A stretch of DNA of 64,000 nucleotides from Cenarchaeum sp. (GTDB taxonomy: Archaea > Thermoproteota > Nitrososphaeria > Nitrososphaerales > Nitrosopumilaceae). Every line of letters begins with the position of its first letter. Within the stretch, counting starts at the first letter, position 1. The position numbers and the translations under genes are program-made. Where the stretch lies: NCBI GenBank assembly GCA_965206845.1, contig OZ242221.1, forward strand, positions 352,001 through 416,000, given 5' to 3'. Of this stretch, positions 1 through 64,000 are shown in pieces. The notes under the pieces are model-generated. The model saw nothing but the letters and a program-made list of their open reading frames with translations. It searched no databases and was not told the origin of the DNA.

Positions 1-20
1 AAAATAGCTTTTTAAAGAAG

Positions 21-416
21 ATGCCCAAATCTGCCCTATTGGCCAGGAGATACACCAAGGAACACGAATGGGTGGACACAATAGACGGCGGCATCATAGT
101 GGGAATTACGGAATTTGCACAGGACCAGCTTGGCGATGTGGTCTCTGTCGAACTGCCCGAGGTCGGGGTCTCTTACAGGCAGAATGACGCCATGGCAATA
201 ATAGACTCCGTAAAGACATCAACGGACGTATACAGTCCGGTGGATGGGCGGGTCACCCATGTCAACGAGAGCCTGCTGTCACAGCCTGAACTGATCAACA
301 AGTCACCGCATCAGGACGGGTGGATTGTAAAGATGGTACCGGAGCATCGGGCCCAGTTGGACTCTATGCTCACCGAGGACCAGTACGACGAATTGGTTGG
401 CAACGCTGAGAAATAA
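21..416 (+). CDS. gcvH: Glycine cleavage system H protein
   Basis: YTKEHEWV, GITEFAQDQLGDVV, lipoyl-Lys motif IDSVKT, SPVDG, INKSPHQDGW. Confidence 0.95.
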   Translation: MPKSALLARRYTKEHEWVDTIDGGIIVGITEFAQDQLGDVVSVELPEVGVSYRQNDAMAIIDSVKTSTDVYSPVDGRVTHVNESLLSQPELINKSPHQDGWIVKMVPEHRAQLDSMLTEDQYDELVGNAEK

Positions 417-1673
417 ATGAACTACATTCCACACACAGGGGAGCACATCTCGGAGATGCTCGCTGCAATAGGCTGCCGGACGGTCGACGAGCTTGTGCCA
501 AGGCAGGTTCCCAGAGCGGCAAGACTCGACCTTGGAAAGTCCATGAGCGAGATGGAGATTGTATCGTACATCGAGTCGCTTGCCGCAAAGAACACACAGA
601 CCAAGTGCTTCGCGGGTGGCGGCTCGTACGACCACTACATCCCCTCTGCCATAAGCCACATAGTTATGAGGGGGGAATTTCTCACCTCATACACCCCGTA
701 CCAAGCAGAGGCAAGCCAGGGGGTGCTGCAGGCGCTATACGAATACCAATCATACATATGCCTGCTCACCGGAATGGATGTCTCCAACGCGTCACTTTAT
801 GACGGAGCCTCGGCCCTGGCAGAGGCCGTGCTCTTGGCCCACTCGTACACAAAAAGAAGAGGCGTTTTCGTGGATGGGGGATTGAATCCCGCATACCTTC
901 AGGTTCTCAGGACATACTGCGAGGGAACCGACATCTTCATTTCGGATGCCATAAACGACGATGTGGCATGCGTCATACAGCAGACGCCCGCCTTTGACGG
1001 TTCCATAAGGAATCCCACACACATGGCAGAGAAGGCCCACCGGAACGGATCGCTCTTCATAAGCTGCATATCGGATCCCACATCGCTGGCCATCATGCGT
1101 CCTCCCGGGGAGGCAGGGGCGGACATGGTGACGGGCGAGGGGCAGGCATTCGGAATACCCAAGAGCTTTGGGGGCCCGTATCTCGGATTCATGGCGGTCA
1201 GGAATAAGCTGACCAAGAAACTGCCCGGAAGGATAGTGGGCGCAACCCGGGACGGGTCTGGCAGGCGGGGATTTGTTCTTACGCTACAGGCAAGAGAGCA
1301 GTTCATCAGGCGGGAACGCGCCACCAGCAACATAACGACAAACCAGACGCTCTTGGCGCTGTCTGCGACCATATACCTGGCCCTGCTGGGAAGGACCGGC
1401 CTTCGGTCGGTTGCCCGTACCTCGTACCGTCGGGCGCACCGGCTACAGCAAATGCTGCACACAAGGGGGTTCCGCACCATAACGCCGGGCCCGTTCTACA
1501 ACGAGTTTCTTGTAGAGACGCCAAGGCCCGCGGCGGACATACTGGAACGCCTACAGCGGTACGGCATACTGGGAGGAATCGCAGTGGACGATTACAGGCT
1601 GCTTATATGCTGCACAGAAAAGAGCACCATGCCGGACATGGAGACGTATGCGAAGGAGGCCTCCTTGCAATGA
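417..1673 (+). CDS. gcvPA: Glycine dehydrogenase (decarboxylating) subunit 1
   Basis: EFLTSYTPYQAEASQG, SNASLYDGASALAEA, SFGGPYLG, REQFIRRERATSNITT. Confidence 0.95.
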   Translation: MNYIPHTGEHISEMLAAIGCRTVDELVPRQVPRAARLDLGKSMSEMEIVSYIESLAAKNTQTKCFAGGGSYDHYIPSAISHIVMRGEFLTSYTPYQAEASQGVLQALYEYQSYICLLTGMDVSNASLYDGASALAEAVLLAHSYTKRRGVFVDGGLNPAYLQVLRTYCEGTDIFISDAINDDVACVIQQTPAFDGSIRNPTHMAEKAHRNGSLFISCISDPTSLAIMRPPGEAGADMVTGEGQAFGIPKSFGGPYLGFMAVRNKLTKKLPGRIVGATRDGSGRRGFVLTLQAREQFIRRERATSNITTNQTLLALSATIYLALLGRTGLRSVARTSYRRAHRLQQMLHTRGFRTITPGPFYNEFLVETPRPAADILERLQRYGILGGIAVDDYRLLICCTEKSTMPDMETYAKEASLQ

Positions 1674-3115
1674 CCGCACGCGGCAGGACTGCGCCCACGA
1701 AGCTTATCTTTGATTACGGCCAAGCAAGCACCGGACACGTCCACACGGATGAAGACGGCATAAAAGACCGGTTTCCGGAACGGGAATGCCTGCCCCTGCC
1801 GGATGTGAGCGAGCTGCAGGTGATCCGCCACTATACGGAGCTCTCCAGAAAAAACTACGGAATAGACACCGGCATATATCCGCTGGGCTCGTGCACCATG
1901 AAGTACAACCCGCGCGTAAACGAGGATATGGCCAGGCTCCCCGGATTCGCAGGCATGCACCCCCGCGCCCCGCCGTCCCACGCGCAGGGCGCGCTGGAGG
2001 TCATGTGGGAACTGCAGGAGGCCCTCAAGGAGATCACCGGCATGGACGCGTTCAGCCTCCAGCCTGCCGCCGGCTCCCAGGGGGAGCTGCTGGGGGTCAT
2101 GATCGCCAAGAGATACTTTGCGGACATGGGCGAGAGGCGCACCCGAATAATAATTCCGGACTCGGCGCACGGAACGAATCCCGCTACTGCCGCCACATGC
2201 CGGTTCCAGACCGTAACGGTACGCAGTGACGAGCGCGGAAACATGGACTTGGACGGGTTCCGGCAGGCCATAGGGGACGACGTGGCCGTGGTGATGATCA
2301 CAAACCCCAACACGCTGGGGTTCTACGAGGAGCACCTTCAGGAGATAACGGATCTGTCAAGGAAGCACGGAACACTGCTGTACTGCGACGGGGCAAACAT
2401 GAACGCGATGCTGGGAATCAGCAAGCCCGCGGAGCAGGGGTTTGACATGATGCACCTGAACCTGCACAAGACGTTCTCCACCCCGCACGGCGGCGGCGGG
2501 CCCGGCGGGGGCGCCCTGGGAGTCAGATCATTCCTTGAGGAGTACCTGCCGGTGCCAAGGGTTGTGAGGCATGACAGCGGCCCCACGTTTGATCTAGACC
2601 ACAACCACGAAAAGAGCGTCGGCAGGATCCACTCGTTTTATGGAAATTTTGGAGTCATGCTCAGGGCCCTGGCGTATATCAAATCGTGGGGATCCGACAT
2701 TGTGAATGTCTCGGAGGCGGCCCTACTCAATGCAAACTACCTTCTGGGCCTCATAAGGGGGAGCTTTGACGTGCCGTATGACCGGCGGTGCGCCCACGAG
2801 TTTGTGGTGTCTGCAAGAAGGTTTGGCGAGAAGAGCGCCCTGAACATGGCAAAAAGGATGATCGACTATGGATTCCACCCGCCCACCGTATACTTTCCGC
2901 TCATAGTAAAGGAGGCCCTAATGATAGAGCCCACCGAGACGGAGAGCAAGGAGACGTTGGACCGGCTTGCCGGCGCGTTTTTAGCGATAGCGAGCGAGAT
3001 GGACCAGAATCCGGACATGCTCGACGGCGCGCCCCACACCACGGCCACCGGAAGGCTGGACGAGGTGATGGCCGCGCGGCGCCTTGACCTGCGCTGGAAG
3101 CCCCCGGAGGGATGA
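1670..3115 (+). CDS. gcvPB: Glycine dehydrogenase subunit 2
   Basis: YPLGSCTMKYNP, SAHGTNPATA, PLP-Lys motif HLNLHKTFSTPHGGGGPG; start moved to the ATGA overlap at 1670. Confidence 0.95.
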   Translation: MTARGRTAPTKLIFDYGQASTGHVHTDEDGIKDRFPERECLPLPDVSELQVIRHYTELSRKNYGIDTGIYPLGSCTMKYNPRVNEDMARLPGFAGMHPRAPPSHAQGALEVMWELQEALKEITGMDAFSLQPAAGSQGELLGVMIAKRYFADMGERRTRIIIPDSAHGTNPATAATCRFQTVTVRSDERGNMDLDGFRQAIGDDVAVVMITNPNTLGFYEEHLQEITDLSRKHGTLLYCDGANMNAMLGISKPAEQGFDMMHLNLHKTFSTPHGGGGPGGGALGVRSFLEEYLPVPRVVRHDSGPTFDLDHNHEKSVGRIHSFYGNFGVMLRALAYIKSWGSDIVNVSEAALLNANYLLGLIRGSFDVPYDRRCAHEFVVSARRFGEKSALNMAKRMIDYGFHPPTVYFPLIVKEALMIEPTETESKETLDRLAGAFLAIASEMDQNPDMLDGAPHTTATGRLDEVMAARRLDLRWKPPEG

Positions 3116-3118
3116 CGC

Positions 3119-3424
3119 ATGGACCATGACCGGGACAGCACGGTTGTAACCGAACATACGGCAAAGCTGGAGAAGATGGTGAGAATAAGGCTGGACTATT
3201 CCCGCCAATCCCGCACGATAAGGTCCATAAGGATAACCGGGGACTTTTTCATGCATCCGGAGGACGCGATAGAGGGCCTGGAGATGGGGCTGCGGGGGGC
3301 AGAGCTGAAAAGGGACACCCTGAGGCAGAGAATCTCCTCGGCCCTTGCCGGTACCCGGTGCTTTGGGTTTGACGAGGAATCGCTGGCGGGGGCAATATTG
3401 GATGCGGGAGGCGGTGCGCCATAA
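3119..3424 (+). CDS. Lipoate-protein ligase C-terminal domain protein (LplB-like)
   Basis: IRITGDFFMHPEDAIEGLE motif of the LplA C-terminal domain; adjacent to the catalytic subunit. Confidence 0.8.
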   Translation: MDHDRDSTVVTEHTAKLEKMVRIRLDYSRQSRTIRSIRITGDFFMHPEDAIEGLEMGLRGAELKRDTLRQRISSALAGTRCFGFDEESLAGAILDAGGGAP

Positions 3425-3477
3425 GGTTTGAGCGCATCAAGATACTGGAGACCGGCTTTGGCACAGGCCCGTGGAAT

Positions 3478-4155
3478 ATGGCCGTCGATGAGTGCCTCCT
3501 TTACAGGTATGGCGCCTCCGGGGACACCGTTTTACGGATATACGGTTGGTCCCGGCCATGCATAACGATAGGCTACTTTCAGGGAGCGCGCGAGGAGGTT
3601 AATCTGGAACGGTGCGAGCACAGCCGGGTGGATGTTGTAAGGAGAATCACCGGCGGGGGAGCGGTGTTTCACGATATGGAGGTTACATACTCGCTGGTCA
3701 CCGGGAGGTTTCCTTCAGACATAATGGCATCATACCGGGGCATATGCGACATGGTAATATCGGGGCTGGGCCGCATGGGTTTGGACGCATCGTTCTCCCC
3801 GCTCAACGATGTCACCGTAAAGGGGAGGAAGGTCTGCGGCAATGCCCAGACAAGAAAGGGTAGCGCGCTGCTGCAGCACGGCACCATACTGCTGGATGTG
3901 GATGTGGAAAAGATGTTCTCGCTGCTCAACGTGCCCACCGCAAAGATACGGGACAAGGCCATTGCGGGTGTGAAGGAGAGGGTGGCGGGCATAGGCCGTA
4001 CATTCGGACAGACCACCGAGGCGCTAAAGAGGGGCGCGCAGGACGCGTTTGGCTGTGAGCTGGACACCATGTCGCTGTCCCGGGAGGACACCACAGAATG
4101 CAGGAGGATAATGGCTGCAAGATACTCCCAAGAGTCGTGGACGCACAGGAGATAG
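3478..4155 (+). CDS. lplA: Lipoate-protein ligase A family catalytic subunit; homology extends upstream to about 3421
   Basis: WNMAVDE, VVRRITGGGAVFHD, KVCGNAQ, LQHGTILL. Confidence 0.9.
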   Translation: MAVDECLLYRYGASGDTVLRIYGWSRPCITIGYFQGAREEVNLERCEHSRVDVVRRITGGGAVFHDMEVTYSLVTGRFPSDIMASYRGICDMVISGLGRMGLDASFSPLNDVTVKGRKVCGNAQTRKGSALLQHGTILLDVDVEKMFSLLNVPTAKIRDKAIAGVKERVAGIGRTFGQTTEALKRGAQDAFGCELDTMSLSREDTTECRRIMAARYSQESWTHRR

Positions 4156-4601
4156 TGCACGGCGGCAGGGGCTGCCCTGCCCGGCAATGCCGGAAACCGC
4201 ACCTGCGGGCGCGCCCGCCACACGGGGGCCCGACCGCCATGCGCACCATGGCTGCGTCCCGCAGGCACGACACTGGCTGCAAGGAATGCAAAAACCAGCG
4301 GCTGGCAGAAAGAGGCAGATCCTCGCCCAACCCCATGCAAGGCGGTGCCGACAAATCGTGTAGATGCGCACCCGCACAGCGTCGGGGCGCCCGCGCCCCA
4401 AGAGATGCAGCAAAACGAGCCCCCCCCCCCGGCAGGTCGGGGGAAGGGCCACGGGCGGCCACAATGAGAAAACCCTGTGCCACAGAAATCCGATCCCAAC
4501 ACGAGAATCTGCGTACCGGAAGGGCGGTTGGCGTTCCGGGTGCCTTTGGCGGGCGCCGTCGCCCTCGCAATATTTATTGCATATTGTATTGACCCCCTTC
4601 C

Positions 4602-5921
4602 ATGTATGACGCCATAGTTGTGGGGGCCGGGCCCGGGGGCTACGCGTGCGCCATGAGCCTGGCCAAAGGCGGCGCCAGGGTGTGCATAATAGAGCGGAAC
4701 GGCCTTGGCGGCACCTGCACCCAGAGAGGATGCATCCCTACAAAGTATCTTCATGCGATGGGCGACTTGGCCCGGAGGACGAGGGCCGCAAAGAGGCACG
4801 GCATAGGGGACGGCACCATAAGCGTCAATTATGACATGCTGAGCGCCGGCATGAGGGGCACAATATCCAGGATTGCCTCGGGGATGCGGCTCCAGCTCCG
4901 ACAGCACAACGTGGACACAATATCCGGGGAGGCCAGCGTGATATCGCCCGACATTGTAGAGGTTGGCGGGGCGCGATACGAGACCCGCAATGTGGTGCTG
5001 GCGACAGGGAGCGGGCCCAAGACCGTCGATTTGGCAGGATATGACACGCTTACCACCGACTCCGTGTTTGAGATGCAGAGTCTCCCCGAATCCATACTGG
5101 TCATAGGAGGAGGGTATAGCGGATGCGAGTTTGCGTCCATACTGAATGCCTTGGGCTGCAGGGTGTGGCTGGCCGAAGCGCAAGGATCCCTCCTGCCTGG
5201 GCAGCCAAAGGTGGTGGGGGATACAATAGAAAAGTACATGAAGCTGGACGGCATATCGGTATTCACCGGCTCCACGGCAAACGCACACGACGGCCATATT
5301 GCGGTGGGGAATGACGAGATAGACCCCGAGGCCATACTGGCCTGTGTGGGAAGATACCCGGTTCTGGACGCAGACCGGCTCGATATGCTGGGCGTCAAAT
5401 ATACCTACAGGGGGATAGCCGTGGATGCAAGAATGCAGACCAGCGCAGACAGGATATATGCGGTAGGCGACGTTACTGGGGTATACGAGCTGGCGCATGT
5501 GGCCACGCGTCAGGGGGAAGTCGCGGCGCAGAACATGCTGGGCCGACACACCCAGATAGACTACACCACAGTACCCTACTGCGTGTTCACGTACCCAGAG
5601 GTGGCCATGGTGGGAAGGCTGGAGGGCCAGGCGGCCACGGTGCAGATGGCCGCCAGTGCAAAGGCAAACTGCCTGGGGCAGACCCGGGGGTTTGTCAGGG
5701 TGTATGCCAGAAACGGTACACTGCGGGGGGCGCTGATAGTGAGCGCGCACGCCAGCGAGATCATAGGCGAGGCGGCGCTGGCCATAAGGATGGGCCTCAG
5801 ACCCCAAGACGTGGTCGACACCATACACGCGCACCCCACCCTGCCGGAGGCCCTTGCCGACGCGGCGGCCACCGCAGCACGCATGCAGGAGGACGCAGAG
5901 TCGTGTCCGGGGCCAGAATAG
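4602..5921 (+). CDS. lpdA: Dihydrolipoamide dehydrogenase (GCS L protein)
   Basis: GAGPGG, redox-active GGTCTQRGCIPTK, IGGGYSG, C-terminal HAHPTLPE. Confidence 0.92.
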   Translation: MYDAIVVGAGPGGYACAMSLAKGGARVCIIERNGLGGTCTQRGCIPTKYLHAMGDLARRTRAAKRHGIGDGTISVNYDMLSAGMRGTISRIASGMRLQLRQHNVDTISGEASVISPDIVEVGGARYETRNVVLATGSGPKTVDLAGYDTLTTDSVFEMQSLPESILVIGGGYSGCEFASILNALGCRVWLAEAQGSLLPGQPKVVGDTIEKYMKLDGISVFTGSTANAHDGHIAVGNDEIDPEAILACVGRYPVLDADRLDMLGVKYTYRGIAVDARMQTSADRIYAVGDVTGVYELAHVATRQGEVAAQNMLGRHTQIDYTTVPYCVFTYPEVAMVGRLEGQAATVQMAASAKANCLGQTRGFVRVYARNGTLRGALIVSAHASEIIGEAALAIRMGLRPQDVVDTIHAHPTLPEALADAAATAARMQEDAESCPGPE

Positions 5922-6829
5922 GGATAGAGCTGGGCATACGGGCCCCCGCAAAGGCCGTGCGGAGGGCGGCCGGACTGGCAGGATCTTATGCGGGATACTT
6001 TCTGGTTCCCGAGACCCACCCGCACATAATGGGGGTCGATGCGCTGGACATGATACTGGAGGTATCGGCAGGGCTCCCAAGCCGCGCATGCGTGGGCACC
6101 GGCGTAATCAGCGTGTTTTCCCGCACCAGTGCGGACATGCTAGATCAGGCGCTCCGCATCCACTGCACCATGGGAGAGCGGTTCATCTTGGGGATCGGCA
6201 CAAGCGCGCCGGTTGTCGTAGAGGGCATGTGGAAGATGGAGTTTCGCAGGCCCGTATCCCGTCTTGTGTCATATACCAGGAGCCTCCGGGAACATGGGTA
6301 TACGGGGCCCATATACTGGGCCGCGGTGGGCGAGAGGACGCTGCGGCTCGCCATGCAGAACGCCGACGGCGTCATCTTCTTTCTCAAGCCGCGCTCACAC
6401 ATGCCAGGGCACGTCAGGGCAATCCGGGAGGGGGCGCCGCCGGAATTTGGCATAATGTCCATCATTCCCGTATCCATGAGTCGCGGCCCGGCGCATGACG
6501 CCCATATGGATGTAAAAACGACCGTTGCCGGATATCTGGGCGCAAACGGCTTTTATGGCGAGCCCCTGGCCGCGGCGGGGTTTGACGTTGCCAGCATACG
6601 GGACGCATACGTCAGAGAAGGGGTGCGGGGCGGGGCACGCATGGTGGGCGACCGCATGTTGGACGAAGTGCAGGCGGTATGGGGCACCCCCGAGTCCTGC
6701 GCCCGTGCGATACGCGGCATGGCCCAAAAGTCGGAGGCCGACGTGCTGGTTCTGGGCTTTGATCTTCCGCCTGACAGGTATGACGACGCATTCTTTGAGG
6801 GCCTGGACACGTTGCTGCGGGGGCTGTAG
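5903..6829 (+). CDS. LLM-class (luciferase-like) flavin/F420-dependent oxidoreductase
   Basis: VGTGVISVFSR, GERFILGIG, PIYWAAVGERTLRLAMQNADGV are typical of the LLM family. Confidence 0.75.
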   Translation: MSGARIGIELGIRAPAKAVRRAAGLAGSYAGYFLVPETHPHIMGVDALDMILEVSAGLPSRACVGTGVISVFSRTSADMLDQALRIHCTMGERFILGIGTSAPVVVEGMWKMEFRRPVSRLVSYTRSLREHGYTGPIYWAAVGERTLRLAMQNADGVIFFLKPRSHMPGHVRAIREGAPPEFGIMSIIPVSMSRGPAHDAHMDVKTTVAGYLGANGFYGEPLAAAGFDVASIRDAYVREGVRGGARMVGDRMLDEVQAVWGTPESCARAIRGMAQKSEADVLVLGFDLPPDRYDDAFFEGLDTLLRGL

Positions 6830-6833
6830 GCGG

Positions 6834-7910
6834 ATGGTGTGGCTCTCGGGCATTTCGGTGGTCAAGGCGCCGTTCCGCTATTCCATATCGGAGATTGTGG
6901 ACGACATGCTGCGGGACAAAATGGACAGGGAGGCAAGGGAGTATGCCAAGAGCCGGCTGGGCATTGATTACGTTTACAAGTCATACGATCTGTCAAGGGT
7001 GGACTTTGGGAGCGACCAGTATCTGGAGCCCCACATCGCGATGGACGGGCTGTACCGGCAGACCGCCAGCGCATCCCTGGGCGGAATGGACCGGTCCGGC
7101 ATAGGAATGCTGATTACCGTCAACGACAATCCCCAATACCTGGATCCGGCACCCGCCGCGAGTTTGGTGCCGCAGCTCTCTCTGCGCCACGACATAAGGG
7201 CGCAGAACCTGCAGGGGCTTGCGTGCTCGGCGCTTCCGGAGTCCCTTCTGAACTCGGCGGGGCACTTTGCCATGGGCGGCAGGGGGGACGTGCTACTAGT
7301 CATGGGGTCCGGCTATACGGAGTGGTTTCTGGACAGGATAAAGCAGATCAAGCACGTCACAAGAAAGAGCCGGGGCGACTTTTACAGTATGATATACTTT
7401 CTCATATTCAGCGATGCCGCCGCGTCGGCCATAATATCGTCAGAACCGGACGGGGCGCAGGTGCGCATAGACCCGCACAACGTGGTCGTGTCAAGGAGCG
7501 CAAGGCCCGCCCCGGCGGCCACACTGAAGATGTCGCCGGACAGCAGATGCAGGGTGATATTTGACATGAGCCTAGACCCCCGGGGCCTGCGGGACGACAT
7601 TGTGCGTTTGGCCGCCAGGAGCCTCATGCGGCTGCAGAGGGCCATCCCAGAGGAGATAGAGATATTCGGCATACACACAGCGGGAAAAAAATTTGTGGAC
7701 TCGGTGGCCGAAGGGTGCAATCTGGACCCCTCAAAGATACGCATGAGCTATGACATGATGAGCAGCACGGGCAACATGGGCGCCCTCAGCTCCATACAGT
7801 TTGTAGACGAATGCATCAGGCGGGATGCAATATCCAAGGGCGGCATGGGCTGCTTCATAGACTACGGTTGGGAGGGCGCGGGCGCCTTTGCCTTTGAGAG
7901 GACATCATAA
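6834..7910 (+). CDS. Type III PKS / KAS III (thiolase-fold) condensing enzyme
   Basis: Cys-His-Asn triad in GLACSA, GIHTAGKK, TGNMGALS, plus LIFSDAAAS; start placed at ATG 6834 after the LLM stop. Confidence 0.7.
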   Translation: MVWLSGISVVKAPFRYSISEIVDDMLRDKMDREAREYAKSRLGIDYVYKSYDLSRVDFGSDQYLEPHIAMDGLYRQTASASLGGMDRSGIGMLITVNDNPQYLDPAPAASLVPQLSLRHDIRAQNLQGLACSALPESLLNSAGHFAMGGRGDVLLVMGSGYTEWFLDRIKQIKHVTRKSRGDFYSMIYFLIFSDAAASAIISSEPDGAQVRIDPHNVVVSRSARPAPAATLKMSPDSRCRVIFDMSLDPRGLRDDIVRLAARSLMRLQRAIPEEIEIFGIHTAGKKFVDSVAEGCNLDPSKIRMSYDMMSSTGNMGALSSIQFVDECIRRDAISKGGMGCFIDYGWEGAGAFAFERTS

Positions 7911-8804
7911 TGCAGTAGGGCGCATGCCCCGGCAGCCCGATACAATATCCGATATGTCCGAGGCCCGAAAGGAGCTCCGCACAAAGGGCCCGGCCTCCAC
8001 ATGCAGGAACCCCATGTCATACAGCATGTGTTTTAGATGGCCGAACCTCTCAGGATGTATGTACTCTTTGACCGGAAGGTGCCGTGCTGAAGGCTGCATG
8101 TACTGGCCCAGCGCAACAAAGTCCACTGCGGATTTCCGGAGGTCTGTGGCGGCCTCAAGTATCTCGCCTGTGGACTCGCCTAGCCCCAGCATTATGGATG
8201 ACTTTGTAAATATTCCGGGATGCCTCTTTTTGGTGTGGCGCAAGACCTGCAGTGACTGGGAGTAACCCGCTCGGCGGTCCCGGGCCTGCGGGCTGAGCCG
8301 GCGCACGGTTTCTATGTTGTGGCCCACCACATGGGGCCCCGCATCGGCCACCGCATCTATCAGGACACGGTCGCCTGCAAAGTCCGGAATCAGCGACTCC
8401 ACTATGGTATCGGGGCACCGGTGCCGTATGTGCCGAATGGTCTCTGCAAAATGCCCCGCCCCGCCGTCGGGAAGATCGTCCCGGCATACCGACGTTATCA
8501 CCGCGTACTGAAGGCCCAGGTCCCGTATTGCCCCGGCCACGGCGCCCGGCTCCCGCACATCCGGGGCCCCGGGCCTGCCGGTATTCACGTCGCAGAACCC
8601 GCAACCCCGGGTGCAGGTGTCGCCCATTATCATTATGGTGGCAGTACCGGTGCCCCAGCACTCGGCCACATTCGGGCACGATGCCTCCTGGCACACCGTA
8701 TGCAGATTGTGCCTCTTGATGGTCCTTCGCACGTTGGCGTATGTCTCGCCCGAGGGCATCCTCGTCTTCAGCCAGCGCGGATGTGCGAGAGTAGGGCCGC
8801 CCAT
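7905..8804 (-). CDS. lipA: Lipoyl synthase
   Basis: TVCQEASCPNVAECW auxiliary cluster motif, CTRGCGFC radical-SAM motif, VRSSFRA. Confidence 0.95.
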   Translation of the reverse strand: MGGPTLAHPRWLKTRMPSGETYANVRRTIKRHNLHTVCQEASCPNVAECWGTGTATIMIMGDTCTRGCGFCDVNTGRPGAPDVREPGAVAGAIRDLGLQYAVITSVCRDDLPDGGAGHFAETIRHIRHRCPDTIVESLIPDFAGDRVLIDAVADAGPHVVGHNIETVRRLSPQARDRRAGYSQSLQVLRHTKKRHPGIFTKSSIMLGLGESTGEILEAATDLRKSAVDFVALGQYMQPSARHLPVKEYIHPERFGHLKHMLYDMGFLHVEAGPFVRSSFRASDISDIVSGCRGMRPTAL

Positions 8805-8853
8805 GCCCTAGGCTTAATCAAGACATATCTATAATGGTAACGCCCCGTATGCA

Positions 8854-9915
8854 ATGAGAACCGTATTCTACGGGCGACACCGCAAGCTGGGCGCAAAGAT
8901 TGTGGACTTTTATGGCTGGGAGATGCCCCTCCAATACTCGGGGATCATTCAGGAGCACAAGGCCGTCCGAGGCAGTGCGGGCCTCTTTGATGTGTCACAC
9001 ATGGGGCGTTTCAAGATACGCGGTCCGGATGCCCAAGAGCTGATACAGCGCATCATAACAAACGACATACGCCAGGTGGCAGACGGCCAATCGCTGTACT
9101 CGCCTATGTGCAACCACAACGGCGGGATAGTGGACGATGTCATAGTGAGCAGGTTGGGTCCGGGTGATTTCATCATGGTGGTGAACGCGTCCAACAGGAC
9201 AAAGGACATGGACTGGATAATGGCCAGTGCAGACATGGGCCGGTGCGAGGTAAAGGACGTTACGGCCGAGACGGCCCTGCTGGCCCTGCAGGGCCCGCAG
9301 TCGCCCCGCATACTCGAGGAGATGGGTGCGGACATGGGAGGTGTGAGACCCTTCCGGCTTGCGCGCATGGATCTGGACGGCGCGCCCTGCGTCATATCCC
9401 GGACGGGATATACCGGAGAGGACGGCTTTGAGTTGCTTTTTGATGGCAGGCACGTGCACCTCTGGGATGCGATATTGGAGGCCGGCGCCGCATGTGGCAT
9501 AATGCCCGCAGGCCTGGGGGCGCGCGACACCCTGCGGCTGGAGGCGGGGATGATGCTGTATGGCAATGATATAGACGAGGACACCACCCCCCTAGAGGCG
9601 CCCTTGGGGTGGACAGTAAAGATGGAGGCGGATTTCATCGGCAGAGATGCACTGCTCTCAAGGAAGATAACAAAGAGGTTGCGGGGCTTTATGGTTGTCG
9701 GTTCTGGGCGTGTGGCAAGAAAGGGCGACACCGTATATGACAATGAGAGGCCGATAGGCACGGTCACGTCCGGCGGCTTCTCCCCCACGCTGGGCAGGCC
9801 CATCGGATACTGCTACGTTTTGCCGGAGTACGGGGTGGGGGCCCACGTTGCAGTAGGCATTGGCAAAAAGAGATACAAGGCACGGTTGGCATCCACCCGG
9901 TTCTACAAGCGATAG
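8854..9915 (+). CDS. gcvT: Aminomethyltransferase (GCS T protein)
   Basis: GLFDVSHMG, SRTGYTGEDGFE, GLGARDTLRLEAG. Confidence 0.95.
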   Translation: MRTVFYGRHRKLGAKIVDFYGWEMPLQYSGIIQEHKAVRGSAGLFDVSHMGRFKIRGPDAQELIQRIITNDIRQVADGQSLYSPMCNHNGGIVDDVIVSRLGPGDFIMVVNASNRTKDMDWIMASADMGRCEVKDVTAETALLALQGPQSPRILEEMGADMGGVRPFRLARMDLDGAPCVISRTGYTGEDGFELLFDGRHVHLWDAILEAGAACGIMPAGLGARDTLRLEAGMMLYGNDIDEDTTPLEAPLGWTVKMEADFIGRDALLSRKITKRLRGFMVVGSGRVARKGDTVYDNERPIGTVTSGGFSPTLGRPIGYCYVLPEYGVGAHVAVGIGKKRYKARLASTRFYKR

Positions 9916-10071
9916 TCAACGGGGCTTTTCCGGGCGTGGGATACTAAAAGTAGATCTTATACAAAACGTTAACCCCAGCGGACGCCATATTGGCAGCCAT
10001 GGCAGGCTCGAGGGTCGGGGGTGAACTGCCCCGGCGCGGTTCCAGACGGATGCCTGTCTGGAGGGAACGTG

Positions 10072-10400
10072 GCGTAGGTGTGCTTCCACGGCATCGAGAC
10101 GCCGTGCATGTCGAAGAGCTTCTTTATCGGCTTGAAGTAGTTGCCAAAGGAGACTGGGTTGAGGTAGCCGGGGCCGTCCCTCGGGAGCTCAGTCCGCTTC
10201 CGCAGCTTGCCCGAGAGGTTTAGCAGTAGGCCGCGCGTCCACCCCGGCTTCTCCCGCCCGACTTTACGAGCCGGGCCACCCGCTCCTTAACCGTCCCCTC
10301 CAGGATCTCTTCCAGGAACCCGCAGACGACCTTCCGGAGCGTCCTCGTGTACTTCTCCCGCGTCTCGGGCGCGCGCATCCCCTGCGCGAAGAGCTTGAGA
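10072..10400 (-). pseudogene. Truncated, frameshifted thaumarchaeal-type integrase (N-terminal part only)
   Basis: Manual translation gives LKLFAQGMRAPETREKYTRTLRKVVCGFLEEILEGTVKERVARLVK, then after a frameshift EKPGWTRGLLLNLSGKLRKRTELPRDGPGYLNPVSFGNYFKPIKKLFDMHGVSMPWKHTYATFP. This resembles N-termini of Nitrosopumilus tRNA-linked integrases (from recall). No catalytic domain; boundaries approximate. Confidence 0.65.
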
Positions 10401-10493
10401 GAGGGGGCGCGTCCTCCGACCGTGCCGTCTCGCCTCTTCTGGGCCTCGCGCCTTTTTTTGCATTGCAGGTCTGTGCAAGTTGCCTGAATAAGG

Positions 10494-10586
10494 TGGACCG
10501 GATGGGATTTGAACCCATGACCCTTGCGGGGTGCAGTACCCTTACGCAGTGTGAGTGCGTCATCCTAACCACTAGACAACCGGTCC
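10494..10586 (-). tRNA. tRNA-Val(CAC) with a 20-nt non-canonical intron
   Basis: Acceptor GGACCGG/CCGGTCC-A, D arm GTCT-AGTGGTTA-GGAT, anticodon arm ACGCA-CTCACAC-TGCGT, T arm ATGGG-TTCAAAT-CCCAT; 93 nt in total, 73 nt after intron removal. Confidence 0.92.
10523..10542 (-). other. tRNA intron at position 44/45 (BHB motif)
   Basis: AC-TGCG-[TAA]-GGGT...ACCC-CGCA-[AGG]-GT forms hBHBh'; cutting after the second bulge base restores the variable loop AGGTC. Confidence 0.8.
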
Positions 10587-10722
10587 GTCATTACTGTAAA
10601 AGAGCGGGCTTTTTTGTCTTTGTTTGTGTGGTACGGAACCGCCTGCCTTACATGGCGCAAGAACCCTCCGGGATGCAGATTACGTAGTGCCAAATGCAGG
10701 ATTTGAGCGCGCCCCCTGCAGG

Positions 10723-10890
10723 CTACTTTTTTATGCCCATGTTTCTGTTTTTGAGCCGCAGGTAGTTGCTGTGACACTTGCGGCACCTTGTGGCGTTGAT
10801 GTCGTTTCTTGCCCCGCAGTGGAAGCATATCTTGAGGTGCAGCAGCGCCTTTTGGGCAATCTGCCTCTTTAATGGATCAGTTATGGGCAA
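10723..10890 (-). CDS. rpl40e: 50S ribosomal protein L40e (missing from the ORF track, 55 aa)
   Basis: Manual translation from TTG: MPITDPLKRQIAQKALLHLKICFHCGARNDINATRCRKCHSNYLRLKNRNMGIKK. Confidence 0.92.
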   Translation of the reverse strand: MPITDPLKRQIAQKALLHLKICFHCGARNDINATRCRKCHSNYLRLKNRNMGIKK

Positions 10891-10923
10891 TCTGAGTCAT
10901 CCTGCCGTACACTCTCTTTTAAC

Positions 10924-11838
10924 TTAATCGACGGACTCCAGCCTCTTTGCCAGCAGGTCCGGTACCTCCATCGGCCTTTTTGCCACAGGAACGCCTGCCT
11001 TGCCAAACATCGAGACCTTGGACTCGGCAGAGCCGTAGTTTCCGTACACGATGGCGCCGGCGTGTCCCATCCTCTTCTCCTTGGGCGCCGCCCTTCCCAC
11101 AATGTATGCCACCACTGGCTTTTTGAATCCCGTGTCGATGATCTCCTGGGCAAGCAGCTCCTCGGCATCTCCGCCTATCTCTCCCACTATGACCACTCCC
11201 CGCAGGTCAGGCATGTCCCTTACCATGGCAAAGGCGTCAAGCAGCCTTGTGCCGTTGACCGGATCCCCGCCCACCCCCAGGGTGATCATCTGGCCAAATC
11301 CCGATTGCGTCAGGCTGTGTGAGATCTCGTATAGTAGCGTCCCGCTCTTTGATATGACCGCAATGTCGCCTGCCTTGAACGGTCCGGCGGGCATGATCCC
11401 GATCTTGATCACCTCGGGGATGATCACGCCGGGGGTGTTGGGGCCGACGACTATGGCGTCGTGCCTCTTTGCCATCTCCAGCACCTCCAAGGAGTCCCTT
11501 ATCGGGACATGCTCTGGAATTGCAACCAGGAGCTTGATTCCCGCGTTCAGCGCGTCCCTGGCCGCATCAAGAAACAGCCTCGCCGGCACAAACACGGCAG
11601 ATATCTGGGCCCCGGTGGCCTCGACGGCGTCCCTGGCGTTGTCGTATATCGGAATCCCCTCAAAGGTCTGGCCCCCCTTGCCCGGCGTAACGCCGGCCAC
11701 AATGTTTGTGCCGTACTCCCTCATCAGCTGCGTGTGCCGCGATCCGAACCTTCCAGTGATTCCCTGAACGATCACGGGCTTTGCGCCATAGTCCGCGTCC
11801 CCGGGCCTTCCCCTCAGCAGATCAAATATCCGAGTCAT
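10924..11838 (-). CDS. sucD: Succinyl-CoA synthetase alpha subunit
   Basis: VQGITG, GVTPGKGG, VGPNTPG, phospho-His motif RMGHAGA. Confidence 0.95.
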   Translation of the reverse strand: MTRIFDLLRGRPGDADYGAKPVIVQGITGRFGSRHTQLMREYGTNIVAGVTPGKGGQTFEGIPIYDNARDAVEATGAQISAVFVPARLFLDAARDALNAGIKLLVAIPEHVPIRDSLEVLEMAKRHDAIVVGPNTPGVIIPEVIKIGIMPAGPFKAGDIAVISKSGTLLYEISHSLTQSGFGQMITLGVGGDPVNGTRLLDAFAMVRDMPDLRGVVIVGEIGGDAEELLAQEIIDTGFKKPVVAYIVGRAAPKEKRMGHAGAIVYGNYGSAESKVSMFGKAGVPVAKRPMEVPDLLAKRLESVD

Positions 11839-12938
11839 CCTGTCCCCCTCACCGCAGCGTCGATCGCGTCCTCCACTGTGTCATGAAGGCTTGTCTGGGT
11901 TCCCTCAAGCATCGCCCTTGCCGTCTCTGACTCGGCGCCCATCAGCCTGGCATGCGCCGGAACGCTGAGCAGGCGGTCGTCGTACGCCTTGACGAATGCC
12001 GATGCGACGGTGGTCGTCTTGACTATTCCGCCGTACAGGTTTATCAGAATCGCCTTTACCCCGTCCATCTTGCTTATCAGCATAAGGGCCCGGTAGACGG
12101 TCTCCGTTGTGGCGCCGCCTCCGACATCCAGGAAACACGCCGGCTTGCCGCCGCCGTCATGCAGCATATCAAGGGTGGACATCACCAGTCCCGCCCCGTT
12201 TCCAACCACAGCGATGTCCCCCCCAAGCTCCACCAGCGAGAACCCGCTCTTCTCTGCGGTCTCCTCCAGCTCCGAGACCTCCTGGTACTTGAGAAGCTCC
12301 GGGTGCCTGAACTTCGAGTTGTCGTCTGTTATCACCTTGCCGTCAAGCGCCATGACAGAGCCGTCGCCCAAGACCGCCAGGGGATTTATCTCTGCCAGCT
12401 CGGCCTCCTTCTCCACTGCGAGCCTTGAGAGCCTCTTTAGCATGTCTGCCAGACCGTCGGCAGTCCCTGCCTCCAGGCCCATCCTGGACGCCACGTCTGC
12501 TGCCATCTCCCCGTCCACGTTGCCGGTGCCCGCATCGATGATGATCTGGTCCTTCTGGGACTCGATGTCCACCCCGCCCTCAGATGATGCTATTATCGTG
12601 TAGCACCGCTTGCTGCGGTTCAGAAAGAGCGACAGGTAGAGTTCCCTCTTTATGTCGGCCATCTTCTCCAGCAGTACGGCCCTGGTCTTCTCTGACTTGA
12701 TGCTCATGTTCATAATCTGGGGGTACTTGGTCTCAAGCTCGCCGTTGTTGTGGCACACCTGGATTCCCCCCGCCTTGCCGCGTCCGCCTACCGGAACTTG
12801 GGCCTTGATGACAAAGGGGTAGCCCATCTCCTGCGCGTCCTTTCTTGCCTGCGCCACATCCGCAGACGTCCGGCCCTCCGGGATGCGGATGCCGTACTCC
12901 CCAAACAGCTCCTTTGCCTGGTACTCTAAGAGGCGCAT
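11835..12938 (-). CDS. sucC: Succinyl-CoA synthetase beta subunit
   Basis: MRLLEYQAKELF, KAQVPVGGRGKAGG, EINPL, GNGAGLVMSTLD, FLDVGGG. Confidence 0.95.
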   Translation of the reverse strand: MRLLEYQAKELFGEYGIRIPEGRTSADVAQARKDAQEMGYPFVIKAQVPVGGRGKAGGIQVCHNNGELETKYPQIMNMSIKSEKTRAVLLEKMADIKRELYLSLFLNRSKRCYTIIASSEGGVDIESQKDQIIIDAGTGNVDGEMAADVASRMGLEAGTADGLADMLKRLSRLAVEKEAELAEINPLAVLGDGSVMALDGKVITDDNSKFRHPELLKYQEVSELEETAEKSGFSLVELGGDIAVVGNGAGLVMSTLDMLHDGGGKPACFLDVGGGATTETVYRALMLISKMDGVKAILINLYGGIVKTTTVASAFVKAYDDRLLSVPAHARLMGAESETARAMLEGTQTSLHDTVEDAIDAAVRGTG

Positions 12939-12962
12939 TTGGTTTTGTTGCCGGATGGGCGC

Positions 12963-12969
12963 TTTATAA
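12963..12969 (-). promoter_or_regulatory. Archaeal TATA box for sucCD
   Basis: TTATAAA on the minus strand about 25 nt upstream of the sucC ATG. Confidence 0.55.
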
Positions 12970-12978
12970 CCTATAACA

Positions 12979-13314
12979 CTATTGCAGTTCCGCCTCTAGG
13001 AGCTCCGTGATCTTCTGAAACCGCTCCCTGCTCTTTCGGAGCAGCATTCGCGGGTAGTCGTCCACGGCATAGACGGACTGCTCGTCGATGGACGGGCGCA
13101 AGAGCCCGCCTGCCGTTATCCGCTGCTCCACGACGTAGCCCTCTGTCAGGGTGCATACGATCTCCTCGCACGAGTCCCCCTCCTCCTCCATGGTCTGCCG
13201 GTACAGCACGATGGGGATCCTGGTCTTTTGGACCGTCTCCGAGCCCCGCCTGAGCAGTTTCTCTAGGCGCTCGGCCTGCCACGAGTCCAGATTGATCTGT
13301 TTTGGCAATGACAT
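12979..13314 (-). CDS. Conserved hypothetical protein
   Basis: 111-aa ORF with protein-like composition, co-directional between ileS and sucC. Confidence 0.7.
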   Translation of the reverse strand: MSLPKQINLDSWQAERLEKLLRRGSETVQKTRIPIVLYRQTMEEEGDSCEEIVCTLTEGYVVEQRITAGGLLRPSIDEQSVYAVDDYPRMLLRKSRERFQKITELLEAELQ

Positions 13315-13356
13315 GCATGCACGGGGATCGTATTTATCTAAGAATGGACCGCGCGG

Positions 13357-16300
13357 CTACTCGACGGAGATGCGGATCTTCTGGCCGTCTATGTCGACCT
13401 GCTCGTACTCGCGGCAGACCTCCTCAAAGCTCACCTGCCTCACCCTGACCAGAAACCGGAGATCGTCTGCCCTTGCCCTGACCATCTCCAGCTGTTCTGG
13501 CTCCAGATCGAGGATCGATGCCACGTCCAGCACTGCCGTGGGGTTGTATCCCCTCTTCTTTCGCAGATCCTGCAGCCTTCTTGCCAGGTCCTTTACGAGT
13601 CCCCTAGCCACCATCTCCGGACTCCTGACGGTGGGGATCAGGACCGTGCAGCGATCCCGGCTGGCCGTGGCGTAGCCGTCCTGGGCATCAAAGCCCACGG
13701 TGACGTCGTCTGCCCCCAGCACCACGCTTTTGCACGCATCGAGAGAGAACTCGCCATTCTCGGCCAGTTCCCGCAGGATCTCGCGCGGGTCTGCCTTTGA
13801 GAATCCTGCCAGCAGGGCGGCCATGTGTTGCTTGGCTCTGGGGCCGATCCTCTTCCGGTCCAGCTGCAGTACGGGCATGACCGGCAGGCCAAGCTTCAGC
13901 ATCTCTGCCAGCCGGTCCAGCCCGGGGCTGCCTGTCAGCTCCACTATGGTGCACCTTTGCACGTTTAGCTGGGAGACCAGAAGATCCGCTAGCCGATCCA
14001 GCTTATCCTTCTGGCCAGGGGCCACGCAGACGATGGCCTCATCCAATGGCCACCGCCTCTTCAGCCTGCCGCTCATTCTCGCGGCAGCCGCCACCGAGAC
14101 TGCATCCCTCATCAGGGCAAAGGACTCCTCCAGGGGGTTGTCCTCCAAGGCGCCATCTGCCTGCGGCCAGCCATCCAGGAGTATGCTCTGCTCCCTGCCG
14201 GAGAGGCAGAGGTACAGGTACTCGCTGGTATAGGGGCACATCGGGTGAATCATGACATCCAGGGACTGGAGAGCCAGGCGCAGCACCGCGTATATGGCCA
14301 GCCGCCGATCCCTCTTTGAGCCGTCCTCGTCCCACAGCTCGCCCCTGGTAATCGGAATGTACGACTGGCTCAGCGTGTCAATGACAAACTCCTCTAGGGC
14401 CCTGGCCGACTCGTGGAACCTGCACCGGTCGTTGTTCCTGCTTACCCTCTTGATCAGCTTTTGAAGCCGGGAGAGGAGCCACATGTCAGGCGCCGTCAGG
14501 AGGCCGCGCTCTTCTGCCCAGCCCGTGTCGTACGAGTCATCAAACTTGTCATACTCGCTGTTCTGCTTGAAGTACAGGTGGAGGTTGTACAGGGTCGAGA
14601 GCACCTGGTATGGCCGGGACATCAGCTCCTCCGTGCTGAAGTTGAGCGCCTCTATGGGACTGGACTTCCACAAAAAGTAGAACCTCACCAGGTCCACCGG
14701 GTATTCCTGTAAAAGCTCCCGGGCGTCCAGCACGTTTCCCAGGCTCTTGCTCATCTTGTTTCCGTTCTTGTCAAGGACATGCCCCTGGAAAAGGAATGCG
14801 CTGTACGGCGACACTGGGGCGTCATTCAGTATCACGTTCTCCACTAGAAGCGTATACGCCCAGCCCCTGGTCTGGTCTATCCCCTCTGTGAAGAACGGCG
14901 CCGGAATGTGCCCCGAGTATGTTTCGTCGTCCAGCGACGAGTAGGGCGCCGAGCCGCTGTTGTGCCACGTGTCCAGGACGTAGGGCTCCCTCTGGGTGTC
15001 TGCGCTCCCGCATTTCTGGCAGTGCACCTTCACGCCGTCGATCCATGGGCGGTGCAGCTCAAAGTCTCTTCCGTCGGGCAGCTCGGCGGACGCCGCGACG
15101 ATCTCCTCTCTGGAGTAGAACCAGCTCCGGTGGCCGCACAGGCGGCAGCTCCAGACAGGGATCGGGCACCCCCAGAACCTCTCCCGGGATATGCACCACG
15201 GGTGCCGCTCCCTCACTATGCCCAGGAACCTGTTCCTTGGCTGCTCGTAAAAGTACTCGACTGCTTCGGCCGCCTCTATCGCCTTCTGGCCTAACCGGTC
15301 CAGCTTGTAGAACCAGCCCCTCCTTGCCAGCCACACGATCCGGTGGCGGGAGCGCCAGCAGAGGGGGTACTTGTGCTTGATCCTGCGTATGCTCACAAGG
15401 GAGCCGCCACTCTCAAGGTCGTCCACTATCCTCTGATCTGCGTCCCGGACAAACAGGCCCGCATACTCGCCTGCCTCCCGGGTGAACCTGACCTCGTCGT
15501 CTATGGGGTTGAAGACGCGCACGCCCCTCCTGTTTGCTATGCCGATATCCTCCTCGCCGTTGGCAGGCGAGAGGTGTACCAGGCCGCTGCCTGCGCCGAC
15601 ATCCACAAACTCCTCGGATACGGCGGTGTGGTAGCCCGGCTCCCGGGACAGCTCGCGCAGTTTCGGGATCCGATCCAGCAGTGGATGTATGTACCTCCTT
15701 CCCTCAAGGTCTGCTCCCGTGACGGTCCGGAGCACGGTGTGCTCCCCTATGCGGGCCTCCTGGAGAAACTCCTCCAGCCTCGTGGCGCCGACTATCCATG
15801 TCTGGTCCCCTGTCCGGATGTAGTGGTACTTCTCCCGGGGGTGGAGTCCCACCATTGCGTCAGTGACCAGCGTGAACGGCATCGTGGTCCACACCACAAG
15901 GTACGCGTCCTCATCAGCAAGCTTCACCTTGTAGTACAGGGAAGGGTCCTCCACCTCCTCGTATCCCTGGTTCACCTCGGCGTGGCTCAGCGAGGTCTGA
16001 CACGAGGGGCAGTATGCGATTACGGTGTAGTCATCCTCCAATATGCCGGTCTCGTTTGCTCGCTTGAGAAACTGCCACTCGCGCTGTATGTAACCGTCAA
16101 GAAACGTCCAGTAGGCCCCGTCGTGGTTGAGTGACATTCCCAGCAGGTTATCTGCCTCGATCCACTTCTGGCTGTACCTGTCCACCAAATCCTTGCACCT
16201 AGCCACCAGGTTCCGGATGCCCACCTTCTCCACCATCTCGCTCTTGCCGCCGGTGACGCCCATCTCCTTTTGCGCCTGCAGCTCCACGGGGAGCCCCTGG

Positions 16301-16554
16301 GTGTCCCAGCCGGCGTTGAAGATCACCTTTTTGCCCTGCAGGACGTTGTACCGGTACCACAGATCCTTGATGACCCGACCCCTCAGGTGGCCGGCATGCG
16401 GGATGCCGTTCATCGTGGGCGGGCCCTCGATGAACATAATCTCCTGATCCTTGGCGTCGGACTCGCGGATCATCCTGTGCAGATCCAGGCCGGAGTTGCG
16501 CTCCCTTATCAGGGACTCGATCCTCTTAAAGTCAAGCTCCCCCGAGAGATCCAT
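13357..16554 (-). CDS. ileS: Isoleucine--tRNA ligase
   Basis: EGPPTMNGIPHAGH (HIGH), GWDTQGLPVE, WTTMPFTL, WCISRERFWG, EGIDQTRGW, KMSKS; start placed at MDLSGELDF (16554). Confidence 0.95.
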   Translation of the reverse strand: MDLSGELDFKRIESLIRERNSGLDLHRMIRESDAKDQEIMFIEGPPTMNGIPHAGHLRGRVIKDLWYRYNVLQGKKVIFNAGWDTQGLPVELQAQKEMGVTGGKSEMVEKVGIRNLVARCKDLVDRYSQKWIEADNLLGMSLNHDGAYWTFLDGYIQREWQFLKRANETGILEDDYTVIAYCPSCQTSLSHAEVNQGYEEVEDPSLYYKVKLADEDAYLVVWTTMPFTLVTDAMVGLHPREKYHYIRTGDQTWIVGATRLEEFLQEARIGEHTVLRTVTGADLEGRRYIHPLLDRIPKLRELSREPGYHTAVSEEFVDVGAGSGLVHLSPANGEEDIGIANRRGVRVFNPIDDEVRFTREAGEYAGLFVRDADQRIVDDLESGGSLVSIRRIKHKYPLCWRSRHRIVWLARRGWFYKLDRLGQKAIEAAEAVEYFYEQPRNRFLGIVRERHPWCISRERFWGCPIPVWSCRLCGHRSWFYSREEIVAASAELPDGRDFELHRPWIDGVKVHCQKCGSADTQREPYVLDTWHNSGSAPYSSLDDETYSGHIPAPFFTEGIDQTRGWAYTLLVENVILNDAPVSPYSAFLFQGHVLDKNGNKMSKSLGNVLDARELLQEYPVDLVRFYFLWKSSPIEALNFSTEELMSRPYQVLSTLYNLHLYFKQNSEYDKFDDSYDTGWAEERGLLTAPDMWLLSRLQKLIKRVSRNNDRCRFHESARALEEFVIDTLSQSYIPITRGELWDEDGSKRDRRLAIYAVLRLALQSLDVMIHPMCPYTSEYLYLCLSGREQSILLDGWPQADGALEDNPLEESFALMRDAVSVAAAARMSGRLKRRWPLDEAIVCVAPGQKDKLDRLADLLVSQLNVQRCTIVELTGSPGLDRLAEMLKLGLPVMPVLQLDRKRIGPRAKQHMAALLAGFSKADPREILRELAENGEFSLDACKSVVLGADDVTVGFDAQDGYATASRDRCTVLIPTVRSPEMVARGLVKDLARRLQDLRKKRGYNPTAVLDVASILDLEPEQLEMVRARADDLRFLVRVRQVSFEEVCREYEQVDIDGQKIRISVE

Positions 16555-16645
16555 ATGTGGGTGAAGGAGGCAGATGACATTATGAAAGTATGGATTTTGG
16601 GCTTGCGCCAGTTGTTTTAAATTTTGAATGTGCACATATGCCGTG

Positions 16646-16940
16646 ATGCTAAACCCACAGCAGATCCTGGAGAAAAAGCCACGCCGTTTGGCCTTGTCGT
16701 GGCCGGCGTGGCGGGCATCCTCATGGCGCCAGTCATCGCCCCGCACATATTTCACGGATTCCACATGGTCCACATAGCGCTGCATGCGGCGGCGTCGTCC
16801 TGACCGCATTCCTGTCTGCGCTGGGAATCACAGCATACGCCAGACTGCGGACAAAGAGGATGATGCTGACGGCTGCAGGGTTCCTGGTGTTTGTTGCGGC
16901 CGAATCGATGATGTCTTTGGCTCCCTCTAGGGCCGCATAA
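16646..16940 (+). pseudogene. Frameshifted, truncated small membrane protein
   Basis: Consecutive frames give PFGLVVAGVAGILMAPVIAPHIFHGFHMVHIALH, then GGVVLTAFLSALGITAYARLRTKRMMLTAAGFLVFVAAE, i.e. TM helices split by indels. Confidence 0.5.
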
Positions 16941-16975
16941 CTTCGATTATATACGCGCCCGCCCACAGTACTGCA

Positions 16976-18250
16976 TTGGCCAATGTCCTGGTGGTGGGAT
17001 CCGGAGGCAGGGAACACGCCCTCTCTTGGAAGCTGTCCCAGAGCAGTGCGGTCGATACCGTGTTTATCGCTCCGGGAAACGGCGGAACCCGGGACAACGT
17101 GTTCGTAGCCGCCGAGGACATCGGTGGTCTGGCAGGCTTTGCAGAGAAGAACGACTGCTTTACCGTGGTAGGCCCCGAGGTGCCCCTGTCCATGGGTATT
17201 GTCGACCTGTTCCGCCGGAGGAACCTGGAGATCTTCGGGCCCACGGGGGGCTCCGCGCAGCTCGAGTCCAGCAAGATCTGGGCAAAGCAGTTCATGAAGA
17301 GGAACGGCATCCCCACTGCGGGGTTTGAGGTGTTTGATGACAGGAAAGAGGCGCTAGAGTACGTGGCTAGCACGCCGCACCAGGTGGTCGTAAAGGCCGA
17401 CGGGCTGGCAGCCGGAAAGGGCGTGTTTGTGTGCTCTGATGCGGCAGGGGCAGGGGATGCCGTGGATGCCATACTGGGCAGAAATGTGTTCGGGCGGGCG
17501 GGCAGCCGCATAGTGGTGGAGGAGAGGATCGACGGCGTCGAGGCGTCGTACATCGCCCTGTGCGACGGCGACACCGTGGTGCCCATGGCGACCAGCCAGG
17601 ATCACAAGAGGATATACGACGGGGACAGGGGTCCGAACACCGGCGGCATGGGGGCCTACTCGCCCACGCCGGCGGTGGATGCAGAGATTGCGGCGAAGAT
17701 CCAGAGCCGGATCATAGAGCCCACCGTCTCTGCCATGAAGGGCCTCGGCCTCCCATTCCAGGGATTCCTCTATGCCGGAATAATGGTAAAGGACGGGGAG
17801 CCGTACGTGCTGGAGTTCAACACCAGGATGGGCGATCCCGAGTGCCAGCCGATTGTCATGAGAATGGACTTTGACCTCTACGAGTACCTGCTTGAGTGCT
17901 CCCGGGGCAGGCTGTCCCGGCTCCCTGCCCCGCGCTGGAAGAGCCAGAGCGCTGTGTGCGTCGTGCTGGCATCCCGCGGATACCCGGGGAAGTACCCCAA
18001 GGGCGAGGAGATAACGGGTCTTGGGGAGGTACGCGACGGCATGGTGTTTCACGCTGGAACCCGGAGGGACTCGGGCCGGGTTCTGACCACCGGCGGCAGG
18101 GTGCTGGGCGTGACAGCTCTGGGCTCGGATCTGAGGGATGCGGTGTCGCGGGCGTACTCGATGGCAGACAAGATACGCTGGCCACACAAGCACTGCCGGA
18201 CGGACATTGGGAGTTGGGGCCTGTCCGGCGCGGATCAGGCCGCCCTGTGA
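16976..18250 (+). CDS. purD: Phosphoribosylamine--glycine ligase
   Basis: VGSGGREHAL, KADGLAAGKGV, QDHKRIYDGDRGPNTGGMGAY, EFNTRMGDPE. Confidence 0.95.
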   Translation: MANVLVVGSGGREHALSWKLSQSSAVDTVFIAPGNGGTRDNVFVAAEDIGGLAGFAEKNDCFTVVGPEVPLSMGIVDLFRRRNLEIFGPTGGSAQLESSKIWAKQFMKRNGIPTAGFEVFDDRKEALEYVASTPHQVVVKADGLAAGKGVFVCSDAAGAGDAVDAILGRNVFGRAGSRIVVEERIDGVEASYIALCDGDTVVPMATSQDHKRIYDGDRGPNTGGMGAYSPTPAVDAEIAAKIQSRIIEPTVSAMKGLGLPFQGFLYAGIMVKDGEPYVLEFNTRMGDPECQPIVMRMDFDLYEYLLECSRGRLSRLPAPRWKSQSAVCVVLASRGYPGKYPKGEEITGLGEVRDGMVFHAGTRRDSGRVLTTGGRVLGVTALGSDLRDAVSRAYSMADKIRWPHKHCRTDIGSWGLSGADQAAL

Positions 18251-18807
18251 TCGGTCCTAAAGGCGCCATTCTCTGTTGCCACCCAGTGCACCCTCATGTC
18301 GTGCCCGTCAAACGGGATCGACTCCACAACCTGCAGCCGGTACGCGACTGCAATTGATGTGGCACCCGAGCCGCCAAGAAACCGGTCATAGTACCCGTGG
18401 CCATATCCCAGCCGGTGGCCGTCAGGGGCAACCCCCACGGCCGGCACAACGACCACGTCCATATCGCAGCATGTTGGGCATCTCTCCTTGGGCACCATGA
18501 TGCCAAACCGCCCCATCTCCAAGTCCTCCGGCCCGCCCACCGCGCAAAACACCATGTCGTCCCCGAGTATCCTGGGCAGCAGCACCTGCACCCCTCGGGA
18601 TATGGCATCTCGCATGATCTCCTGGGTCTGCACCTCGCTTCCCACGGGATGGTACAGGGCCATCCTGCGGGCCCGGGAGAACGCATCAATGCCATTCAGG
18701 CTGGAGTGTATCTTTTTGCTTGCGATCCTGGCATAGTCCGCAGGTATGGCGTTGCGCCTTTGCAGGAGGATCCGGCGGAGGGATTCCTTTGACGTGCTAT
18801 CTGCCAG
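18235..18807 (-). CDS. 5-formyltetrahydrofolate cyclo-ligase (probable CTG start)
   Basis: VVPAVGVAPDGHRLGYGHGYYDRFL, HDMRVH; the frame stays open upstream of ATG 18663 and encodes the typical KESLRRILLQRR N-terminal helix. Confidence 0.85.
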   Translation of the reverse strand: MADSTSKESLRRILLQRRNAIPADYARIASKKIHSSLNGIDAFSRARRMALYHPVGSEVQTQEIMRDAISRGVQVLLPRILGDDMVFCAVGGPEDLEMGRFGIMVPKERCPTCCDMDVVVVPAVGVAPDGHRLGYGHGYYDRFLGGSGATSIAVAYRLQVVESIPFDGHDMRVHWVATENGAFRTDHRAA

Positions 18808-19657
18808 CCCGGGCCAGCTCCGCTGCTGCGACCGTGTTTCTCAAAAGCATCGCAACCGTCATGGGCCCGACTCCCCCGGGAACCGGCGTGACTAGGGACG
18901 CCTTTTGTATCACGTCCTCATAATCCGCATCGCCTGCGAGCCTTCCCTCGTGTCTTGTTATTGCCACATCGATTATCACCGCCCCGTCCTTTATCATGTC
19001 CCGGGTCAGCAGGAACTTTGCCCTGTTGCCCACTGCCGTGACTATGACGTCAGCCAGGCGCGTATGCCGTGCCAGATCTTTGGTCTTTGAGTGGCAGGTG
19101 GTCACGGTCGCGTCCCGGGCCAGCAGCATGTGGTACAGCGGCCTTCCGATCAGGTTGCTGCGGTTTATCACCACCACATGCCTGCCCCGGAGATCGACGT
19201 TGTGGTAGTCCAGCATCCTCATGATTCCCGAGGGCGTGCACGCAGCAAACGGCGCCCTGCCCATCGAGAGCAGGCCTGCGCTGCTCGGGGTCAGGCCGTC
19301 CACGTCCTTTGAGGGCAGCATTTTAGATATGATCTCAAAGCTGTCCAGGTGATCCGGCAGTGGCAGCTGCACCAGTATTCCGTGAACCCGGTCGTTGCAG
19401 TTGAGCGAGTCCACCAGCCTGCCAAGCTCCTCCTGCGTGATCGAGGCGGAAAGGCGGTGATCATCTGTTGCAATCCCGGCCTCCTGGCACGCCTTGTGCT
19501 TGTTTCTGACATATGTAGCCGAGGCCGGATCGTCTCCCACCAGTATGGTCGCAAGGCAGGGCAGGATGCCCTCGCGCTTTAGCGCGTCAACGGCCTCCTT
19601 TACCTCGAGCCTCACCGACTGCGCAATCACCTTGCCGTCAATCTTGCCGCCACTCAA
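18797..19657 (-). CDS. folD: Bifunctional methylenetetrahydrofolate dehydrogenase/cyclohydrolase
   Basis: IDGKVIA, YVRNKHKAC, GILVQLPLP, KDVDG, TPVPGGVGPMT; start TTG 19657 or ATG 19675. Confidence 0.95.
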   Translation of the reverse strand: MSGGKIDGKVIAQSVRLEVKEAVDALKREGILPCLATILVGDDPASATYVRNKHKACQEAGIATDDHRLSASITQEELGRLVDSLNCNDRVHGILVQLPLPDHLDSFEIISKMLPSKDVDGLTPSSAGLLSMGRAPFAACTPSGIMRMLDYHNVDLRGRHVVVINRSNLIGRPLYHMLLARDATVTTCHSKTKDLARHTRLADVIVTAVGNRAKFLLTRDMIKDGAVIIDVAITRHEGRLAGDADYEDVIQKASLVTPVPGGVGPMTVAMLLRNTVAAAELARAGR

Positions 19658-19960
19658 CACTGCCAGAACCGGCATGTCTCTATTTAATCCTAGGGTGGTC
19701 TTTTCTGCAGGTGGTGCCCAAATGGCCTCCACTGGGATCACACATCCCTGGCCGGTGCGCGGCAGCGATGCTGCCCCGCAGAACCGCCCACGGTACGACG
19801 TCCTGGCCGGGCCGCCTTGAAGGCCGAGGGGCATCCCGGGCCGGTACGGGCAGGCATAGCGCGGACTCGCAGCTCGTTCGGGGCGGGAACCGCCGCCTAG
19901 ACGGGAATAGCACCTCAAATGGTCAGCGCAGATGTCCGTATGGCGCCGTCTACCACGGCG

Positions 19961-20593
19961 CTACGCCGGAGGATCCTCGATGATCGTCCGTCTCCCCTCA
20001 ATTTTGATCCTTCCGGTGGCAAAGAGGTTTACGGCCCGCGGGTATAGGATGTGCTCCCTTCTTAGAATCCTTTCTGACAGCGACTCGGCGGTATCGTCAT
20101 CACGCACCAGAACTACATCCTGCAAGATGACAGGGCCCGTATCCACTCCCTCGTCGACAAGGTGCACCGTGCATCCGGAGCACTTTGCTCCGTATTTTAC
20201 CGCCTGCCCTTGCGCGTCGAGTCCAGGAAATGCCGGCAGCAGGGCTGGATGTATGTTCAGAATTCTGTTTCTGTACATCCTTACAAACTGCGGGCTGATG
20301 ATCCGCATAAAGCCGGCAAGGCAGACCAGGCCGTTCTCTGGAGTCACGCCGCAGTCTTTGAGTGCAGAGACGATCCTCTGGTCGTACCCCCATCGGTCGC
20401 CTGCAAAACCCCTGCTCTCTATGACGCGGGTCTCCACCCCCAGCCTTTTGGCAGACGCAAGCCCTAAGGCGTCTGGCCTGTTTGATATGACAACGGCAGG
20501 GTTGATCGGAATCCTGCCGCCCCTTGCGGCCTTTAGAATTGCGCTCATATTGCTACCACGGCCGGAGATCAGTATTCCAAGATTCAGCAACAT
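19961..20593 (-). CDS. purN: Phosphoribosylglycinamide formyltransferase
   Basis: ILISGRGSNM, LAGFMRI, ILNIHPALLP, GCTVHLVDEGVDTGP; start at MLLNLG. Confidence 0.95.
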   Translation of the reverse strand: MLLNLGILISGRGSNMSAILKAARGGRIPINPAVVISNRPDALGLASAKRLGVETRVIESRGFAGDRWGYDQRIVSALKDCGVTPENGLVCLAGFMRIISPQFVRMYRNRILNIHPALLPAFPGLDAQGQAVKYGAKCSGCTVHLVDEGVDTGPVILQDVVLVRDDDTAESLSERILRREHILYPRAVNLFATGRIKIEGRRTIIEDPPA

Positions 20594-20766
20594 GTGGTGG
20601 CGCATAAAATCTACATTTAATCTGTATGACTGCGGGATCAGACCTCGCATACTGCTCAGGCGGCGGCTCCCGGACAGGCATCCCTTGGGGGCAGCCCACG
20701 AGGCATGATCCGGGCCGCCCCTGTAGAACACCGTGATTTATATGAAAACCAGACTTCGCTTGACAG

Positions 20767-21747
20767 ATGGTTGGCAGGGTGAGAGTGGCAGAGGGCGGCG
20801 GAATCTGCCAGACCGAGACCGCAACCATATACCTGGATCCTAAACGGTCAAGTCCGGACGGAGTCAATTTTGTCTCCCACGCCCACATGGATCACCTGCC
20901 GTCGGGGAACGGCGGCACCGTGCTGGCCTCGTCTGAGACGCGCAGGATTGCCGAGCTGCGCGGCTTTAGGATGGAGAACCATACAGAGCACACGGAGGGC
21001 GCCACGCTCATAGACTCCGGCCACATACTTGGCTCCAAGGGGCTCCTGGCCGATGGCGTCTTTTACACAGGGGACATATGCGCCAGGGACAGGGGATTTC
21101 TCAAGGGCGCAAGGGTTCCAAAGTGCGACATCCTGATTACCGAGTGCACCTTTGGCCTGCCGGAGTTTGTCTTTCCGCCCATACGGGAGACCGAGTCTGC
21201 AGTGAACCGGTTCATATCCGAGATGTACTCCAAGGGAAGGCCCGTCATACTCATGGGGTACCAGCTGGGCAAGGCCCAGACGATTGCGCACATGTTTGGC
21301 CACTGGGATCCACTATACTACAGCGACGAGATCGTAAAAATGAACGACCTGCACCGGAGTCTGGGAGTCCCGCTCAAGGATGCGATGGGGCACACCGAGG
21401 CAGAGCGGAAGGGACTCCTAGACAAAAAACCATGGGTAATGATAGCGCCAATGATGTCAGGCAGGAACCCGTTCATACAGGGCATGAAGGCCAGATACGG
21501 CGCGGTGACAGTCGGATTCAGCGGATGGGCAAAGTCAGCCAGGTTTGCGTTTGGCCGCAGGTGTGACGTGTCGATGGCAATGAGCGACCACTGCGACTTC
21601 AACGAGCTGGTCCAGATGGTGGCAGACTCGCAGGCAGGGAAGATTTACACCGTACACGGATTTGTCGCAGAGTTTGCGTCACACCTCAGAAAGATGGGAT
21701 TTGACGCGCAGCCGTTAAAAGCAGGCAGCCTGGACAGATACACCTAG
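20767..21747 (+). CDS. MBL-fold (beta-CASP-like) exonuclease
   Basis: SHAHMDH, SGHILGS, YTGD, ITECTFGLPEF, SDHCDF. Confidence 0.85.
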   Translation: MVGRVRVAEGGGICQTETATIYLDPKRSSPDGVNFVSHAHMDHLPSGNGGTVLASSETRRIAELRGFRMENHTEHTEGATLIDSGHILGSKGLLADGVFYTGDICARDRGFLKGARVPKCDILITECTFGLPEFVFPPIRETESAVNRFISEMYSKGRPVILMGYQLGKAQTIAHMFGHWDPLYYSDEIVKMNDLHRSLGVPLKDAMGHTEAERKGLLDKKPWVMIAPMMSGRNPFIQGMKARYGAVTVGFSGWAKSARFAFGRRCDVSMAMSDHCDFNELVQMVADSQAGKIYTVHGFVAEFASHLRKMGFDAQPLKAGSLDRYT

Positions 21748-21987
21748 GACTTTGGCGCCGCCGAGGCGCGGGGGCACGGCACGGTTCACGGATCCCAGAT
21801 ACGGGATCCGCCGGTTGCCCGTAAACCGCAGATCTCTTCTCAGATACCGGCATCTGCTGCGATCCTACCAGACACGACAGCCTAACGCGGGTTGTGGCGC
21901 AGGAAAGCGAGCATGCATGCCGTGACGGCAAGCGAGGCACCAGAGGCACCCGACAGGATGTCCAGGACATAACCCTGTACGGTGCGG

Positions 21988-22254
21988 CTACCGTGTCTGG
22001 GAGCCGCCTTTGCCGCTCTGTTTTTTGAACTCTGTGCAGTCGCAGGACTGGATCAGGCATGTCCCAGAGTTTCTTATGTGATCGTCTAGCATGTGGCGGC
22101 AGTTCTGGTTATGGCATATTCGGCGCTCCGTCTCCCTCATGACCACCCTCTGGGCTATGGAGTTTGCCTGCTCTTTGGGATACCCCTTCTTGTCTATGTA
22201 GTAGCGTATGATTCTGTTATAGAGTAAATCTGCATTAAACTCCGACTCGATCAA
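21988..22254 (-). CDS. Conserved hypothetical protein with Cys/His-rich C-terminus
   Basis: Translationally coupled to the Lrp gene; CHNQNCRH...CLIQSCDC. Confidence 0.7.
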   Translation of the reverse strand: MIESEFNADLLYNRIIRYYIDKKGYPKEQANSIAQRVVMRETERRICHNQNCRHMLDDHIRNSGTCLIQSCDCTEFKKQSGKGGSQTR

Positions 22255-22499
22255 CCCTTTCCACCTTGGGACGGAATCCAGCGCAGTGTGATTGTGGAGC
22301 GAATGCGCCTGATTCTGCGGATCTTCTTTGTGATGATCTCATCCATGGCATCCCTGTCATCGGACTGGATCTTGCAGAAGATGTCATGGACACCATACGT
22401 TCCCCTTACCTCTTTTATCTCTGGAAGCCTTGCCAGTTCTTCAATAATGTCTACCTCGGCACCCAGATCGCACTGAATCAGCACGTAGACGATCTCCAT
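22251..22499 (-). CDS. Lrp/AsnC ligand-binding domain protein
   Basis: YVLIQCDLG, EVRGTYGVHDIFCKI, IRSTITL (stand-alone RAM domain). Confidence 0.85.
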   Translation of the reverse strand: MEIVYVLIQCDLGAEVDIIEELARLPEIKEVRGTYGVHDIFCKIQSDDRDAMDEIITKKIRRIRRIRSTITLRWIPSQGGKG

Positions 22500-22779
22500 A
22501 CTTGCTCAATAACCATATGCCGCTTTCAGTATATATGCAGATGAGATTGCTCCTTTTTAGATTGGCAGGTTGGCACCTAATGCGGAATTTGTCGCCGTCT
22601 CATCCCGCAATGCTGGTACTGGCGCCGCATGTGGCATCTCGTTTACATACACCATTGGACCGTCAGACCTCAAATGATTCTCCACGGGTGTTACGTGGAT
22701 GAGAACATGAATGGTTACTAAACAGATACTCCAGGGGAGCATTGAACGTTAATATTTCGTTAATTCAGGAATACGACAA

Positions 22780-23358
22780 ATGATATCAATGGAAAAGGCG
22801 GCAGCCGGATGGTCTATAGCCATCGTAGCAATTTTTGTCGCACTTGCAGCAGCTGGTGACTCGGTTCAGAGCACAAGCGCGCCGATAGCAGTTCCCTCCG
22901 CCCCACCCGCAGTTGTTGAGCAACCAGTAGAGGCAGAGACGATGATAGAAGAAGGGCTCATGATAGAAGAAGCGATGGCCGAAGAGGAGGAGGAGGCCAT
23001 GGCAGAAGAGGAAGCGATGGCCGAAGAAGAGGAGGCAACAACAGAGCCCACAGAACCGCAGACCGTAACAGTCGAGATACCCATAGACACGGCACTCCCA
23101 GGATGTGAGATCACCGACGCATGCTACATACCCGGCTCCGTAACCATCAATGTTGGCGACACGGTGGCATGGGACAACGCAGACATCGCTGCACACACGG
23201 TAACAAGCGGCTCACCTCAAACCGGACCGAGCGGAGAATTCGACAGCAGCCTGATCATAGGCGGAGCGATATTTGAGGTGACCTTTGACGAGGCTGGAAG
23301 TTACGAGTACTTTTGCCTGGTCCATCCCTGGATGTTAGGCACTGTCGATGTAAGCTAA
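22780..23358 (+). CDS. Membrane-anchored plastocyanin/cupredoxin (blue copper) protein
   Basis: N-terminal TM helix, acidic linker, PGCEITDACYIP, AHTVTSG, type-1 Cu ligands YFCLVHPWM. Confidence 0.9.
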   Translation: MISMEKAAAGWSIAIVAIFVALAAAGDSVQSTSAPIAVPSAPPAVVEQPVEAETMIEEGLMIEEAMAEEEEEAMAEEEAMAEEEEATTEPTEPQTVTVEIPIDTALPGCEITDACYIPGSVTINVGDTVAWDNADIAAHTVTSGSPQTGPSGEFDSSLIIGGAIFEVTFDEAGSYEYFCLVHPWMLGTVDVS

Positions 23359-23540
23359 GGGAATTATATACATGAGTACACAGTACACTTGCCTTTTTCT
23401 GGCGCTCTTGCAACCCTCCCGGCGCTTGGCTCTCGCGCCCTGTCTGGGGAACGCGCGGGAGCAATCCCGCGCTGGTGTCTCGCGTCTTTGGACGACCATC
23501 CCGGCCGCCCTGCCGCCACGGCTTCCGCCCTGGAGGCAAT
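23359..23540 (-). ncRNA. Putative omegaRNA (reRNA) scaffold overlapping the tnpB 3' end
   Basis: Region after RuvC-III is conserved at DNA level with copy 2 and contains the invariant hairpin GCGCGGGA-TTGC-TCCCGCGC; position matches known TnpB omegaRNAs; boundaries inferred. Confidence 0.45.
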
Positions 23541-25067
23541 GTTATGCGCGGCATTGATGTCCGCGTTGACGTCATTGTCACATCTGTCATTGGTACAGCG
23601 GAACTCGCCCCGCGACACCCTGGATTCCTTGTCACTGTGGCCGCACCTGTGGCATGTTATGCTGGTGCCCTTGGGGTCCACCATAATTACAGTCACGCCC
23701 GCGTTCTCACAGGCGCCCCTGATCTGGCGCTGGAACGTCCCGGGCCTGGAGTAGGCCATCTCGCGGTTGAGCCCGGTCTTGGCCGTGCTTCCCTTTCCCT
23801 TGGCTCTTGCAGTCATGTTCACGAGGTTGAGGTCCTCCATGGCCACCGTTCCCGCGCCGTCCGCTATCCTCTTGGAGGCGTGGCGCTCCCAGTTGGTTTG
23901 CCTGTTGGCGAGCTTCTCGTGCTTCTTCCTGATCTTTCTCTGGAGCTCCTTGTAGCTTCTTGACTTGGGCTTCCTTGCCTCGTTCCTGTTGCGGCCGCTG
24001 GTGTTGTTGCTGCTGCCGCCGTTGGCGCCGTTCCCGCCGTCCGAGCCATCGCTCACGCCACTGGCGCCTTCCTTGGCATCCTGTTTGGTGCGCCTGTTGC
24101 CCCTCCCGCCGCGCTTCCTAGAGAGCTCCGAGTACATCTTCGATATGTCGTCGTTCTTCGCCCTCCTGCAGTCCTTTGGGAGGTCATAGAATGTGGGGTG
24201 GCCGGTGCCAAGGTCGACGGTGGCGGCGCCGTGGACTATGCCCATGTCGACGCCCCTGGTTACCGTGGACTCCGACGGCCCTGGGGCCTTGGTTTCAACC
24301 TGGATGTGGAGCCGGTACGTCCTGTTGTGGTCCTCGGTGCGTTTCGTGGTCCTCTTGGTCGTCTCGACGAGCTGGAAGGAGAGCATTTCGAGGCCATCCA
24401 CGTCGCCGTGCACCCTCACTATGCCGATACCGGGAAGATGCAGCATGCCGTTGCCCTTGTACACGGGATTCCTGAACACGGAGAGGGACCGCTGCTCCCC
24501 CTTCCTCTTAAACAGGGAATCCCTGTGGGTCCATTCGTTCCTCTTGTTGCTCCACTTGTTCGACGGCAGGTTGGGCGCGGTGCCGATGTCCGGTATCCCC
24601 TCCTTTTCCCGTTCCCGCCTGGCCAGGCGTTTCCACAGGGACTTGTTGGAGCGCTTTTTGCCGTTGGATGCCATGAATTTTTTTACGGCGTCAAGGCCCA
24701 GCAGGAGCCCCGCCCTCTGCACCCTGCTGTAGCAGGCCTCCTTGCGTCCAGCGGCCCGCGCTTTCTTGTCATGGACCAGCCACCCGTTTGCGTCCCTCCA
24801 TTTGGTGAGCATCTTGTTGAGGTCGAACTTGGTTGTCCTCGGGTCTTTCAGCTTTTCCCGCACCGCCATGTTGAACGCCCACCTCTGCTGGTCCATGTGG
24901 CGCGATATGAGATCCGACGTCTCGGCAGACTGGTCAAAGTCCATTTTTATGGTGCGTATCATGATGCCCTCCATTGGGCGCTTTGACCACTTTTTTGGCG
25001 CCGGCTCGGTTGCCGTTGCTGTTGCCGCTGCCGTTGGCGCAGTTGTGGTTGCCACGATGGGTTTCAT
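23364..25067 (-). CDS. tnpB: TnpB-like RNA-guided RuvC endonuclease (567 aa)
   Basis: RuvC-I RGVDMGI, RuvC-II VAMEDLN, TSITCHRC...FRCTNDRC zinc ribbon, RuvC-III NADINAAHNI; start at MKPIVA is supported by a TATA box about 25 nt upstream. Confidence 0.88.
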   Translation of the reverse strand: MKPIVATTTAPTAAATATATEPAPKKWSKRPMEGIMIRTIKMDFDQSAETSDLISRHMDQQRWAFNMAVREKLKDPRTTKFDLNKMLTKWRDANGWLVHDKKARAAGRKEACYSRVQRAGLLLGLDAVKKFMASNGKKRSNKSLWKRLARREREKEGIPDIGTAPNLPSNKWSNKRNEWTHRDSLFKRKGEQRSLSVFRNPVYKGNGMLHLPGIGIVRVHGDVDGLEMLSFQLVETTKRTTKRTEDHNRTYRLHIQVETKAPGPSESTVTRGVDMGIVHGAATVDLGTGHPTFYDLPKDCRRAKNDDISKMYSELSRKRGGRGNRRTKQDAKEGASGVSDGSDGGNGANGGSSNNTSGRNRNEARKPKSRSYKELQRKIRKKHEKLANRQTNWERHASKRIADGAGTVAMEDLNLVNMTARAKGKGSTAKTGLNREMAYSRPGTFQRQIRGACENAGVTVIMVDPKGTSITCHRCGHSDKESRVSRGEFRCTNDRCDNDVNADINAAHNIASRAEAVAAGRPGWSSKDARHQRGIAPARSPDRAREPSAGRVARAPEKGKCTVYSCI

Positions 25068-25090
25068 TACCGCATGCAAATGCCAGCCGA

Positions 25091-25100
25091 GTATAAAAGG
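25091..25100 (-). promoter_or_regulatory. TATA box of tnpB copy 1
   Basis: CCTTTTATAC about 25 nt upstream of the ATG; CCTTTTATGC occupies the same position in copy 2. Confidence 0.6.
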
Positions 25101-25628
25101 AGATATGGCGGTGCCGCGCCTGCCAGTGAGGTTCCGGCCGCCACGGTGTGGCGCCGGCACCGCGCGGGAACGGCGCCCCGGACGGAAGGCCCGAAGATGA
25201 CGGGTTTTGGCCGCTTTTGCATGCGGCTGCCGCCTTGCGCCAATGCCGGATCGGTTTGGGACGGCTCCCCATGCGGATCCGGCATTTGCCTGTATGAAAG
25301 GCGCAACCAAGCCGCCGCCTTCCGGGGCTCCTGCCTGCCTCGGGATGCCGGCCGGCATCGGAAAACCGGATGCAATTGCCGGCCCGTCATGAATCGGGAA
25401 GGCCGGTCTGTCGGACCGCATGATCGGCCGGGACGGGAAGCCCCGGCCATGCGGCAGCGCCGACAGTTTACTTAACTATGTAATTCCCTAAGTTAACCCA
25501 AAAACAAGGCCTTTTTGTCTCCCGATACCCGCACGAGTGTGGGATTACCCATAGCATCAAGATGAGGAACCTGCGCGGGAGCGGCCACACACGGGCAAGT
25601 TGCGCTTGCAGGAGGGCAGATACTGGCC

Positions 25629-27209
25629 TCACAGCTTGCGCAGCTTTCTGTTGTAGGCAACGCCAAACCGGTGTGCCTCATCCCTGGCATACTGCAGTAT
25701 CTTCAGTCCCGGGTTGTCCCGGGGCATCCGGATGGGCCCGCCCCTGCCGGGCATAAACACCTCCTCGTCCCTCTTTGCCAGGGACGCGCAGGGAACCTCT
25801 ACCCCAATGTCTTTCAGGGATTTTAGCGCGGCGCCGAGCTGTCCCGTGCCGCCATCCACCAGGACAAGATCCGGCATTGCAGACTCTTCCTTCAGCAGCC
25901 TCGCGTACCTCCGTGTGACTATCTCAGAGATCATCGCAAAGTCGTCCTGGCCGCGCACCGTGCCTATCTTGAACCTCCGGTACCCTGACCTGTCCGGGAC
26001 GCCGTCATCAAACCTCGACATCGCACCCACCGCATAGTCGGTGCCGTGGTTTGAGACATCAAAGCACTCGATTATCCTTGGGGGGTGCCCAAGGCGCAGC
26101 GCCTCCTCCAGCTCGGTCAGGCCCGGCTGCGCCCCCTGGTGCTGGATCAGCGCTATATTCTTCATGATCAGGGAGATCATCTGCCGCTTCTTTCCACCTT
26201 TGGGCATTATGATGCTGACATCAGAGCCGGCATTCCTTGAGAGCAGCCCCTCCAGGGTCTCCCGGTTCTCGGGCAGCTCGCTTACCAGGATGTTCCTGGG
26301 CGCCTTGTGGGTGGTGTAGTACTGGAACAGAAAGTTTCCAAACGTGTTGTCTGCCACCATGTCAAAGGAGAAGCGATCCGTGTCGCGAATCACGCCGTGC
26401 TTCTGCCTCAGCGTCATAATCAGCGCGGTGTGATCCTCGACCGTTATCCCGAAATAGTCCTCGTCCGGGGCCCCGGTAACGTACTCCATCTTCTGCTCCG
26501 TCTGGAGGCTGCCCAGCCTCTGCAGCGTGTCCCTGATCTCCATTGCCCGCTCATACTGCTGCGATGCGGCGGCCTCATCCATCTCCCGGCGCATCCGCTC
26601 AACAAAGTCCCGCATGCCCTGCTTTCCCTTCAGGACCGACTCGAGGTTCCGGACATGCTGTCCGTACCTCTCCTGGGCCTCGCCAAACTGGCACGGCGCC
26701 TCGCAGTTTCCCAGGTGGTACTCCAGGCAGGCCTTCTTGGGAAGCGTCTTGCAGATCCTGATCTTAAACGCCTTGCGCAGGGCGCCTATCGTCAGCAGCT
26801 TCGAGCTGCCCTGCGTGAACGGGCCGTACACCCTTCCCTCGCCAAGAAACTTTCCCGACCTGGTCCTTCGCGTGACCAAGAGCCGGGGATACTTCTCCCC
26901 TGTAACCCGCAAGTATGTGTAGCGCTGCTGATCCTTCAGCTCTATGTTGTACATCGGCCGGTACCGCTTTATCATATTGGATTCTAGCATGAACGCCTCG
27001 GCCTCGCTGTCTGTCAGGACAAACTCGATGTCGACAATCCTCTGGACGAGCTTTTGCATCTTGTAGTTCTGGTTCTTGGCAAAGTATGACCGGACCCTGT
27101 TCCTCAGGTTCTTTGCCTTGCCGATGTATATCGTGGCGCCCGCCGCATCCTTCATTATGTAGATGCCGGTGCGGGACGGAATGGAGAGGGTTGACGGATC
27201 CAGGGTCAT
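25629..27209 (-). CDS. uvrC: Excinuclease ABC subunit C
   Basis: GIY...YIGKAKNLRNRVRSYF (GIY-YIG), IECFDVSN, LVDGGTGQL, RDEAHRFG. Confidence 0.95.
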   Translation of the reverse strand: MTLDPSTLSIPSRTGIYIMKDAAGATIYIGKAKNLRNRVRSYFAKNQNYKMQKLVQRIVDIEFVLTDSEAEAFMLESNMIKRYRPMYNIELKDQQRYTYLRVTGEKYPRLLVTRRTRSGKFLGEGRVYGPFTQGSSKLLTIGALRKAFKIRICKTLPKKACLEYHLGNCEAPCQFGEAQERYGQHVRNLESVLKGKQGMRDFVERMRREMDEAAASQQYERAMEIRDTLQRLGSLQTEQKMEYVTGAPDEDYFGITVEDHTALIMTLRQKHGVIRDTDRFSFDMVADNTFGNFLFQYYTTHKAPRNILVSELPENRETLEGLLSRNAGSDVSIIMPKGGKKRQMISLIMKNIALIQHQGAQPGLTELEEALRLGHPPRIIECFDVSNHGTDYAVGAMSRFDDGVPDRSGYRRFKIGTVRGQDDFAMISEIVTRRYARLLKEESAMPDLVLVDGGTGQLGAALKSLKDIGVEVPCASLAKRDEEVFMPGRGGPIRMPRDNPGLKILQYARDEAHRFGVAYNRKLRKL

Positions 27210-29980
27210 CGGCTCATGAATTTTTTCAGGTACTTGCCCGTGTAGCTTCCCGGCGATGCAGATATCTGCTCCGGGGTTCCTGTGGCAACCACCCGGCCGC
27301 CCTCAAGGCCGCCCTCGGGGCCCAGGTCTATGACCCAGTCCGAGTTTCCTATAACGTCCATGTTGTGCTCTATCACAACCGCGGTGTTTCCCAGGTTTAC
27401 CAGCCGGTTGATGACCTCCAGCAGCTTCTGAACGTCCGCAAAGTGCAGGCCGGTCGTCGGCTCGTCCAGTATGTACATCGTCCTTCCCGTGTCCGTCTTT
27501 GAGAGCTCCGCTGCCAGCTTTACCCTCTGGGCCTCGCCGCCGGACAGCGTGGTGGAGGACTGGCCCAGCTTGATGTACCCAAGGCCCACGTCGTATATGG
27601 TCTGCATCTTTTTTCTGATCGAGGGCACGTTCTCAAAGAACTTGATGGCCTCATCCACCGTCATGCCCAGCACGTCAGATACGTTCTTCCCCTTGTACCG
27701 CACCATCAGGGTCTCTGAGTTGTACCTCTTGCCGTGGCACCGGTCGCACTGCACGTACACGTCTGAGAGGAACTGCATCTCGATCCGCTTCAGGCCGTTT
27801 CCCTCGCACTCAAAGCACCTTCCCGCATCCACGTTAAAGGAGAACTGGCTTATCGTGTACCCCATCTCCTTTGCCCTGCCGGTCTTGGCAAAGATCTGCC
27901 GGATGGGCGTAAAGGCGCCTATGTATGTGGCGGGGTTGGATCGCGGCGTCCTGCCGATGGGAGACTGGTCGATTGCAATGATCCTGTCTATGTTGCCAAT
28001 ACCCAGAATCCGGTCGTGCTTGCCCGGTATCCTTCTCTTGTCGTGGAGCTTGTACTCGAGCGACTTTAGCAGGATCTCGTTTACGAGTGATGACTTGCCA
28101 GAGCCGGACACTCCGGTGACCACGATAAAGAGCCCCAGGGGAAACTCGACGTCGATGGACTTGAGGTTGTTTACGGCCGCCCCCTCGACCAGGATGCTGC
28201 CGTTCTGCCGCCTTGTCCGCTCCTTGAGGGTTATCACTTCCTTGCCGTTGAGGTACCTGCCAGTAATCGAGCTGTCGCTGCCGAGCATCTTCTGGACGGT
28301 TCCCTCAAAGACTATCCTGCCGCCGTTTACCCCGGCCCGCGGTCCCAGGTCTATGATCCAGTCCGAGCTCCGTATCACCTCCTCGTCGTGCTCGACCACG
28401 ATTATGGTGTTTCCCAGATCCCGCAGCTTGGCCAGCGTCCTGATGAGCCTGGCGTTGTCCCTCTGGTGCAGGCCGACGGTGGGCTCGTCTAGGACGTACA
28501 GGACACCGGTGAGGTTTGAGCCTATCTGCGTCGCCAGCCTGATCCTCTGGGACTCGCCTCCCGACAGCGAGGAGCTGGACCGGCCCAGGGTGAGGTAGTC
28601 AAGCCCCACGTTTCGCAGAAACTCCAGCCTGCCCCTGATCTCCTTTAGGACGTCCCGGGCGATGTACTGCTCCGTGTCAGACAGGTTTATGGTGGAAAAA
28701 AAGTCATAGCACTGATCCACGGGCAGATCGCAGACGTCCATTATCCCCATGCCGCCGACCGTTACCGCCCGCGCCTCTGCATTGAGCTTTTTTCCGTTGC
28801 AGGTATCGCATGGGATGTCCATCATCAGGTGGTCCAGCCGGTCCCTGCCCATTCCGTAGTAGCTGCTCGCATGCAGCCTGTACAGGCAGTCAAATATGCC
28901 CATGTATGTACCCGACAGGCCGCGTCTGGCATCAGAGCCGTGAAGCAGCAGGTCCAGCTGCTTGGCGGCCATCTTCCTTATGGGCATGTTCATCTTGATA
29001 CCGGCAGCCTTCAGGGTACGGCGCAGTGCTGAACCAAACGAGTCCACAAGGTAGTCCCACGGGACTATGGCCCCCTCAAGGATGGACTTGGAATCATCCG
29101 GAATTATCAGATCCCGGTGAAACACCCGGGAGTGTCCCAGGCCGTTGCACTCCTTGCACATCCCAAACGGGGAGTTGAACGAGAACGAGCGCGGCTCAAG
29201 TGTGCCGATGCTGATCTTGCACTTGGGGCAGGCATTGTTCTGGGAGAATATGCGGTCGTCTGCCTCTGCTGATATCATCACGTAGCCCTTGGCCGCCCTC
29301 AGTGCTGTCCCCACGGACTCGAACAGCCTGGACCGCTCTGACTTTTCTGCGGTCAGGCGATCCACGACAATCTCGACGTTGTGCCACTTTTGCTTGTCTA
29401 GGGGTGGCATCTCCCCGTCAAGCGGCACAATGCTGCCGTCCACCCGTATCCGGGAGTAGCCGTCCTTTTTGATCGACTCAAAGAGCCAGTCATATGTCCC
29501 CTTTTTGTGCTGCACCACGGGCGCCAGCACAAGCACCTGCCGGCCCTGAAACTCCTTGAGGACCGTATCGCAGATTGCCTCGACTGACTGGCTGGATATC
29601 ACCCCGCCGCACCGGATGCAGTGCGGTATGCCCACCCGCGCGTACAGCAGCCTCATGTAATCATAAATCTCCGTGACGGTTCCCACCGTGGAGCGGGGGT
29701 TCTTGCTGGTGGTCTTCTGCTGTATCGATATTGCGGGGGAGAGTCCGTCGATCGAGTCCACATCCGGCTTGTCCATCATCTCAAGGAACTGGCGCGCGTA
29801 CGCCGACAGGGACTCGACGTACCTTCGCTGGCCCTCTGCGTACAGGGTGTCAAAGGCAAGGGTGGACTTGCCAGAGCCAGACAGGCCGCTGATTACAACC
29901 AGCCTGTTCTTTGGTATGTCCACATCAATGTTCTTCAGGTTGTGCTGCCTGGCGCCGCGGATCTTTACCTTATCTTCCAT
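27206..29980 (-). CDS. uvrA: Excinuclease ABC subunit A
   Basis: GARQHNLKN, GLSGSGKS, LSGGESQRIRLA, GVSGSGKS, LSGGEAQRVKLA. Confidence 0.95.
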   Translation of the reverse strand: MEDKVKIRGARQHNLKNIDVDIPKNRLVVISGLSGSGKSTLAFDTLYAEGQRRYVESLSAYARQFLEMMDKPDVDSIDGLSPAISIQQKTTSKNPRSTVGTVTEIYDYMRLLYARVGIPHCIRCGGVISSQSVEAICDTVLKEFQGRQVLVLAPVVQHKKGTYDWLFESIKKDGYSRIRVDGSIVPLDGEMPPLDKQKWHNVEIVVDRLTAEKSERSRLFESVGTALRAAKGYVMISAEADDRIFSQNNACPKCKISIGTLEPRSFSFNSPFGMCKECNGLGHSRVFHRDLIIPDDSKSILEGAIVPWDYLVDSFGSALRRTLKAAGIKMNMPIRKMAAKQLDLLLHGSDARRGLSGTYMGIFDCLYRLHASSYYGMGRDRLDHLMMDIPCDTCNGKKLNAEARAVTVGGMGIMDVCDLPVDQCYDFFSTINLSDTEQYIARDVLKEIRGRLEFLRNVGLDYLTLGRSSSSLSGGESQRIRLATQIGSNLTGVLYVLDEPTVGLHQRDNARLIRTLAKLRDLGNTIIVVEHDEEVIRSSDWIIDLGPRAGVNGGRIVFEGTVQKMLGSDSSITGRYLNGKEVITLKERTRRQNGSILVEGAAVNNLKSIDVEFPLGLFIVVTGVSGSGKSSLVNEILLKSLEYKLHDKRRIPGKHDRILGIGNIDRIIAIDQSPIGRTPRSNPATYIGAFTPIRQIFAKTGRAKEMGYTISQFSFNVDAGRCFECEGNGLKRIEMQFLSDVYVQCDRCHGKRYNSETLMVRYKGKNVSDVLGMTVDEAIKFFENVPSIRKKMQTIYDVGLGYIKLGQSSTTLSGGEAQRVKLAAELSKTDTGRTMYILDEPTTGLHFADVQKLLEVINRLVNLGNTAVVIEHNMDVIGNSDWVIDLGPEGGLEGGRVVATGTPEQISASPGSYTGKYLKKFMSR

Positions 29981-31923
29981 GCCCCTTCCTCTCGATTGCC
30001 TTGCTTATTCTCCGGATCTCGTCCCTGTACTCTATGGCCCCCTCAAAGTCCAGCTCCTGCGCGCACATCTCCATCTGCGCATCCATGTTTACGATATCTG
30101 CGGAGAGGTCGTGCGTGGACTTGATCTTGATGTCATCAACCTCGGTCACCTGCTCAGGTATGGACTTTGTGATGGTTTGCGGCGTGATGCCGTGCCTCCG
30201 GTTGTACTCCGCCTGCCTTGCGCGCCTCCTATCGGTCTCGGCCACTGCCGTCTTCATGGAACGCGTGACCGTATCTGCGTACATGATGACCGCGCCGGCG
30301 TCGTTTCTTGCAGCCCTCCCAAAGGTCTGAATCAGGCTGGTGTTGTTGCGCAAGAATCCCTCCTTGTCGGCATCCAGTATTGCCACCAGGGAGACCTCTG
30401 GAATGTCCAGGCCCTCCCTGAGCAGGTTGATTCCCACCAGCACGTCAAACTCGCCCAGCCGCAGCTGCCTGATGAGCTCCGTCCTCTTGAGGCCCTCAAT
30501 TTCTGAGTGCAGGTACCGCACCCTCACGTCATGCCTGGAGAGGTACTCGGCCAGATCCTCTGCCATTCTCTTGGTCAGCGTGGTCACCAGCACCCGCTCG
30601 TTCCTCTGCACCCTCTTTTGAATCTCGGCGATCAGATCGTCCATCTGATCCCCGGTGGGCCTTATCTCCACCGAAGGGTCCACCAGCCCCGTGGGGCGCA
30701 CCAGCTGCTCTGCTATCCGATAGGAGCGCTCCCGCTCATAGTCGCCGGGCGTGGCAGAGACAAATATCGCGTTTTTCATGTATCCTTCAAACTCCTCAAA
30801 CTTTAGCGGCCTGTTGTCAAAGGCGCTGGGCAGCCGAAAGCCGTACGTCACGAGATGCTCCTTTCTTGAGCGATCGCCCTTGTACATCCCGTGCAGCTGG
30901 GGCAGCGTGACGTGCGACTCGTCTATTACCAGGAGGTAGTCGTCGCCAAAAAAGTCCAGCAGGCAGAACGCCGGCTGGCCGGGACTTCGCCCGTCAAAGT
31001 GCCGGGAGTAGTTCTCTATTCCGGAGCAGTACCCCAGCTCCTGGATCATCTCAAGGTCGTGACTTGTTCTCATCTCCAGGCGCTGGCGTTCCAGCTCCCG
31101 CAGCTCCGGGAGCCTCTCCTGTAGCTCCTGGCTGATCGAGCCGAGCGCCCTGTCCCGGACATCGCTGGCAATGAGGTAGTGCTTGGCAGGAAATATCTTG
31201 AACTGGGACACCTGCCTTCTCTCATGGGACGCCATGTTGTCAAGTATGCTTATCTTCTCTATCTCGTCGCCGAACATGGAGATCCGCACTATGTCGCTGG
31301 AGTAGGCGGGCACCACGTCTATGGTGTCCCCCCGGACACGGAAGTTGCCCGGCGCGACCTCGGTGTCGTTTCGCTCGTACCTGGCATTTAGCAGTCCGGC
31401 GATGAGATCCCGCCGGCTGATCCTCTGGCTTTGGCGTATGATGACAGACATCTGATCCCAGTCCGCTGGGTTTCCCAGGGAGTAGATGCACGACACGGTG
31501 GCAACAACGATGGTGGGCTCGTCGGAGAGCAGCATGGCGGTGGTCTCCAGCCGCATCTTCTCTATCTTCTCGTTTATCTGCGTGTCCTTCTCAATGTAGG
31601 TATCGGTCTGGGGCATGTAGCTCTCCGGCTGGTAGTAGTCATAGTATGACACAAAGTAGCCCACGTTGTTCTCCGGAAAGAACTGCCTCAGTTCGGAGTA
31701 GAGCTGCGCGGCCAGGGTCTTGTTGTGTGATATCACAAGCGTGTTCTTGCCGGTTCTGGCAATCACGTTTGCCACCGTAAACGTCTTTCCGCTGCCGGTC
31801 ACGCCCAGCAGGGTCTGGTTCCTTCCCTGCTTTGACGCCGCGGACCAGGGACTCGATGGCCTGGGGCTGGTCCCCGGTGGGGGCAAACTCAGAGACCAGC
31901 TTGAATGGGCGGTTGCGAGTCAA
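29970..31923 (-). pseudogene. uvrB: Excinuclease ABC subunit B with a frameshift near codon 31 (real lesion or sequencing error)
   Basis: N-terminal FKLVSEFAPTGDQPQAI is in one frame, QTLLGVTGSGKT and the rest in another; junction GCAGGGAAGGAAC at about 31818-31830. Confidence 0.85.
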
Positions 31924-31962
31924 TGCGCAGGCGGGGAGCAAAACTAGATTTAAAGCATCATG

Positions 31963-32595
31963 TCACCAGACCGGCTCGTCGATCATCTCAAGCTTGCCGC
32001 CTGCAACCGCAAACCCCATCACCTTCAGCGTCTCCTCGGCGGTCTGGCTTGAGCGCTTGAGGATCTTCTCTGCAAGCTCCGTTCGGGCCCGCGCCGCAAG
32101 CGTCTGGCCTATCTTGTACTTTCCCCGGACGGACACGGGGGATACGCGTATTACGGCCACGTGATCCAGCACGGACATCGGCGGAGTGATGGGGGTGTAT
32201 CCGCCCTCCGGCTGGTACTTCTCCATCAGGCCGTTTAGAGCCCGGGACTTTTCGGCGAGGTCAGATACGATGTGCGCCGCCCCCTTGATCACCACGCTGA
32301 CGTACAGGGTGTCTGCCAGGGAGGCGTCGTGGGGATCCTCAAAGTACGAGGGCAGAAACTCCAGCTCCCGGTCCACCTCGAATCCCGCCTTTGGGTTTCG
32401 CCTTATGTTGTCCAGCTTCTCGCCCCTGATATGCGAGTGCAGGTAGATGAACCCGTCAAGGAACACAAAGTTCATGGGAATTACCTGCGGGTAGCCGCGC
32501 TCGTCCATGGTGGCAATCCTGCCCACATGCTCGGTGTTGAGGAAACGGGCAATCCGTTCCGGAGATTTAATCTCCAGCTTTCCCAGTAGCTGCAT
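31963..32595 (-). CDS. Pyridoxamine 5'-phosphate oxidase-like flavin-nucleotide-binding protein
   Basis: VGRIATMDERGYPQVIPMNFV, IYLHS...GEKLDNIRRNPKAGFEVD, YVSVVIKG. Confidence 0.8.
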   Translation of the reverse strand: MQLLGKLEIKSPERIARFLNTEHVGRIATMDERGYPQVIPMNFVFLDGFIYLHSHIRGEKLDNIRRNPKAGFEVDRELEFLPSYFEDPHDASLADTLYVSVVIKGAAHIVSDLAEKSRALNGLMEKYQPEGGYTPITPPMSVLDHVAVIRVSPVSVRGKYKIGQTLAARARTELAEKILKRSSQTAEETLKVMGFAVAGGKLEMIDEPVW

Positions 32596-32763
32596 GGTCT
32601 TTGGTCTGCCGCGCCTGCCATAAATTTAGCTCCCACATATGGATACAAGTGGCATGGAGGAGTACGCATCCCACCATACCCGATACGGGATCACACAGGT
32701 GCCGGATCCAGAACCAAACATCGTCTGAAAACGTTTTAATCACAAGGAGCGACTTTTGTTCCT

Positions 32764-34035
32764 GTGAACATAACTGAGAAGATACTGGCACGGGCATCCG
32801 GCAGGGACCGCGTGGTCCCCGACGACGTCATATTTGCAGATGTGGACAGGGTGATGGTCCACGACGTTTCGGGGCCCGGCGTGCTCAAGGTGTTTGAGAG
32901 GCTAAGGGAGCAGGGCATACCAGTAGACAGGCTCAAGGATCCCTCCAAGGTGTGGGTCGCAGAGGACCACTTTGTCCCCTCGGCCGACAAGATATCAGCG
33001 GAGAACATAGTCAAGCTGTCCAACTTTACAAGGGAGTACGGCATCGAGAAGCACTTCCGGTACGGCATGGGCCAGTACGGAATATGCCACACGCTCTCGC
33101 ACGAGGAGGCGCTAGTCCTTCCCGGCCAGGTGTACGTGGGCGGCGACTCGCACACCAACACCACTGGGGCCTTGGGCGCCTTTGCATGCGGCCTCGGACA
33201 CACAGACGTGGCGTACGTCCTGCTAAACGGCAGAATCTGGTTCAAGGTACCAGAGACGCTATACTTTCAGATAAACGGCAGGCTGCCGGATCACGTAATG
33301 GCCAAGGACCTGATCCTGAGGATAATCGGCGAGATCGGGACCGACGGCGGGGCGTACAGAGCGATGCAGTTTGGGGGCAGCGGGGTGGAGAACATGTCAG
33401 TGGAGGGAAGGCTCACCCTGACCAACATGACCACCGAGGCAGGCGCCAAGAACGGAATCATCGAGCCGGACCAAAAGGTCTACGACTACTTGGACGGACA
33501 CGGCGCCGCGAGCTACACCCCCGTACACGGGGACGGTGACGCCGAGTATGCCAGGGTGTACGAGTACGAGGCAGAAGAGCTTGAGCCCGTTGTCGCAGAG
33601 CCGTTCTCCCCTGCGAACATATCCGTGGTAAGGGAGGCGCCGTCCACGCCCCTGGACAAGGCATACATCGGATCCTGCACCGGCGCCAAGATGGAGGACC
33701 TGGAGGCAGCGGCAAGGGTGCTCAAGGGAAAGACCGTAAAGATAAGAACAGAGGTCCTGCCAGCGGCAATCTCGATATACAAGAGGGCGGCCGACAGCGG
33801 ACTGCTGAAGATATTCCTTGATGCCGGAGCCGTGGTGGGCCCGCCGACCTGCGGCGCATGCTGCGGCGCGCACATGGGGGTCCTGGCAAAGGGCGAGGTG
33901 TGCATCAGCACCACCAACAGGAACTTTCCCGGGCGCATGGGGCATGTCGAGTCCAGGACGTACCTGGCGTCGCCCCAGGTGACTGCCGCATCGGCGGTGA
34001 CCGGCAGGATAACTGACCCGAGGGATCTGGATTGA
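32764..34035 (+). CDS. 3-isopropylmalate dehydratase/homoaconitase family large subunit (archaeal type)
   Basis: ITEKIL, GDSHTNT, YIGSCTG, PPTCGACCG, STTNRNFPGRMG. Confidence 0.9.
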   Translation: MNITEKILARASGRDRVVPDDVIFADVDRVMVHDVSGPGVLKVFERLREQGIPVDRLKDPSKVWVAEDHFVPSADKISAENIVKLSNFTREYGIEKHFRYGMGQYGICHTLSHEEALVLPGQVYVGGDSHTNTTGALGAFACGLGHTDVAYVLLNGRIWFKVPETLYFQINGRLPDHVMAKDLILRIIGEIGTDGGAYRAMQFGGSGVENMSVEGRLTLTNMTTEAGAKNGIIEPDQKVYDYLDGHGAASYTPVHGDGDAEYARVYEYEAEELEPVVAEPFSPANISVVREAPSTPLDKAYIGSCTGAKMEDLEAAARVLKGKTVKIRTEVLPAAISIYKRAADSGLLKIFLDAGAVVGPPTCGACCGAHMGVLAKGEVCISTTNRNFPGRMGHVESRTYLASPQVTAASAVTGRITDPRDLD

Positions 34036-34520
34036 GGGGCGGCGTCATCAAGTATGCGCAGGACAACATAGACACGGACGTCATAATACCAGGCATGTAC
34101 CTCAAGATTCACGACTATGCGGAGCTTGCTACGCATGCCATGGAGGGGCTGGATCCCGACTTTCACTCCAAGGTGAAGAAGGGGGACTTTGTGCTTGCGG
34201 GGAAGAACTTTGGATGCGGCTCGTCCCGGGAGCATGCGCCGATCGCGCTTGCCCATTCCGGAATCCAGGCGGTGCTGGCGCTCTCCTTTGCCAGGATATT
34301 TTACAGGAATGCGGTGGACGGCGCCTTTCTTCTCCCCATCGAGGTGGACGAGTCCACGTACTCGGCAATCTCCCAGGGCGACGAGCTTGAGATCGACACC
34401 GCAACATCCAGGATACGCAACATCACAAGGAACGAGACCTACAGGATGAAGCCGTTTCCGGACATAATTGCCAAGATCGTGGCAGCGGGCGGGCTCTTCA
34501 AGTTCAGGCCCGAGGAGTAG
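34032..34520 (+). CDS. 3-isopropylmalate dehydratase/homoaconitase family small subunit
   Basis: DNIDTDVIIPG, NFGCGSSREHA, SFARIFYRN. Confidence 0.9.
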   Translation: MRGGVIKYAQDNIDTDVIIPGMYLKIHDYAELATHAMEGLDPDFHSKVKKGDFVLAGKNFGCGSSREHAPIALAHSGIQAVLALSFARIFYRNAVDGAFLLPIEVDESTYSAISQGDELEIDTATSRIRNITRNETYRMKPFPDIIAKIVAAGGLFKFRPEE

Positions 34521-34523
34521 ACC

Positions 34524-35927
34524 ATGGCGAGGACGCTCTTTGGTAAGATATGGGACGCGCACGTAGTGGCAGACGGTCGCCCGTCACTCCTGTACATAGA
34601 CAGGCACCTGGTACATGAGGTGACCTCGCCGCAGGCGTTTGACGGGCTGCGCAAGAGCAACAGGGGCGTGCGGCGCCCGGACCTGACTGTGGCCACGGTG
34701 GATCACAACATACCGACGACCAACCGCTCCCTTCCCATAGCGGACCAGACGTCCCTCATACAGATACAGACCCTGGAGAGGAACTGCCGGGACTTTGGGA
34801 TCAGGCTGTTCGGGATGGGCAGCGCCGGCCAGGGTATCGTGCATGTCATAGGGCCACAGATGGGAATCACGCTGCCCGGCACCACCATCGTCTGCGGGGA
34901 CAGCCACACCTCGACGCACGGCGCCTTTGGCGCCTTGGCGCTGGGAATCGGAACGAGTGAGGTGGAGCATGTGCTGGCATCGCAGACCCTCTGGCTGGAG
35001 AGGCCGGAGCCCTTTGAGGTCGTGGTGACAGGAAAGAGGGGCCCCACCATAACCGCCAAGGACGTCATACTGTCCATAATAAGGAACATCGGCACCGCCG
35101 GCGGAACCGGCACGGTGATCGAGTACAGGGGATCCGGAATATCTGACATGTCCATGGAACAGAGGATGACCGTGTGCAACATGTCCATTGAGGCAGGAGC
35201 CCGCGCAGGCCTCATCGCCCCAGATGAGAAGACGTTCCGGTACCTGCGGGGCCGCAGGTACACGCCCGAGGACTATGAGGAGATGGTGGATGCATGGAGA
35301 CGGGATCTCACCACGGACTCCGGGGCCACGTTTGCAAAGTCATACACGATACACGCCGACGAGATCGCCCCCCAGGTGAGCTGGGGAACCAACCCCGCCA
35401 TGACCTGCGACGTCACCCAGTCGGTGCCGTTTCCCGAGGACTATGCCGGGGACGACCCCGGCCAGGTGCGCGGCGCAAAGAAGGCGCTGGAGTACATGGA
35501 CCTGAGGCCCGGCACCCCCATCACCGAGATCCCCGTGGACCGGGTCTTTATCGGCTCGTGCACCAACGCCCGGCTGGAGGATCTGATCGATGCCGCCCGC
35601 GCAGCCCGCGGCCGCAGGGTGGCCCCGGGTGTTGACGCAATGGTGGTGCCCGGCTCCCAGGACGTCAAAAGGCAGGCAGAGGAGATGGGCCTTGACAGGG
35701 TATTTCGGGACGCGGGCTTTGAGTGGCGCGAGTCCGGCTGCAGCATGTGCCTTGGGATGAACCCGGACATACTCGAACCCGGCCAGCGGTGCGCCAGTAC
35801 GTCAAACCGCAACTTTGAGGGCCGCCAGGGAGCCGGGGGAAGGACCCACCTGGTGAGCCCCGTGATGGCAGCGGCCGCCGCGGTAAGCGGGCACTTTGTG
35901 GACGTAAGAGAGATGGACCTGAACTGA
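34524..35927 (+). CDS. leuC: 3-isopropylmalate dehydratase large subunit (bacterial type)
   Basis: [53 protein letters not shown]. Confidence 0.95.
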
Positions 35928-35928
35928 G

Positions 35929-36507
35929 ATGGAGCCCTTTGCAGAGATCCGCAGCACCGCGGTGTTGCTGGACAAGGTGAACGTGGACACGGACCAGATA
36001 GTGCCCAAGCAGTTCCTCAAGAGGGTGCAGAAGACCGGCTTCGGCAAGTGCCTCTTCTTTAACTGGCGCTTTGATCAGCAGGGCGCTCCAGATCCGGGAT
36101 TTGTCCTCAACGAGCCCCGGTACCGGGACTCGCAGATACTGGTAACCGGGGAGAACTTTGGGTGCGGCTCGTCCCGGGAGCACGCGGTGTGGGCCCTGCT
36201 GGACTACGGGTTCCGCGCGGTCATAGCCCCGTCCTTTGGCGACATCTTCTACAGCAACTGCTTCAAGAACGGCCTGCTGCCGATCAGGCTTGGCCGGGAC
36301 GAGATAGGCCGGCTCGGGGCCGGCACGATCCGCATCGACCTGGAGTCCCAGGAGATCACGTCCGGATCAGGCAGGATACCGTTCACAATAGACCCCCACA
36401 AGAAGAGGATACTGCTGGAAGGACTGGACGACATAGCCTTGACCCTCAGGCTGGAAGACAAGATATCAGACTATGAGCGGCGCACTAGGCTGCCATCCGT
36501 CGTATGA
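35929..36507 (+). CDS. leuD: 3-isopropylmalate dehydratase small subunit
   Basis: NVDTDQIVPKQFL, NFGCGSSREHAVWAL, LLEGLDDI. Confidence 0.95.
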   Translation: MEPFAEIRSTAVLLDKVNVDTDQIVPKQFLKRVQKTGFGKCLFFNWRFDQQGAPDPGFVLNEPRYRDSQILVTGENFGCGSSREHAVWALLDYGFRAVIAPSFGDIFYSNCFKNGLLPIRLGRDEIGRLGAGTIRIDLESQEITSGSGRIPFTIDPHKKRILLEGLDDIALTLRLEDKISDYERRTRLPSVV

Positions 36508-37204
36508 TCCCGCTGGCAAGGGAGGCGTTTCTCTCCAGGGTCGCAGGCGAGCCGACATCCATCCAGTCCTCGTCCGTGTTGTAGGCGCTCACGCCGCCCC
36601 GCTGCGCCAGCCCCTGCAGTATGTCATAGGACAGGTTGACGCTGCCCTGCACCTGCCTTATCATCGGAAGGATCCCAGTCGAGAGGATGTATATCCCCAG
36701 GCACTCTGCCATGGGCAGCCGCACCGTGGGCTTTTCGCTGAAGCTTCGCACCATGCCGTCGGCCACGTCGGCAAAGCCGGTCTCCTCCCTCCTGCTGGTC
36801 CGGGTTGCGATGCATGCGAGGCCGCCCTTCTCTTGAAAGTGCGACAGCATTGCGGATATGTCCAGCGCGCACAGGTTGTCCACAAACCATAGCAGGAACT
36901 CCTGCGACCCCTCCAAGGCCTGCTGGGCGTGAAGCAGGTCCCCGCCGGTGCCGGACTGGGAGTCCTGGACCAGCGTGATCCCTTTTTTGCGGCGGGAGCC
37001 CTCCAGGTAGTTCCTTATCTGGCCGCCCAGCCCCTCAAAGTCAGATATTATGATCACCCCGTCGATCACGTCTGAGGCGCAGACGTGATCCAGGATGTAG
37101 TCGATCAGCGGCCGGTTGCCCACTGGGAACATGGCCTTGGGGATGTAGTCGGTGTACGGCTTTCCCCGGGTGCCACTGCCACCGGCTAAAATTACCGCCT
37201 TCAC
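36485..37204 (-). CDS. Sugar-phosphate nucleotidyltransferase family protein
   Basis: MKAVILAGGSGTR..PK, FSEKP, WMDVGS. Confidence 0.85.
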   Translation of the reverse strand: MKAVILAGGSGTRGKPYTDYIPKAMFPVGNRPLIDYILDHVCASDVIDGVIIISDFEGLGGQIRNYLEGSRRKKGITLVQDSQSGTGGDLLHAQQALEGSQEFLLWFVDNLCALDISAMLSHFQEKGGLACIATRTSRREETGFADVADGMVRSFSEKPTVRLPMAECLGIYILSTGILPMIRQVQGSVNLSYDILQGLAQRGGVSAYNTDEDWMDVGSPATLERNASLASGIIRRMAA

Positions 37205-37207
37205 GCC

Positions 37208-37657
37208 CTAACGGTAGGACTTTTGCTTTCGTCTTCTTGCACCGGGGCCGCCGAACTTTTTGGGTTCCTTCATCCTGGCGTCGCCGCTGATCAGATACTT
37301 GTCATATACCGAGATTCTCTTTCGCAGGTCTTCCCTGATGGATTTGGGAAACGGGTGATCCCTGGGCTCCTTCTTGCTCTTGGTCCAGCCTGTTAGCGCC
37401 CGAGATATGGCAGTCGCCACGGCGCTGGCCTGCCCCGAGTGGCCGCCGCCCCTTACCCGGACAGATATGTTCACCCTGGTTCTGAGGTCTCCTGCTATCT
37501 CCAGCGGAGCCAGGATTGCTTCCCGGGACATCTCGTGTCCGATCATCTCCACCGGCACGTTGTTTATCCTGATCCTGCCGTTGCCCTTGGTTATGTAGAC
37601 GTGGGCGCTGGCAGTCTTTCTTGTTGCAAAGTAGATCTCCGTCTTGGGCGTGGTCAT
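37208..37657 (-). CDS. rps9: 30S ribosomal protein S9
   Basis: RKTASA, VRGGG, KEPKKFGGPGARRRKQKSYR; ATGA overlap with rpl13. Confidence 0.95.
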   Translation of the reverse strand: MTTPKTEIYFATRKTASAHVYITKGNGRIRINNVPVEMIGHEMSREAILAPLEIAGDLRTRVNISVRVRGGGHSGQASAVATAISRALTGWTKSKKEPRDHPFPKSIREDLRKRISVYDKYLISGDARMKEPKKFGGPGARRRKQKSYR

Positions 37658-38097
37658 TCGGTCCACCCCACTGTTCGTCCAAGCTCCGCCATAGTGACAT
37701 AGTCTGCTGCCGGCCTTTTGATCTTTGCCTTGTCAAACTGTGTCTTCTTTGTGGTCTTGAGCGGCTTTGGGACCCCGATGTACGCGCGCAGCCTCTTGTG
37801 GGCCTCGATTCCCGATGTCTTGGTCCTGGGCAGCATTCCGCGGACCATTCGCGTAATTATGGTGTCAGGCCGCCTGGGATGAAACGGGCCGTGCTTTGGG
37901 TTTATGATGCTGCCGATCTCCAGAAATTTCTTGTACTCCCCGACTATGTTTCTCCTGCTTCCGCTGAGCATGATGTTCTCGCAGTTCACTAGCGAGACCC
38001 TGTTGCCCTGAAGAAGCTGCTTTGCGGTGAAGGATGCCAGCCTTCCGGCCACGTGATCCGTTGCGTCAACCACCAAGTGGCTCATGCCGGATATCAT
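37654..38097 (-). CDS. rpl13: 50S ribosomal protein L13
   Basis: VVDATDHVAGRLAS, GPFHPRRPD, VRGMLP; exact start uncertain. Confidence 0.93.
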   Translation of the reverse strand: MISGMSHLVVDATDHVAGRLASFTAKQLLQGNRVSLVNCENIMLSGSRRNIVGEYKKFLEIGSIINPKHGPFHPRRPDTIITRMVRGMLPRTKTSGIEAHKRLRAYIGVPKPLKTTKKTQFDKAKIKRPAADYVTMAELGRTVGWTE

Positions 38098-38130
38098 TGC
38101 ACAGCCTCCTTATCTGCTGACATGACGGCG

Positions 38131-38478
38131 CTACCCAAGCAGAACTACCCCCTTGCCTGTGGGAAACTGGCCCACCATCTCCCGGTATCCCTGAATGCTT
38201 CCGCCCGAGGCAAGAACCTTCTGCGCGGCCGTGCGGGATATGGAAAACGAGCACAGTGTAATCTTGTGGGAGATTGCGCCGGTGCCCAGGACCTTGCCTG
38301 CAAAGAAGACGGCGTCACCTTCGCGGGTAAGCTTGCTCATCTTGTTGAGGTTGATGGTTCTTCTTGCTGCCGACGGCTTGAGCGCCTCGCGGGAGAGCCT
38401 GGACCAGATGGGCGCGTCGTTGCTTCTAGACGCCTTTCTGAGCTCCCTTGCCATGGTAAATACAGTCTGGCTAGCCAT
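38131..38478 (-). CDS. rpl18e: 50S ribosomal protein L18e
   Basis: APIW, RRTINLNK, GKVLGTG, PTGKGV. Confidence 0.92.
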   Translation of the reverse strand: MASQTVFTMARELRKASRSNDAPIWSRLSREALKPSAARRTINLNKMSKLTREGDAVFFAGKVLGTGAISHKITLCSFSISRTAAQKVLASGGSIQGYREMVGQFPTGKGVVLLG

Positions 38479-38518
38479 CAGAATGAACTCCCTGTGCACC
38501 CAAATATAATATGCATGC

Positions 38519-39151
38519 TTATGCCACCTGGCTTACCAGCTCTTTAAAGCCGGATATTCGGTTTGAGAGCTCTTCTACTGCCGAGAGTACGATCTGCTCC
38601 GGCGGTAGCGCCCCGGTGGACTCGACGGTCAGGATCCTCTCCTCGTCCTCGTCTGTCTCGGTCAGCACGGCGATGTTTGCCGAGTTCCACTTTGCGTGCT
38701 CGGTGCCGCGCCCCAGGCGCGCGTAGGCGTCTATCCATACCTTCTGCCCCGGTGCCAGAACCACGATCGGGATATCAGCAGACACAGGCTTTACAAACCT
38801 GTCCTCAGACGTCAGCTCGCCGGAGAGGACGGTTCTGGTGGCGTCAGACTCCTCCAGGTCCAGTATCAGCATCACCTTGCTGGTGTCGTGATCGGTATCC
38901 ACGCTTTTGAGCTCCTTGAACTCGGTGAGATCTGTCTTCAGCGGAATCAGCCCCAGCCTGTGGGCGAGGGCCTCGTCTGCCATGACCGAGGAGTTCTCCC
39001 TCACCGACACCTTGTCTATGGCAAAGACCGGAACGCCGTTGAGACATATCCTCCTTATGGCATTGGCGTAGGGAAGCGGAATGTTCCTCATCATTATCGA
39101 GATCCTTCTCTCATCCTTGCTGATTACCTCTAGAGAAGACAAATCACTCAA
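38519..39151 (-). CDS. rpoD: DNA-directed RNA polymerase subunit D (Rpo3)
   Basis: ANAIRR, NSSVMADEALAHRLGLIPL, GRGTEHAKW, VESTGAL. Confidence 0.95.
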   Translation of the reverse strand: MSDLSSLEVISKDERRISIMMRNIPLPYANAIRRICLNGVPVFAIDKVSVRENSSVMADEALAHRLGLIPLKTDLTEFKELKSVDTDHDTSKVMLILDLEESDATRTVLSGELTSEDRFVKPVSADIPIVVLAPGQKVWIDAYARLGRGTEHAKWNSANIAVLTETDEDEERILTVESTGALPPEQIVLSAVEELSNRISGFKELVSQVA

Positions 39152-39376
39152 AAACGCCCAAGTCCAAATAAAAATCTAGCTGGTTTTGTAGGTGCGACAT
39201 GCCGGGGAGGCAGACCGGGCCGCAGGAGCTGCTTCAGAGACGCGTTACCCTGCGAACCCAAGACGCGCGCCAGCGCCCGGTGGCGGCCAGCTGCCCCACT
39301 AAGACCGGAGCCGTGCGCCGCCATCCTGGAAACGCGATCTGCCGCGGCGCGACTCTCCGCAGCCCGAAAGAACCCA

Positions 39377-39386
39377 TATATAAATA
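39377..39386 (+). promoter_or_regulatory. TATA box of the exosome operon
   Basis: TATATAAATA about 24 nt upstream of the SBDS ATG, preceded by purine-rich BRE-like bases. Confidence 0.6.
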
Positions 39387-39409
39387 ACCGACTGCCGACA
39401 GGATGATCC

Positions 39410-40096
39410 ATGACGGACGTAACCGTGGTCAGGTTCTCGTTTGAGGGGAACAAGTTCGAGATCCTGGTCAGGCCGGATCCTGCGCTGGACTACAAGCTGG
39501 GAAGGAAGAAGGACATGTCCGCAGTCATGGTGTCTGATGAGATCTACACCGATTCTGGCAGGGGAACCCGGGCGTCGTCTGAGAAGATCCTCAAGGCGTT
39601 TGGAACGGAGGATCACGCAGAGGTGGCAAGGCGCATACTGGAGAAGGGCGATCTCAACCTCACCACGGACCAGAGGCGCAAGATGATAGAGGAGAAGCGG
39701 AGGCAGCTGGTGACGCACATCTCCAGAAACTTTGTGGATCCCAGATCCCACCTACCCCACCCGCCCCTGAGAATAGAGCAGGCGATGAAGGACGCCAAGA
39801 TCTCAATCGATCCGCACAGGAGCGCAGACGAGCAGGTAAAGGAGACAGTCGAGAAGCTTCGAAGGATCATCCCCCTCAAGACAGAGAACCTCGATCTGGA
39901 GATCGTCGTGCCCGCGCAGTACGTGGCCCGATCCTATTCGATCCTCAAATCCACCGGACAGCTCAAGCGCGAGGACTGGCTTCCCAACGGCTCCCTAAAA
40001 GCAATACTTGAAATATCCGCCGCAGCAAGGCCAACTGTGATAGACCGATTGGGCTCGATTACAAAGGGCACCGCCACGGTGGAGATGGTTCGCTGA
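39410..40096 (+). CDS. Ribosome maturation factor SBDS/Sdo1
   Basis: KFEILVRPD, EIYTD, LTTDQRR, PHPPLRIEQAM. Confidence 0.92.
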   Translation: MTDVTVVRFSFEGNKFEILVRPDPALDYKLGRKKDMSAVMVSDEIYTDSGRGTRASSEKILKAFGTEDHAEVARRILEKGDLNLTTDQRRKMIEEKRRQLVTHISRNFVDPRSHLPHPPLRIEQAMKDAKISIDPHRSADEQVKETVEKLRRIIPLKTENLDLEIVVPAQYVARSYSILKSTGQLKREDWLPNGSLKAILEISAAARPTVIDRLGSITKGTATVEMVR

Positions 40097-40776
40097 TGGA
40101 TCCAATAAAGAGAAAGTACGTGATCCCCGGAGACACAATCACAAGCGGCCCCTACAGGCCTGAGCAGAACGTAACGATGCGCGGCAAGAACATTGTTGCA
40201 ACGACGGTCGGAATATCCGAGATATTTGACAACACCGTAAGGGTCATCCCGCTTACGGGAAAGTACTACCCAAAGATCAACGATCTGGTAATCGGCAAGG
40301 TGACCACAAACACATCCCTCTCATGGGAGCTGGACATCAGCTCCTCGTACGTGGGGGTGCTTCCTGCATCAGACGTGTTTGGCAGGAACTTTTCCGCGCA
40401 CGCCGACGAGCTATTCTCAAAGCTCCGGCCCGGTGACCTGGTGGCAACCAGGGTGGCAAACTTTGACAGGACGCGGGATCCGCTTCTCACCGTGTCAGAC
40501 ATGGATCTGGGAAAGATCGACTCGGGAGACCTTGTGGAGATATCTCCAAGCAAGGTGCCAAGGCTGATTGGAAAGCGGGGAAGCATGGTTCAGATAATAG
40601 AGAACGCAACAGGAACTACGATCACCATAGGCCAGAACGGCAGGATCGTGGTGGCAGGAGAGGATCCGGATGGGTTATTAAAGGCAAAGAAGGCCATCCA
40701 GTTGATAAATGAAAAGGCGCACGTTGCAAACCTTACCGAACAGGTCAGGAAGATGCTAGAGACAAAGGGCGATTAA
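40096..40776 (+). CDS. rrp4: Exosome RNA-binding subunit Rrp4
   Basis: VIPGD, YYPKINDLVIG, KH motif VPRLIGKRGSM, IGQNG. Confidence 0.92.
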   Translation: MDPIKRKYVIPGDTITSGPYRPEQNVTMRGKNIVATTVGISEIFDNTVRVIPLTGKYYPKINDLVIGKVTTNTSLSWELDISSSYVGVLPASDVFGRNFSAHADELFSKLRPGDLVATRVANFDRTRDPLLTVSDMDLGKIDSGDLVEISPSKVPRLIGKRGSMVQIIENATGTTITIGQNGRIVVAGEDPDGLLKAKKAIQLINEKAHVANLTEQVRKMLETKGD

Positions 40777-40777
40777 A

Positions 40778-41512
40778 ATGGGCGGAAGAGATTCAACTAT
40801 GGTTCTGCTGGACAAGAACGGCATCCGTTGCGACGGGCGCAAGATCGACGAGCCGCGCAAGATCATGATAAAGGCAGGAGTTCTCAAGAACGCCAACGGC
40901 TCTGCATACATCGAGTTTGGCGACAACAAGATCATGTGCGGGGTGTATGGACCCAGGGACGTGCACCCAAAACACATGGCAAACTCAAGTACCGGAATAC
41001 TCAGGTGCCGCTACCACATGGTGCCGTACTCTGTCAGTGAGAGAAAGAACCCAGCCCCGTCAAGAAGGGAGATCGAGATATCCAAGGTGATAAAGGAGGC
41101 GCTGGAACCGGCAGTCATGCTGGAGAGGTTTCCGCGGACGGCAGTTGACGTATTCATCGAAGTGCTGCAGGCAGACGGTGGATCGCGGTGCGCGGCGCTA
41201 GACGCGGCATCAGTTGCGCTGGCAGACGCGGGGATTCCCATGAGGGACATGGTATCGGCGTGCGCTGCCGGCAAGGTCGCGGACACCGTTGTTCTTGACG
41301 TAAACAACGAGGAGGATCAGGCAGGCCAGGCGGACATGCCCATCGGCTACATGCCAAACCTTGAAAAGGTCACCCTGCTTCAGCTGGACGGCATCATGAG
41401 CCCCAAGGAGTACAAGGAGTGCATCGAGACCGGAATCAAGGGATGCAAGATAGTATACGAGATACAAAAGAAGGCGCTCAACGAGCGGTACTTTGGAGAT
41501 GACCACAAATGA
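40778..41512 (+). CDS. rrp41: Exosome exonuclease Rrp41
   Basis: RCDGR, GSAYIEFG, VYGPR, SRREIEIS, QADGGSRCA. Confidence 0.95.
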   Translation: MGGRDSTMVLLDKNGIRCDGRKIDEPRKIMIKAGVLKNANGSAYIEFGDNKIMCGVYGPRDVHPKHMANSSTGILRCRYHMVPYSVSERKNPAPSRREIEISKVIKEALEPAVMLERFPRTAVDVFIEVLQADGGSRCAALDAASVALADAGIPMRDMVSACAAGKVADTVVLDVNNEEDQAGQADMPIGYMPNLEKVTLLQLDGIMSPKEYKECIETGIKGCKIVYEIQKKALNERYFGDDHK

Positions 41513-42318
41513 CGACCACGGTGGTTCTCGATCAGCTAAAGAAGGACAAGATAGTCGAGCTGCTAGACCAGGGCAAGAGGATAGACGGCCGGGCCTTTGA
41601 CGAGACAAGGGAGATCATCATCGAGGCAGGCGTAATACCCAAGGCCAACGGCTCTGCCCGCGTTCACCTCGGAAGCACCGACGTGATCTGCGGCATAAAG
41701 ATACAGCCCGACAGGCCGTTTCCCGACGTGGGCGACAAGGGCATCTTCATCTGCACCGCCGAGCTGCTTCCGCTCTCACACCCCACAGTAGAGACCGGAC
41801 CCCCCAACCCGACAGTGATCGAGCTGGCCCGGGTAGTGGACCGCGGAATACGGGAGAGCAAGATGATCGACCTGACGCAGCTGGTAATAAAGAAGGACAA
41901 GTCGGTGGTGGGCGTGTTCGCCGACAACACCGTGATTGACTATGACGGAAACCTCTTTGATGCCTGCTCCTATGCCGCCACCGCGGCAGTGCTGTCCTCC
42001 AAGATGCCCCGGTGGGAGATCAAGGACGACGTGCCGACGCTGATAGACGACGAGAAGGTTGACCTGCCGGTCAGTACGATTCCCGTGTCGGTTACCATGG
42101 GCAGGATAGGCAAGCACATCATCGTTGACCCGACAGGCGACGAGTGGGACTGCCTTGACGCCAGAATCACAATCACCAGCAACTCTGACGGCAACATCTG
42201 CGCCCTGCAAAAGGGTGGCAAGAACGGCTTTACCGTGGAAGAGCTCGTAGAGTGCGGCAAGACCGCAGTGAAGCTGGCCGACAAGATAAGGACGATCTTA
42301 AAAGGGACTCAAGAGTAG
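41509..42318 (+). CDS. rrp42: Exosome subunit Rrp42
   Basis: RIDGR, ANGSARV, IELARVVDRGIRES, DGNLFDA, LQKGG. Confidence 0.95.
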   Translation: MTTTVVLDQLKKDKIVELLDQGKRIDGRAFDETREIIIEAGVIPKANGSARVHLGSTDVICGIKIQPDRPFPDVGDKGIFICTAELLPLSHPTVETGPPNPTVIELARVVDRGIRESKMIDLTQLVIKKDKSVVGVFADNTVIDYDGNLFDACSYAATAAVLSSKMPRWEIKDDVPTLIDDEKVDLPVSTIPVSVTMGRIGKHIIVDPTGDEWDCLDARITITSNSDGNICALQKGGKNGFTVEELVECGKTAVKLADKIRTILKGTQE

Positions 42319-42319
42319 C

Positions 42320-42529
42320 ATGGCCAAGAGAAAGTCTCTCAGGGGACTCGGCGCAAGGTACGGCATCAAGCTGAGAAAGCAGTACTCGAAGATACACTTT
42401 CAGCTCAAGCAGGAGAGGGTGTGCCCGGAGTGCGGCTCGAAGAAGTTCGGGCGTACCGCGGTGGGAATCTGGGAATGCCGCCGGTGCAACTTCAAGGTGG
42501 CCGGTACCGCATATGACATCAAGATTTAG
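42320..42529 (+). CDS. rpl37ae: 50S ribosomal protein L37ae
   Basis: GARYG, CPECG, AVGIWECRRC. Confidence 0.92.
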   Translation: MAKRKSLRGLGARYGIKLRKQYSKIHFQLKQERVCPECGSKKFGRTAVGIWECRRCNFKVAGTAYDIKI

Positions 42530-42773
42530 TGCCAGGGTTACCGTGGATCTCGGGGAGAAGAACCGGGCCGTATACGAATCCATAAACGCAGACAACATGT
42601 TCTATCCGGAGAACCCCACAGAGACCGTCATGTCACTGTCAGATGAGGTGGTTGCAGACATTCGGTCGGACCAGATATCCCACCTGAGGGCGAACCTCAA
42701 CTCGCTTCTGCGCCTGATTCAGGCAAGCGCAAAATCTATCGAGTCCGCAGCCAGGCCACCCGACGGCCCGTGA
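42513..42773 (+). CDS. pcc1: KEOPS complex subunit Pcc1
   Basis: LRANLNSLLRLI motif and conserved position between rpl37ae and pfdB. Confidence 0.75.
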   Translation: MTSRFSARVTVDLGEKNRAVYESINADNMFYPENPTETVMSLSDEVVADIRSDQISHLRANLNSLLRLIQASAKSIESAARPPDGP

Positions 42774-42822
42774 TCCGGGCAGCGTGACAAGGTATAATAG
42801 AACATCGGCCGCGCCGTATCCT

Positions 42823-43203
42823 ATGTCAGGCCAACAGATGCCGCCGTGGCTGCGGGAGCAGCTGATGAATATGCAGCAGGCACAGCAGAACCTGCAGTCG
42901 ATCATGGCTCAAAAGCAGCAGCTGGACGTGGAGCGGATGGAGACTGACCGGGCCCTAGAGGAGCTCCAGAAGGCGTCTGACGAGGACACAATCTACAAGC
43001 ACGCAGGGAGCGTCCTGGTGAGATACTCAAGAAAGGACATCGTAGACGAGCTGGAAGAGAAGAGGATGCTGGCAAAGACGCGCCACGACGTACTGGAAAA
43101 GCAGGAAGCCCGGCTAAAGGAGTCCCTCAAGGAACAAGAGGCAAAGCTGAACGAGGCCATGAGGGGCCAACAGGCGGGCCCCGATCCGCACCAACGTAAA
43201 TAA
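42823..43203 (+). CDS. pfdB: Prefoldin beta subunit
   Basis: QMPPW, coiled coils flanking IYKHAGSVLV; start at MSGQQ. Confidence 0.9.
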   Translation: MSGQQMPPWLREQLMNMQQAQQNLQSIMAQKQQLDVERMETDRALEELQKASDEDTIYKHAGSVLVRYSRKDIVDELEEKRMLAKTRHDVLEKQEARLKESLKEQEAKLNEAMRGQQAGPDPHQRK

Positions 43204-43225
43204 CCGACAGCCTTTTCATCACACT

Positions 43226-43912
43226 GTGGCAGGACTCAAGGGTCTGCGCATAGTAGCAGACGAGAGGGAGAAGAAGAGCAGGATTCCCCAGCTGCTCAAG
43301 AATCTGGGGCTTGATGTCGAGGTCGTGACGCTGCCGGTGGGCGACTACATCGTGGCGCCAGAGACGGTAGTCGAGCGCAAGAGCGTCCACGACTTTATAT
43401 CGTCGGTCTTTGACGGCCGGCTTCTGGATCAGTGCCACAGGCTCAAGGAGAACTATACGGATCCCGTCATCATACTGGAGGGGAACATAGACGAGATAGA
43501 GGAGATCGTCGACAACCCCATGGTGTTCTACGGCTCGATGAGGCGGGTCGCAATGGAGTTCAAGATTCCGATACTGCCCACGCCCAGCGCGTACCACACC
43601 GCAAGGCTGCTAGTGGCGCTGTGCAAGAAGCAGGAACACACGCCGGGGCCGTTTCTGAAGAAGATAAAAAAGTCATCGGACCTGCAGCGCCAGCAGCTGT
43701 CAGCCCTTGGGAGCCTTCCAGGGGTAGGGGAGAAGCTGGCAGCCAGGATGCTTGAGAGGTTCGGCTCCCCGCTTGACGCCTTCAACGCTACGCTGGCAGA
43801 CCTATCAAAGGTGGAGGGACTCGGCGAGGCGCGGGCAAAGAAGATCAGGGCAATGCTCAAGAAGAAGACAGGCCGCACGGGGAGCACTGGACAGAAGAGG
43901 CTTGGCGAGTAG
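43226..43912 (+). CDS. xpf: ERCC4/XPF-type structure-specific nuclease with HhH domains
   Basis: IVADERE, GDYIV, VVERKS, LPGVG and VEGLG HhH motifs. Confidence 0.9.
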   Translation: MAGLKGLRIVADEREKKSRIPQLLKNLGLDVEVVTLPVGDYIVAPETVVERKSVHDFISSVFDGRLLDQCHRLKENYTDPVIILEGNIDEIEEIVDNPMVFYGSMRRVAMEFKIPILPTPSAYHTARLLVALCKKQEHTPGPFLKKIKKSSDLQRQQLSALGSLPGVGEKLAARMLERFGSPLDAFNATLADLSKVEGLGEARAKKIRAMLKKKTGRTGSTGQKRLGE

Positions 43913-44207
43913 CGCCGGCAGGGCTTGCCGTCGGGATCTCTGCCGCTCGTAAAGCATGCTGCGGGATCCAGAAGGCCGTTCCCGCTTGACACGGTATCTT
44001 TCGCTTGCCGGCTCGTCAGCAGCTACCTTCTTGGTGAGCGGCTACGCGGCCCTGATCGGCGGCGCATCCCTGCATTGCCACCGCACCCTTGCCGGCGTGC
44101 ATCCTAATGCGATGTGGTCGGTATCTAGTGACGATCACAGGTTCGTATCAGGCCAAGGCGACACCATGATTGACACGATTAAATAAAATGAGACGCATAA
44201 GACAGTC

Positions 44208-44960
44208 ATGTTCAGATCATACAGGTGGGTTGTGGAGAACCTTCACAATCCCGATGTTATAGTACTGGACTCCCGGCAGGAGACGGCGTACAGGTACGGC
44301 CACATACCAGGCTCCCAGTCGCTGATGCTGGACAGGGTGATAAGGCCTGACAGGTACGGCGCCAACCTGGCACCCGACGCGCAGCAAGCCGCAGACGTGT
44401 TTGGCAAAGCGGGGATAGACAAGACAAAGACGGTGGTGGTAACAGGCGACCTCATGGACCCGTCTGCCGCTCGCATAGCCTGGACGCTGAACTACTTTGG
44501 ACACAAGAAGACGTTTCTCATGGAGGATCCGGGGGAGCTGTGGAGGAACAGCTCCAAGATGACAAGGAGGCCGGCAGAGGTCGCGCCCGCCAGGTTCGTC
44601 CCGGAGGTCGACCCCCTCATCAGGACAGACGCGGCAGCAATCCAGGACGGCACCGGCATCACGCTGATTGACGCCCGGAGTCCGCAGGAGTACATGGGAG
44701 GGCACCTGCCCGGCTCGATCCTCATTCCGTTCACAGACGGGCTGGGAACCGACGGCAGGCTGTTTCTGGACGGGAACCGGCTGGAAAGAATGTTCCGATC
44801 CCGCGGTGTCGACGGCGAGGAAAGGATCGTGTGCTACTGCATGCACGGCCACAGGGCATCCAGCCTGTACTTTCAGCTCAGGACTGCGGGGTTTGGAGAT
44901 GTGGTCCTCTATGACGGCTCGTTTGCGGACTGGTACGGGAGGGGGCTACCGCTTGTGTAG
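44208..44960 (+). CDS. Rhodanese / sulfurtransferase
   Basis: YGHIPG, LIDARSPQEY, GHLPG, active-site YCMHGHRAS, YDGSFADW. Confidence 0.9.
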   Translation: MFRSYRWVVENLHNPDVIVLDSRQETAYRYGHIPGSQSLMLDRVIRPDRYGANLAPDAQQAADVFGKAGIDKTKTVVVTGDLMDPSAARIAWTLNYFGHKKTFLMEDPGELWRNSSKMTRRPAEVAPARFVPEVDPLIRTDAAAIQDGTGITLIDARSPQEYMGGHLPGSILIPFTDGLGTDGRLFLDGNRLERMFRSRGVDGEERIVCYCMHGHRASSLYFQLRTAGFGDVVLYDGSFADWYGRGLPLV

Positions 44961-45467
44961 TCTTCTTTTCAGCGCATTTCCGCACAGCGGGCACTCCCGG
45001 GAATTCTGGAAGCCCTTCTTGCACCCGATACAGTAGTAGACCCACCTGCCGACGGTGCGTATCCCGCCGGTCATCAGGGGTATGACGGGCATCATGAGAT
45101 TTCTTGCCACATTTGACACCGCAAAGTCATCGGTCACCAGCTGGCCGCCCCGCTCCATGCACAGCGCAAGGACCGAGATGTCCTGCTCTGAGAGGTGGCC
45201 GTGATCCCCGGTCTCCCTAGCTTTTGAGATGATCCGCTCCGTTGCGCCGGCGCCTGCCCGCTCCACTGTCAGCCTGCCCGTATGGATCAGGGTCCCCAAG
45301 GCATCCTGCGCCCTTTTGATGTGCCTTACCTCGTCGAAGACCTGCGGCGTGGTGGCAAACCTCTCCGCTGACCTAAAGGGCAGGCCGGCATAAAACGCGC
45401 TGGCATCCAGAATCTTACACGAGTCCGGGGGATCGTCCCCTTGGGTGCCGTGGCTCATCGCCTGCAC
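44946..45467 (-). CDS. nob1: Nob1-like PIN-domain nuclease with zinc ribbon
   Basis: ILDASAF, LSEQD, LVTDDFAVSN, CIGC...CPLCG; true start may lie a little downstream. Confidence 0.85.
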   Translation of the reverse strand: MQAMSHGTQGDDPPDSCKILDASAFYAGLPFRSAERFATTPQVFDEVRHIKRAQDALGTLIHTGRLTVERAGAGATERIISKARETGDHGHLSEQDISVLALCMERGGQLVTDDFAVSNVARNLMMPVIPLMTGGIRTVGRWVYYCIGCKKGFQNSRECPLCGNALKRRLHKR

Positions 45468-45559
45468 CCGGCCGGCATTCCCGCAGTCTGCTGGTGCCGC
45501 GCGCCCCCAAGCCGGCGGTTCGGCAGTATGGCATCACAGGACAGGACAGGCGACATCTG

Positions 45560-46375
45560 CTAGAACCCGAGCTTGCTCATCTGCCGCAGGCCGCGCTTCT
45601 TGAGCCTCACAAACGTGGCGGGCGTGTTGTATTTTTTAATGGTGATCGTCTCCCCAAACCCGGCGGACTTGATCACCTGCGCGTCCATGACAACGCTGCA
45701 GTCGTGCGAGCAGACAATCTCGATCTTCTCGTCGGGCACGACGATGGACTCAAGCCGGTACACCGGGGCCACGGGCGTGATTATCAGCACATCTAGGCTC
45801 TCGTGCAGGATAGGGCCGCCCAGGGAGAACGAGTGGCCCGTGGACCCGCTGGGGGTAGCGATTATCACCCCGTCCATCTTCTGCTTGACGTAGTCGTTCT
45901 GAAACTTTATCTCGATCTCTGCCGTCTTGGTAAGGTTCTTCCGCTGGATGAGGATCTCGTTTAGCGCCGGCGCAAACTCTTCTCCCCCGATGGAGGCCAC
46001 GACCCTGGTGCGCCTCTCCAGTATTATCCTGTCCGATGCGATCTGCCTTATGGCCGAGTCCAGCTCGTCCATCGTGATCTCCGCAAGGATCCCCCTGTTG
46101 CCGCCCACGTTTATCGTAAGGAGCGGGGTGACGTCATCCAGGCCTCGAAAGGTCCGCAGGGTGGTACCGTCTCCCCCCATGGTAACTGCCAGATCCAGGT
46201 TCTCCGTCCGCAGGTCCGCTATGCTGTCTGCCCTCTCTGCCCCGTCCACCGACACAGGCGAGATCGTAAAGACCTTGGCCCTTCTCTTCAGGAACTTTGT
46301 TGCGACCATCTTGGCCGCATCTTCGGACACCTTGGAGCCAAACTTGCTGATGATCGCCACTCTGTTTAACTTCAA
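45560..46375 (-). CDS. ppnK: NAD kinase
   Basis: MGGDGT, ALNE, DGVIIATPSGSTGHSFSLGGP; TTG start at MKLNRV. Confidence 0.92.
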   Translation of the reverse strand: MKLNRVAIISKFGSKVSEDAAKMVATKFLKRRAKVFTISPVSVDGAERADSIADLRTENLDLAVTMGGDGTTLRTFRGLDDVTPLLTINVGGNRGILAEITMDELDSAIRQIASDRIILERRTRVVASIGGEEFAPALNEILIQRKNLTKTAEIEIKFQNDYVKQKMDGVIIATPSGSTGHSFSLGGPILHESLDVLIITPVAPVYRLESIVVPDEKIEIVCSHDCSVVMDAQVIKSAGFGETITIKKYNTPATFVRLKKRGLRQMSKLGF

Positions 46376-46583
46376 CCACCTCACGATACCCGCGTTTACT
46401 TAAAAATGGATAGCCCGGCGCCAAGGCCGCGTCACGCAAAGCAGGGCTGCTGCGCGCGTGCCGCAGGTGCAGGATCGGCGCCGGCGCAGCGACGCACCCC
46501 CGCCGCAGAACCATGGGACGGAGACCGCCCAGATGCCGGTCGCTACAAAAGAGAATTAAACCCGGTAGAGGAGAGTGCGGTAA

Positions 46584-47402
46584 ATGAGCTACAACCCAAG
46601 GGGTGATCTTGAGAGGTTCCTGGCAGAAGACATCGGGAGCGGTGACATCACAAGCGATCTCCTCTCCCCTGGAACGATGTCTGCGAGGATCGTCGCAAAG
46701 GAGGCGGGCGTCCTGGCAGGCATCGGGTTTGCGGCCCAGATATTCGAGATCGGCGGAGCGTCGGCGTCGGCCACATGGGGCGACGGGGATGCCATTGAGT
46801 CAGATGACGTGGTGCTGGAGGTTGCAGGCACCGCACGCGCGGTCCTCTCGTCTGAGAGGACCGCCCTCAACCTGCTCTCCAGAATGAGCGGCATAGCGAC
46901 ACAGACCCGCGCCCTGACAGAGAGGATCAGGGGCAGCGGGGCGGAGATCTTTGCCACAAGAAAGACCGCCCCGGGGCTCCGGTACTTTGACAAGACTGCA
47001 GTGGAGATTGGGGGCGGCCGGCGGCACAGGATGGCGCTAGACGAGATGGTAATGATAAAGGACAACCATCTTGCGGCAGGAGCGGTACTAGAGGAGGTCA
47101 TCCCCCGGGCAAAGAAGAGACACCACAGAATCGAGGTGGAGGTTGAGAGCACCGCTGACGCCATCACGGCGGCAGAGTGCGGCGCGAACATCATAATGCT
47201 GGACAACTTTACCCCGGAGCAGGTGGCCGCGGCCCTGAAGGCCCTAGAGGACGGCGGGCTCCGGGGCCGGGTCAAGGTGGAAGCGTCAGGCAGAATCAAC
47301 GAGGAGAATGTCGCCCTCTATGCCAGAACCGGCGTGGACATGATATCGTCTGGGGCCATCACGAGCTCGGTCAGGGGCATAGACTTTAGCCTGGAAGTCT
47401 AG
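46584..47402 (+). CDS. nadC: Nicotinate-nucleotide pyrophosphorylase (carboxylating)
   Basis: EDIGSGDITS, ERTALN, TRKTAPG, MIKDNH, EVEVE, IMLDN. Confidence 0.95.
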   Translation: MSYNPRGDLERFLAEDIGSGDITSDLLSPGTMSARIVAKEAGVLAGIGFAAQIFEIGGASASATWGDGDAIESDDVVLEVAGTARAVLSSERTALNLLSRMSGIATQTRALTERIRGSGAEIFATRKTAPGLRYFDKTAVEIGGGRRHRMALDEMVMIKDNHLAAGAVLEEVIPRAKKRHHRIEVEVESTADAITAAECGANIIMLDNFTPEQVAAALKALEDGGLRGRVKVEASGRINEENVALYARTGVDMISSGAITSSVRGIDFSLEV

Positions 47403-47788
47403 GTCCCAGACAGAATCCGCGCAGCCTCCCTGTTCTTTGGGTCCACCTCCTGCACCATGCGGCAGCACTCCTTAGCCTCCTCTGGCTGACCCAGCTCCAA
47501 GTGCGAGCGGGCCTTGAGGATCAAGGCCTCGGTGTCGTATGTGGCCACATCCAGCGACCTTGCAAGGTAGTGGATCGCCTTTTGGTGCTTGCCGCGGATA
47601 TGGTAGATGCTCCCGACTATGAAGAGGATGTCGTTTTCGTGTGGGACCTCTCGGAGCAGATCCAGCCCCGACCTGAGCGCCAGATCGTACTCCTTGCGCT
47701 TTACCAGCCGTCGCAGCTCCTTCTTCTTGTTCCATATGATACCGGCCCTTGTGTCCTTTGGACCGCGGCCGAACAACCCCAGCACCAC
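47399..47788 (-). CDS. Tetratricopeptide-repeat protein
   Basis: Helical repeats with TPR spacing (KAIHYLARSL, ALILKARSHLELG..EA, VDPKN). Confidence 0.75.
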   Translation of the reverse strand: MVLGLFGRGPKDTRAGIIWNKKKELRRLVKRKEYDLALRSGLDLLREVPHENDILFIVGSIYHIRGKHQKAIHYLARSLDVATYDTEALILKARSHLELGQPEEAKECCRMVQEVDPKNREAARILSGT

Positions 47789-47817
47789 TACATGAGACGC
47801 GCGAACGAGTCGTATTT

Positions 47818-48774
47818 TTAGCTTATCGCAAGCATCCGCTCTATGGCCAGGCGCGCCCTGTCTGCCGTCTCCTGGGGAACCTTGACCTCGAACCGGTCAC
47901 GGACCAGCGAGTCGTGCACCCCCTCCAGCGTGATCATCTTCATGTACCGGCACTCCGCCTGGTCCGATGCCGCGGCAAAGTTCTTGCCGGGGTTCTGCTT
48001 TCTCATCCTGTGGAGTATGCCGGTCTCCGTGGCGACCACAAAGTTCCTTGATTTTGACTCCTTGGCATGGCGCATCATGCCCTCGGTGGAGAGCACATGC
48101 AGGTTCTCCCCGGCAAACCTTCCCGATGCCACGTCATACATTATCGGAGTGGTGCAGCCGCACTCCGGGTGGATCATAAACTCCGCCTCGCGCATAGAGT
48201 CAAGCTTCCTCTTCACGTCATCAGGCGTTATTCCCGCATGCACGTGGCACTCGCCTGCCCAGATGTACATGTTCTTTCGCCCGGTCATCTTGGAGACGTA
48301 CGATCCCAGAAACATGTCCGGCAAAAAGAGGATCTCCCTGTCTGCGGGTATGGCCTGCACGACACTCACCGCGTTGGATGACGTGCAGCAGTAGTCAAGC
48401 TCCGCCTTGACTTCTGCCGTAGTGTTGACATATCCCACCGCTATGGCATCAGGGTGCCGCCCCTTCCACTGCCGCAGGTCCTCTGCGGTTATCGTGTCAG
48501 ACAGCGAGCAGCCTGCCTCCAGGCTTGGAATCAGGATCCTCTTGTCCGGGGATATGATCGAGGCGGTCTCTGCCATAAAGTGTACCCCGCAAAACACTAT
48601 GACCTTGCTGTCGGTTCTGGCAGCCTGCCTTGCAAGCCCCAGGGAGTCGCCGACAAAGTCTGCCACGTCCTGCACGTCCGGAATCTGATAGTTGTGGGCA
48701 AGGATCACCGCGTCCCGCTCCCCCTTTAGCCTGATGATCTCGTCGCGCAGCGCGGATGTTTGCTGTACCAGCAT
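47818..48774 (-). CDS. nadA: Quinolinate synthase A
   Basis: ILAHNYQ, FCGVHFMAE, AGCSL, CHVH, HPEC, CRYMK. Confidence 0.95.
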   Translation of the reverse strand: MLVQQTSALRDEIIRLKGERDAVILAHNYQIPDVQDVADFVGDSLGLARQAARTDSKVIVFCGVHFMAETASIISPDKRILIPSLEAGCSLSDTITAEDLRQWKGRHPDAIAVGYVNTTAEVKAELDYCCTSSNAVSVVQAIPADREILFLPDMFLGSYVSKMTGRKNMYIWAGECHVHAGITPDDVKRKLDSMREAEFMIHPECGCTTPIMYDVASGRFAGENLHVLSTEGMMRHAKESKSRNFVVATETGILHRMRKQNPGKNFAAASDQAECRYMKMITLEGVHDSLVRDRFEVKVPQETADRARLAIERMLAIS

Positions 48775-48875
48775 GAACTCTAGAATTAAGCTGTCCCGGG
48801 AATTTAAAGAATAGGATACTGCCGGTTATCTCCGCCAAACGGTATAACGGCGGCAATAATTGCCCCTTTGGACGG

Positions 48876-49708
48876 CTACGTTCCCACCCTGATCCCTTCG
48901 GAGCATATCCTGCGCAGCATCTCGACTGCAGACAGGGCGGCCAGACGGCTGGTCTTGGGGTTGTCCTGGTCGGGGACGTTCTCTGTGAGGAACGTCATCC
49001 TGCCAAACCGCCCCCGCGCCTCGATCCTGTGGGAGTTTTTTGTGGCAGAGGGATCCGCCACGATACTCACCTCCGTCCTCTGCGCCCCGAGGCCCGCCAG
49101 GCTGAGAAGGGCGGCCACGTTGATGTTGGCAGGGAACATGGAGACTGCGTTCCGGGCCGGGCCGCGGAATATGGTTGTGGGCTTGGTGATCTCATCGGCG
49201 GACATGTCGAGGGCCGCGAAGAACTTGGCGCCCCGGAGCGAGTCGGGGTGCTTTGTGGTGGTAAGCGTGACCTCCTCCAGCTCGGACCGAACAGACGCAA
49301 GCCCGTCAAGTCCCGCAATGGCACCGGAGGGGAGGTAGATGGTCCTTCCAAACTCCCTGCACGCGTCCTCCAGAACCGCAAAGACCGACTCGTCAAGCAG
49401 GGCCCCGGCGCTCATGATCATGAGATCCTTCCTGTTCTGCAGCACGCTTAGCGCCGCGTCCCTCACCGCATCCTGGGATGCCGCCTCCACCACCAGGTCT
49501 ATGCTCTGGGAGGACAGCAGGTGGTGGTTTGCAACAAGCTGCGGCTTTTTTTGCAGTCTTGAGATCAGGCGGTGTGCCCGCTCGGCTGACGCGTCATACA
49601 CGTGGGTCAGTGCGGCAGCTGCAGTGCGGCAGGTATCTCCCCCGAGTCTATTGCCAGCGCAATCCGGGTGCCTATGGCGCCGCACCCAAGAAGGCCTATC
49701 CGTTTCAA
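48876..49708 (-). pseudogene. nadX: L-aspartate dehydrogenase interrupted by a 14-bp insertion
   Basis: MKRIGLLGCGAIG is in one frame; THVYD, VVEAAS, SGAIAGLD, FPANINVAA, NPKTS are in another; removing 14 bp at a direct repeat restores IPAALTHVYD. Confidence 0.85.
49608..49632 (+). repeat. 11-bp direct repeat separated by 3 bp inside nadX
   Basis: CAGTGCGGCAG-CTG-CAGTGCGGCAG. Confidence 0.9.
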
Positions 49709-49989
49709 TGCGCAAGCTGCCACACGGTTCCTAATTAACTGGATCCGCGCCCTGTCAGGCGCAGGAGCCCTTCCCGGGCGTGCGCCTTCATGCCCGGGCA
49801 GGGGAATGTAGCCACACACTCAGGATAGTCTGCACAGTAAGCATACTAATGACACTGTCCTTAATAATTCGTCAGCCCGCATCCAAGTATGCAGCCGTTA
49901 CGGAGGTCGACTCCAAGACCAATTGAGTTAAAAGTGCACGGGGGGCAGCCTCGCATGATGCCTACGCGCGACCGGAGGGGGACATAACC

Positions 49990-51090
49990 TTGCCTAGCAG
50001 CCCCATGGAGTCCCTGGCCAGGGAGCTGGGAGGGCAGATAAGCGGCGTGGAGCACGACGACATCCTTCTTGGTTCCGGAGAGCACGGGTACAGGATAAGG
50101 CCAGAGGGATTCGTTGCGATAGTGCCAACGGATGCTCCCAAAAGGATTGCCGTGGTGGACGGGGGCAACGGCCGGCTTGAGGAGACGGCCAGCTTTTCTG
50201 TCATGATCAACCGCACCTACTTTTCGCTGTTCAAGGGGAAGAGGAGAGAGAGGCCAAGGACCAGATCCCGAATAGAGTTCTTCTCCACGACGGTAGTCAG
50301 CATACCCAAGGGCGAGGCAAAGGACAGGATCAAGTACAGCATCAGACTGTATCCCCAAAAGCCCGAGGATGCGGAGTATCTGCCCGATGCGGCGGACCTG
50401 CACCAGGACAGGAGCTATCCGGGATTCCACGAGCTGACTCAGGTAGACTCGATGGCCAGGAGGTTTGCGGAGTGGAGAATGGCCGCGCATGTGACAAGGG
50501 CCGAGCTGACCGGCGGGGACATACTGATAATGGACGGCTCCCTGCAGACTGGCTTTAAGAGGGAGAAGAGGTACGCAGACGTGCTGTACGATGAGGCCGT
50601 GGAGAAAGGAGTGACAGTGTGCGGCCTGTCAAAGACCAGCATGATGCTTACGGAGTCCGGCGAGTCCCTGCTGGCCAGGGTGGAGGAGATATCCAAGGAG
50701 GCCGGACATGGCATGTGGTACGTAAAGGTGGCCGACAGGGCCTCGCCCGACGGCAGAGTCATGGTGCTGGTGGCAAAGTTTCATCCAAGGTCGGAGTTTG
50801 TTTTCAGGATTGAGATGCTCCGCGACCAGTTCCAGGATATGGACGCAGGCAAGATCAACGACATACTCTCAAGCATAGCCGCAAACGCAGAGGACATCTC
50901 GATGCTGGGATACCCGTACGCGGCAATTGACGCGGACAGGTTTGCGCAGGTGCGCAACAACGAACTGGAAATGTACAAGAGCATGCTGCGCTCTGAGACC
51001 GTAAACGTTCCGGAGCTGGACTGGGAGAGGATCTACAGGTACCGCAACGCACTGACCGCACACGAAAGGCTAAACGAGGTGACCAGCTGA
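49990..51090 (+). CDS. nurA: DNA double-strand break repair nuclease NurA
   Basis: [32 protein letters not shown]; operon context. Confidence 0.88.
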
Positions 51091-52640
51091 TGGGCGCAGA
51101 TGACGGCGTGATAGGCCAGGTGGTCGGCGGAAAGTTTGGCGACGTGATCATACGCCAAAAGGCCGGAACCACCCTGGAGATCGGCTCTCTGCTGGTGTCT
51201 GACGAGGGAAACGGCTTTGTAATCCTCCAGGTGTTTGCCCTGGAATACGCCTCGCAGATTCAGGACAGGATACAGCAGATGCGATCCAGTATCAATCTGG
51301 AGCAGGGAGTCGAGGCCAAGTTTTACGAGCCCGAGTTTGTCAACTACGTGCTTGCCAGGATGAAGCAGATGGCCAGAATCTCAAGCTCAGATCAGGTCAG
51401 CATTCCAAAGAGCCTTCCGACGTTCTTCAACAAGCTGCGGCCGATCTCCAAGGACGATCTGGGCTTTCTGCAGAAGAGAGAGGGAGACATATTTGTGGGC
51501 CACATCAGAAGCGGCACCAAAGTAATCGAGGATGCAGGCGTCTGGCTTCCCGCAGAGGACGTGTTCGCGCACCACATTCTGATTCCCGCCGCCACCGGCC
51601 GGGGAAAGTCAAACCTTGTAAAGACCATACTGTATCACACCATGGACTCAAACAGGGTCGGCGCCTTGGTGCTTGACGCGCACGACGAGTACTATGGAAG
51701 GCATGGCCCCGGGCTCAAGGATCATCCCGATGCAAGGGACAACTTGGAGTACTATACCGCAGAGGATCCCCCACCGGGCGCAAACATGCTGGCCATAAAC
51801 CTGCAGTCGATAAGGCCAGAGCACTTTGAGGGAATCGTGGAGCTCAGCGAGGCACAGGAGAGGGCCATGCGGATGCTATACATGAAGTACAGAAAAGGGT
51901 GGATATCTGCCCTGATGCTTACCGACCCCAGCGCGGCAGAGGACGAGACTGCCGCAAGCACCAGGGCCGTGCTCAAGAGGAAGGTGCAGCTTGTCCTTGG
52001 CCTGGATGTGGACGATGAGGGCAACCTGATCTCGGCTCACAACGTGTTTGACTCTGGAACCAAGGGATTCAAAACGGTGGACCAAGTGGTGCAGCACATC
52101 GAGCAGGGAAGAGTGGTGGTTCTGGACACCTCGCGGCTGGGCGACGAGGCAGAGCTGATAGTCGGAAACATCATCGCCACCAGGCTCCTGCGCAGGTACA
52201 AGCTTCACAAGGCGCGGGGGCAGCTTGCAGACAAGCCCGTGGCAACCATCGTCATCGAGGAGGCGCCCAGGGTCATCGGGGAGGATGTGCTGGCATCAAA
52301 CGGCAACATTTATGCCACCATTGCAAAGGAGGGCCGCAAGTTCAAGATCGGCCTCACCGCAATAACCCAGCTCAGCAGCGTAATACCCAAGACGATACTG
52401 GCAAACATGAACACAAAGATAGTTCTCGGAAACGAGATGAGGCAGGAGCGGGCCGCCATCATCGCGTCGTCCTCGCAGGATCTCTCCGATGACGACAGGA
52501 ACATCGCAAGCCTGGACAAGGGCGAGGCAATAGTCACAAGCATCTTTGTCCCCTTTGCCATGCCCGTCAAGATTCCGCTGTTTGAAGATTTGATAAAGGG
52601 GCGCGCCCCAAGGCGCCAAAAGACGATGAGGGTGCCGTAG
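51090..52640 (+). CDS. herA: HerA helicase/translocase
   Basis: [38 protein letters not shown]. Confidence 0.9.
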
Positions 52641-53891
52641 TTGGGACGGTTCGCCCACCTTGCAGACGTGCACCTGGGGTTCCAAAAGTTTGACAGCCTC
52701 AAAAAGATCGAGCAGGACGCGTTTGAGGGCATAGTCTCCCAGTGCATATCCAGAAGGGTGGACTTTGTGCTGGTATGCGGCGACCTGTTCCACGTGAACA
52801 TCCCAGACATGGGGACAAACACGTTTGCCTTTGAGCAGTTCCGCCGGCTAAAGGAGTCCGGAATTCCGGTCTACGCGGTGTACGGCAGCCACGACTTCTC
52901 CCCCGTCTCAAAGTCCATAATCGATCTGCTCCAAGCGGCAGGCCTGATTACCAAGGTCACAATTCCGGAGGGCGCCAGCGGCAAGACAAGACTCGGGTTC
53001 ATAACCGATCCCAAAACCGGCGCAAAGATTACAGGGCTTCCAGGCCTCAAGGCCGGAAGGGAGAAGGACCTTTATGAGAACCTCGACAGGGAGGCCCTCA
53101 AAGCCGAAGAGGGCTTTAAGATATTCCTGTTCCACGGGGCCATAAGCGAGCTCGTCTCCGATACCCACGGCGACAGCATGGCCCTCTCACTGCTTCCGCC
53201 GGGGTTTGAGTACTACGCCGGAGGCCACCTGCACAAATACACACCCAGGGAGTATCCTGACTATCCCCACGTAATCTATCCCGGGACGCCGTTCTGCGGA
53301 TATCACAGTGACCTGGAGTACAACGCCCGGGGAGGAAAGCGCGGATTTGTCCTAGTTGACTTTGATGACAGGGTAACAGACGTGAAGTTTGTGGTGATTG
53401 AAAACGCAAAGTACGAGATCATAGACACGAACTGCAATAACAGAAACTCGATCCGCGTTGATGCCGAACTGCGCGACTGCGCAAAAAACATCAACCCGCA
53501 GGGCAAGATCATCATAATAAAGCTTGCAGGCGAGCTCAGCACGGGAAAGACCGCAGATATCGACACCACGGAGGTAAAGGGCGGGCTGATGGAGGCAGGG
53601 GCGCTGGCCGTGAACATCCACAAAAACCAGCTGACATCCAAAGAGTACAACATAACCGGGGTAAAGGGAAAGAACCGGGAAGAGATCACGCACAACATAT
53701 TCGCAGAGAACATCGGAGAGGTAATAACCCGCCAAGAGGAGCTTGCAGGCGAGTCCGGGGTGTCGCTGGCAAAAAGACTGCTTGAGGAACTGGCGCAGCC
53801 CAAACAGGACAACGAGAAGAAGCGGGAGTATGAGGAGCGAGTCGACAGCAGGGCACTAGGTGCGATGGAGATAGACATCAATGATTCTTAA
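52641..53891 (+). CDS. mre11: Mre11 nuclease
   Basis: [29 protein letters not shown]. Confidence 0.92.
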
Positions 53892-56319
53892 CTACATAAA
53901 ACTGGAGAACATCAGGAGCTATGCCGAGCAGGAGATCACGCTTCCCAGAGGCACCACGCTCTTTGGGGGCGACATCGGCTCCGGAAAATCCACAATTCTC
54001 ATGGGAATAGAGTTTGCCCTGTTCGGCCTGGGATCGCAGAAGGGCAGCGGCCTCCTGTCAAAGAGGAAGGACCACGGCAGCGTCACGCTGGACTTTGAGG
54101 TGGAAGGGCGCCTCTACCAAGTCACGCGCGGCCTGATACGCCGCAATGGCGCGGTATCACAGGACTCCAAAAGATCGCACCTCTGGGAGGATGGTGTAGA
54201 GGAGGCGCTGTCGCCCACCGATCTCAAGCAGAGGATACTAAAGATTCTCGGATTCAACGAACCGCCAAACCCGCGCGCGGAGAGCAGGATCTTCAGGTAT
54301 GCCGTATTCACGCCGCAGGAGGAGATAAAGCACATCCTGAGCGACCCAAGGGACAGACTGGAGACGATCCGCAAGGCCTTTCGCATAGAGGATTATCGGG
54401 ACGCAACAGAGAATGCAGGGCGCGTTGCCGCCCTGCTAAAAGCGCGTACCCGCGTACTCAAGGAGAGGTTCAGGAACCTGGAGGAGCTGAAGGAGAGGCT
54501 CGCCGGCATCACGGATGATATCCGCCGGACAGATGCCAGCATAAGCAGCAAGAAGGAAAAGATAGAGGAGGCAGAGGGCCAGAAGAGAAGTCTGGTGCTT
54601 GAGCAGCAGGGTCTAAAGGAACGGGAAAACGAGGCAGCAAATTTAAAACTGAAGAGAAGAGAGATTGAAGGCGAGATCAGGCTCCACAGTGGGAACGCAA
54701 GGACACTCCAGGCCAAAATACAAAAGTCAGATGAGAGCATCGCCAAAATCCAGACCGAGATCGCCAGACTGGAGAGCAAGAGGCCGCCCACCAGCATGAC
54801 CATGGACCAGCTGAACTACGCAATTGGCCGGCGCTCTGAACTGAGGGCAGAGGAGCGAGGCACGGCATCGCTCATAGGAACGACATCCGCCAGAATAGCA
54901 GACCTGGAGAGAAGGCTGGGGACGCAAAGAGACCGGGACGCAGACGAGCTAAGGAAGGCGATCTCCGAGGCGACATCACAGATTGAGGAATCAGCCAGGA
55001 GGCTAGGAACAATAGACAGCAGGATTAGCGAGCTGAAGGAGGCAGAAGGGATGTTCAAAGGCCAGGTAATGGCAGGCCAGGACGAGCTTGACAGCATTGC
55101 AGGGCTGGGAGCCAGATGCCACACATGCAAAAGCGAGATCACAGCAGAGCACAAGAACCGGCTCGAGTCAGGGATACGGAGCAGGATCCGTGAGGCACAA
55201 AACAGCATCGCAGGGATCACTCAGGAACTAGGGGGGAACAGGTCCGAGAAGGCCAGGCTGGAAGGCGAGACAAGCCAAGACAGGGGAAGCATCAATGCCA
55301 TGGAACGCACCATACCGGATCTGGAGGAGCTGCCCAAGAAGAGGGCCGAGCTGCAGGAGTTGAGGCTGCAGCAAGACAAGATACAGAGCCAGTATGCGGC
55401 CATATCAGAAGAGTTTCCGGACCTGCCGGCGAGCATAACCGACGGCGAGCTGTCGTTGCTCAGGAGAGGGCTCCAGGACTACCAGAGCGCCCAGAACAGC
55501 CTAAAGTACCTGAGGGACAATTTGGAGAGGACACGCGGGGATAGAGAGACGGCAGAACAGGAGAGAGAGTCCGCACACAAGAGAATACAGGAATGCGAAT
55601 CCGACATGGAAGCCACCGACGAGCAGCTGAAGTCATTTGAGGGGATTGCAGGCAAGATGGCAGAGCTTGACCGCGAAATCGAGATCCTTGCAAGAAGCAT
55701 CAGCAGAAGCAACGGAGACATTCGCGCGCTAGAAGAGAGGAAGAGTGCAGATGAGGAGAAGAAGCGCGAGCACGATGCGCAGATTGACGAGGCCAAAAGA
55801 TGGAGGAGTGTGCATGAACGGATCAGCGGCCACCAGAGGTGGATAGAGGACTATTTTATTCCCGCCACCAGGCAGATAGAGAGGCAGGTCATGCTCTCCA
55901 TCCAGCAGCAGTTCAACGACACGTATCGCAGATGGTACTCCATCATGATCGAGGATCCGTCAAAGGAGACGAGGATAGACGAGAACTTTGCCCCCATTGT
56001 GGAGCAGGACGGGTTTGAACAGGAGATCGGCTTTCTCTCCGGCGGCGAGAAGACCGGGATAGCCCTGGCCTACCGGCTTACGCTGAACGCGCTGATGAGA
56101 AGTGAGACCGAAAGCATGAAGTCCAACCTCCTGATTCTTGATGAACCCACGGATGGGTTCTCAGACGGTCAGCTCCACAAGATGAAGGAGGTTCTGGACG
56201 AGATGAGATCAGAGCAGACAATCCTGGTATCGCACGACCGTGAGCTTGAGACCTTTGCAGACAGCGTCTTTGACGTGTCAAAGGAGAGCGGCGAGTCAAG
56301 AGTGGTTCCCCACCAATGA
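53881..56319 (+). CDS. rad50: Rad50 ATPase
   Basis: Walker A GDIGSGKST, coiled coils, zinc hook CHTC, LSGGE, LILDEPT, VSH. Confidence 0.92.
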   Translation: MILNYIKLENIRSYAEQEITLPRGTTLFGGDIGSGKSTILMGIEFALFGLGSQKGSGLLSKRKDHGSVTLDFEVEGRLYQVTRGLIRRNGAVSQDSKRSHLWEDGVEEALSPTDLKQRILKILGFNEPPNPRAESRIFRYAVFTPQEEIKHILSDPRDRLETIRKAFRIEDYRDATENAGRVAALLKARTRVLKERFRNLEELKERLAGITDDIRRTDASISSKKEKIEEAEGQKRSLVLEQQGLKERENEAANLKLKRREIEGEIRLHSGNARTLQAKIQKSDESIAKIQTEIARLESKRPPTSMTMDQLNYAIGRRSELRAEERGTASLIGTTSARIADLERRLGTQRDRDADELRKAISEATSQIEESARRLGTIDSRISELKEAEGMFKGQVMAGQDELDSIAGLGARCHTCKSEITAEHKNRLESGIRSRIREAQNSIAGITQELGGNRSEKARLEGETSQDRGSINAMERTIPDLEELPKKRAELQELRLQQDKIQSQYAAISEEFPDLPASITDGELSLLRRGLQDYQSAQNSLKYLRDNLERTRGDRETAEQERESAHKRIQECESDMEATDEQLKSFEGIAGKMAELDREIEILARSISRSNGDIRALEERKSADEEKKREHDAQIDEAKRWRSVHERISGHQRWIEDYFIPATRQIERQVMLSIQQQFNDTYRRWYSIMIEDPSKETRIDENFAPIVEQDGFEQEIGFLSGGEKTGIALAYRLTLNALMRSETESMKSNLLILDEPTDGFSDGQLHKMKEVLDEMRSEQTILVSHDRELETFADSVFDVSKESGESRVVPHQ

Positions 56320-56336
56320 TCACCCCTGGATGAAAC

Positions 56337-56361
56337 AAAAAAGCGGGCCGCGCCGGCCCGC
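56337..56361 (-). terminator. Hairpin plus T-tract downstream of the PIN gene
   Basis: Minus strand GCGGGCCG-GCG-CGGCCCGC followed by TTTTTT, between convergent rad50 and PIN genes. Confidence 0.55.
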
Positions 56362-56366
56362 GGGCT

Positions 56367-56927
56367 TTATTCGCTCGTAATGGGCGAGTTGAGTATCTTA
56401 TTCTTCTTGGGTGGCAAGCCCATCGCGCCTTTGGCAGTCAGCTCGTACCCGGTGGGTGGCCTGCGCTGCGTATCGCACGGCAGGTTGTCTGGGTTTATGC
56501 AGGCGCAGTGGGCCTGACCGGCGGCCTTGGCCAGTCCCTTGTCGCATGTGACCAGGGTTGTCTTTTTGTCCCTGGCAAAGACAAGGATATCGCTGTCTCC
56601 CGTATGCAGGGTCGCGTAGCGCTTCTCCAGCCGTTTTGCCTCGGTGTGCTGCAGGTGGGTAATCTGCTCATATCGGACCGGCGCCTTCAACCGACGGAAG
56701 ACAAGATCCTCGATGGTGGCGTAGTCATAGCCGTGCCGGGATGCTTCTTCGAGCGCCTTTGAGGTTACAACAACGTACGAGTCCTCAAAGCCGATGCGGC
56801 ACGACAGGGAGACCGCAAAGTTTTCGTTGTCACAGATGCGCCTGAGGACGCATGTATCCAGAACATAGCCGGTTTTGCCGGCAGTTTTCATACTTTCGAA
56901 CATACCATCATGTGGTTTTATTATCAT
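56367..56927 (-). CDS. PIN-domain (VapC-like) protein
   Basis: YVLDTC, ALEE, HTGDSDIL, LVTCDKGL; start may be 56891 (MKTAG). Confidence 0.8.
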   Translation of the reverse strand: MIIKPHDGMFESMKTAGKTGYVLDTCVLRRICDNENFAVSLSCRIGFEDSYVVVTSKALEEASRHGYDYATIEDLVFRRLKAPVRYEQITHLQHTEAKRLEKRYATLHTGDSDILVFARDKKTTLVTCDKGLAKAAGQAHCACINPDNLPCDTQRRPPTGYELTAKGAMGLPPKKNKILNSPITSE

Positions 56928-56939
56928 ATAAGGTTATCT

Positions 56940-56988
56940 CCATATTTTATAACAACTAGATCTATTTTTAAATACATATAAAATATGG
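56940..56988. repeat. 12-bp inverted repeat in an AT-rich divergent promoter region
   Basis: CCATATTTTATA (56940-56951) and TATAAAATATGG (56977-56988). Confidence 0.7.
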
Positions 56989-57111
56989 TTATTACATATA
57001 AAGATGTCAATTACACGCGTTCCAATCTTACATACGTTTTAACACGACCTTATTTGGTCAAAATATCAATTGTAAATACAGTATTTATACGAGTATTCAA
57101 TATAATAGGTA

Positions 57112-58356
57112 GTGGGAGAGAAGATACAGTACAACGTTTTAGGCATCTATGAGACGAAGATCCGCGAGCTCGTGGAGGACGGCAGGTACAGAAATCCTGA
57201 TGACTTTATCAGGTCGGCGATCGAGCTCCTGCTGACCTGGGAGAGCCCCCATCCAGAGGAGTGCTTTGATCTGCTGCGAAGCCTGATGCCGTTTTCGGCA
57301 GGGCAGGAGGCATTCCTGAAGAGATCCATGTTCCGCCACATACTGCAGGAGCAGTTCGGGGAGCTGCAGATCGACCGGGAGATGAACGAGGCGCAGAGGC
57401 AGGAGGTTCTGGCCCTGAGCGACGATGACTACCTGAACCTGCAGCACAACATGCTGCAGGTAATGGAGCATGCGAGATCGCTGAGGATTACAGAGCCGGA
57501 GAGCGCAATCCCGTACGACCGGTACCCGCTGCTGCTCGGCTTTTACAGCCGGATTCTTCCGGTAAAGATCGTCCTTGCGGTTCTGGGAAATCTTCTGGAG
57601 AGGGACAAGACGGCAAGCGTGGAGATCTCCGAGCTGCGCGCCCACGCGTACGACATTGCCGAGGAGATCTCCATAATACTGAGCGACTACGAGAAGGGGA
57701 ACAGCATCCCAAGGAACAGGAAGATGTCGACAGGGCTTCCCAAGAAGGGAAACGACGAGGAAGACAGGGAGAAGATAACAATGGCCCAGAAGAGGTTCAA
57801 GGATCAGTACGTTGGGAAGGTAAGAAGGAGCAGGGTTACAAAGACGGAGTACTTTGAGGGGGCGCTCTCCGCACTGGGACTTGCATACGCGACACACGCA
57901 GACGGCAGGACGCTTGTCTCGCTGACGGAGCTGGGCAGAAGGTTCCTTCTGATGGAGAACCCGATAATCCAGGGAAGGTACGCCCAGGGGTCGCTGACAG
58001 GCGAGGAGTCGGAGTTTGTCCTAAACGAGCTCATACCGCAGCGGGATCTGGAGAAGCGGTTTGTGGATGCGGCCATATCGGCAGTCAGGAATTTTGGCGA
58101 CAACACGGATGAGGGCGGCACGAAGATGACCCATGTCCTGAACTCTGAGATCCGCAGGATTGCAGGGGAGTACGCGGCAAAAAACCCCCAGCTGGTAAGG
58201 ACGCATAACATCAGCACGCTGGATCACCCAATCGAGGCAGAGAGAAAGATCACACAGTGGAGGGTAGCCACCATGGGCAGGCTCGCCGAGCTCGGGGCGG
58301 TCAGGTGGACAATAGACAGCAAGGGGGACTCGGTGTACACGCTCGCAGACCCGTAG
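57112..58356 (+). CDS. Hypothetical protein with N-terminal ribbon-helix-helix-like segment and winged-helix-like motifs
   Basis: IRELVEDGRYRNPDDFIRSAIELLL (CopG/RHH-like), SLTELGRRFL, MGRLAELGAV..YTL. Confidence 0.65.
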   Translation: MGEKIQYNVLGIYETKIRELVEDGRYRNPDDFIRSAIELLLTWESPHPEECFDLLRSLMPFSAGQEAFLKRSMFRHILQEQFGELQIDREMNEAQRQEVLALSDDDYLNLQHNMLQVMEHARSLRITEPESAIPYDRYPLLLGFYSRILPVKIVLAVLGNLLERDKTASVEISELRAHAYDIAEEISIILSDYEKGNSIPRNRKMSTGLPKKGNDEEDREKITMAQKRFKDQYVGKVRRSRVTKTEYFEGALSALGLAYATHADGRTLVSLTELGRRFLLMENPIIQGRYAQGSLTGEESEFVLNELIPQRDLEKRFVDAAISAVRNFGDNTDEGGTKMTHVLNSEIRRIAGEYAAKNPQLVRTHNISTLDHPIEAERKITQWRVATMGRLAELGAVRWTIDSKGDSVYTLADP

Positions 58357-58556
58357 CCGCACGCCGCAGCTCCCCGGCACTGCCTGCAATCCTGCCTCCA
58401 GGCCATCTCACTGCATCACCGGATGCGCAGGCGCCGCACCCGGCTGCCGCCCTAGCGTGATCGGCCGTCTTGCAGCCACGACGCTCTCCTGTCACGCCGC
58501 CGGACACCCTGTCGGATCTAGATCCCTTCCTGAACACCGGGCAGTCGGCCACAGGC

Positions 58557-59120
58557 CTATGGAACGACGCTGACCACGTGGATCTCTACCGTCTCGCCCT
58601 GAGCATCGCTGGGGCCAGAATGCGGAAAGTGGGCCATCCCGTGGGAGTGCGGAACCGCGGCAGTCTTTACGTGCACCGCAAAGTCGCCCGGGGCCGGCGG
58701 GGTAACGGAGAGCTCAATGTGGTACCGCTCCCCGGCCCCGACATCGCTGCTGGTCGACTCGATGGACGCGTAGGCGCTACCGTCAGATCCGGCGCCATAG
58801 ACCGAGCGTGGCGGGTCGCCCGCTGCCGCATATCTTGGGGGCAGGTCAAAGTCATACCCCACAAGATCCACATGCGCACCGGCATCCTCCAAGCCGGGAA
58901 AGCCGACCGATGTCACCACGAAATCCGCAAAGTCGCGGTCGTTTACCACGTCCACCCGCAGGCGAAACGACTCGCCCAGGGAGATCACGTCATCGGACAC
59001 GGTGACGGAATGGACCGGTGCAGGATACGAGGTATAGCTCTCCAGGTATAGCGGCGGCACCACCGCCACCATAACTGCAAAGTATGCCGCCACCGCCGCG
59101 ATCACCACCAGTACCTTCAT
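58557..59120 (-). CDS. Hypothetical exported/membrane-anchored protein (beta-rich)
   Basis: N-terminal hydrophobic helix MKVLVVIAAVAAYFAVMVAVV followed by an Ig-like beta-strand pattern. Confidence 0.65.
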   Translation of the reverse strand: MKVLVVIAAVAAYFAVMVAVVPPLYLESYTSYPAPVHSVTVSDDVISLGESFRLRVDVVNDRDFADFVVTSVGFPGLEDAGAHVDLVGYDFDLPPRYAAAGDPPRSVYGAGSDGSAYASIESTSSDVGAGERYHIELSVTPPAPGDFAVHVKTAAVPHSHGMAHFPHSGPSDAQGETVEIHVVSVVP

Positions 59121-59158
59121 CGCTCACTGTTTGTGCAGGGTGGTTTAATAGTTGATCA

Positions 59159-59181
59159 GGGAATTATATACAAAAGTACAC
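59159..59181 (+). repeat. Terminal inverted repeat (tnpB 3' side), copy 2
   Basis: GGGAATTATATACAAAAGTACAC. Confidence 0.9.
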
Positions 59182-59340
59182 AGTACCTTTGCCTTTTGCT
59201 GGCGCTCTTGCACTGCCTCCCACGCTTGGCTCTCGCGTGCTGTTTGCGGAACGCGCGGGAGCAATCCCGCGCTGACTTCTCGCGCCTTCAGACGACAATC
59301 CCTGCCGCCCTGCCGCCACGGCTTCCGCCCTGGAGGCAAT
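59159..59340 (-). ncRNA. Putative omegaRNA scaffold overlapping the tnpB 3' end
   Basis: Same hairpin as copy 1 at 59253-59272, at an identical distance from the element end; boundaries inferred. Confidence 0.45.
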
Positions 59341-60870
59341 GTTATGCGCGGCATTCACGTCCGCGTCGATGTCATTGTAACACTTGTCATTGGTGCAGCG
59401 GAACTCCCCCCGCGACACCCTGGATTCCTTGTCCTTGCGCCCGCAGGCGCTGCATGTTATGCTCGTCCCCTTGGGGTCCACCATTATCACGGTGACGCCC
59501 GCGTTCTTGCAGGCGCCCTTTATCTGGCGCTGGAACGTGCCCGGCCTCGAGTAGGCCATCTCGCGGTTGAGCCCCGTCTTTGCCGAGCTTCCCTTGCCCT
59601 TTACCTTGGCTGTCATGTTGTTGAGGTCCAGATCCTCCATAACCACCGTTCCCGCGCCGTCCGCTATCTTCTTGGAGGCGTGCCTTTCCCAGTTCGTCTG
59701 GCGGTTGGCTATCTTTTCCCTCTTTTTCCGGATCCTCCTGTGGAGTTCCTTGTAGCCCCTTGACTTTGGCTTCCTCGGCTTGTTCCTGTTGTGGCCGCTG
59801 GTGTTGTTCTTGGTGTCGCCGTTGGTGCCGGTACCACCGTCCGCGCCCTCGCTTACGCCGTCCGCGCCCTCCTTGGCGTCCTGCCTGATCCTGCGGTTGC
59901 CGCGTCCCCCGCGCTTCCGTGAGAGCTCCGAGTACATTTTCGATATGTCGTCGTTCTTGGAGCGCCTGCAGCCCTTGGGGAGGTCATAAAACGCGTGGCT
60001 GCCCGTGTCCAGGTCGACTGTGGCGGCGCCATGGACTATGCCCATATCGACCCCGCGTACGGTGCCGGATTCCGATGACTCTGGAGCCCTGGTTTTGACC
60101 TGGATGTGGAGCCTGTATGTCCTGTTGTGGCTCTCGGTGCGCTTGGTCGTCTTCTTCGTGGTCTCGACGAGCTGGAAGGATCGCATGTCCAATCCCTCCA
60201 CGTTGCCGTGCACCCTCACGGTGCCTATGGCGGGAAGGTGCAGCAGGCCGTTGCCCTTGTACACGGGACGCTTGAACACAGTTAGGGCCTTCGTTTCCCC
60301 CTTTTTGCTGAACAGGGTGTCCCTGAAGCGCCACTTGTTCCTCTTGTTGCTCCACTTGTTGGACGGCAGGTTGGGCGCGGTGTCGATGTCCTTGACGCCC
60401 TCCTTTTCCCTGTATTTCCTGGCCAGGTACTTCCATAATGACTTGTTGCGGCGCTTTTTGCCGTTTGACTTCATGAACTTCTTTACCGCGTCCAGGCCCT
60501 GCTGGAGCCCCGCCCTCTGCACCCTGCTGTCGCAGGCCTCCCTGAGTCCTGCTGCCGGCGCGTCCTCGTCGTGTACGAGCCACGCCCTCCCGTCCCTCCA
60601 TTTGGTGAGCATGCTGTTGAGGTCGAACTTGGTTGTCCTCGGGTCGTTGAGCTTCTCCTTGACTGCCATGTTGAATGCCCACCTCTGCTGGTCCATGTGA
60701 CGGGATATGAGATCCGACAGCTCTCCGGACTGGTCAAAGTCCACCTTTATGGTGCGCACCATGGAGCCCTCCATTGAGCGCCTTGGCCACTTTTTTGGCT
60801 TCTGCGGCGCCGTAGATGCCGCTGTTGGGGTTGCAGCTGCAGGCGCTGTTGCCGCCATTCTGGCTTTCAT
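59164..60870 (-). CDS. tnpB: TnpB-like RNA-guided RuvC endonuclease (568 aa)
   Basis: RGVDMGI, VVMEDLD, TSITCSAC...FRCTNDKC, DADVNAAHNI; colinear homolog of copy 1; start at MKARMA. Confidence 0.88.
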   Translation of the reverse strand: MKARMAATAPAAATPTAASTAPQKPKKWPRRSMEGSMVRTIKVDFDQSGELSDLISRHMDQQRWAFNMAVKEKLNDPRTTKFDLNSMLTKWRDGRAWLVHDEDAPAAGLREACDSRVQRAGLQQGLDAVKKFMKSNGKKRRNKSLWKYLARKYREKEGVKDIDTAPNLPSNKWSNKRNKWRFRDTLFSKKGETKALTVFKRPVYKGNGLLHLPAIGTVRVHGNVEGLDMRSFQLVETTKKTTKRTESHNRTYRLHIQVKTRAPESSESGTVRGVDMGIVHGAATVDLDTGSHAFYDLPKGCRRSKNDDISKMYSELSRKRGGRGNRRIRQDAKEGADGVSEGADGGTGTNGDTKNNTSGHNRNKPRKPKSRGYKELHRRIRKKREKIANRQTNWERHASKKIADGAGTVVMEDLDLNNMTAKVKGKGSSAKTGLNREMAYSRPGTFQRQIKGACKNAGVTVIMVDPKGTSITCSACGRKDKESRVSRGEFRCTNDKCYNDIDADVNAAHNIASRAEAVAAGRQGLSSEGARSQRGIAPARSANSTREPSVGGSARAPAKGKGTVYFCI

Positions 60871-61053
60871 CTCTACAGGAACATACCACGTGTTGCATAA
60901 AAGGTGACGCGGCGCCGCCGCGCCGGCCGTCAGCCCTGCAATGGCGACCGATGCCGTTGTGCGGCCCGTGCGGTTCCGGCCGTCATGGTTGCCGCGCGGG
61001 CGCCGCGCAATGGAAGCGCGCCCGACGTGAAGCCGAAAAAGTGTAGAAGGCCG

Positions 61054-61076
61054 GTGTACTTTTGTATATAATTCCC
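61054..61076 (-). repeat. Terminal inverted repeat (tnpB 5' side), copy 2
   Basis: GTGTACTTTTGTATATAATTCCC, exact reverse complement of 59159-59181. Confidence 0.9.
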
Positions 61077-61183
61077 GTTGATCACACCGGGGGTTTGCTG
61101 CTTCCGCCCCGGGGCACTCTGCCCTGGCGCGGCCCGGGCAGCAGACAGAATACATTAAATGAATCCAGACACAGGGATACACC

Positions 61184-62263
61184 ATGGAGGTTTCGCAGGC
61201 GCCGGCCCTGATGTCTGCGCGCAAGAGGTTCCTGCTTGCCAGCATGACAGTCAGCCTTGGCTCCATGATAACCATCACGGCCGGATTCTGGGACGTCATG
61301 AACCACGTCCTAAACAGGCCGGAGTCGTTCTTCTCCCCTCCCCACGCCATGCTCTACTCTGGCGTCGCGATCGCCCTGGCCGGATCAGTCATGGCATTTG
61401 TGTTCTGGAGGGGGCTCGATCCGTCCGCACGGGCGGCCTGGCGCTTTCCCTTCAGGCTGGGCATCGTGGGAATCTTCATCCTGGTCGGGGCCGGCCCCGC
61501 AGACTTTGCGTGGCACTCGAACTTTGGCCTGGACGGGCTGCTCTCGCCCCCTCACCAGGTTCTGCTTGCGGGCATGCTGCTGTGCGCCGTCGCCCCGGCA
61601 GTCGTGATTCTTCGCTACGGAATGGACCACGTACGATCCCGCGGCGCCCTCACGGGCATGGCCATATTCTCGCTTCTTCCGGTGTGGATGAGCGCAACGG
61701 GATTCCTGTACTCGTACACCCTGCCGTTCTCAAACACCGACTTTTTCACCTACAATCCCGACATCTGGTTTGCGGTGGTATTTGCCACCGTGTCGATGCC
61801 GTTCCTGTACGCCATAGTCCTCACTCTGGCGTCCCGGCTGGTCCGATACCGGTTTGGGGCGGTGTCCGGCCTGGGCTTTATGCTGCTGGCGATAAACGCG
61901 GCAAGCGTCATAGCCTCAAACCCCGCCCTCGTCGAGACGATTCCGTTCTACTTTCTGACCATGATACCGTTTGTGGCAGCCGACATCATGATGGCAACGT
62001 ACAGGAACAGGGCTGGCATTGCAGCCGCCGGGGCCATCATAGGATCCGCCTTTTACTTTGCATATTTCCCGTTTGTGACGTACGTCTACAACGAGGTGAT
62101 CTTTACCCGTGCAATATCGGGCAGCGTCACGTTCCAGGTCTTCTTTGAGCAGCTTCCCGTGGTGCTGCCGGCGGTGATAGGCCCCGCCGTCATAATGGGA
62201 ATCCTGGGCGCGATACTCAGCGGGAGGCTTGAGGCGCTAATAGTCGGGCACCGCGCCAGGTAG
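61184..62263 (+). CDS. Multi-pass membrane protein, hypothetical
   Basis: Many hydrophobic helices; repeated WDVMNH..FFSPPH / DFAWH..LLSPPH motifs. Confidence 0.75.
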   Translation: MEVSQAPALMSARKRFLLASMTVSLGSMITITAGFWDVMNHVLNRPESFFSPPHAMLYSGVAIALAGSVMAFVFWRGLDPSARAAWRFPFRLGIVGIFILVGAGPADFAWHSNFGLDGLLSPPHQVLLAGMLLCAVAPAVVILRYGMDHVRSRGALTGMAIFSLLPVWMSATGFLYSYTLPFSNTDFFTYNPDIWFAVVFATVSMPFLYAIVLTLASRLVRYRFGAVSGLGFMLLAINAASVIASNPALVETIPFYFLTMIPFVAADIMMATYRNRAGIAAAGAIIGSAFYFAYFPFVTYVYNEVIFTRAISGSVTFQVFFEQLPVVLPAVIGPAVIMGILGAILSGRLEALIVGHRAR

Positions 62264-62479
62264 CCGCGGTTCCCCAAACGGCACACCCTGCGGCAGGGCC
62301 CGCAGCGGTCTTTTGCGGCACCAGAAACAGCGCGGCCTGGGCCCGATGGCAGGCGGCGCCGGATTCGGCGCCACATCGTGTAAAAAAAAAATATGCCGCA
62401 TCAGCGGCTGCGGTAGATCAGGGGGTCTTCGTCGTCGTCAAACTCCCGTATTATGCGCGGGAAGAATCCCTTGGACATC

Positions 62480-62895
62480 TCAGATACCCCCTACCTCTGA
62501 CGGGCGGAACGATGCGACCCCGACCCACTGGGACACGCGGTGAAGATCTTCGTCCCGCGTCACAAGGGGGAGGCTCCTCTCACGGCAGAATGCCAGGATA
62601 CGGTTGTCGCCGTGGTGGCACATGTGGTACCTGGAGCTCAAGCGCTCTGCCTCGGCGATGTGCCGTTCCTCTATTGAGATCACGTCCACCTCCCGCCCAA
62701 GGAGTCTCTGAATCCTTGCGGATATGCTGTGCACATCAAATCCACGACCTTCTTTGCCTCGCGGCACACCACGTCGGTCAGCACGAACCTGATCGACTTG
62801 CCGCGGAGCCGTCTGCGCATCTTCTGGGCAAAGATGTCAGCCTCCATGATGTCGATCACCATGCAGGTATCAAGCACAACTTGTCTTTGTGTCAT
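62480..62895 (-). pseudogene. PIN-domain (VapC-like) gene with a 1-bp frameshift
   Basis: MTQRQVVLDTC...CREAKKV is in one frame; RGFDV...HHGDNRIL...LVTRDEDL is in the next; junction near 62745. Confidence 0.75.
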
Positions 62896-62936
62896 GAGTA
62901 TAATGGGTCGAAAGCAATTATTATATACCGTTACAT

Positions 62937-62950
62937 TAGTATGCATACTA
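62937..62950. promoter_or_regulatory. 14-bp perfect palindrome, candidate operator
   Basis: TAGTATGCATACTA between TTATATA (62921-62927) and the ATG at 62961. Confidence 0.55.
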
Positions 62951-62960
62951 TACAGACTAA

Positions 62961-63698
62961 ATGAACAAACCAAACCTGCGAATCCACATCGCTCCCGTCG
63001 GCTACGAGATTGACAGGATCGTGCTTCCCGCAAGGGAGAGGCGGGCCGACCGGGTCTACCTAATGGTACACGAGAATCCGGGACAGGACAGGGCGCTCGG
63101 GTTCATCGAGGCGGTAAAGGAGAGGCTGGAGGAGCAGAGTATCGAGGTCAGGACGGCAGACCACGACCGCCTGGATCTCTTCAGCATCATAAAGGCGGTC
63201 AAGGAGATAATAAGAGGCGAGTGTGGCAACAACGTCTATGTCAACCTGGCCTCGGGATCCAAGATTCAGGCCGTCGGAGGCATGATGGCATGCATGATGT
63301 TCAACGAGGAGAACAACGTGATACCGTTCTATGTGGAGGCAGAGGAGTACGCGAGCCCCCAGAACGAGCAGAGCTCAAGCGGGATCAGGGAGATCATGGA
63401 CATTCCCCCATACGAGATTCAAAAGCCGGCAGAGAGGCTGATCAGGGCGCTAAGGATAGTGCGTGACAAGGGGAGGATCAGCAAGAAGGAGATGGCCGAC
63501 CTGTGCGACGAGGAGGGAATAATCAAGGTGGATCCAAAAAAGACGAGTCGCTCCCAGGCGCTGTTCACAAGCCTGGACATGAACATAATACAGCCGCTAA
63601 AGGTCCAGTGGGGGTTTATAGAGGAGGAGAAGATCGGCAGAAACCGCTGGCTTGAGATTACCGAGGATGGCAAGAATGCCGCAAAGTTTCTGATCTAG
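62961..63698 (+). CDS. DUF6293 / HFX_2341-type (CARF-like + winged helix) transcriptional regulator
   Basis: RIHIAPVGYEIDRI, ADRVYL, VYVNLASGSK, C-terminal wHTH ending EKIGRNRWLEITEDG. Confidence 0.75.
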   Translation: MNKPNLRIHIAPVGYEIDRIVLPARERRADRVYLMVHENPGQDRALGFIEAVKERLEEQSIEVRTADHDRLDLFSIIKAVKEIIRGECGNNVYVNLASGSKIQAVGGMMACMMFNEENNVIPFYVEAEEYASPQNEQSSSGIREIMDIPPYEIQKPAERLIRALRIVRDKGRISKKEMADLCDEEGIIKVDPKKTSRSQALFTSLDMNIIQPLKVQWGFIEEEKIGRNRWLEITEDGKNAAKFLI

Positions 63699-63770
63699 GC
63701 CGTGCTAGTATGTCCGGGCATGGTATGGCCTGGCCGCGTGGCAGACCGGCCCGGCACGCGGCCGCCCGGG

Positions 63771-64000
63771 CTAGCCGCCCGTGAGCCTTGCAAACTTTTC
63801 GTTCTTGCTGAGCTTCTCCATGAACTCGATGTTGGAGAGCGCAACCACGGCAGACTCGACCACCGGCGGGTCGGGATCGTCTAGCGCCCTCTCCAGGGCC
63901 TGCCTGGCATCCCTGTTTCCGATTACGCCCAGCGCTATCGCCGCCTCGTGCCTTACAAACATGCTGGAGTCGTTCAGGGTGGCATCCTCAAGGTGTTTTA
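63771..64000 (-). CDS. HEAT-repeat protein (3' part; runs off the window)
   Basis: FVRHEAAIALGVIG, LERALDDPDPPVVESAVVAL (PBS-lyase HEAT-like). Confidence 0.75.
   Translation of the reverse strand, partial: KHLEDATLNDSSMFVRHEAAIALGVIGNRDARQALERALDDPDPPVVESAVVALSNIEFMEKLSKNEKFARLTGG

Follow-up and report, generated by a model that had tools for sequence, protein, structure and literature searches.

TnpB genes carried by DDE transposons with inverted ends are known and rare in prokaryotes, and rigid TAM recognition has been suggested as the limit in a 2026 review (PMC13565253). DDE-associated TnpB branches, DDE-1 to DDE-6, were described by Altae-Tran et al. (2023, PNAS; PMC10691335), whose main text names IS630 as the sole DDE family; the review attributes ISL2, IS630 and IS1031 to the same paper. 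The term IS1595 does not occur in that main text, the supplement of which may list more families, and our literature search found no paper linking IS1595 elements with tnpB. As the review presents them, IS200/IS605 elements have no inverted ends and no duplication, use a Y1 transposase and have a target of 4-5 nt which also serves as TAM, and IS607 elements, which use the serine recombinase TnpA, also lack inverted ends and duplications. In Fanzor1, found in eukaryotic DDE transposons, the TAM is described as including the 5' duplication, and the RNA scaffold as containing the 3' duplication (PMC13565253).

We analyzed a window of 64,000 nucleotides, by which we mean the whole stretch of DNA, and within it a TnpB element of 2130 bp at 23359-25488. 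The element contains the tnpB frame as its only gene, and no DDE_Tnp_IS1595 transposase gene was found within the 2130 bp. It has the terminal inverted repeats (TIRs) and AT-rich 8-bp direct repeats of the IS1595 family, as described for ISApl4 (PMC12561309), and related elements with the same termini encode a transposase with DDE_Tnp_IS1595 and zinc-ribbon domains. It differs from IS1595 insertion sequences in having no transposase and in carrying tnpB and a structured RNA as cargo. We consider it probable that the element is a non-autonomous IS1595 derivative and not an insertion sequence, with tnpB as its only gene and a structured RNA at the 3' side, moved in trans; this judgment takes in the guide/TAM homing reading discussed below. 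Like the DDE-associated branches of Altae-Tran et al., as far as their main text describes them, it has tnpB inside an inverted-repeat element with the tnpB 3' end near the transposon end, and solo tnpB copies share their ends with transposase-bearing copies, which implies mobilization in trans. Unlike those branches, it has an IS1595-type shell, a variable 8-bp duplication and a one-sided G beside the duplication. The partnership of tnpB with an inverted-repeat DDE shell is rare and already reported; in the present family it comes with a one-sided rule for the position of the copies. Fanzor1 offers a parallel in that a TnpB-type nuclease sits in a transposon with inverted ends and duplications (PMC13565253), but the element studied here has an archaeal host and a duplication of variable sequence, with the conserved base outside that duplication.

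The right-end TIR, on the tnpB 3' side, occupies 23359-23383 (minus strand), and its inner half is the 3' arm of a terminal RNA hairpin. The left-end TIR, on the tnpB 5' side, occupies 25464-25488 (minus strand) and is of the subfamily type ...GTTAAGT... The two end 25-mers match at 19 of 25 positions as inverted repeats. They are flanked by the two copies of the target-site duplication, TAAGCTAA (23351-23358, plus strand) and TAAGTTAA (25489-25496, plus strand), which are identical at 7 of 8 positions; a match of at least 7/8 has a chance probability of about 4e-4. The left copy takes in the final codon (AGC, Ser) and the stop codon of a cupredoxin-like ORF (22780-23358, 192 aa), the mismatch falls on the third base of that Ser codon, and a T-run follows the right copy. 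The features that the initial annotation had read from the sequence, a sister copy 35.8 kb away among them, are all present.

The tnpB frame (23364-25067, minus strand; 567 codons plus stop) ends inside the terminal repeat, with its stop 5 nt from the element end. A TATA-like box, TTTTATAC, is located at 25091-25098 (minus strand), 23 nt before the tnpB ATG, and TTTTATRY is kept there in all 14 aligned copies, suggesting that it is the element's own tnpB promoter. The leader between this box and the left end (25099-25463, minus strand) is GC-rich, variable and poorly conserved, with many indels, and is not coding-like. Contigs of RNA runs span the tnpB body, and these, being contigs only, could derive from other copies or from DNA; the part of the leader at 25122-25424 is without cover in the RNA-run contigs, which may include DNA.

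An empty allele of the site exists. In run X1, from a related strain, a 571-nt contig passes from 23355 straight to 25494, with 194 letters on the shorter side, and skips exactly 2138 nt, that is, the element plus one octamer, showing that the site is polymorphic between strains. A minor contig of run X13 with the same 2138-nt skip was considered as within-sample polymorphism and set aside as too weak (25 letters on one side; depth 58 vs about 420). The element-free adjacency that the initial annotation had proposed to look for is also seen in three related genera, where the cupredoxin stop is followed directly by an A-run/T-run and then uvrC; in the loci L032, L033 and L030 the cupredoxin stop and the uvrC stop are about 40 bp apart.

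The sister copy is 1918 bp long (59159-61076, minus strand) and starts 35,800 bp from the start of the 2130-bp element. Its ends match at 24 of 25 positions, 23 nt of them perfectly, its duplication GTTGATCA (59151-59158 and 61077-61084) is perfect, and its tnpB is open over 568 codons, against 567 in the 2130-bp element, both counted from the conserved ATG. The 12-mer GGGAATTAYATA occurs four times in the window, always at the ends of these two elements, where 0.17 occurrences are expected. BLAST found 26 places of the family in the genome (1.65 Mb), and the end-paired copies, at unrelated sites, number 15. Their duplications are perfect (8/8) in ten copies, 7/8 in two, 6/8 in one, 5/8 in one and absent in one, so that 12 of 15 reach at least 7/8, and the duplications are 73% A+T vs 43% for the genome. 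Homology among the copies runs to the final base at the tnpB 3' end and does not stop short of the TIRs. Taken together with the empty allele, these results bear out the proposal that TIRs and tnpB move as a unit and that the family is mobile.

The copies are 15-34% divergent, and nothing shows recent movement in this genome, because no pair is more than 85% identical. The left-end type ...GTTAAGT... is common to 6 of the 15 copies and the right-end type ...CATGAGT... to 7 of 15; five copies, including the 2130-bp element, have both. The 19/25 ends of this element are thus a subfamily trait and not decay, and the earlier claim that this copy is the older of the two is weakly founded, since the one mismatch between the octamers is the sole indication of age. 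A search of one genome of the same genus found no family copy, and across six genomes we collected a total of 51 end-paired elements.

The TnpB protein matches Pfam OrfB_IS605 (E 8.8e-8, 32.8 bits; cut-off 30.5) and Cas12f1-like_TNB (E 4.9e-16, 59.1 bits; cut-off 26.3). With 27 bits, the OrfB_IS605 match of the sister protein falls under the cut-off. All 16 matches to the TNB zinc-ribbon domain in the genome fall within this TnpB-element family, and the closest solved structure chains are those of Cas12f and TnpB. Of the 15 end-paired copies, 12 have intact tnpB frames and three are broken. Across the 12 intact copies, GVDMG, MEDL (M/IEDL), NADINAA (NAD(I/V)NAA) and CxxC...CxxC are present, with single-residue variants; we take the first three motifs to be the RuvC catalytic triad (D-E-D). 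The product of the element is, by prediction, an RNA-guided RuvC nuclease TnpB.

Selection on the gene was measured from the aligned copies. Between the 2130-bp element and its sister, dN was 0.132 and dS 0.592, a ratio of 0.22 and not near 1, and over 66 pairs the core gave a median ratio of 0.24 (range 0.17-0.33) at a dS of 0.76. The tnpB core is under purifying selection, as had been supposed at the outset. In the last 50 or so codons (23364-23516, minus strand) the ratio is about 1.1 and dS is only 0.2, so that here it is the nucleotides, as RNA and end sequence, that are constrained and not the protein.

Purifying selection in copies this far apart would also be expected if the family consisted of old, now immobile tnpB genes with relic ends, kept for a host function in the manner of exapted TnpB regulators, and the absence of the family from the same-genus genome searched fits such a view as well. 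We regard it as very improbable, however. None of the 12 intact copies has lost the catalytic motifs, the three broken ones are what selfish copies would be expected to include, conservation of the ends and of the RNA module extends to the final base, and the site is polymorphic between strains. Moreover, 10 of 15 duplications are perfect despite the divergence of the copies, which places insertion long after the lineages split.

A conserved structured RNA module lies at the 3' end of tnpB (23359 to about 23565, minus strand) and stops at the last base of the element. The covariance-model match covers 23359-23518, and an additional helix extends to about 23565. In 16 copies, 47 pairs were 97.9% paired, compared with 35-50% when the alignment was slid, and nine pairs showed compensatory changes, compared with one to three when slid. 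Invariant G-U pairs show that the RNA strand is the tnpB sense strand. The covariance model built from these copies gave full-length matches at the tnpB 3' end in all 36 TnpB-element loci of five other genomes, and in none of the three TnpB-less elements with the same termini on which it was run; the model-fitted alignment of the five-genome matches contains 22 compensatory pairs vs 4-9 when slid. The module shows covariation, and its companion in these elements is tnpB and not the transposase. A search of 23300-25550 with Rfam (E-value mode) returned no match. The module looks like an omega-RNA scaffold, and we treat it as a candidate for one.

With tnpB alone and a structured RNA that begins within the 3' part of tnpB and continues to the right end, the element resembles the IS1341 group of IS200/IS605. 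Since tnpB-only elements are classically placed in that group or in IS607, and a 3'-end RNA module is typical of these tnpB systems, one could suppose that a TnpA of the Y1 or serine type moves this element as a solo tnpB unit. The ends argue otherwise: the 2130-bp element has inverted ends and an 8-bp duplication, both missing from IS200/IS605 and IS607 in the review's account (PMC13565253), and at most one conserved flank base. In addition, neither Y1_Tnp nor Resolvase (serine recombinase) had a match in the closed genome (99.99% complete), and both matched in control genomes. We hold an IS200/IS605-type or IS607-type origin to be extremely improbable.

Elements of related genomes point instead to a transposase of the IS1595 family. 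The termini GGGAATTATATA, with 8-bp duplications, also bound two transposase elements, L058 and L059, and in two composite elements, L106 and L108, the transposase and tnpB lie together inside one duplication, again with GGGAATTATATA termini. Pfam DDE_Tnp_IS1595 and its zinc ribbon match the transposases of L058, L059 and L106. The TnpB element shares with the transposase-bearing members both these termini and the AT-rich 8-bp duplication, a repeat of the kind made by a described IS1595-family member (PMC12561309). An IS1595 transposase is present in 8 of 12 TnpB-positive genomes vs 3 of 139 others. The genome studied here has one intact IS1595-family transposase homologue (309 aa, 57% identical), located at L037:1399-2328; this gene has a single recognizable end, unlike the ends of the TnpB elements, and a search for its second end found none. 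As judged from these comparisons, a transposase of the IS1595 family appears to mobilize the element in trans. Two loci (L109, L110), at one stage taken for one-ended transposase loci in a repeat of at least 2 kb, were resolved as the 2131-bp elements L090 and L093.

The base directly 5' of the duplication, in tnpB orientation, is a G (here 25497, minus strand). We determined this base in the 39 elements with duplications of at least 7/8 and found G in 34, including all 12 in this genome and 22 of 27 elsewhere. At the mirror position, C was found in only 9 of 39 (Fisher p = 1.4e-8). Two elements, L043 and L055, were oriented by tblastn, and the G counts were the same as under the longest-ORF rule. 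Five of the 39 elements miss the G, and both composite elements have A at that position. The exceptions cluster by TnpB subfamily, namely the 447-aa and 449-aa forms. Our literature search did not find the one-sided G rule in print. The orientation-specific G may be a one-base TAM.

A one-sided base could also arise from the transposase or the ends having an asymmetric target preference, with TnpB and the RNA as passengers that play no part in the persistence of insertions. As Siguier et al. reportedly noted in 2009, IS1595-family elements tend to carry passenger genes, and L058 and L059 each have a methylase-HNH gene. Furthermore, several subfamilies have unlike subterminal sequences on the left and on the right, by which a transposase could distinguish the two ends, and in transposase-sense orientation G also occurs in 3 of 8 TnpB-less elements. 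Yet copies with perfectly symmetric ends of 23-25 nt follow the G rule as well, and there is no preference at the mirror position. The rule fails in TnpB-less elements with the same termini: G was found in 3/8 in one orientation and 1/8 in the other, vs 34/39 (p = 0.007 and 9e-5), in a control of eight elements only, which come from other transposase subfamilies. That the exceptions group by TnpB subfamily also speaks against a preference of the transposase, and the conserved G is exactly at the place required of a TAM for a guide whose first base is the one adjoining the right end. On this evidence we think a target preference of the transposase or ends rather unlikely as the source of the rule.

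The alternative that we favor, tentatively and at less than even confidence, is that the G at -1, just outside the variable 8-bp duplication, would be a one-base TAM, and that RNA-guided homing, not the transposase, would decide which insertions survive. Against it, a one-base TAM would be unusually short for a TnpB. A cut-and-paste DDE element would also gain little from homing, since excision already leaves a break, as pointed out in the 2026 review (PMC13565253).

The homing reading can be set out as a series of steps. An IS1595-family transposase, the gene for which is intact in this genome and in cis in relatives, would catalyze movement in trans. Transcription of the RNA would continue past the right end into flanking DNA and so provide TnpB with a guide matching the insertion site. 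A site that had lost the element or had never received it, consisting of the G, the octamer and the downstream flank, would then be cut, and an occupied copy would serve for its repair. We propose that an occupied site would escape cutting, its TAM position being taken up by the end sequence (...CCC). Insertions that by chance adjoin a G would be retained, leaving the orientation-specific G as a one-base TAM. A guide taken from the flank and a TAM on the left flank are features this proposal shares with the IS200/IS605 homing model.

The 51 elements of the six genomes form a well-populated natural data set that allows a separate reading of the IS1595-type shell, of the RNA module and of the insertion sites. 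Should the G be a TAM, the family would show a guide-RNA nuclease adapting to a transposase with almost no target specificity, and it would supply a compact nuclease with a minimal TAM, from a nearly TAM-free family in ammonia-oxidising archaea. If homing is true, the elements would be prokaryotic evidence, at the level of sequence, that OMEGA homing operates where a transposon has inverted ends and duplicates its target. If the G is not a TAM, they are still a clean case of a DDE family, IS1595, with tnpB as its cargo, and this family is unnamed in the relevant literature we found.

Two other transposase-like sequences lie in copies of the family. One, a 119-aa fragment with which copy e489344 begins on its 5' side, matched rve_3 only, weakly (E 0.038), has no full-length relative in the genome, and was taken as unrelated debris. 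An IS5-like DDE gene within copy e870565 was considered as the mobilizer and rejected because its seven genomic copies have their own, different ends. This gene is a secondary insertion, and the 5' half of tnpB is lost in that copy.

The element at window positions 23359-25488 is 2130 bp long, its two end 25-mers agree at 19/25 positions, and the octamers on either side, TAAGCTAA and TAAGTTAA, are identical at 7/8 positions (chance of at least 7/8, ~4e-4). A cupredoxin-like ORF of 192 aa ends in the left octamer, which covers its final Ser codon and stop, and the mismatch is synonymous, at the third base of this Ser codon; the imperfect ends, the duplication and the silent mismatch described in the initial annotation were thus all present in the sequence. 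A sister copy at 59159-61076 has ends matching at 24/25 positions and a perfect duplication, GTTGATCA, and the end 12-mer is restricted, within the window, to the four ends of these two copies (0.17 expected). The sole long frame of the focus copy is tnpB, on the minus strand, with 567 codons counted from a conserved ATG. It matched the Pfam families OrfB_IS605 and Cas12f1-like_TNB, and the closest solved structures were Cas12f and TnpB chains, the match covering the C-terminal RuvC and zinc-ribbon portion. A TTTTATRY box, which we infer to be an archaeal promoter, lies 23 nt upstream of the ATG in the focus copy and is conserved in 14/14 aligned copies.

The site was found without the element. 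In three related genera, the A-run and T-run start right after the stop codon of the cupredoxin homologue, with the convergent uvrC stop ~40 bp on; at this spot there is one octamer-like sequence and no element, the empty arrangement that the initial annotation had suggested looking for in relatives. A 571-nt contig from a sponge metatranscriptome (run X1), belonging to a related strain ~95% identical, joins 23355 to 25494 and lacks exactly 2138 nt, that is, the element plus one octamer, the shorter side of the joint being 194 letters. This contig is an empty allele, on whose existence the reading of a mobile element had been made to depend. In X13, which is likely a DNA run, a minor joint also lacked 2138 nt, with a shorter side too brief to count. 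The polymorphic position of the octamer (23351-23358 and 25489-25496) is C in the X1 allele and T in the weak X13 joint, and both forms may occur without the element. The cupredoxin-like gene itself contains an acidic tandem repeat rich in Glu and Ala (22965-23035), which varies in length among related strains: one run showed a 12-nt insertion behind 23025, and two others a 3-nt deletion at 22987.

The host genome is closed (1.65 Mb, 57% G+C), and a genome-wide count, which the initial annotation had called for, gave 26 places matching the focus element, of which 15 were copies with paired ends. Their duplications matched at 8/8 positions in 10 copies, 7/8 in two, 6/8 in one and 5/8 in one, and one copy had none; family duplications are 73% A+T vs 43% genome-wide. 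The left-end type of the focus copy is common to 6/15 copies and its right-end type to 7/15, five copies (the focus included) having both. Its imperfect ends are end types common to several copies and not decay, so that they do not mark it as older, as had been supposed. Pairwise identity was 66-85% among 14 aligned copies, the IS-disrupted copy being left out. Because the majority of duplications are perfect at this level of identity, the copy lineages diverged long before the present insertions, and the family showed no sign of recent movement in this genome. The tnpB frame was intact in 12/15 copies; one had an in-frame stop, one a frameshift, and one (L013:1-3789, genome 870565-872715) had lost its 5' half, the loss adjoining an unrelated IS5-like insertion that replaces it. 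This IS5-like element encodes a 348-aa DDE transposase, has its own ends, unlike those of the family, and occurs in seven full-length genomic copies with protein identity of 93.7-100%, so that, in contrast to the TnpB family, it looks recently active. The copy at genome position 489344 is longer by ~470 bp immediately inside the left end, where a fragment of 119 aa (L002:1029-1385, genome 489360-489716) represents the C-terminal part of an integrase-core-like transposase (rve_3, E 0.038) without a full-length relative in the genome. The copy without a duplication (L004, genome 1075256-1077418) is intact; recombination between copies is the likely cause, since several copies and solo ends crowd within 1.05-1.08 Mb.

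Selection on tnpB was analyzed by the Nei-Gojobori method in the 12 intact copies (66 pairs; the three broken copies excluded). Over the TnpB core, mean dN was 0.185 and mean dS 0.76, and the ratio ranged from 0.17 to 0.33 around a median of 0.24; the focus-sister pair gave 0.132, 0.592 and 0.22, respectively, bearing out the purifying selection claimed earlier. The region 5' of the ATG had a ratio of ~0.8 with dS >1. Over the final ~53 aligned codons the ratio was 1.1 and dS just 0.2, which places the constraint on this tail at the nucleotide level and not on the protein.

Sixteen copies gave, over their final 260 nt, a consensus fold with 47 pairs, 97.9% paired vs 35-50% when partners were slid; nine pairs showed compensatory changes vs 1-3 when slid, and invariant G-U pairs establish the RNA strand as tnpB sense. 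The terminal hairpin takes in the inner half of the right inverted repeat, with which it covaries across subfamilies. In the sister-copy subfamily the inverted repeat reaches ~90 nt and contains an inverted copy of this hairpin, which the focus copy lacks; the sister copy's left end (60986-61076) was a weak covariance-model match (22.6 bits). An Rfam search of 23300-25550 gave no match for the module. A covariance model built on the last 160 nt matched in full length, adjoining the tnpB 3' end, at 36/36 TnpB-element loci in five other genomes, whose TnpB proteins are just ~30-45% identical to the focus TnpB, and had no match in 3/3 TnpB-less elements with the same termini. Compensatory changes occurred in 22 pairs of these matches vs 4-9 slid, in an alignment that is model-fitted and leans towards the structure. 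Present with tnpB and absent from TnpB-less elements, the module therefore travels with tnpB, as expected of an omega-RNA scaffold, for which it is a candidate. In two likely DNA runs, summed contig depth over 23405-23505, within the module, was ~20x that of the flanks, which fits many copies sharing the module, their most conserved part.

As to what moves these elements, the genome contains neither a Y1 transposase nor a serine recombinase, and all 16 of its zinc-ribbon (TNB) matches lie in this TnpB family. The genome's sole IS1595-family transposase gene (L037:1399-2328) is intact, encodes 309 aa and matches DDE_Tnp_IS1595 and its zinc ribbon. One end-like sequence was recognisable beside it; a second end was searched for and not found, and this transposase may be immobilised or domesticated. 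A palindromic repeat of ~26 nt occurs in three copies downstream of the gene (L037:1065-1315). In relatives, GGGAATTATATA termini and 8-bp duplications also enclose elements with a transposase 57% identical to the one in this genome and a methylase-HNH protein. Two such IS1595-type transposons in one related genome (L058:501-3337 and L059:501-3190) have as cargo a fusion of DNA methylase and HNH nuclease and share the termini of the TnpB elements, as do transposase-only minimal elements of 1280 bp, also with duplications, and in two composites (L106 and L108) transposase and tnpB lie inside one duplication. Among 151 family genomes, the transposase was present in 8/12 with TnpB vs 3/139 without, a comparison which assumes that both draws were the same 151 genomes (per-genus counts were identical) and in which kin are non-independent. 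An 8-bp AT-rich repeat is described for one IS1595-family member (PMC12561309). Taken together, the shared termini, duplications, composites and genome co-occurrence make a putative IS1595-family mobilisation in trans well supported on the anatomy of ends and relatives.

Altae-Tran et al. 2023 (PMC10691335) describe six branches of TnpB associated with DDE transposases, whose elements have inverted terminal repeats, and also copies in which tnpB stands alone and is moved in trans; a 2026 review (PMC13565253) assigns ISL2, IS630 and IS1031 to those branches. The elements here likewise have inverted ends and solo tnpB, but their shell is IS1595-type. IS1595 is unnamed in the consulted text of both papers, whose supplements may name it, and our literature searches found no paper linking IS1595 and tnpB, although the supplementary lists of PMC10691335 may hold such a link. 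We file the element as a known kind, tnpB in DDE elements, and as new in that tnpB and its RNA are cargo of an IS1595-type shell in the genome of an ammonia-oxidising archaeon and have an orientation-specific flank base, G.

This base, which in tnpB orientation directly precedes the left duplication on its 5' side, is G in 15/15 copies here (chance ~7e-9 at the background frequency of 0.285). Of 51 end-paired elements from six genomes, the 39 with duplications of at least 7/8 were counted: G was present in 34/39 (12/12 in this genome, 22/27 elsewhere), whereas the mirror position was C in 9/39 (Fisher p = 1.4e-8). It is possible, although we put it somewhat short of an even chance, that G is a one-base TAM and that insertions are retained by homing. 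The guide would begin at the first base past the right end, the G just outside the left duplication would then sit where the TAM must lie, and homing would retain insertions next to G. An asymmetric preference of the transposase is a live alternative explanation of the one-sided G; if the two ends are equivalent to the transposase, its preference should be symmetric, which speaks for the TAM proposal. The five exceptions were two elements with a 447-aa TnpB form, two in one other genome (G150) and one other, and the composites L106 and L108, outside the 39, have A at this position. Of the eight TnpB-less elements that share these termini, three had G in one orientation and one in the other.

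What the first reader, a model, noticed from the sequence alone, without database searches (positions are those of the whole stretch)
59151..61084. TnpB nuclease in a TIR/TSD-bounded element with no TnpA: candidate IS1595-type cassette carrying an RNA-guided nuclease
Seen in the sequence: a 1918-bp element whose only recognisable gene is a TnpB with intact D-E-D triad and zinc ribbon. It is bounded by a perfect 23-bp TIR (GGGAATTATATACAAAAGTACAC) and a perfect 8-bp duplication (GTTGATCA). Established: prokaryotic TnpB normally lives in IS200/IS605 (HUH TnpA, subterminal hairpins) or IS607 (serine recombinase) elements, which make neither TIRs nor TSDs. An 8-bp TSD with GGnnATTAT-type ends matches my recollection of the ISNwi group of the IS1595 DDE family, which is known to carry passenger genes. 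Inference: TnpB was captured by a DDE transposon and is mobilised in trans, an archaeal parallel to Fanzors in eukaryotic TIR transposons.
Basis: partly seen in the sequence, partly recalled or inferred. Interest (0 to 1): 0.92.

Follow-up and report, generated by a model that had tools for sequence, protein, structure and literature searches.

The report
TnpB nuclease inside IS1595-type transposon
A 1.9-kb mobile element in an archaeal genome carries an RNA-guided nuclease gene (TnpB) and its guide-RNA scaffold but uses the ends of a different, DDE-type transposon family (IS1595); the general combination is already published, but here its anatomy and recent mobility are unusually clear.

Summary
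Window 59159-61076 is a 1918-bp element with perfect 23-bp TIRs and an 8-bp duplication (GTTGATCA). A related strain has the exact empty site with one GTTGATCA. It is one of 15 diverged TnpB-bearing copies in this 1.65-Mb genome. 10 of 16 TIR pairs have perfect 8-bp TSDs. Two more exact presence/absence sites separate this genome from a 99%-identical strain. The only conserved gene is TnpB, with D243/E380/D472 and the zinc finger intact. The ~200 nt between its catalytic core and the TIR is constrained as RNA, not protein. It forms a covarying, sense-strand-specific fold whose last hairpin lies in the TIR. The same 12-nt terminus and 8-bp TSD bound IS1595-family DDE transposase genes in related genomes (14 of 29 loci) and a decayed DDE gene here. 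The genome has no Y1 or serine TnpA. Best reading: a non-autonomous IS1595-type element carrying a TnpB/omegaRNA module, mobilised in trans. New here: the base 5' of the target 8-mer, in TnpB orientation, is G in 17 of 17 elements, which looks like a TAM. DDE-linked, TIR-bounded and solo TnpBs were already published in 2023, so this is a new variant, not a new kind.

The parts
59139..59158 (-). Predicted guide-encoding flank: the 8-bp TSD copy (59151-59158) plus about 12 nt beyond it, immediately 3' of the scaffold on the TnpB sense strand
   Evidence: Inference from position only. The conserved fold ends in the TIR and similarity between copies stops at the TIR end. No RNA data.
59151..59158 (.). 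Target-site duplication, left copy (GTTGATCA)
   Evidence: The empty-site contig in X3 has a single copy.
59159..59181 (.). Terminal inverted repeat next to the TnpB 3' end. It also holds the ORF's stop codon (59164-59166) and the 3' arm of the last RNA hairpin (59170-59178)
   Evidence: 23/23; helix 8.
59170..59365 (-). omegaRNA-like structured scaffold: 8 helices, 51 pairs. It overlaps the RuvC-III coding end and the non-coding-like ORF tail
   Evidence: RNAalifold on 16 copies. 97.5% of cells paired against 91.3% in shuffles (0/500); 47 double-change cells against 16.2 (0/500); 35-51% paired when slid. Invariant G-U pairs make it sense-strand specific. Tail codon-position entropy 0.38/0.38/0.30 against 0.30/0.26/0.76 in the core.
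59164..60774 (-). TnpB open reading frame (536 aa as read). The conserved protein is about residues 1-482 (59329-60774); D243, E380, D472; Zn finger C441/C444/C460/C465
60775..61053 (-). Poorly conserved 5' leader between the TIR and the TnpB start; no conserved ORF
   Evidence: entropy 0.96 bits; 0.48-0.60 identity per 50-nt bin.
61054..61076 (.). Terminal inverted repeat at the TnpB 5' side. In other copies it is the variant that resembles the gene-proximal end of IS1595 transposase elements
61077..61084 (.). Target-site duplication, right copy (GTTGATCA)
61085..61085 (-). Conserved flanking G (C on the + strand) immediately 5' of the target 8-mer in TnpB orientation: candidate TAM position
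   Evidence: G in 15/15 elements of this genome plus L029 and L030. Controls are unbiased.

Best explanation
The element is a non-autonomous member of an IS1595-family (DDE, TIR, 8-bp TSD) transposon lineage. The transposase gene has been replaced by a TnpB gene together with its omegaRNA scaffold.

Shown:
- Precise insertion with an 8-bp duplication at AT-rich sites.
- Recent presence/absence between near-identical strains.
- TnpB under purifying selection with an intact RuvC triad.
- A conserved, covarying, sense-strand RNA fold running from the RuvC-III coding region into the TIR.
- The same terminus and TSD length around IS1595 transposase genes in relatives.

Inferred:
- An IS1595 DDE transposase supplied in trans binds the shared 12-nt termini and moves the element.
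- A transcript through the TnpB 3' end yields an omegaRNA whose scaffold ends at the transposon boundary. Its guide is therefore the duplicated 8-mer plus the downstream flank.
- TnpB loaded with this RNA can recognise only the unoccupied allele, in which that sequence is preceded by the conserved G rather than by the TIR end (...TTCCC). Cutting it would favour recombinational re-copying of the element (homing or retention), as proposed for IS605/IS607 TnpB and for Fanzors.
For: Boundaries and mobility:
- 23/23 TIR and 8/8 TSD.
- Three exact empty sites: the window copy in an X3 contig; E972386 absent from L029; the L029 element absent from this genome. L029's flanks are 99.0-99.3% identical to this genome.

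Family:
- 45 termini match the 12-nt core with at most 1 mismatch.
- 16 TIR pairs: 10 have 8/8 TSDs and 2 have 7/8, against a chance rate of 5e-5.
- Pairwise nucleotide identity of the elements is at most 85%, median 74%.

TnpB:
- NF040570 114.9 bits.
- Catalytic residues conserved.
- Third-position entropy 0.76-0.93 against 0.26-0.61 at positions 1 and 2 in the core.
- 11 of 15 copies are read nearly full-length without internal stops. A 12th has its only stop in the non-coding-like tail.

RNA:
-.
- The same architecture folds in L030, whose TnpB is only 31% identical.

DDE link:
- PF12762 119.6 bits and NF033547 160.2 bits for the intact gene at genome 27524-28465.
- A pseudogene (residues 1-143, 59% identity, 2 stops) abuts a perfect core terminus.
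- 14 of 29 relatives' DDE loci have the terminus 41-56 nt upstream.
- L186 and L194 have 22/22 and 21/22 TIRs with 8/8 TSDs.

Other:
- No Y1 or serine recombinase in a 99.99%-complete genome.
- All 16 PF07282 matches lie in this family.
- TAM-like G in 17/17; controls A2 G5 C5 T3 and T4 A3 C4 G3.
Against: - No element holds both the DDE gene and this TnpB within one TIR pair in anything I examined. L212 shows a DDE gene and a TnpB side by side, but that TnpB has its own, different TIRs.
- The only intact DDE gene in this genome has an end that matches the TnpB-element TIRs at 16-18 of 23 positions, with 3 mismatches in the 12-nt core. It has no partner end within 2 kb: best 13/23, the same as random windows. 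The transposase that moved these copies is therefore not identified.
- No RNA data exist for the scaffold. All runs were DNA or unknown and held as contigs. Rfam has no match.
- The covariation controls are inflated by relatedness and by deriving the structure from the same sequences. Two of the five measures (pairs with a double change, further pair types) did not exceed the shuffles: 98/500 and 157/500.
- A single conserved G is far less than the 3-5-nt TAMs known for TnpBs (recalled). In Fanzor/TIR transposons the TSD is reported to be part of the scaffold rather than of the guide (PMC10711439, Fig. 5 legend). That would place a TAM elsewhere.
- The unbiased DDE-element control comes from other genomes and other transposase lineages.
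Confidence: 0.78

Rival explanations
1. The conserved G 5' of the target 8-mer is an asymmetric target preference of the mobilising DDE transposase, or a by-product of how the two unlike ends are synapsed. On this view it is not a TnpB TAM, and TnpB plays no part in site survival.
For: The target 8-mers are AT-rich (73% against 43% for the genome) and start with T in 10 of 12 clean TSDs, so the transposase does have a sequence preference. The one DDE remnant in this genome also has G at the equivalent position (L197). The unbiased DDE control (T4 A3 C4 G3) comes from other genomes with 59-66% identical transposases.
Against: There is no mirror-image signal. Outside the 3' TIR the base is A2 G5 C5 T3, whereas DDE target preferences are usually palindromic (recalled). 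The G holds in L030, where TnpB is 31% identical and the host genus differs. The G sits exactly where a TAM would sit for a guide that starts at the transposon boundary.
Confidence: 0.3
2. TnpB itself, a RuvC/RNase H-fold enzyme, is the transposase that makes the TIR-dependent cuts and the 8-bp staggered insertion.
For: No intact transposase with matching ends is present in this genome. Yet elements differ between 99%-identical strains. TnpB is kept intact in most copies.
Against: The same terminus and TSD length bound elements that encode an IS1595 DDE transposase and no TnpB (L186 and L194; 14 of 29 loci). TnpB is documented as an RNA-guided nuclease that is not needed for transposition (PMC13565253, passage read). 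The conserved RNA scaffold fits a guide-RNA role.
Confidence: 0.04
3. An ordinary IS1341/IS605- or IS607-type TnpB unit, with its own internal ends, lies by chance inside an unrelated TIR element (MITE).
For: Nested insertions do occur in this family: an IS66-family element and a 229-bp repeat sit inside the L029 copy.
Against: All 15 TnpB copies keep the same geometry. The conserved scaffold is continuous with the TIR in all 16 aligned copies. Similarity between copies stops exactly at the TIR ends. The empty sites are exact at the TIR boundary. The genome has no Y1 or serine TnpA. The one 706-bp TIR pair without a full TnpB still holds a TnpB fragment, so it is a deletion derivative.
Confidence: 0.02
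4. The TnpB copies are decaying or domesticated passengers with no present nuclease function. The 3' conservation would then reflect subterminal transposase-binding DNA rather than an RNA.
For: There is no expression evidence. Every copy is a separate lineage at no more than 85% identity, with no recent burst. 3 of 15 copies are broken or truncated.
Against: There is a strong codon-position signature of purifying selection and conserved catalytic residues. Compensatory changes and invariant G-U pairs point to a single-stranded, sense-strand fold, not a duplex binding site. The 5' end shows no comparable subterminal conservation.
Confidence: 0.08

Closest known systems
DDE-transposase-associated TnpB branches (DDE-1 to DDE-6) of Altae-Tran et al. 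2023, PNAS (PMC10691335; section 9 read in full, other passages by search)
   Same: TnpB in elements with inverted terminal repeats. The TnpB 3' end lies within 250 bp of the transposon end (here about 165 nt from the last catalytic motif). Solo TnpBs are flanked by the same ends as transposase-bearing elements and are inferred to be mobilised in trans.
   Different: The main text names only IS630. A 2026 review (PMC13565253, passages) lists ISL2, IS630 and IS1031. 'IS1595' occurs 0 times in the main text. The supplements, which list the branches, were closed, so I cannot exclude that this clade is one of DDE-1 to DDE-5. Here no composite with the transposase was found; every copy is TnpB-only.
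Fanzor nucleases in eukaryotic TIR/TSD DNA transposons (Bao & Jurka 2013, PMC3627910, passages; Yoon et al. 2023, PMC10711439, section 28 read)
   Same: A TnpB-family nuclease inside cut-and-paste-type elements with TIRs and TSDs, often non-autonomous. The guide-RNA scaffold overlaps the TIR bases recognised by the transposase.
   Different: This is prokaryotic (archaeal SSU rRNA). It has a canonical RuvC-II glutamate context (VVMEDL) rather than the rearranged one described for the Fanzor lineage. For Fanzors the TSD is reported as part of the scaffold, whereas here the conserved G lies upstream of the 8-mer. Neither paper mentions Merlin, the eukaryotic counterpart of IS1595 (0 occurrences).
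IS1595 family of insertion sequences, as summarised in PMC8101967 (introduction passage)
   Same: 8-bp TSDs and a terminal GG. The partner transposases carry DDE_Tnp_IS1595 (117-120 bits) and match NF033547 (160-176 bits). Relatives include elements with extra non-transposase DNA (L186: 1.1 kb with a 93-aa ORF).
   Different: The window element encodes no transposase at all. Its cargo is a TnpB/omegaRNA module fused to one end. The subgroup (ISNwi or other) was not determined.
IS1341-type TnpB-only elements of the IS200/IS605 family
   Same: TnpB is the only gene, with the omegaRNA at the 3' end running to the element boundary.
   Different: Those elements lack TIRs and TSDs and depend on a Y1 TnpA. 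Here there are perfect TIRs, an 8-bp TSD and no Y1 TnpA in the genome. A contrasting TnpB family in a Nitrosopumilus MAG (about 29% identical) has subterminal inverted repeats and a CTATA junction instead.

Membership tests
TnpB (RNA-guided endonuclease, NF040570 / PF07282) | Profile match above the curated cut-off | tested here: met
   NF040570 114.9 bits (cut-off 100), residues 11-482. PF07282 58.9 bits (cut-off 26.3). PF01385 27.2 bits is below its cut-off of 30.5.
TnpB (RNA-guided endonuclease, NF040570 / PF07282) | RuvC D-E-D triad and CxxC...CxxxxC zinc finger | tested here: met
   D243, E380, D472; C441, C444, C460, C465. All are invariant or at least 90% conserved in 33 sequences. E380 and D472 align to the EDL and D..NAA motifs of PDB 9j09_A. 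The motif names are recalled.
TnpB (RNA-guided endonuclease, NF040570 / PF07282) | Structured omegaRNA/reRNA encoded at the 3' end and reaching the transposon boundary | tested here: inconclusive
   A conserved covarying sense-strand fold is present and is also predicted in L030. No transcript evidence and no Rfam family match.
TnpB (RNA-guided endonuclease, NF040570 / PF07282) | RNA-guided, TAM-dependent DNA cleavage | not testable with these tools
   Needs biochemistry. The only hint is the flanking G in 17 of 17 elements.
IS1595 family (as an autonomous IS) | Encodes a DDE_Tnp_IS1595 transposase | tested here: not met
   There is no such gene between the TIRs. The element can therefore only be a non-autonomous derivative.
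IS1595 family (ends and target) | 8-bp target-site duplication | tested here: met
   10 of 16 pairs are 8/8. Three exact empty sites. The family feature is taken from PMC8101967.
IS1595 family (ends and target) | Termini shared with transposase-bearing IS1595 elements | tested here: met
   14 of 29 DDE loci have the 12-nt core (at most 2 mismatches) 41-56 nt upstream of the gene, against 3% of random windows. L186 and L194 are complete elements. The pseudogene in this genome abuts the core.
IS1595 family (partner transposase) | [quoted passage not shown] | tested here: inconclusive
   PF12762 117.3 bits (cut-off 27) and NF033547 160.2 bits are met. PF12760 Zn_ribbon_IS1595 scores 21.5 bits, below its cut-off of 25.4.
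IS200/IS605 (including IS1341 group) | No TIR, no TSD, subterminal hairpins, Y1 HUH TnpA | tested here: not met
   Perfect TIR and TSD. PF01797 has 0 matches in a 99.99%-complete genome.
IS607 | Serine recombinase TnpA, no TIR, no TSD | tested here: not met
   PF00239 has 0 matches. TIR and TSD are present.

The most novel reading that the evidence does not exclude
In this IS1595-borne system the omegaRNA guide begins with the target-site duplication itself, and the TAM is reduced to the G (perhaps not-A then G) just upstream of the 8-mer. Only insertions that happen to land next to that G, in the right orientation, can be defended by TnpB-mediated homing into empty alleles. That survival filter would explain why 17 of 17 surviving copies carry the G while transposase-only relatives do not. 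This would be a natural record of TnpB shaping the insertion-site spectrum of a DDE cut-and-paste transposon, and a prokaryotic solution to the TSD problem different from the one described for Fanzors.
Probability: 0.35. Interest if true: 0.75.

Novelty: new variant of a known kind. Interest (0 to 1): 0.55.

Why it matters
TnpB is the ancestor of Cas12 and a compact genome-editing enzyme. How it serves transposons other than IS605/IS607 is an open question. A 2026 review argues that DDE transposons should gain little from it (PMC13565253, section 6.2 passages).

This family offers a clean natural test case:
- a small complete genome in which every TnpB sits in one TIR family;
- exact empty sites between near-identical strains;
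- a scaffold physically fused to the transposase-binding end;
- an orientation-specific flanking base that gives a concrete, cheap TAM hypothesis.

It also extends the TnpB-DDE association to the IS1595/Merlin superfamily and to ammonia-oxidiser-type archaea. The library I could search has nothing in print on either.

Tried and rejected
- Close TnpB relatives were not found in 40 relatives at E<=1e-20 or in 400 genomes of the order at E<=1e-40. The thresholds were strict, so ~30%-identical TnpBs would be missed.
- The search for related loci with the single protein found nothing in genome contigs. With alignment A1 it gave 53 loci, of which only L029 (69%) and L030 (31%) carry this TIR type.
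- The metagenome scan kept 80 loci, all distant (at most 50% identity over partial matches), and I did not analyse them further.
- The listing of cluster members gave no names or accessions.
- Rfam: the only hit is a chance-level lncRNA match, 10.5 bits against a gathering score of 70.
- The sigma-70 promoter and terminator scan is uninformative for an archaeon: 0 promoters, and 4 terminator-like sites against 3.1 expected.
- The exact scaffold-TIR junction pattern was found in 1 of 201 family genomes, this one only.
- In the MAG that holds L030, 15 core termini exist but only one pair encloses a TnpB, so it gave no extra data for the G rule.
- I looked for a DDE+TnpB composite. The L029 extra cargo is a nested IS66-family element with its own 28-nt TIRs. 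The L177/L212 neighbours are separate elements.
- I looked for the second end of the intact DDE gene and found none.
- What interrupts the DDE pseudogene (genome about 1465268-1466758) is not a repeat and was not identified.
- In read laying the element interior has 5-13 times the flank depth. That reflects contigs of other family members laid at 88% likeness, so I draw nothing from it. Stretches of the interior without long contigs are likewise not used.
- I did not build a phylogeny with Fanzors or reference TnpBs, predict a structure, or run the representative-protein search. None would change the verdict.
- The tally of 11 of 121 genomes with the DDE includes the unpublished genome G446.
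- Papers: PMC10691335, section 9 in full plus searched passages. PMC10711439, section 28 in full plus passages. PMC13565253, PMC8101967 and PMC3627910, searched passages only. All others, search listings only. Supplements were closed and not requested; the branch tables of PMC10691335 could bear on the novelty claim.
Full report
**1. The observation**

- The arms 59159-59181 and 61054-61076 are a perfect 23-nt inverted repeat.
- GTTGATCA flanks them on both sides, at 59151-59158 and 61077-61084.
- The 23-mer is not expected by chance: shuffles gave 0.00 matches.
- An 8/8 match between 8-mers 1.9 kb apart occurs at 5e-5 in this genome.
- The minus strand carries one long ORF. From M at 60774 it gives 536 aa.
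- It is a TnpB: NF040570 114.9 bits (cut-off 100) and PF07282 58.9 bits.
- D243, E380, D472 and the four zinc-finger cysteines are conserved across 33 family members.

**2. It is one of a family, and the family has moved recently**

The window is G000:C1:352001-416000 of a single-contig 1.65-Mb genome with 57.1% G+C. Its SSU rRNA matches the archaeal model end to end at 1455 bits.

Copies and duplications:
- The 12-nt core GGGAATTATATA, with at most 1 mismatch, occurs 45 times.
- I paired 16 TIR pairs of 0.7-2.6 kb. Their TSDs are 8/8 in 10 pairs, 7/8 in 2, and 6/8, 5/8, 3/8 and 1/8 in one each.
- 15 pairs hold a TnpB 63-80% identical to the window's. The sixteenth (706 bp) holds a TnpB fragment.
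- All 16 PF07282 matches in the genome lie in these elements or in one remnant.
- No two elements are more than 85% identical in DNA; the median is 74%. Each copy is therefore its own lineage.

The insertions are nevertheless young.
- A contig in run X3, from a strain about 96% identical, joins 59158 to 61090 with CACC between. This is the empty site with one GTTGATCA.
- Locus L029 is labelled as a Dehalococcoidia MAG, but its flanks are 99.0-99.3% identical to genome 972136-981869.
- L029 lacks element E972386 and has a single AATCACAA there.
- L029 also carries an element with TAACGTAG on both sides, where this genome has a single TAACGTAG.

**3. What is inside**

Codon-position entropy shows ordinary purifying selection on the TnpB core: 0.30/0.26/0.76 bits for residues 336-482.

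The last 54 codons show no periodicity (0.38/0.38/0.30). In 4 of 15 copies this tail is out of frame with the stop in the TIR. So the ORF tail is not maintained as protein.

That same stretch is the most conserved DNA of the element.

On 16 copies RNAalifold predicts 8 helices with 51 pairs, 10 of them with compensatory double changes.

| Measure | Observed | Control |
|---|---|---|
| Cells forming a standard pair | 97.5% | 91.3% in shuffles (0/500 reach it); 35-51% when slid |
| Cells with a change on both sides | 47 | 16.2 in shuffles (0/500 reach it) |
| Pairs with a change on both sides | 10 | 98/500 shuffles reach it |
| Further pair types | 31 | 157/500 shuffles reach it |

- Two of the five measures were therefore not exceptional.
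- Both controls are known to be lenient for related sequences and for a structure derived from the same data.
- Invariant G-U pairs (columns 74-90 and 77-87) would be C-A mismatches on the other strand, so the fold belongs to the TnpB sense strand.
- The last hairpin's 3' arm is TIR positions about 12-20 (window 59170-59178). It is followed by 11 unpaired nucleotides to the element end.
- The 5' side of the element has no comparable conservation (entropy 0.96).
- L030, from a Nitrosopumilus MAG, has a TnpB only 31% identical, GGGrATTATATA ends and flanks matching 7/8. Its 3' region folds into the same layout: a GGCGC...GCGCC closing helix and a terminal hairpin in the TIR.

This is the anatomy expected of an omegaRNA scaffold that ends at the transposon boundary. 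No transcript data were available.

**4. Whose ends are these?**

- The genome has one intact IS1595-family transposase gene at 27524-28465: PF12762 119.6 bits, NF033547 160.2 bits.
- It also has one decayed copy (residues 1-143, 59% identical, 2 stops). Its start lies about 17 bp inside a perfect GGGAATTATATA terminus.
- The genome has no Y1 TnpA and no serine recombinase.
- Transposases 59-66% identical occur in 11 of 121 family genomes. This tally includes one unpublished genome that I did not read.
- Of 29 loci examined, 14 have the core terminus (at most 2 mismatches) facing inward 41-56 nt upstream of the gene. Random 230-nt windows show it in 150 of 5000 cases.
- L186 and L194 are complete 2131-bp elements with 22/22 and 21/22 TIRs and perfect 8-bp TSDs. 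They hold a transposase and no TnpB.
- The published definition of the IS1595 family fits: 8-bp TSDs, and a zinc finger plus the DDE_Tnp_IS1595 domain (PMC8101967, introduction passage).

The ends of the TnpB elements are therefore the native ends of a local IS1595 clade, and the TnpB elements are its non-autonomous derivatives.

Which transposase moved them is not settled. The intact gene's own end (GGGGCTTATATCGCTGAGTACAC, 41 nt upstream) matches the TnpB-element TIRs at 16-18 of 23 positions. No partner end was found.

**5. A new detail: an orientation-specific flanking G**

I reconstructed the empty sites in TnpB orientation and compared the flanks.

| Position | Result |
|---|---|
| Base immediately 5' of the 8-mer, 15 elements of this genome | G in 15 of 15 |
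| Same position in L029 and L030 | G in both |
| First base of the 8-mer, 13 clean sites | T in 11, C in 2 |
| Mirror position outside the 3' TIR | A2 G5 C5 T3 |
| Equivalent position outside the gene-proximal end of 14 DDE-bearing loci | T4 A3 C4 G3 |

- With G at about 0.29 in this genome, 15 of 15 has a probability near 7e-9. This is my arithmetic, before allowing for the roughly 150 position-base combinations I looked at.
- In an empty site this G directly precedes the sequence that follows the scaffold in the RNA (8-mer plus downstream flank).
- In the occupied site that sequence is preceded by ...TTCCC.
- This is the logic of a TAM that lets TnpB cut empty but not occupied alleles.
- It is an inference. 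An asymmetric transposase preference is the main rival.

**6. Comparison with what is known**

- Altae-Tran et al. 2023 (PMC10691335, section 9 read) report six DDE-associated TnpB branches, all with inverted terminal repeats. They place the TnpB 3' end within 250 bp of the end. They also report solo TnpBs with the same ends as transposase-bearing elements, 'mobilized by transposases in trans'.
- Only IS630 is named in that main text. A 2026 review lists ISL2, IS630 and IS1031 (PMC13565253, passages).
- 'IS1595' is absent from that main text.
- My searches for TnpB with IS1595 returned 9 papers, none on this topic by title or abstract. Searches for TnpB with Thaumarchaeota or with Nitrosopumilus returned 0 papers each. 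Fanzor with Merlin returned 2 unrelated reviews.
- The supplements were closed, so this clade may be one of the unnamed branches.
- Yoon et al. 2023 (PMC10711439, section 28 read) show that Fanzor reRNAs in TIR transposons overlap the TIR and take the TSD into the scaffold. The present system resembles that, but the conserved base lies upstream of the TSD.

**7. Verdict**

It is not a new kind of system.

It is a well-resolved new variant: an IS1595-type partner, an archaeal host, TnpB-only copies, a scaffold fused to the TIR, and a candidate one-base TAM. It is a good experimental entry point into how TnpB serves DDE transposons.

Noticed in passing
window 23359-25488: A second member of the same family lies in the window (genome 375359-377488, 2130 bp). 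TnpB is on the minus strand, 79% identical and intact. The ends match only in the 12-nt core region (21/30). Flanks are TAAGCTAA / TAAGTTAA (7/8).
   Followed up: partly
L029 (whole locus): The record is titled as a Dehalococcoidia MAG, yet about 7 kb of its flanks are 99.0-99.3% identical to this archaeal genome (genome 972136-981869). This is probably a mis-binned contig of a near-identical strain.
   Followed up: partly
L029 6330-6558; genome 1515095-1515323, 523996-524226, 1117375-1117604, 1345389-1345617, 1111261-1111504: A ~229-bp repeat (92-97% identical copies) interrupts the TnpB gene of the L029 element. It looks like a separate MITE family.
   Followed up: no
L029 2704-4693; genome about 500712-501569 and 445727-446115: An IS66-family element (PF03050 92.2 bits, 443-aa ORF, own 28-nt TIRs) is nested just inside the TIR of the L029 TnpB element. 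Related copies exist in this genome.
   Followed up: partly
L034, L036, L038, L044, L046, L050 and others (Nitrosopumilus MAG OZ250186.1): A multi-copy TnpB family (more than 20 loci, about 29% identical to the window's) has quite different ends. A 17-nt subterminal inverted repeat (AGCGAAAGTTCGTGCAA) sits 5-6 nt inside boundaries marked by CTATA on both sides, which looks IS605/IS607-like or target-specific.
   Followed up: partly
L212 5698-7032: Beside an intact IS1595 transposase gene (L212 4164-5177) lies a 373-aa TnpB (about 30% identical) bounded by its own, different 26-nt perfect TIRs (GGTTCTGTTGGGTTAACGGGTGTTGA). TIR-bounded TnpBs may therefore have arisen more than once in these archaea.
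   Followed up: partly
genome 1188043-1189924 (L026 1471-3356): In this copy the 5' end is an inverted duplicate of about 130 nt of the 3' scaffold-TIR end (41 nt at 90% plus 100 nt at 81%). The two ends therefore seem interchangeable for transposition.
   Followed up: partly
genome 28484-28506 and 27524-28465: The only intact IS1595 transposase gene has a recognisable gene-proximal end but no detectable second end within 2 kb. Downstream of it are copies of another short repeat (GGCTCTGTTAAATTCTGGTGATC-like, also at about 226956-227194, 233866-234103 and 23220-24647). It may be immobilised.
   Followed up: partly
genome 1008048 and 1333850; 1075256-1077418: Some ends have flanks that do not pair. 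Two 5'-type ends share almost the same outer 8-mer (CATAACCG / CATAACCC), and E1075256 has unrelated flanks (1/8). This suggests recombination or duplication between copies.
   Followed up: no
TIR positions 6-12, e.g. window 59164-59170 and 61065-61071: The invariant core contains TTATATA, which resembles an archaeal TATA box (recalled). In transposase-bearing relatives it lies 41-56 nt upstream of the start codon, so the end may double as the promoter.
   Followed up: no
genome about 469514-475950 and 14541-19049: Long tandem arrays with periods of about 363 nt and about 725 nt appeared as repeated BLAST hits while I examined the DDE pseudogene region. They are unrelated to the finding.
   Followed up: no
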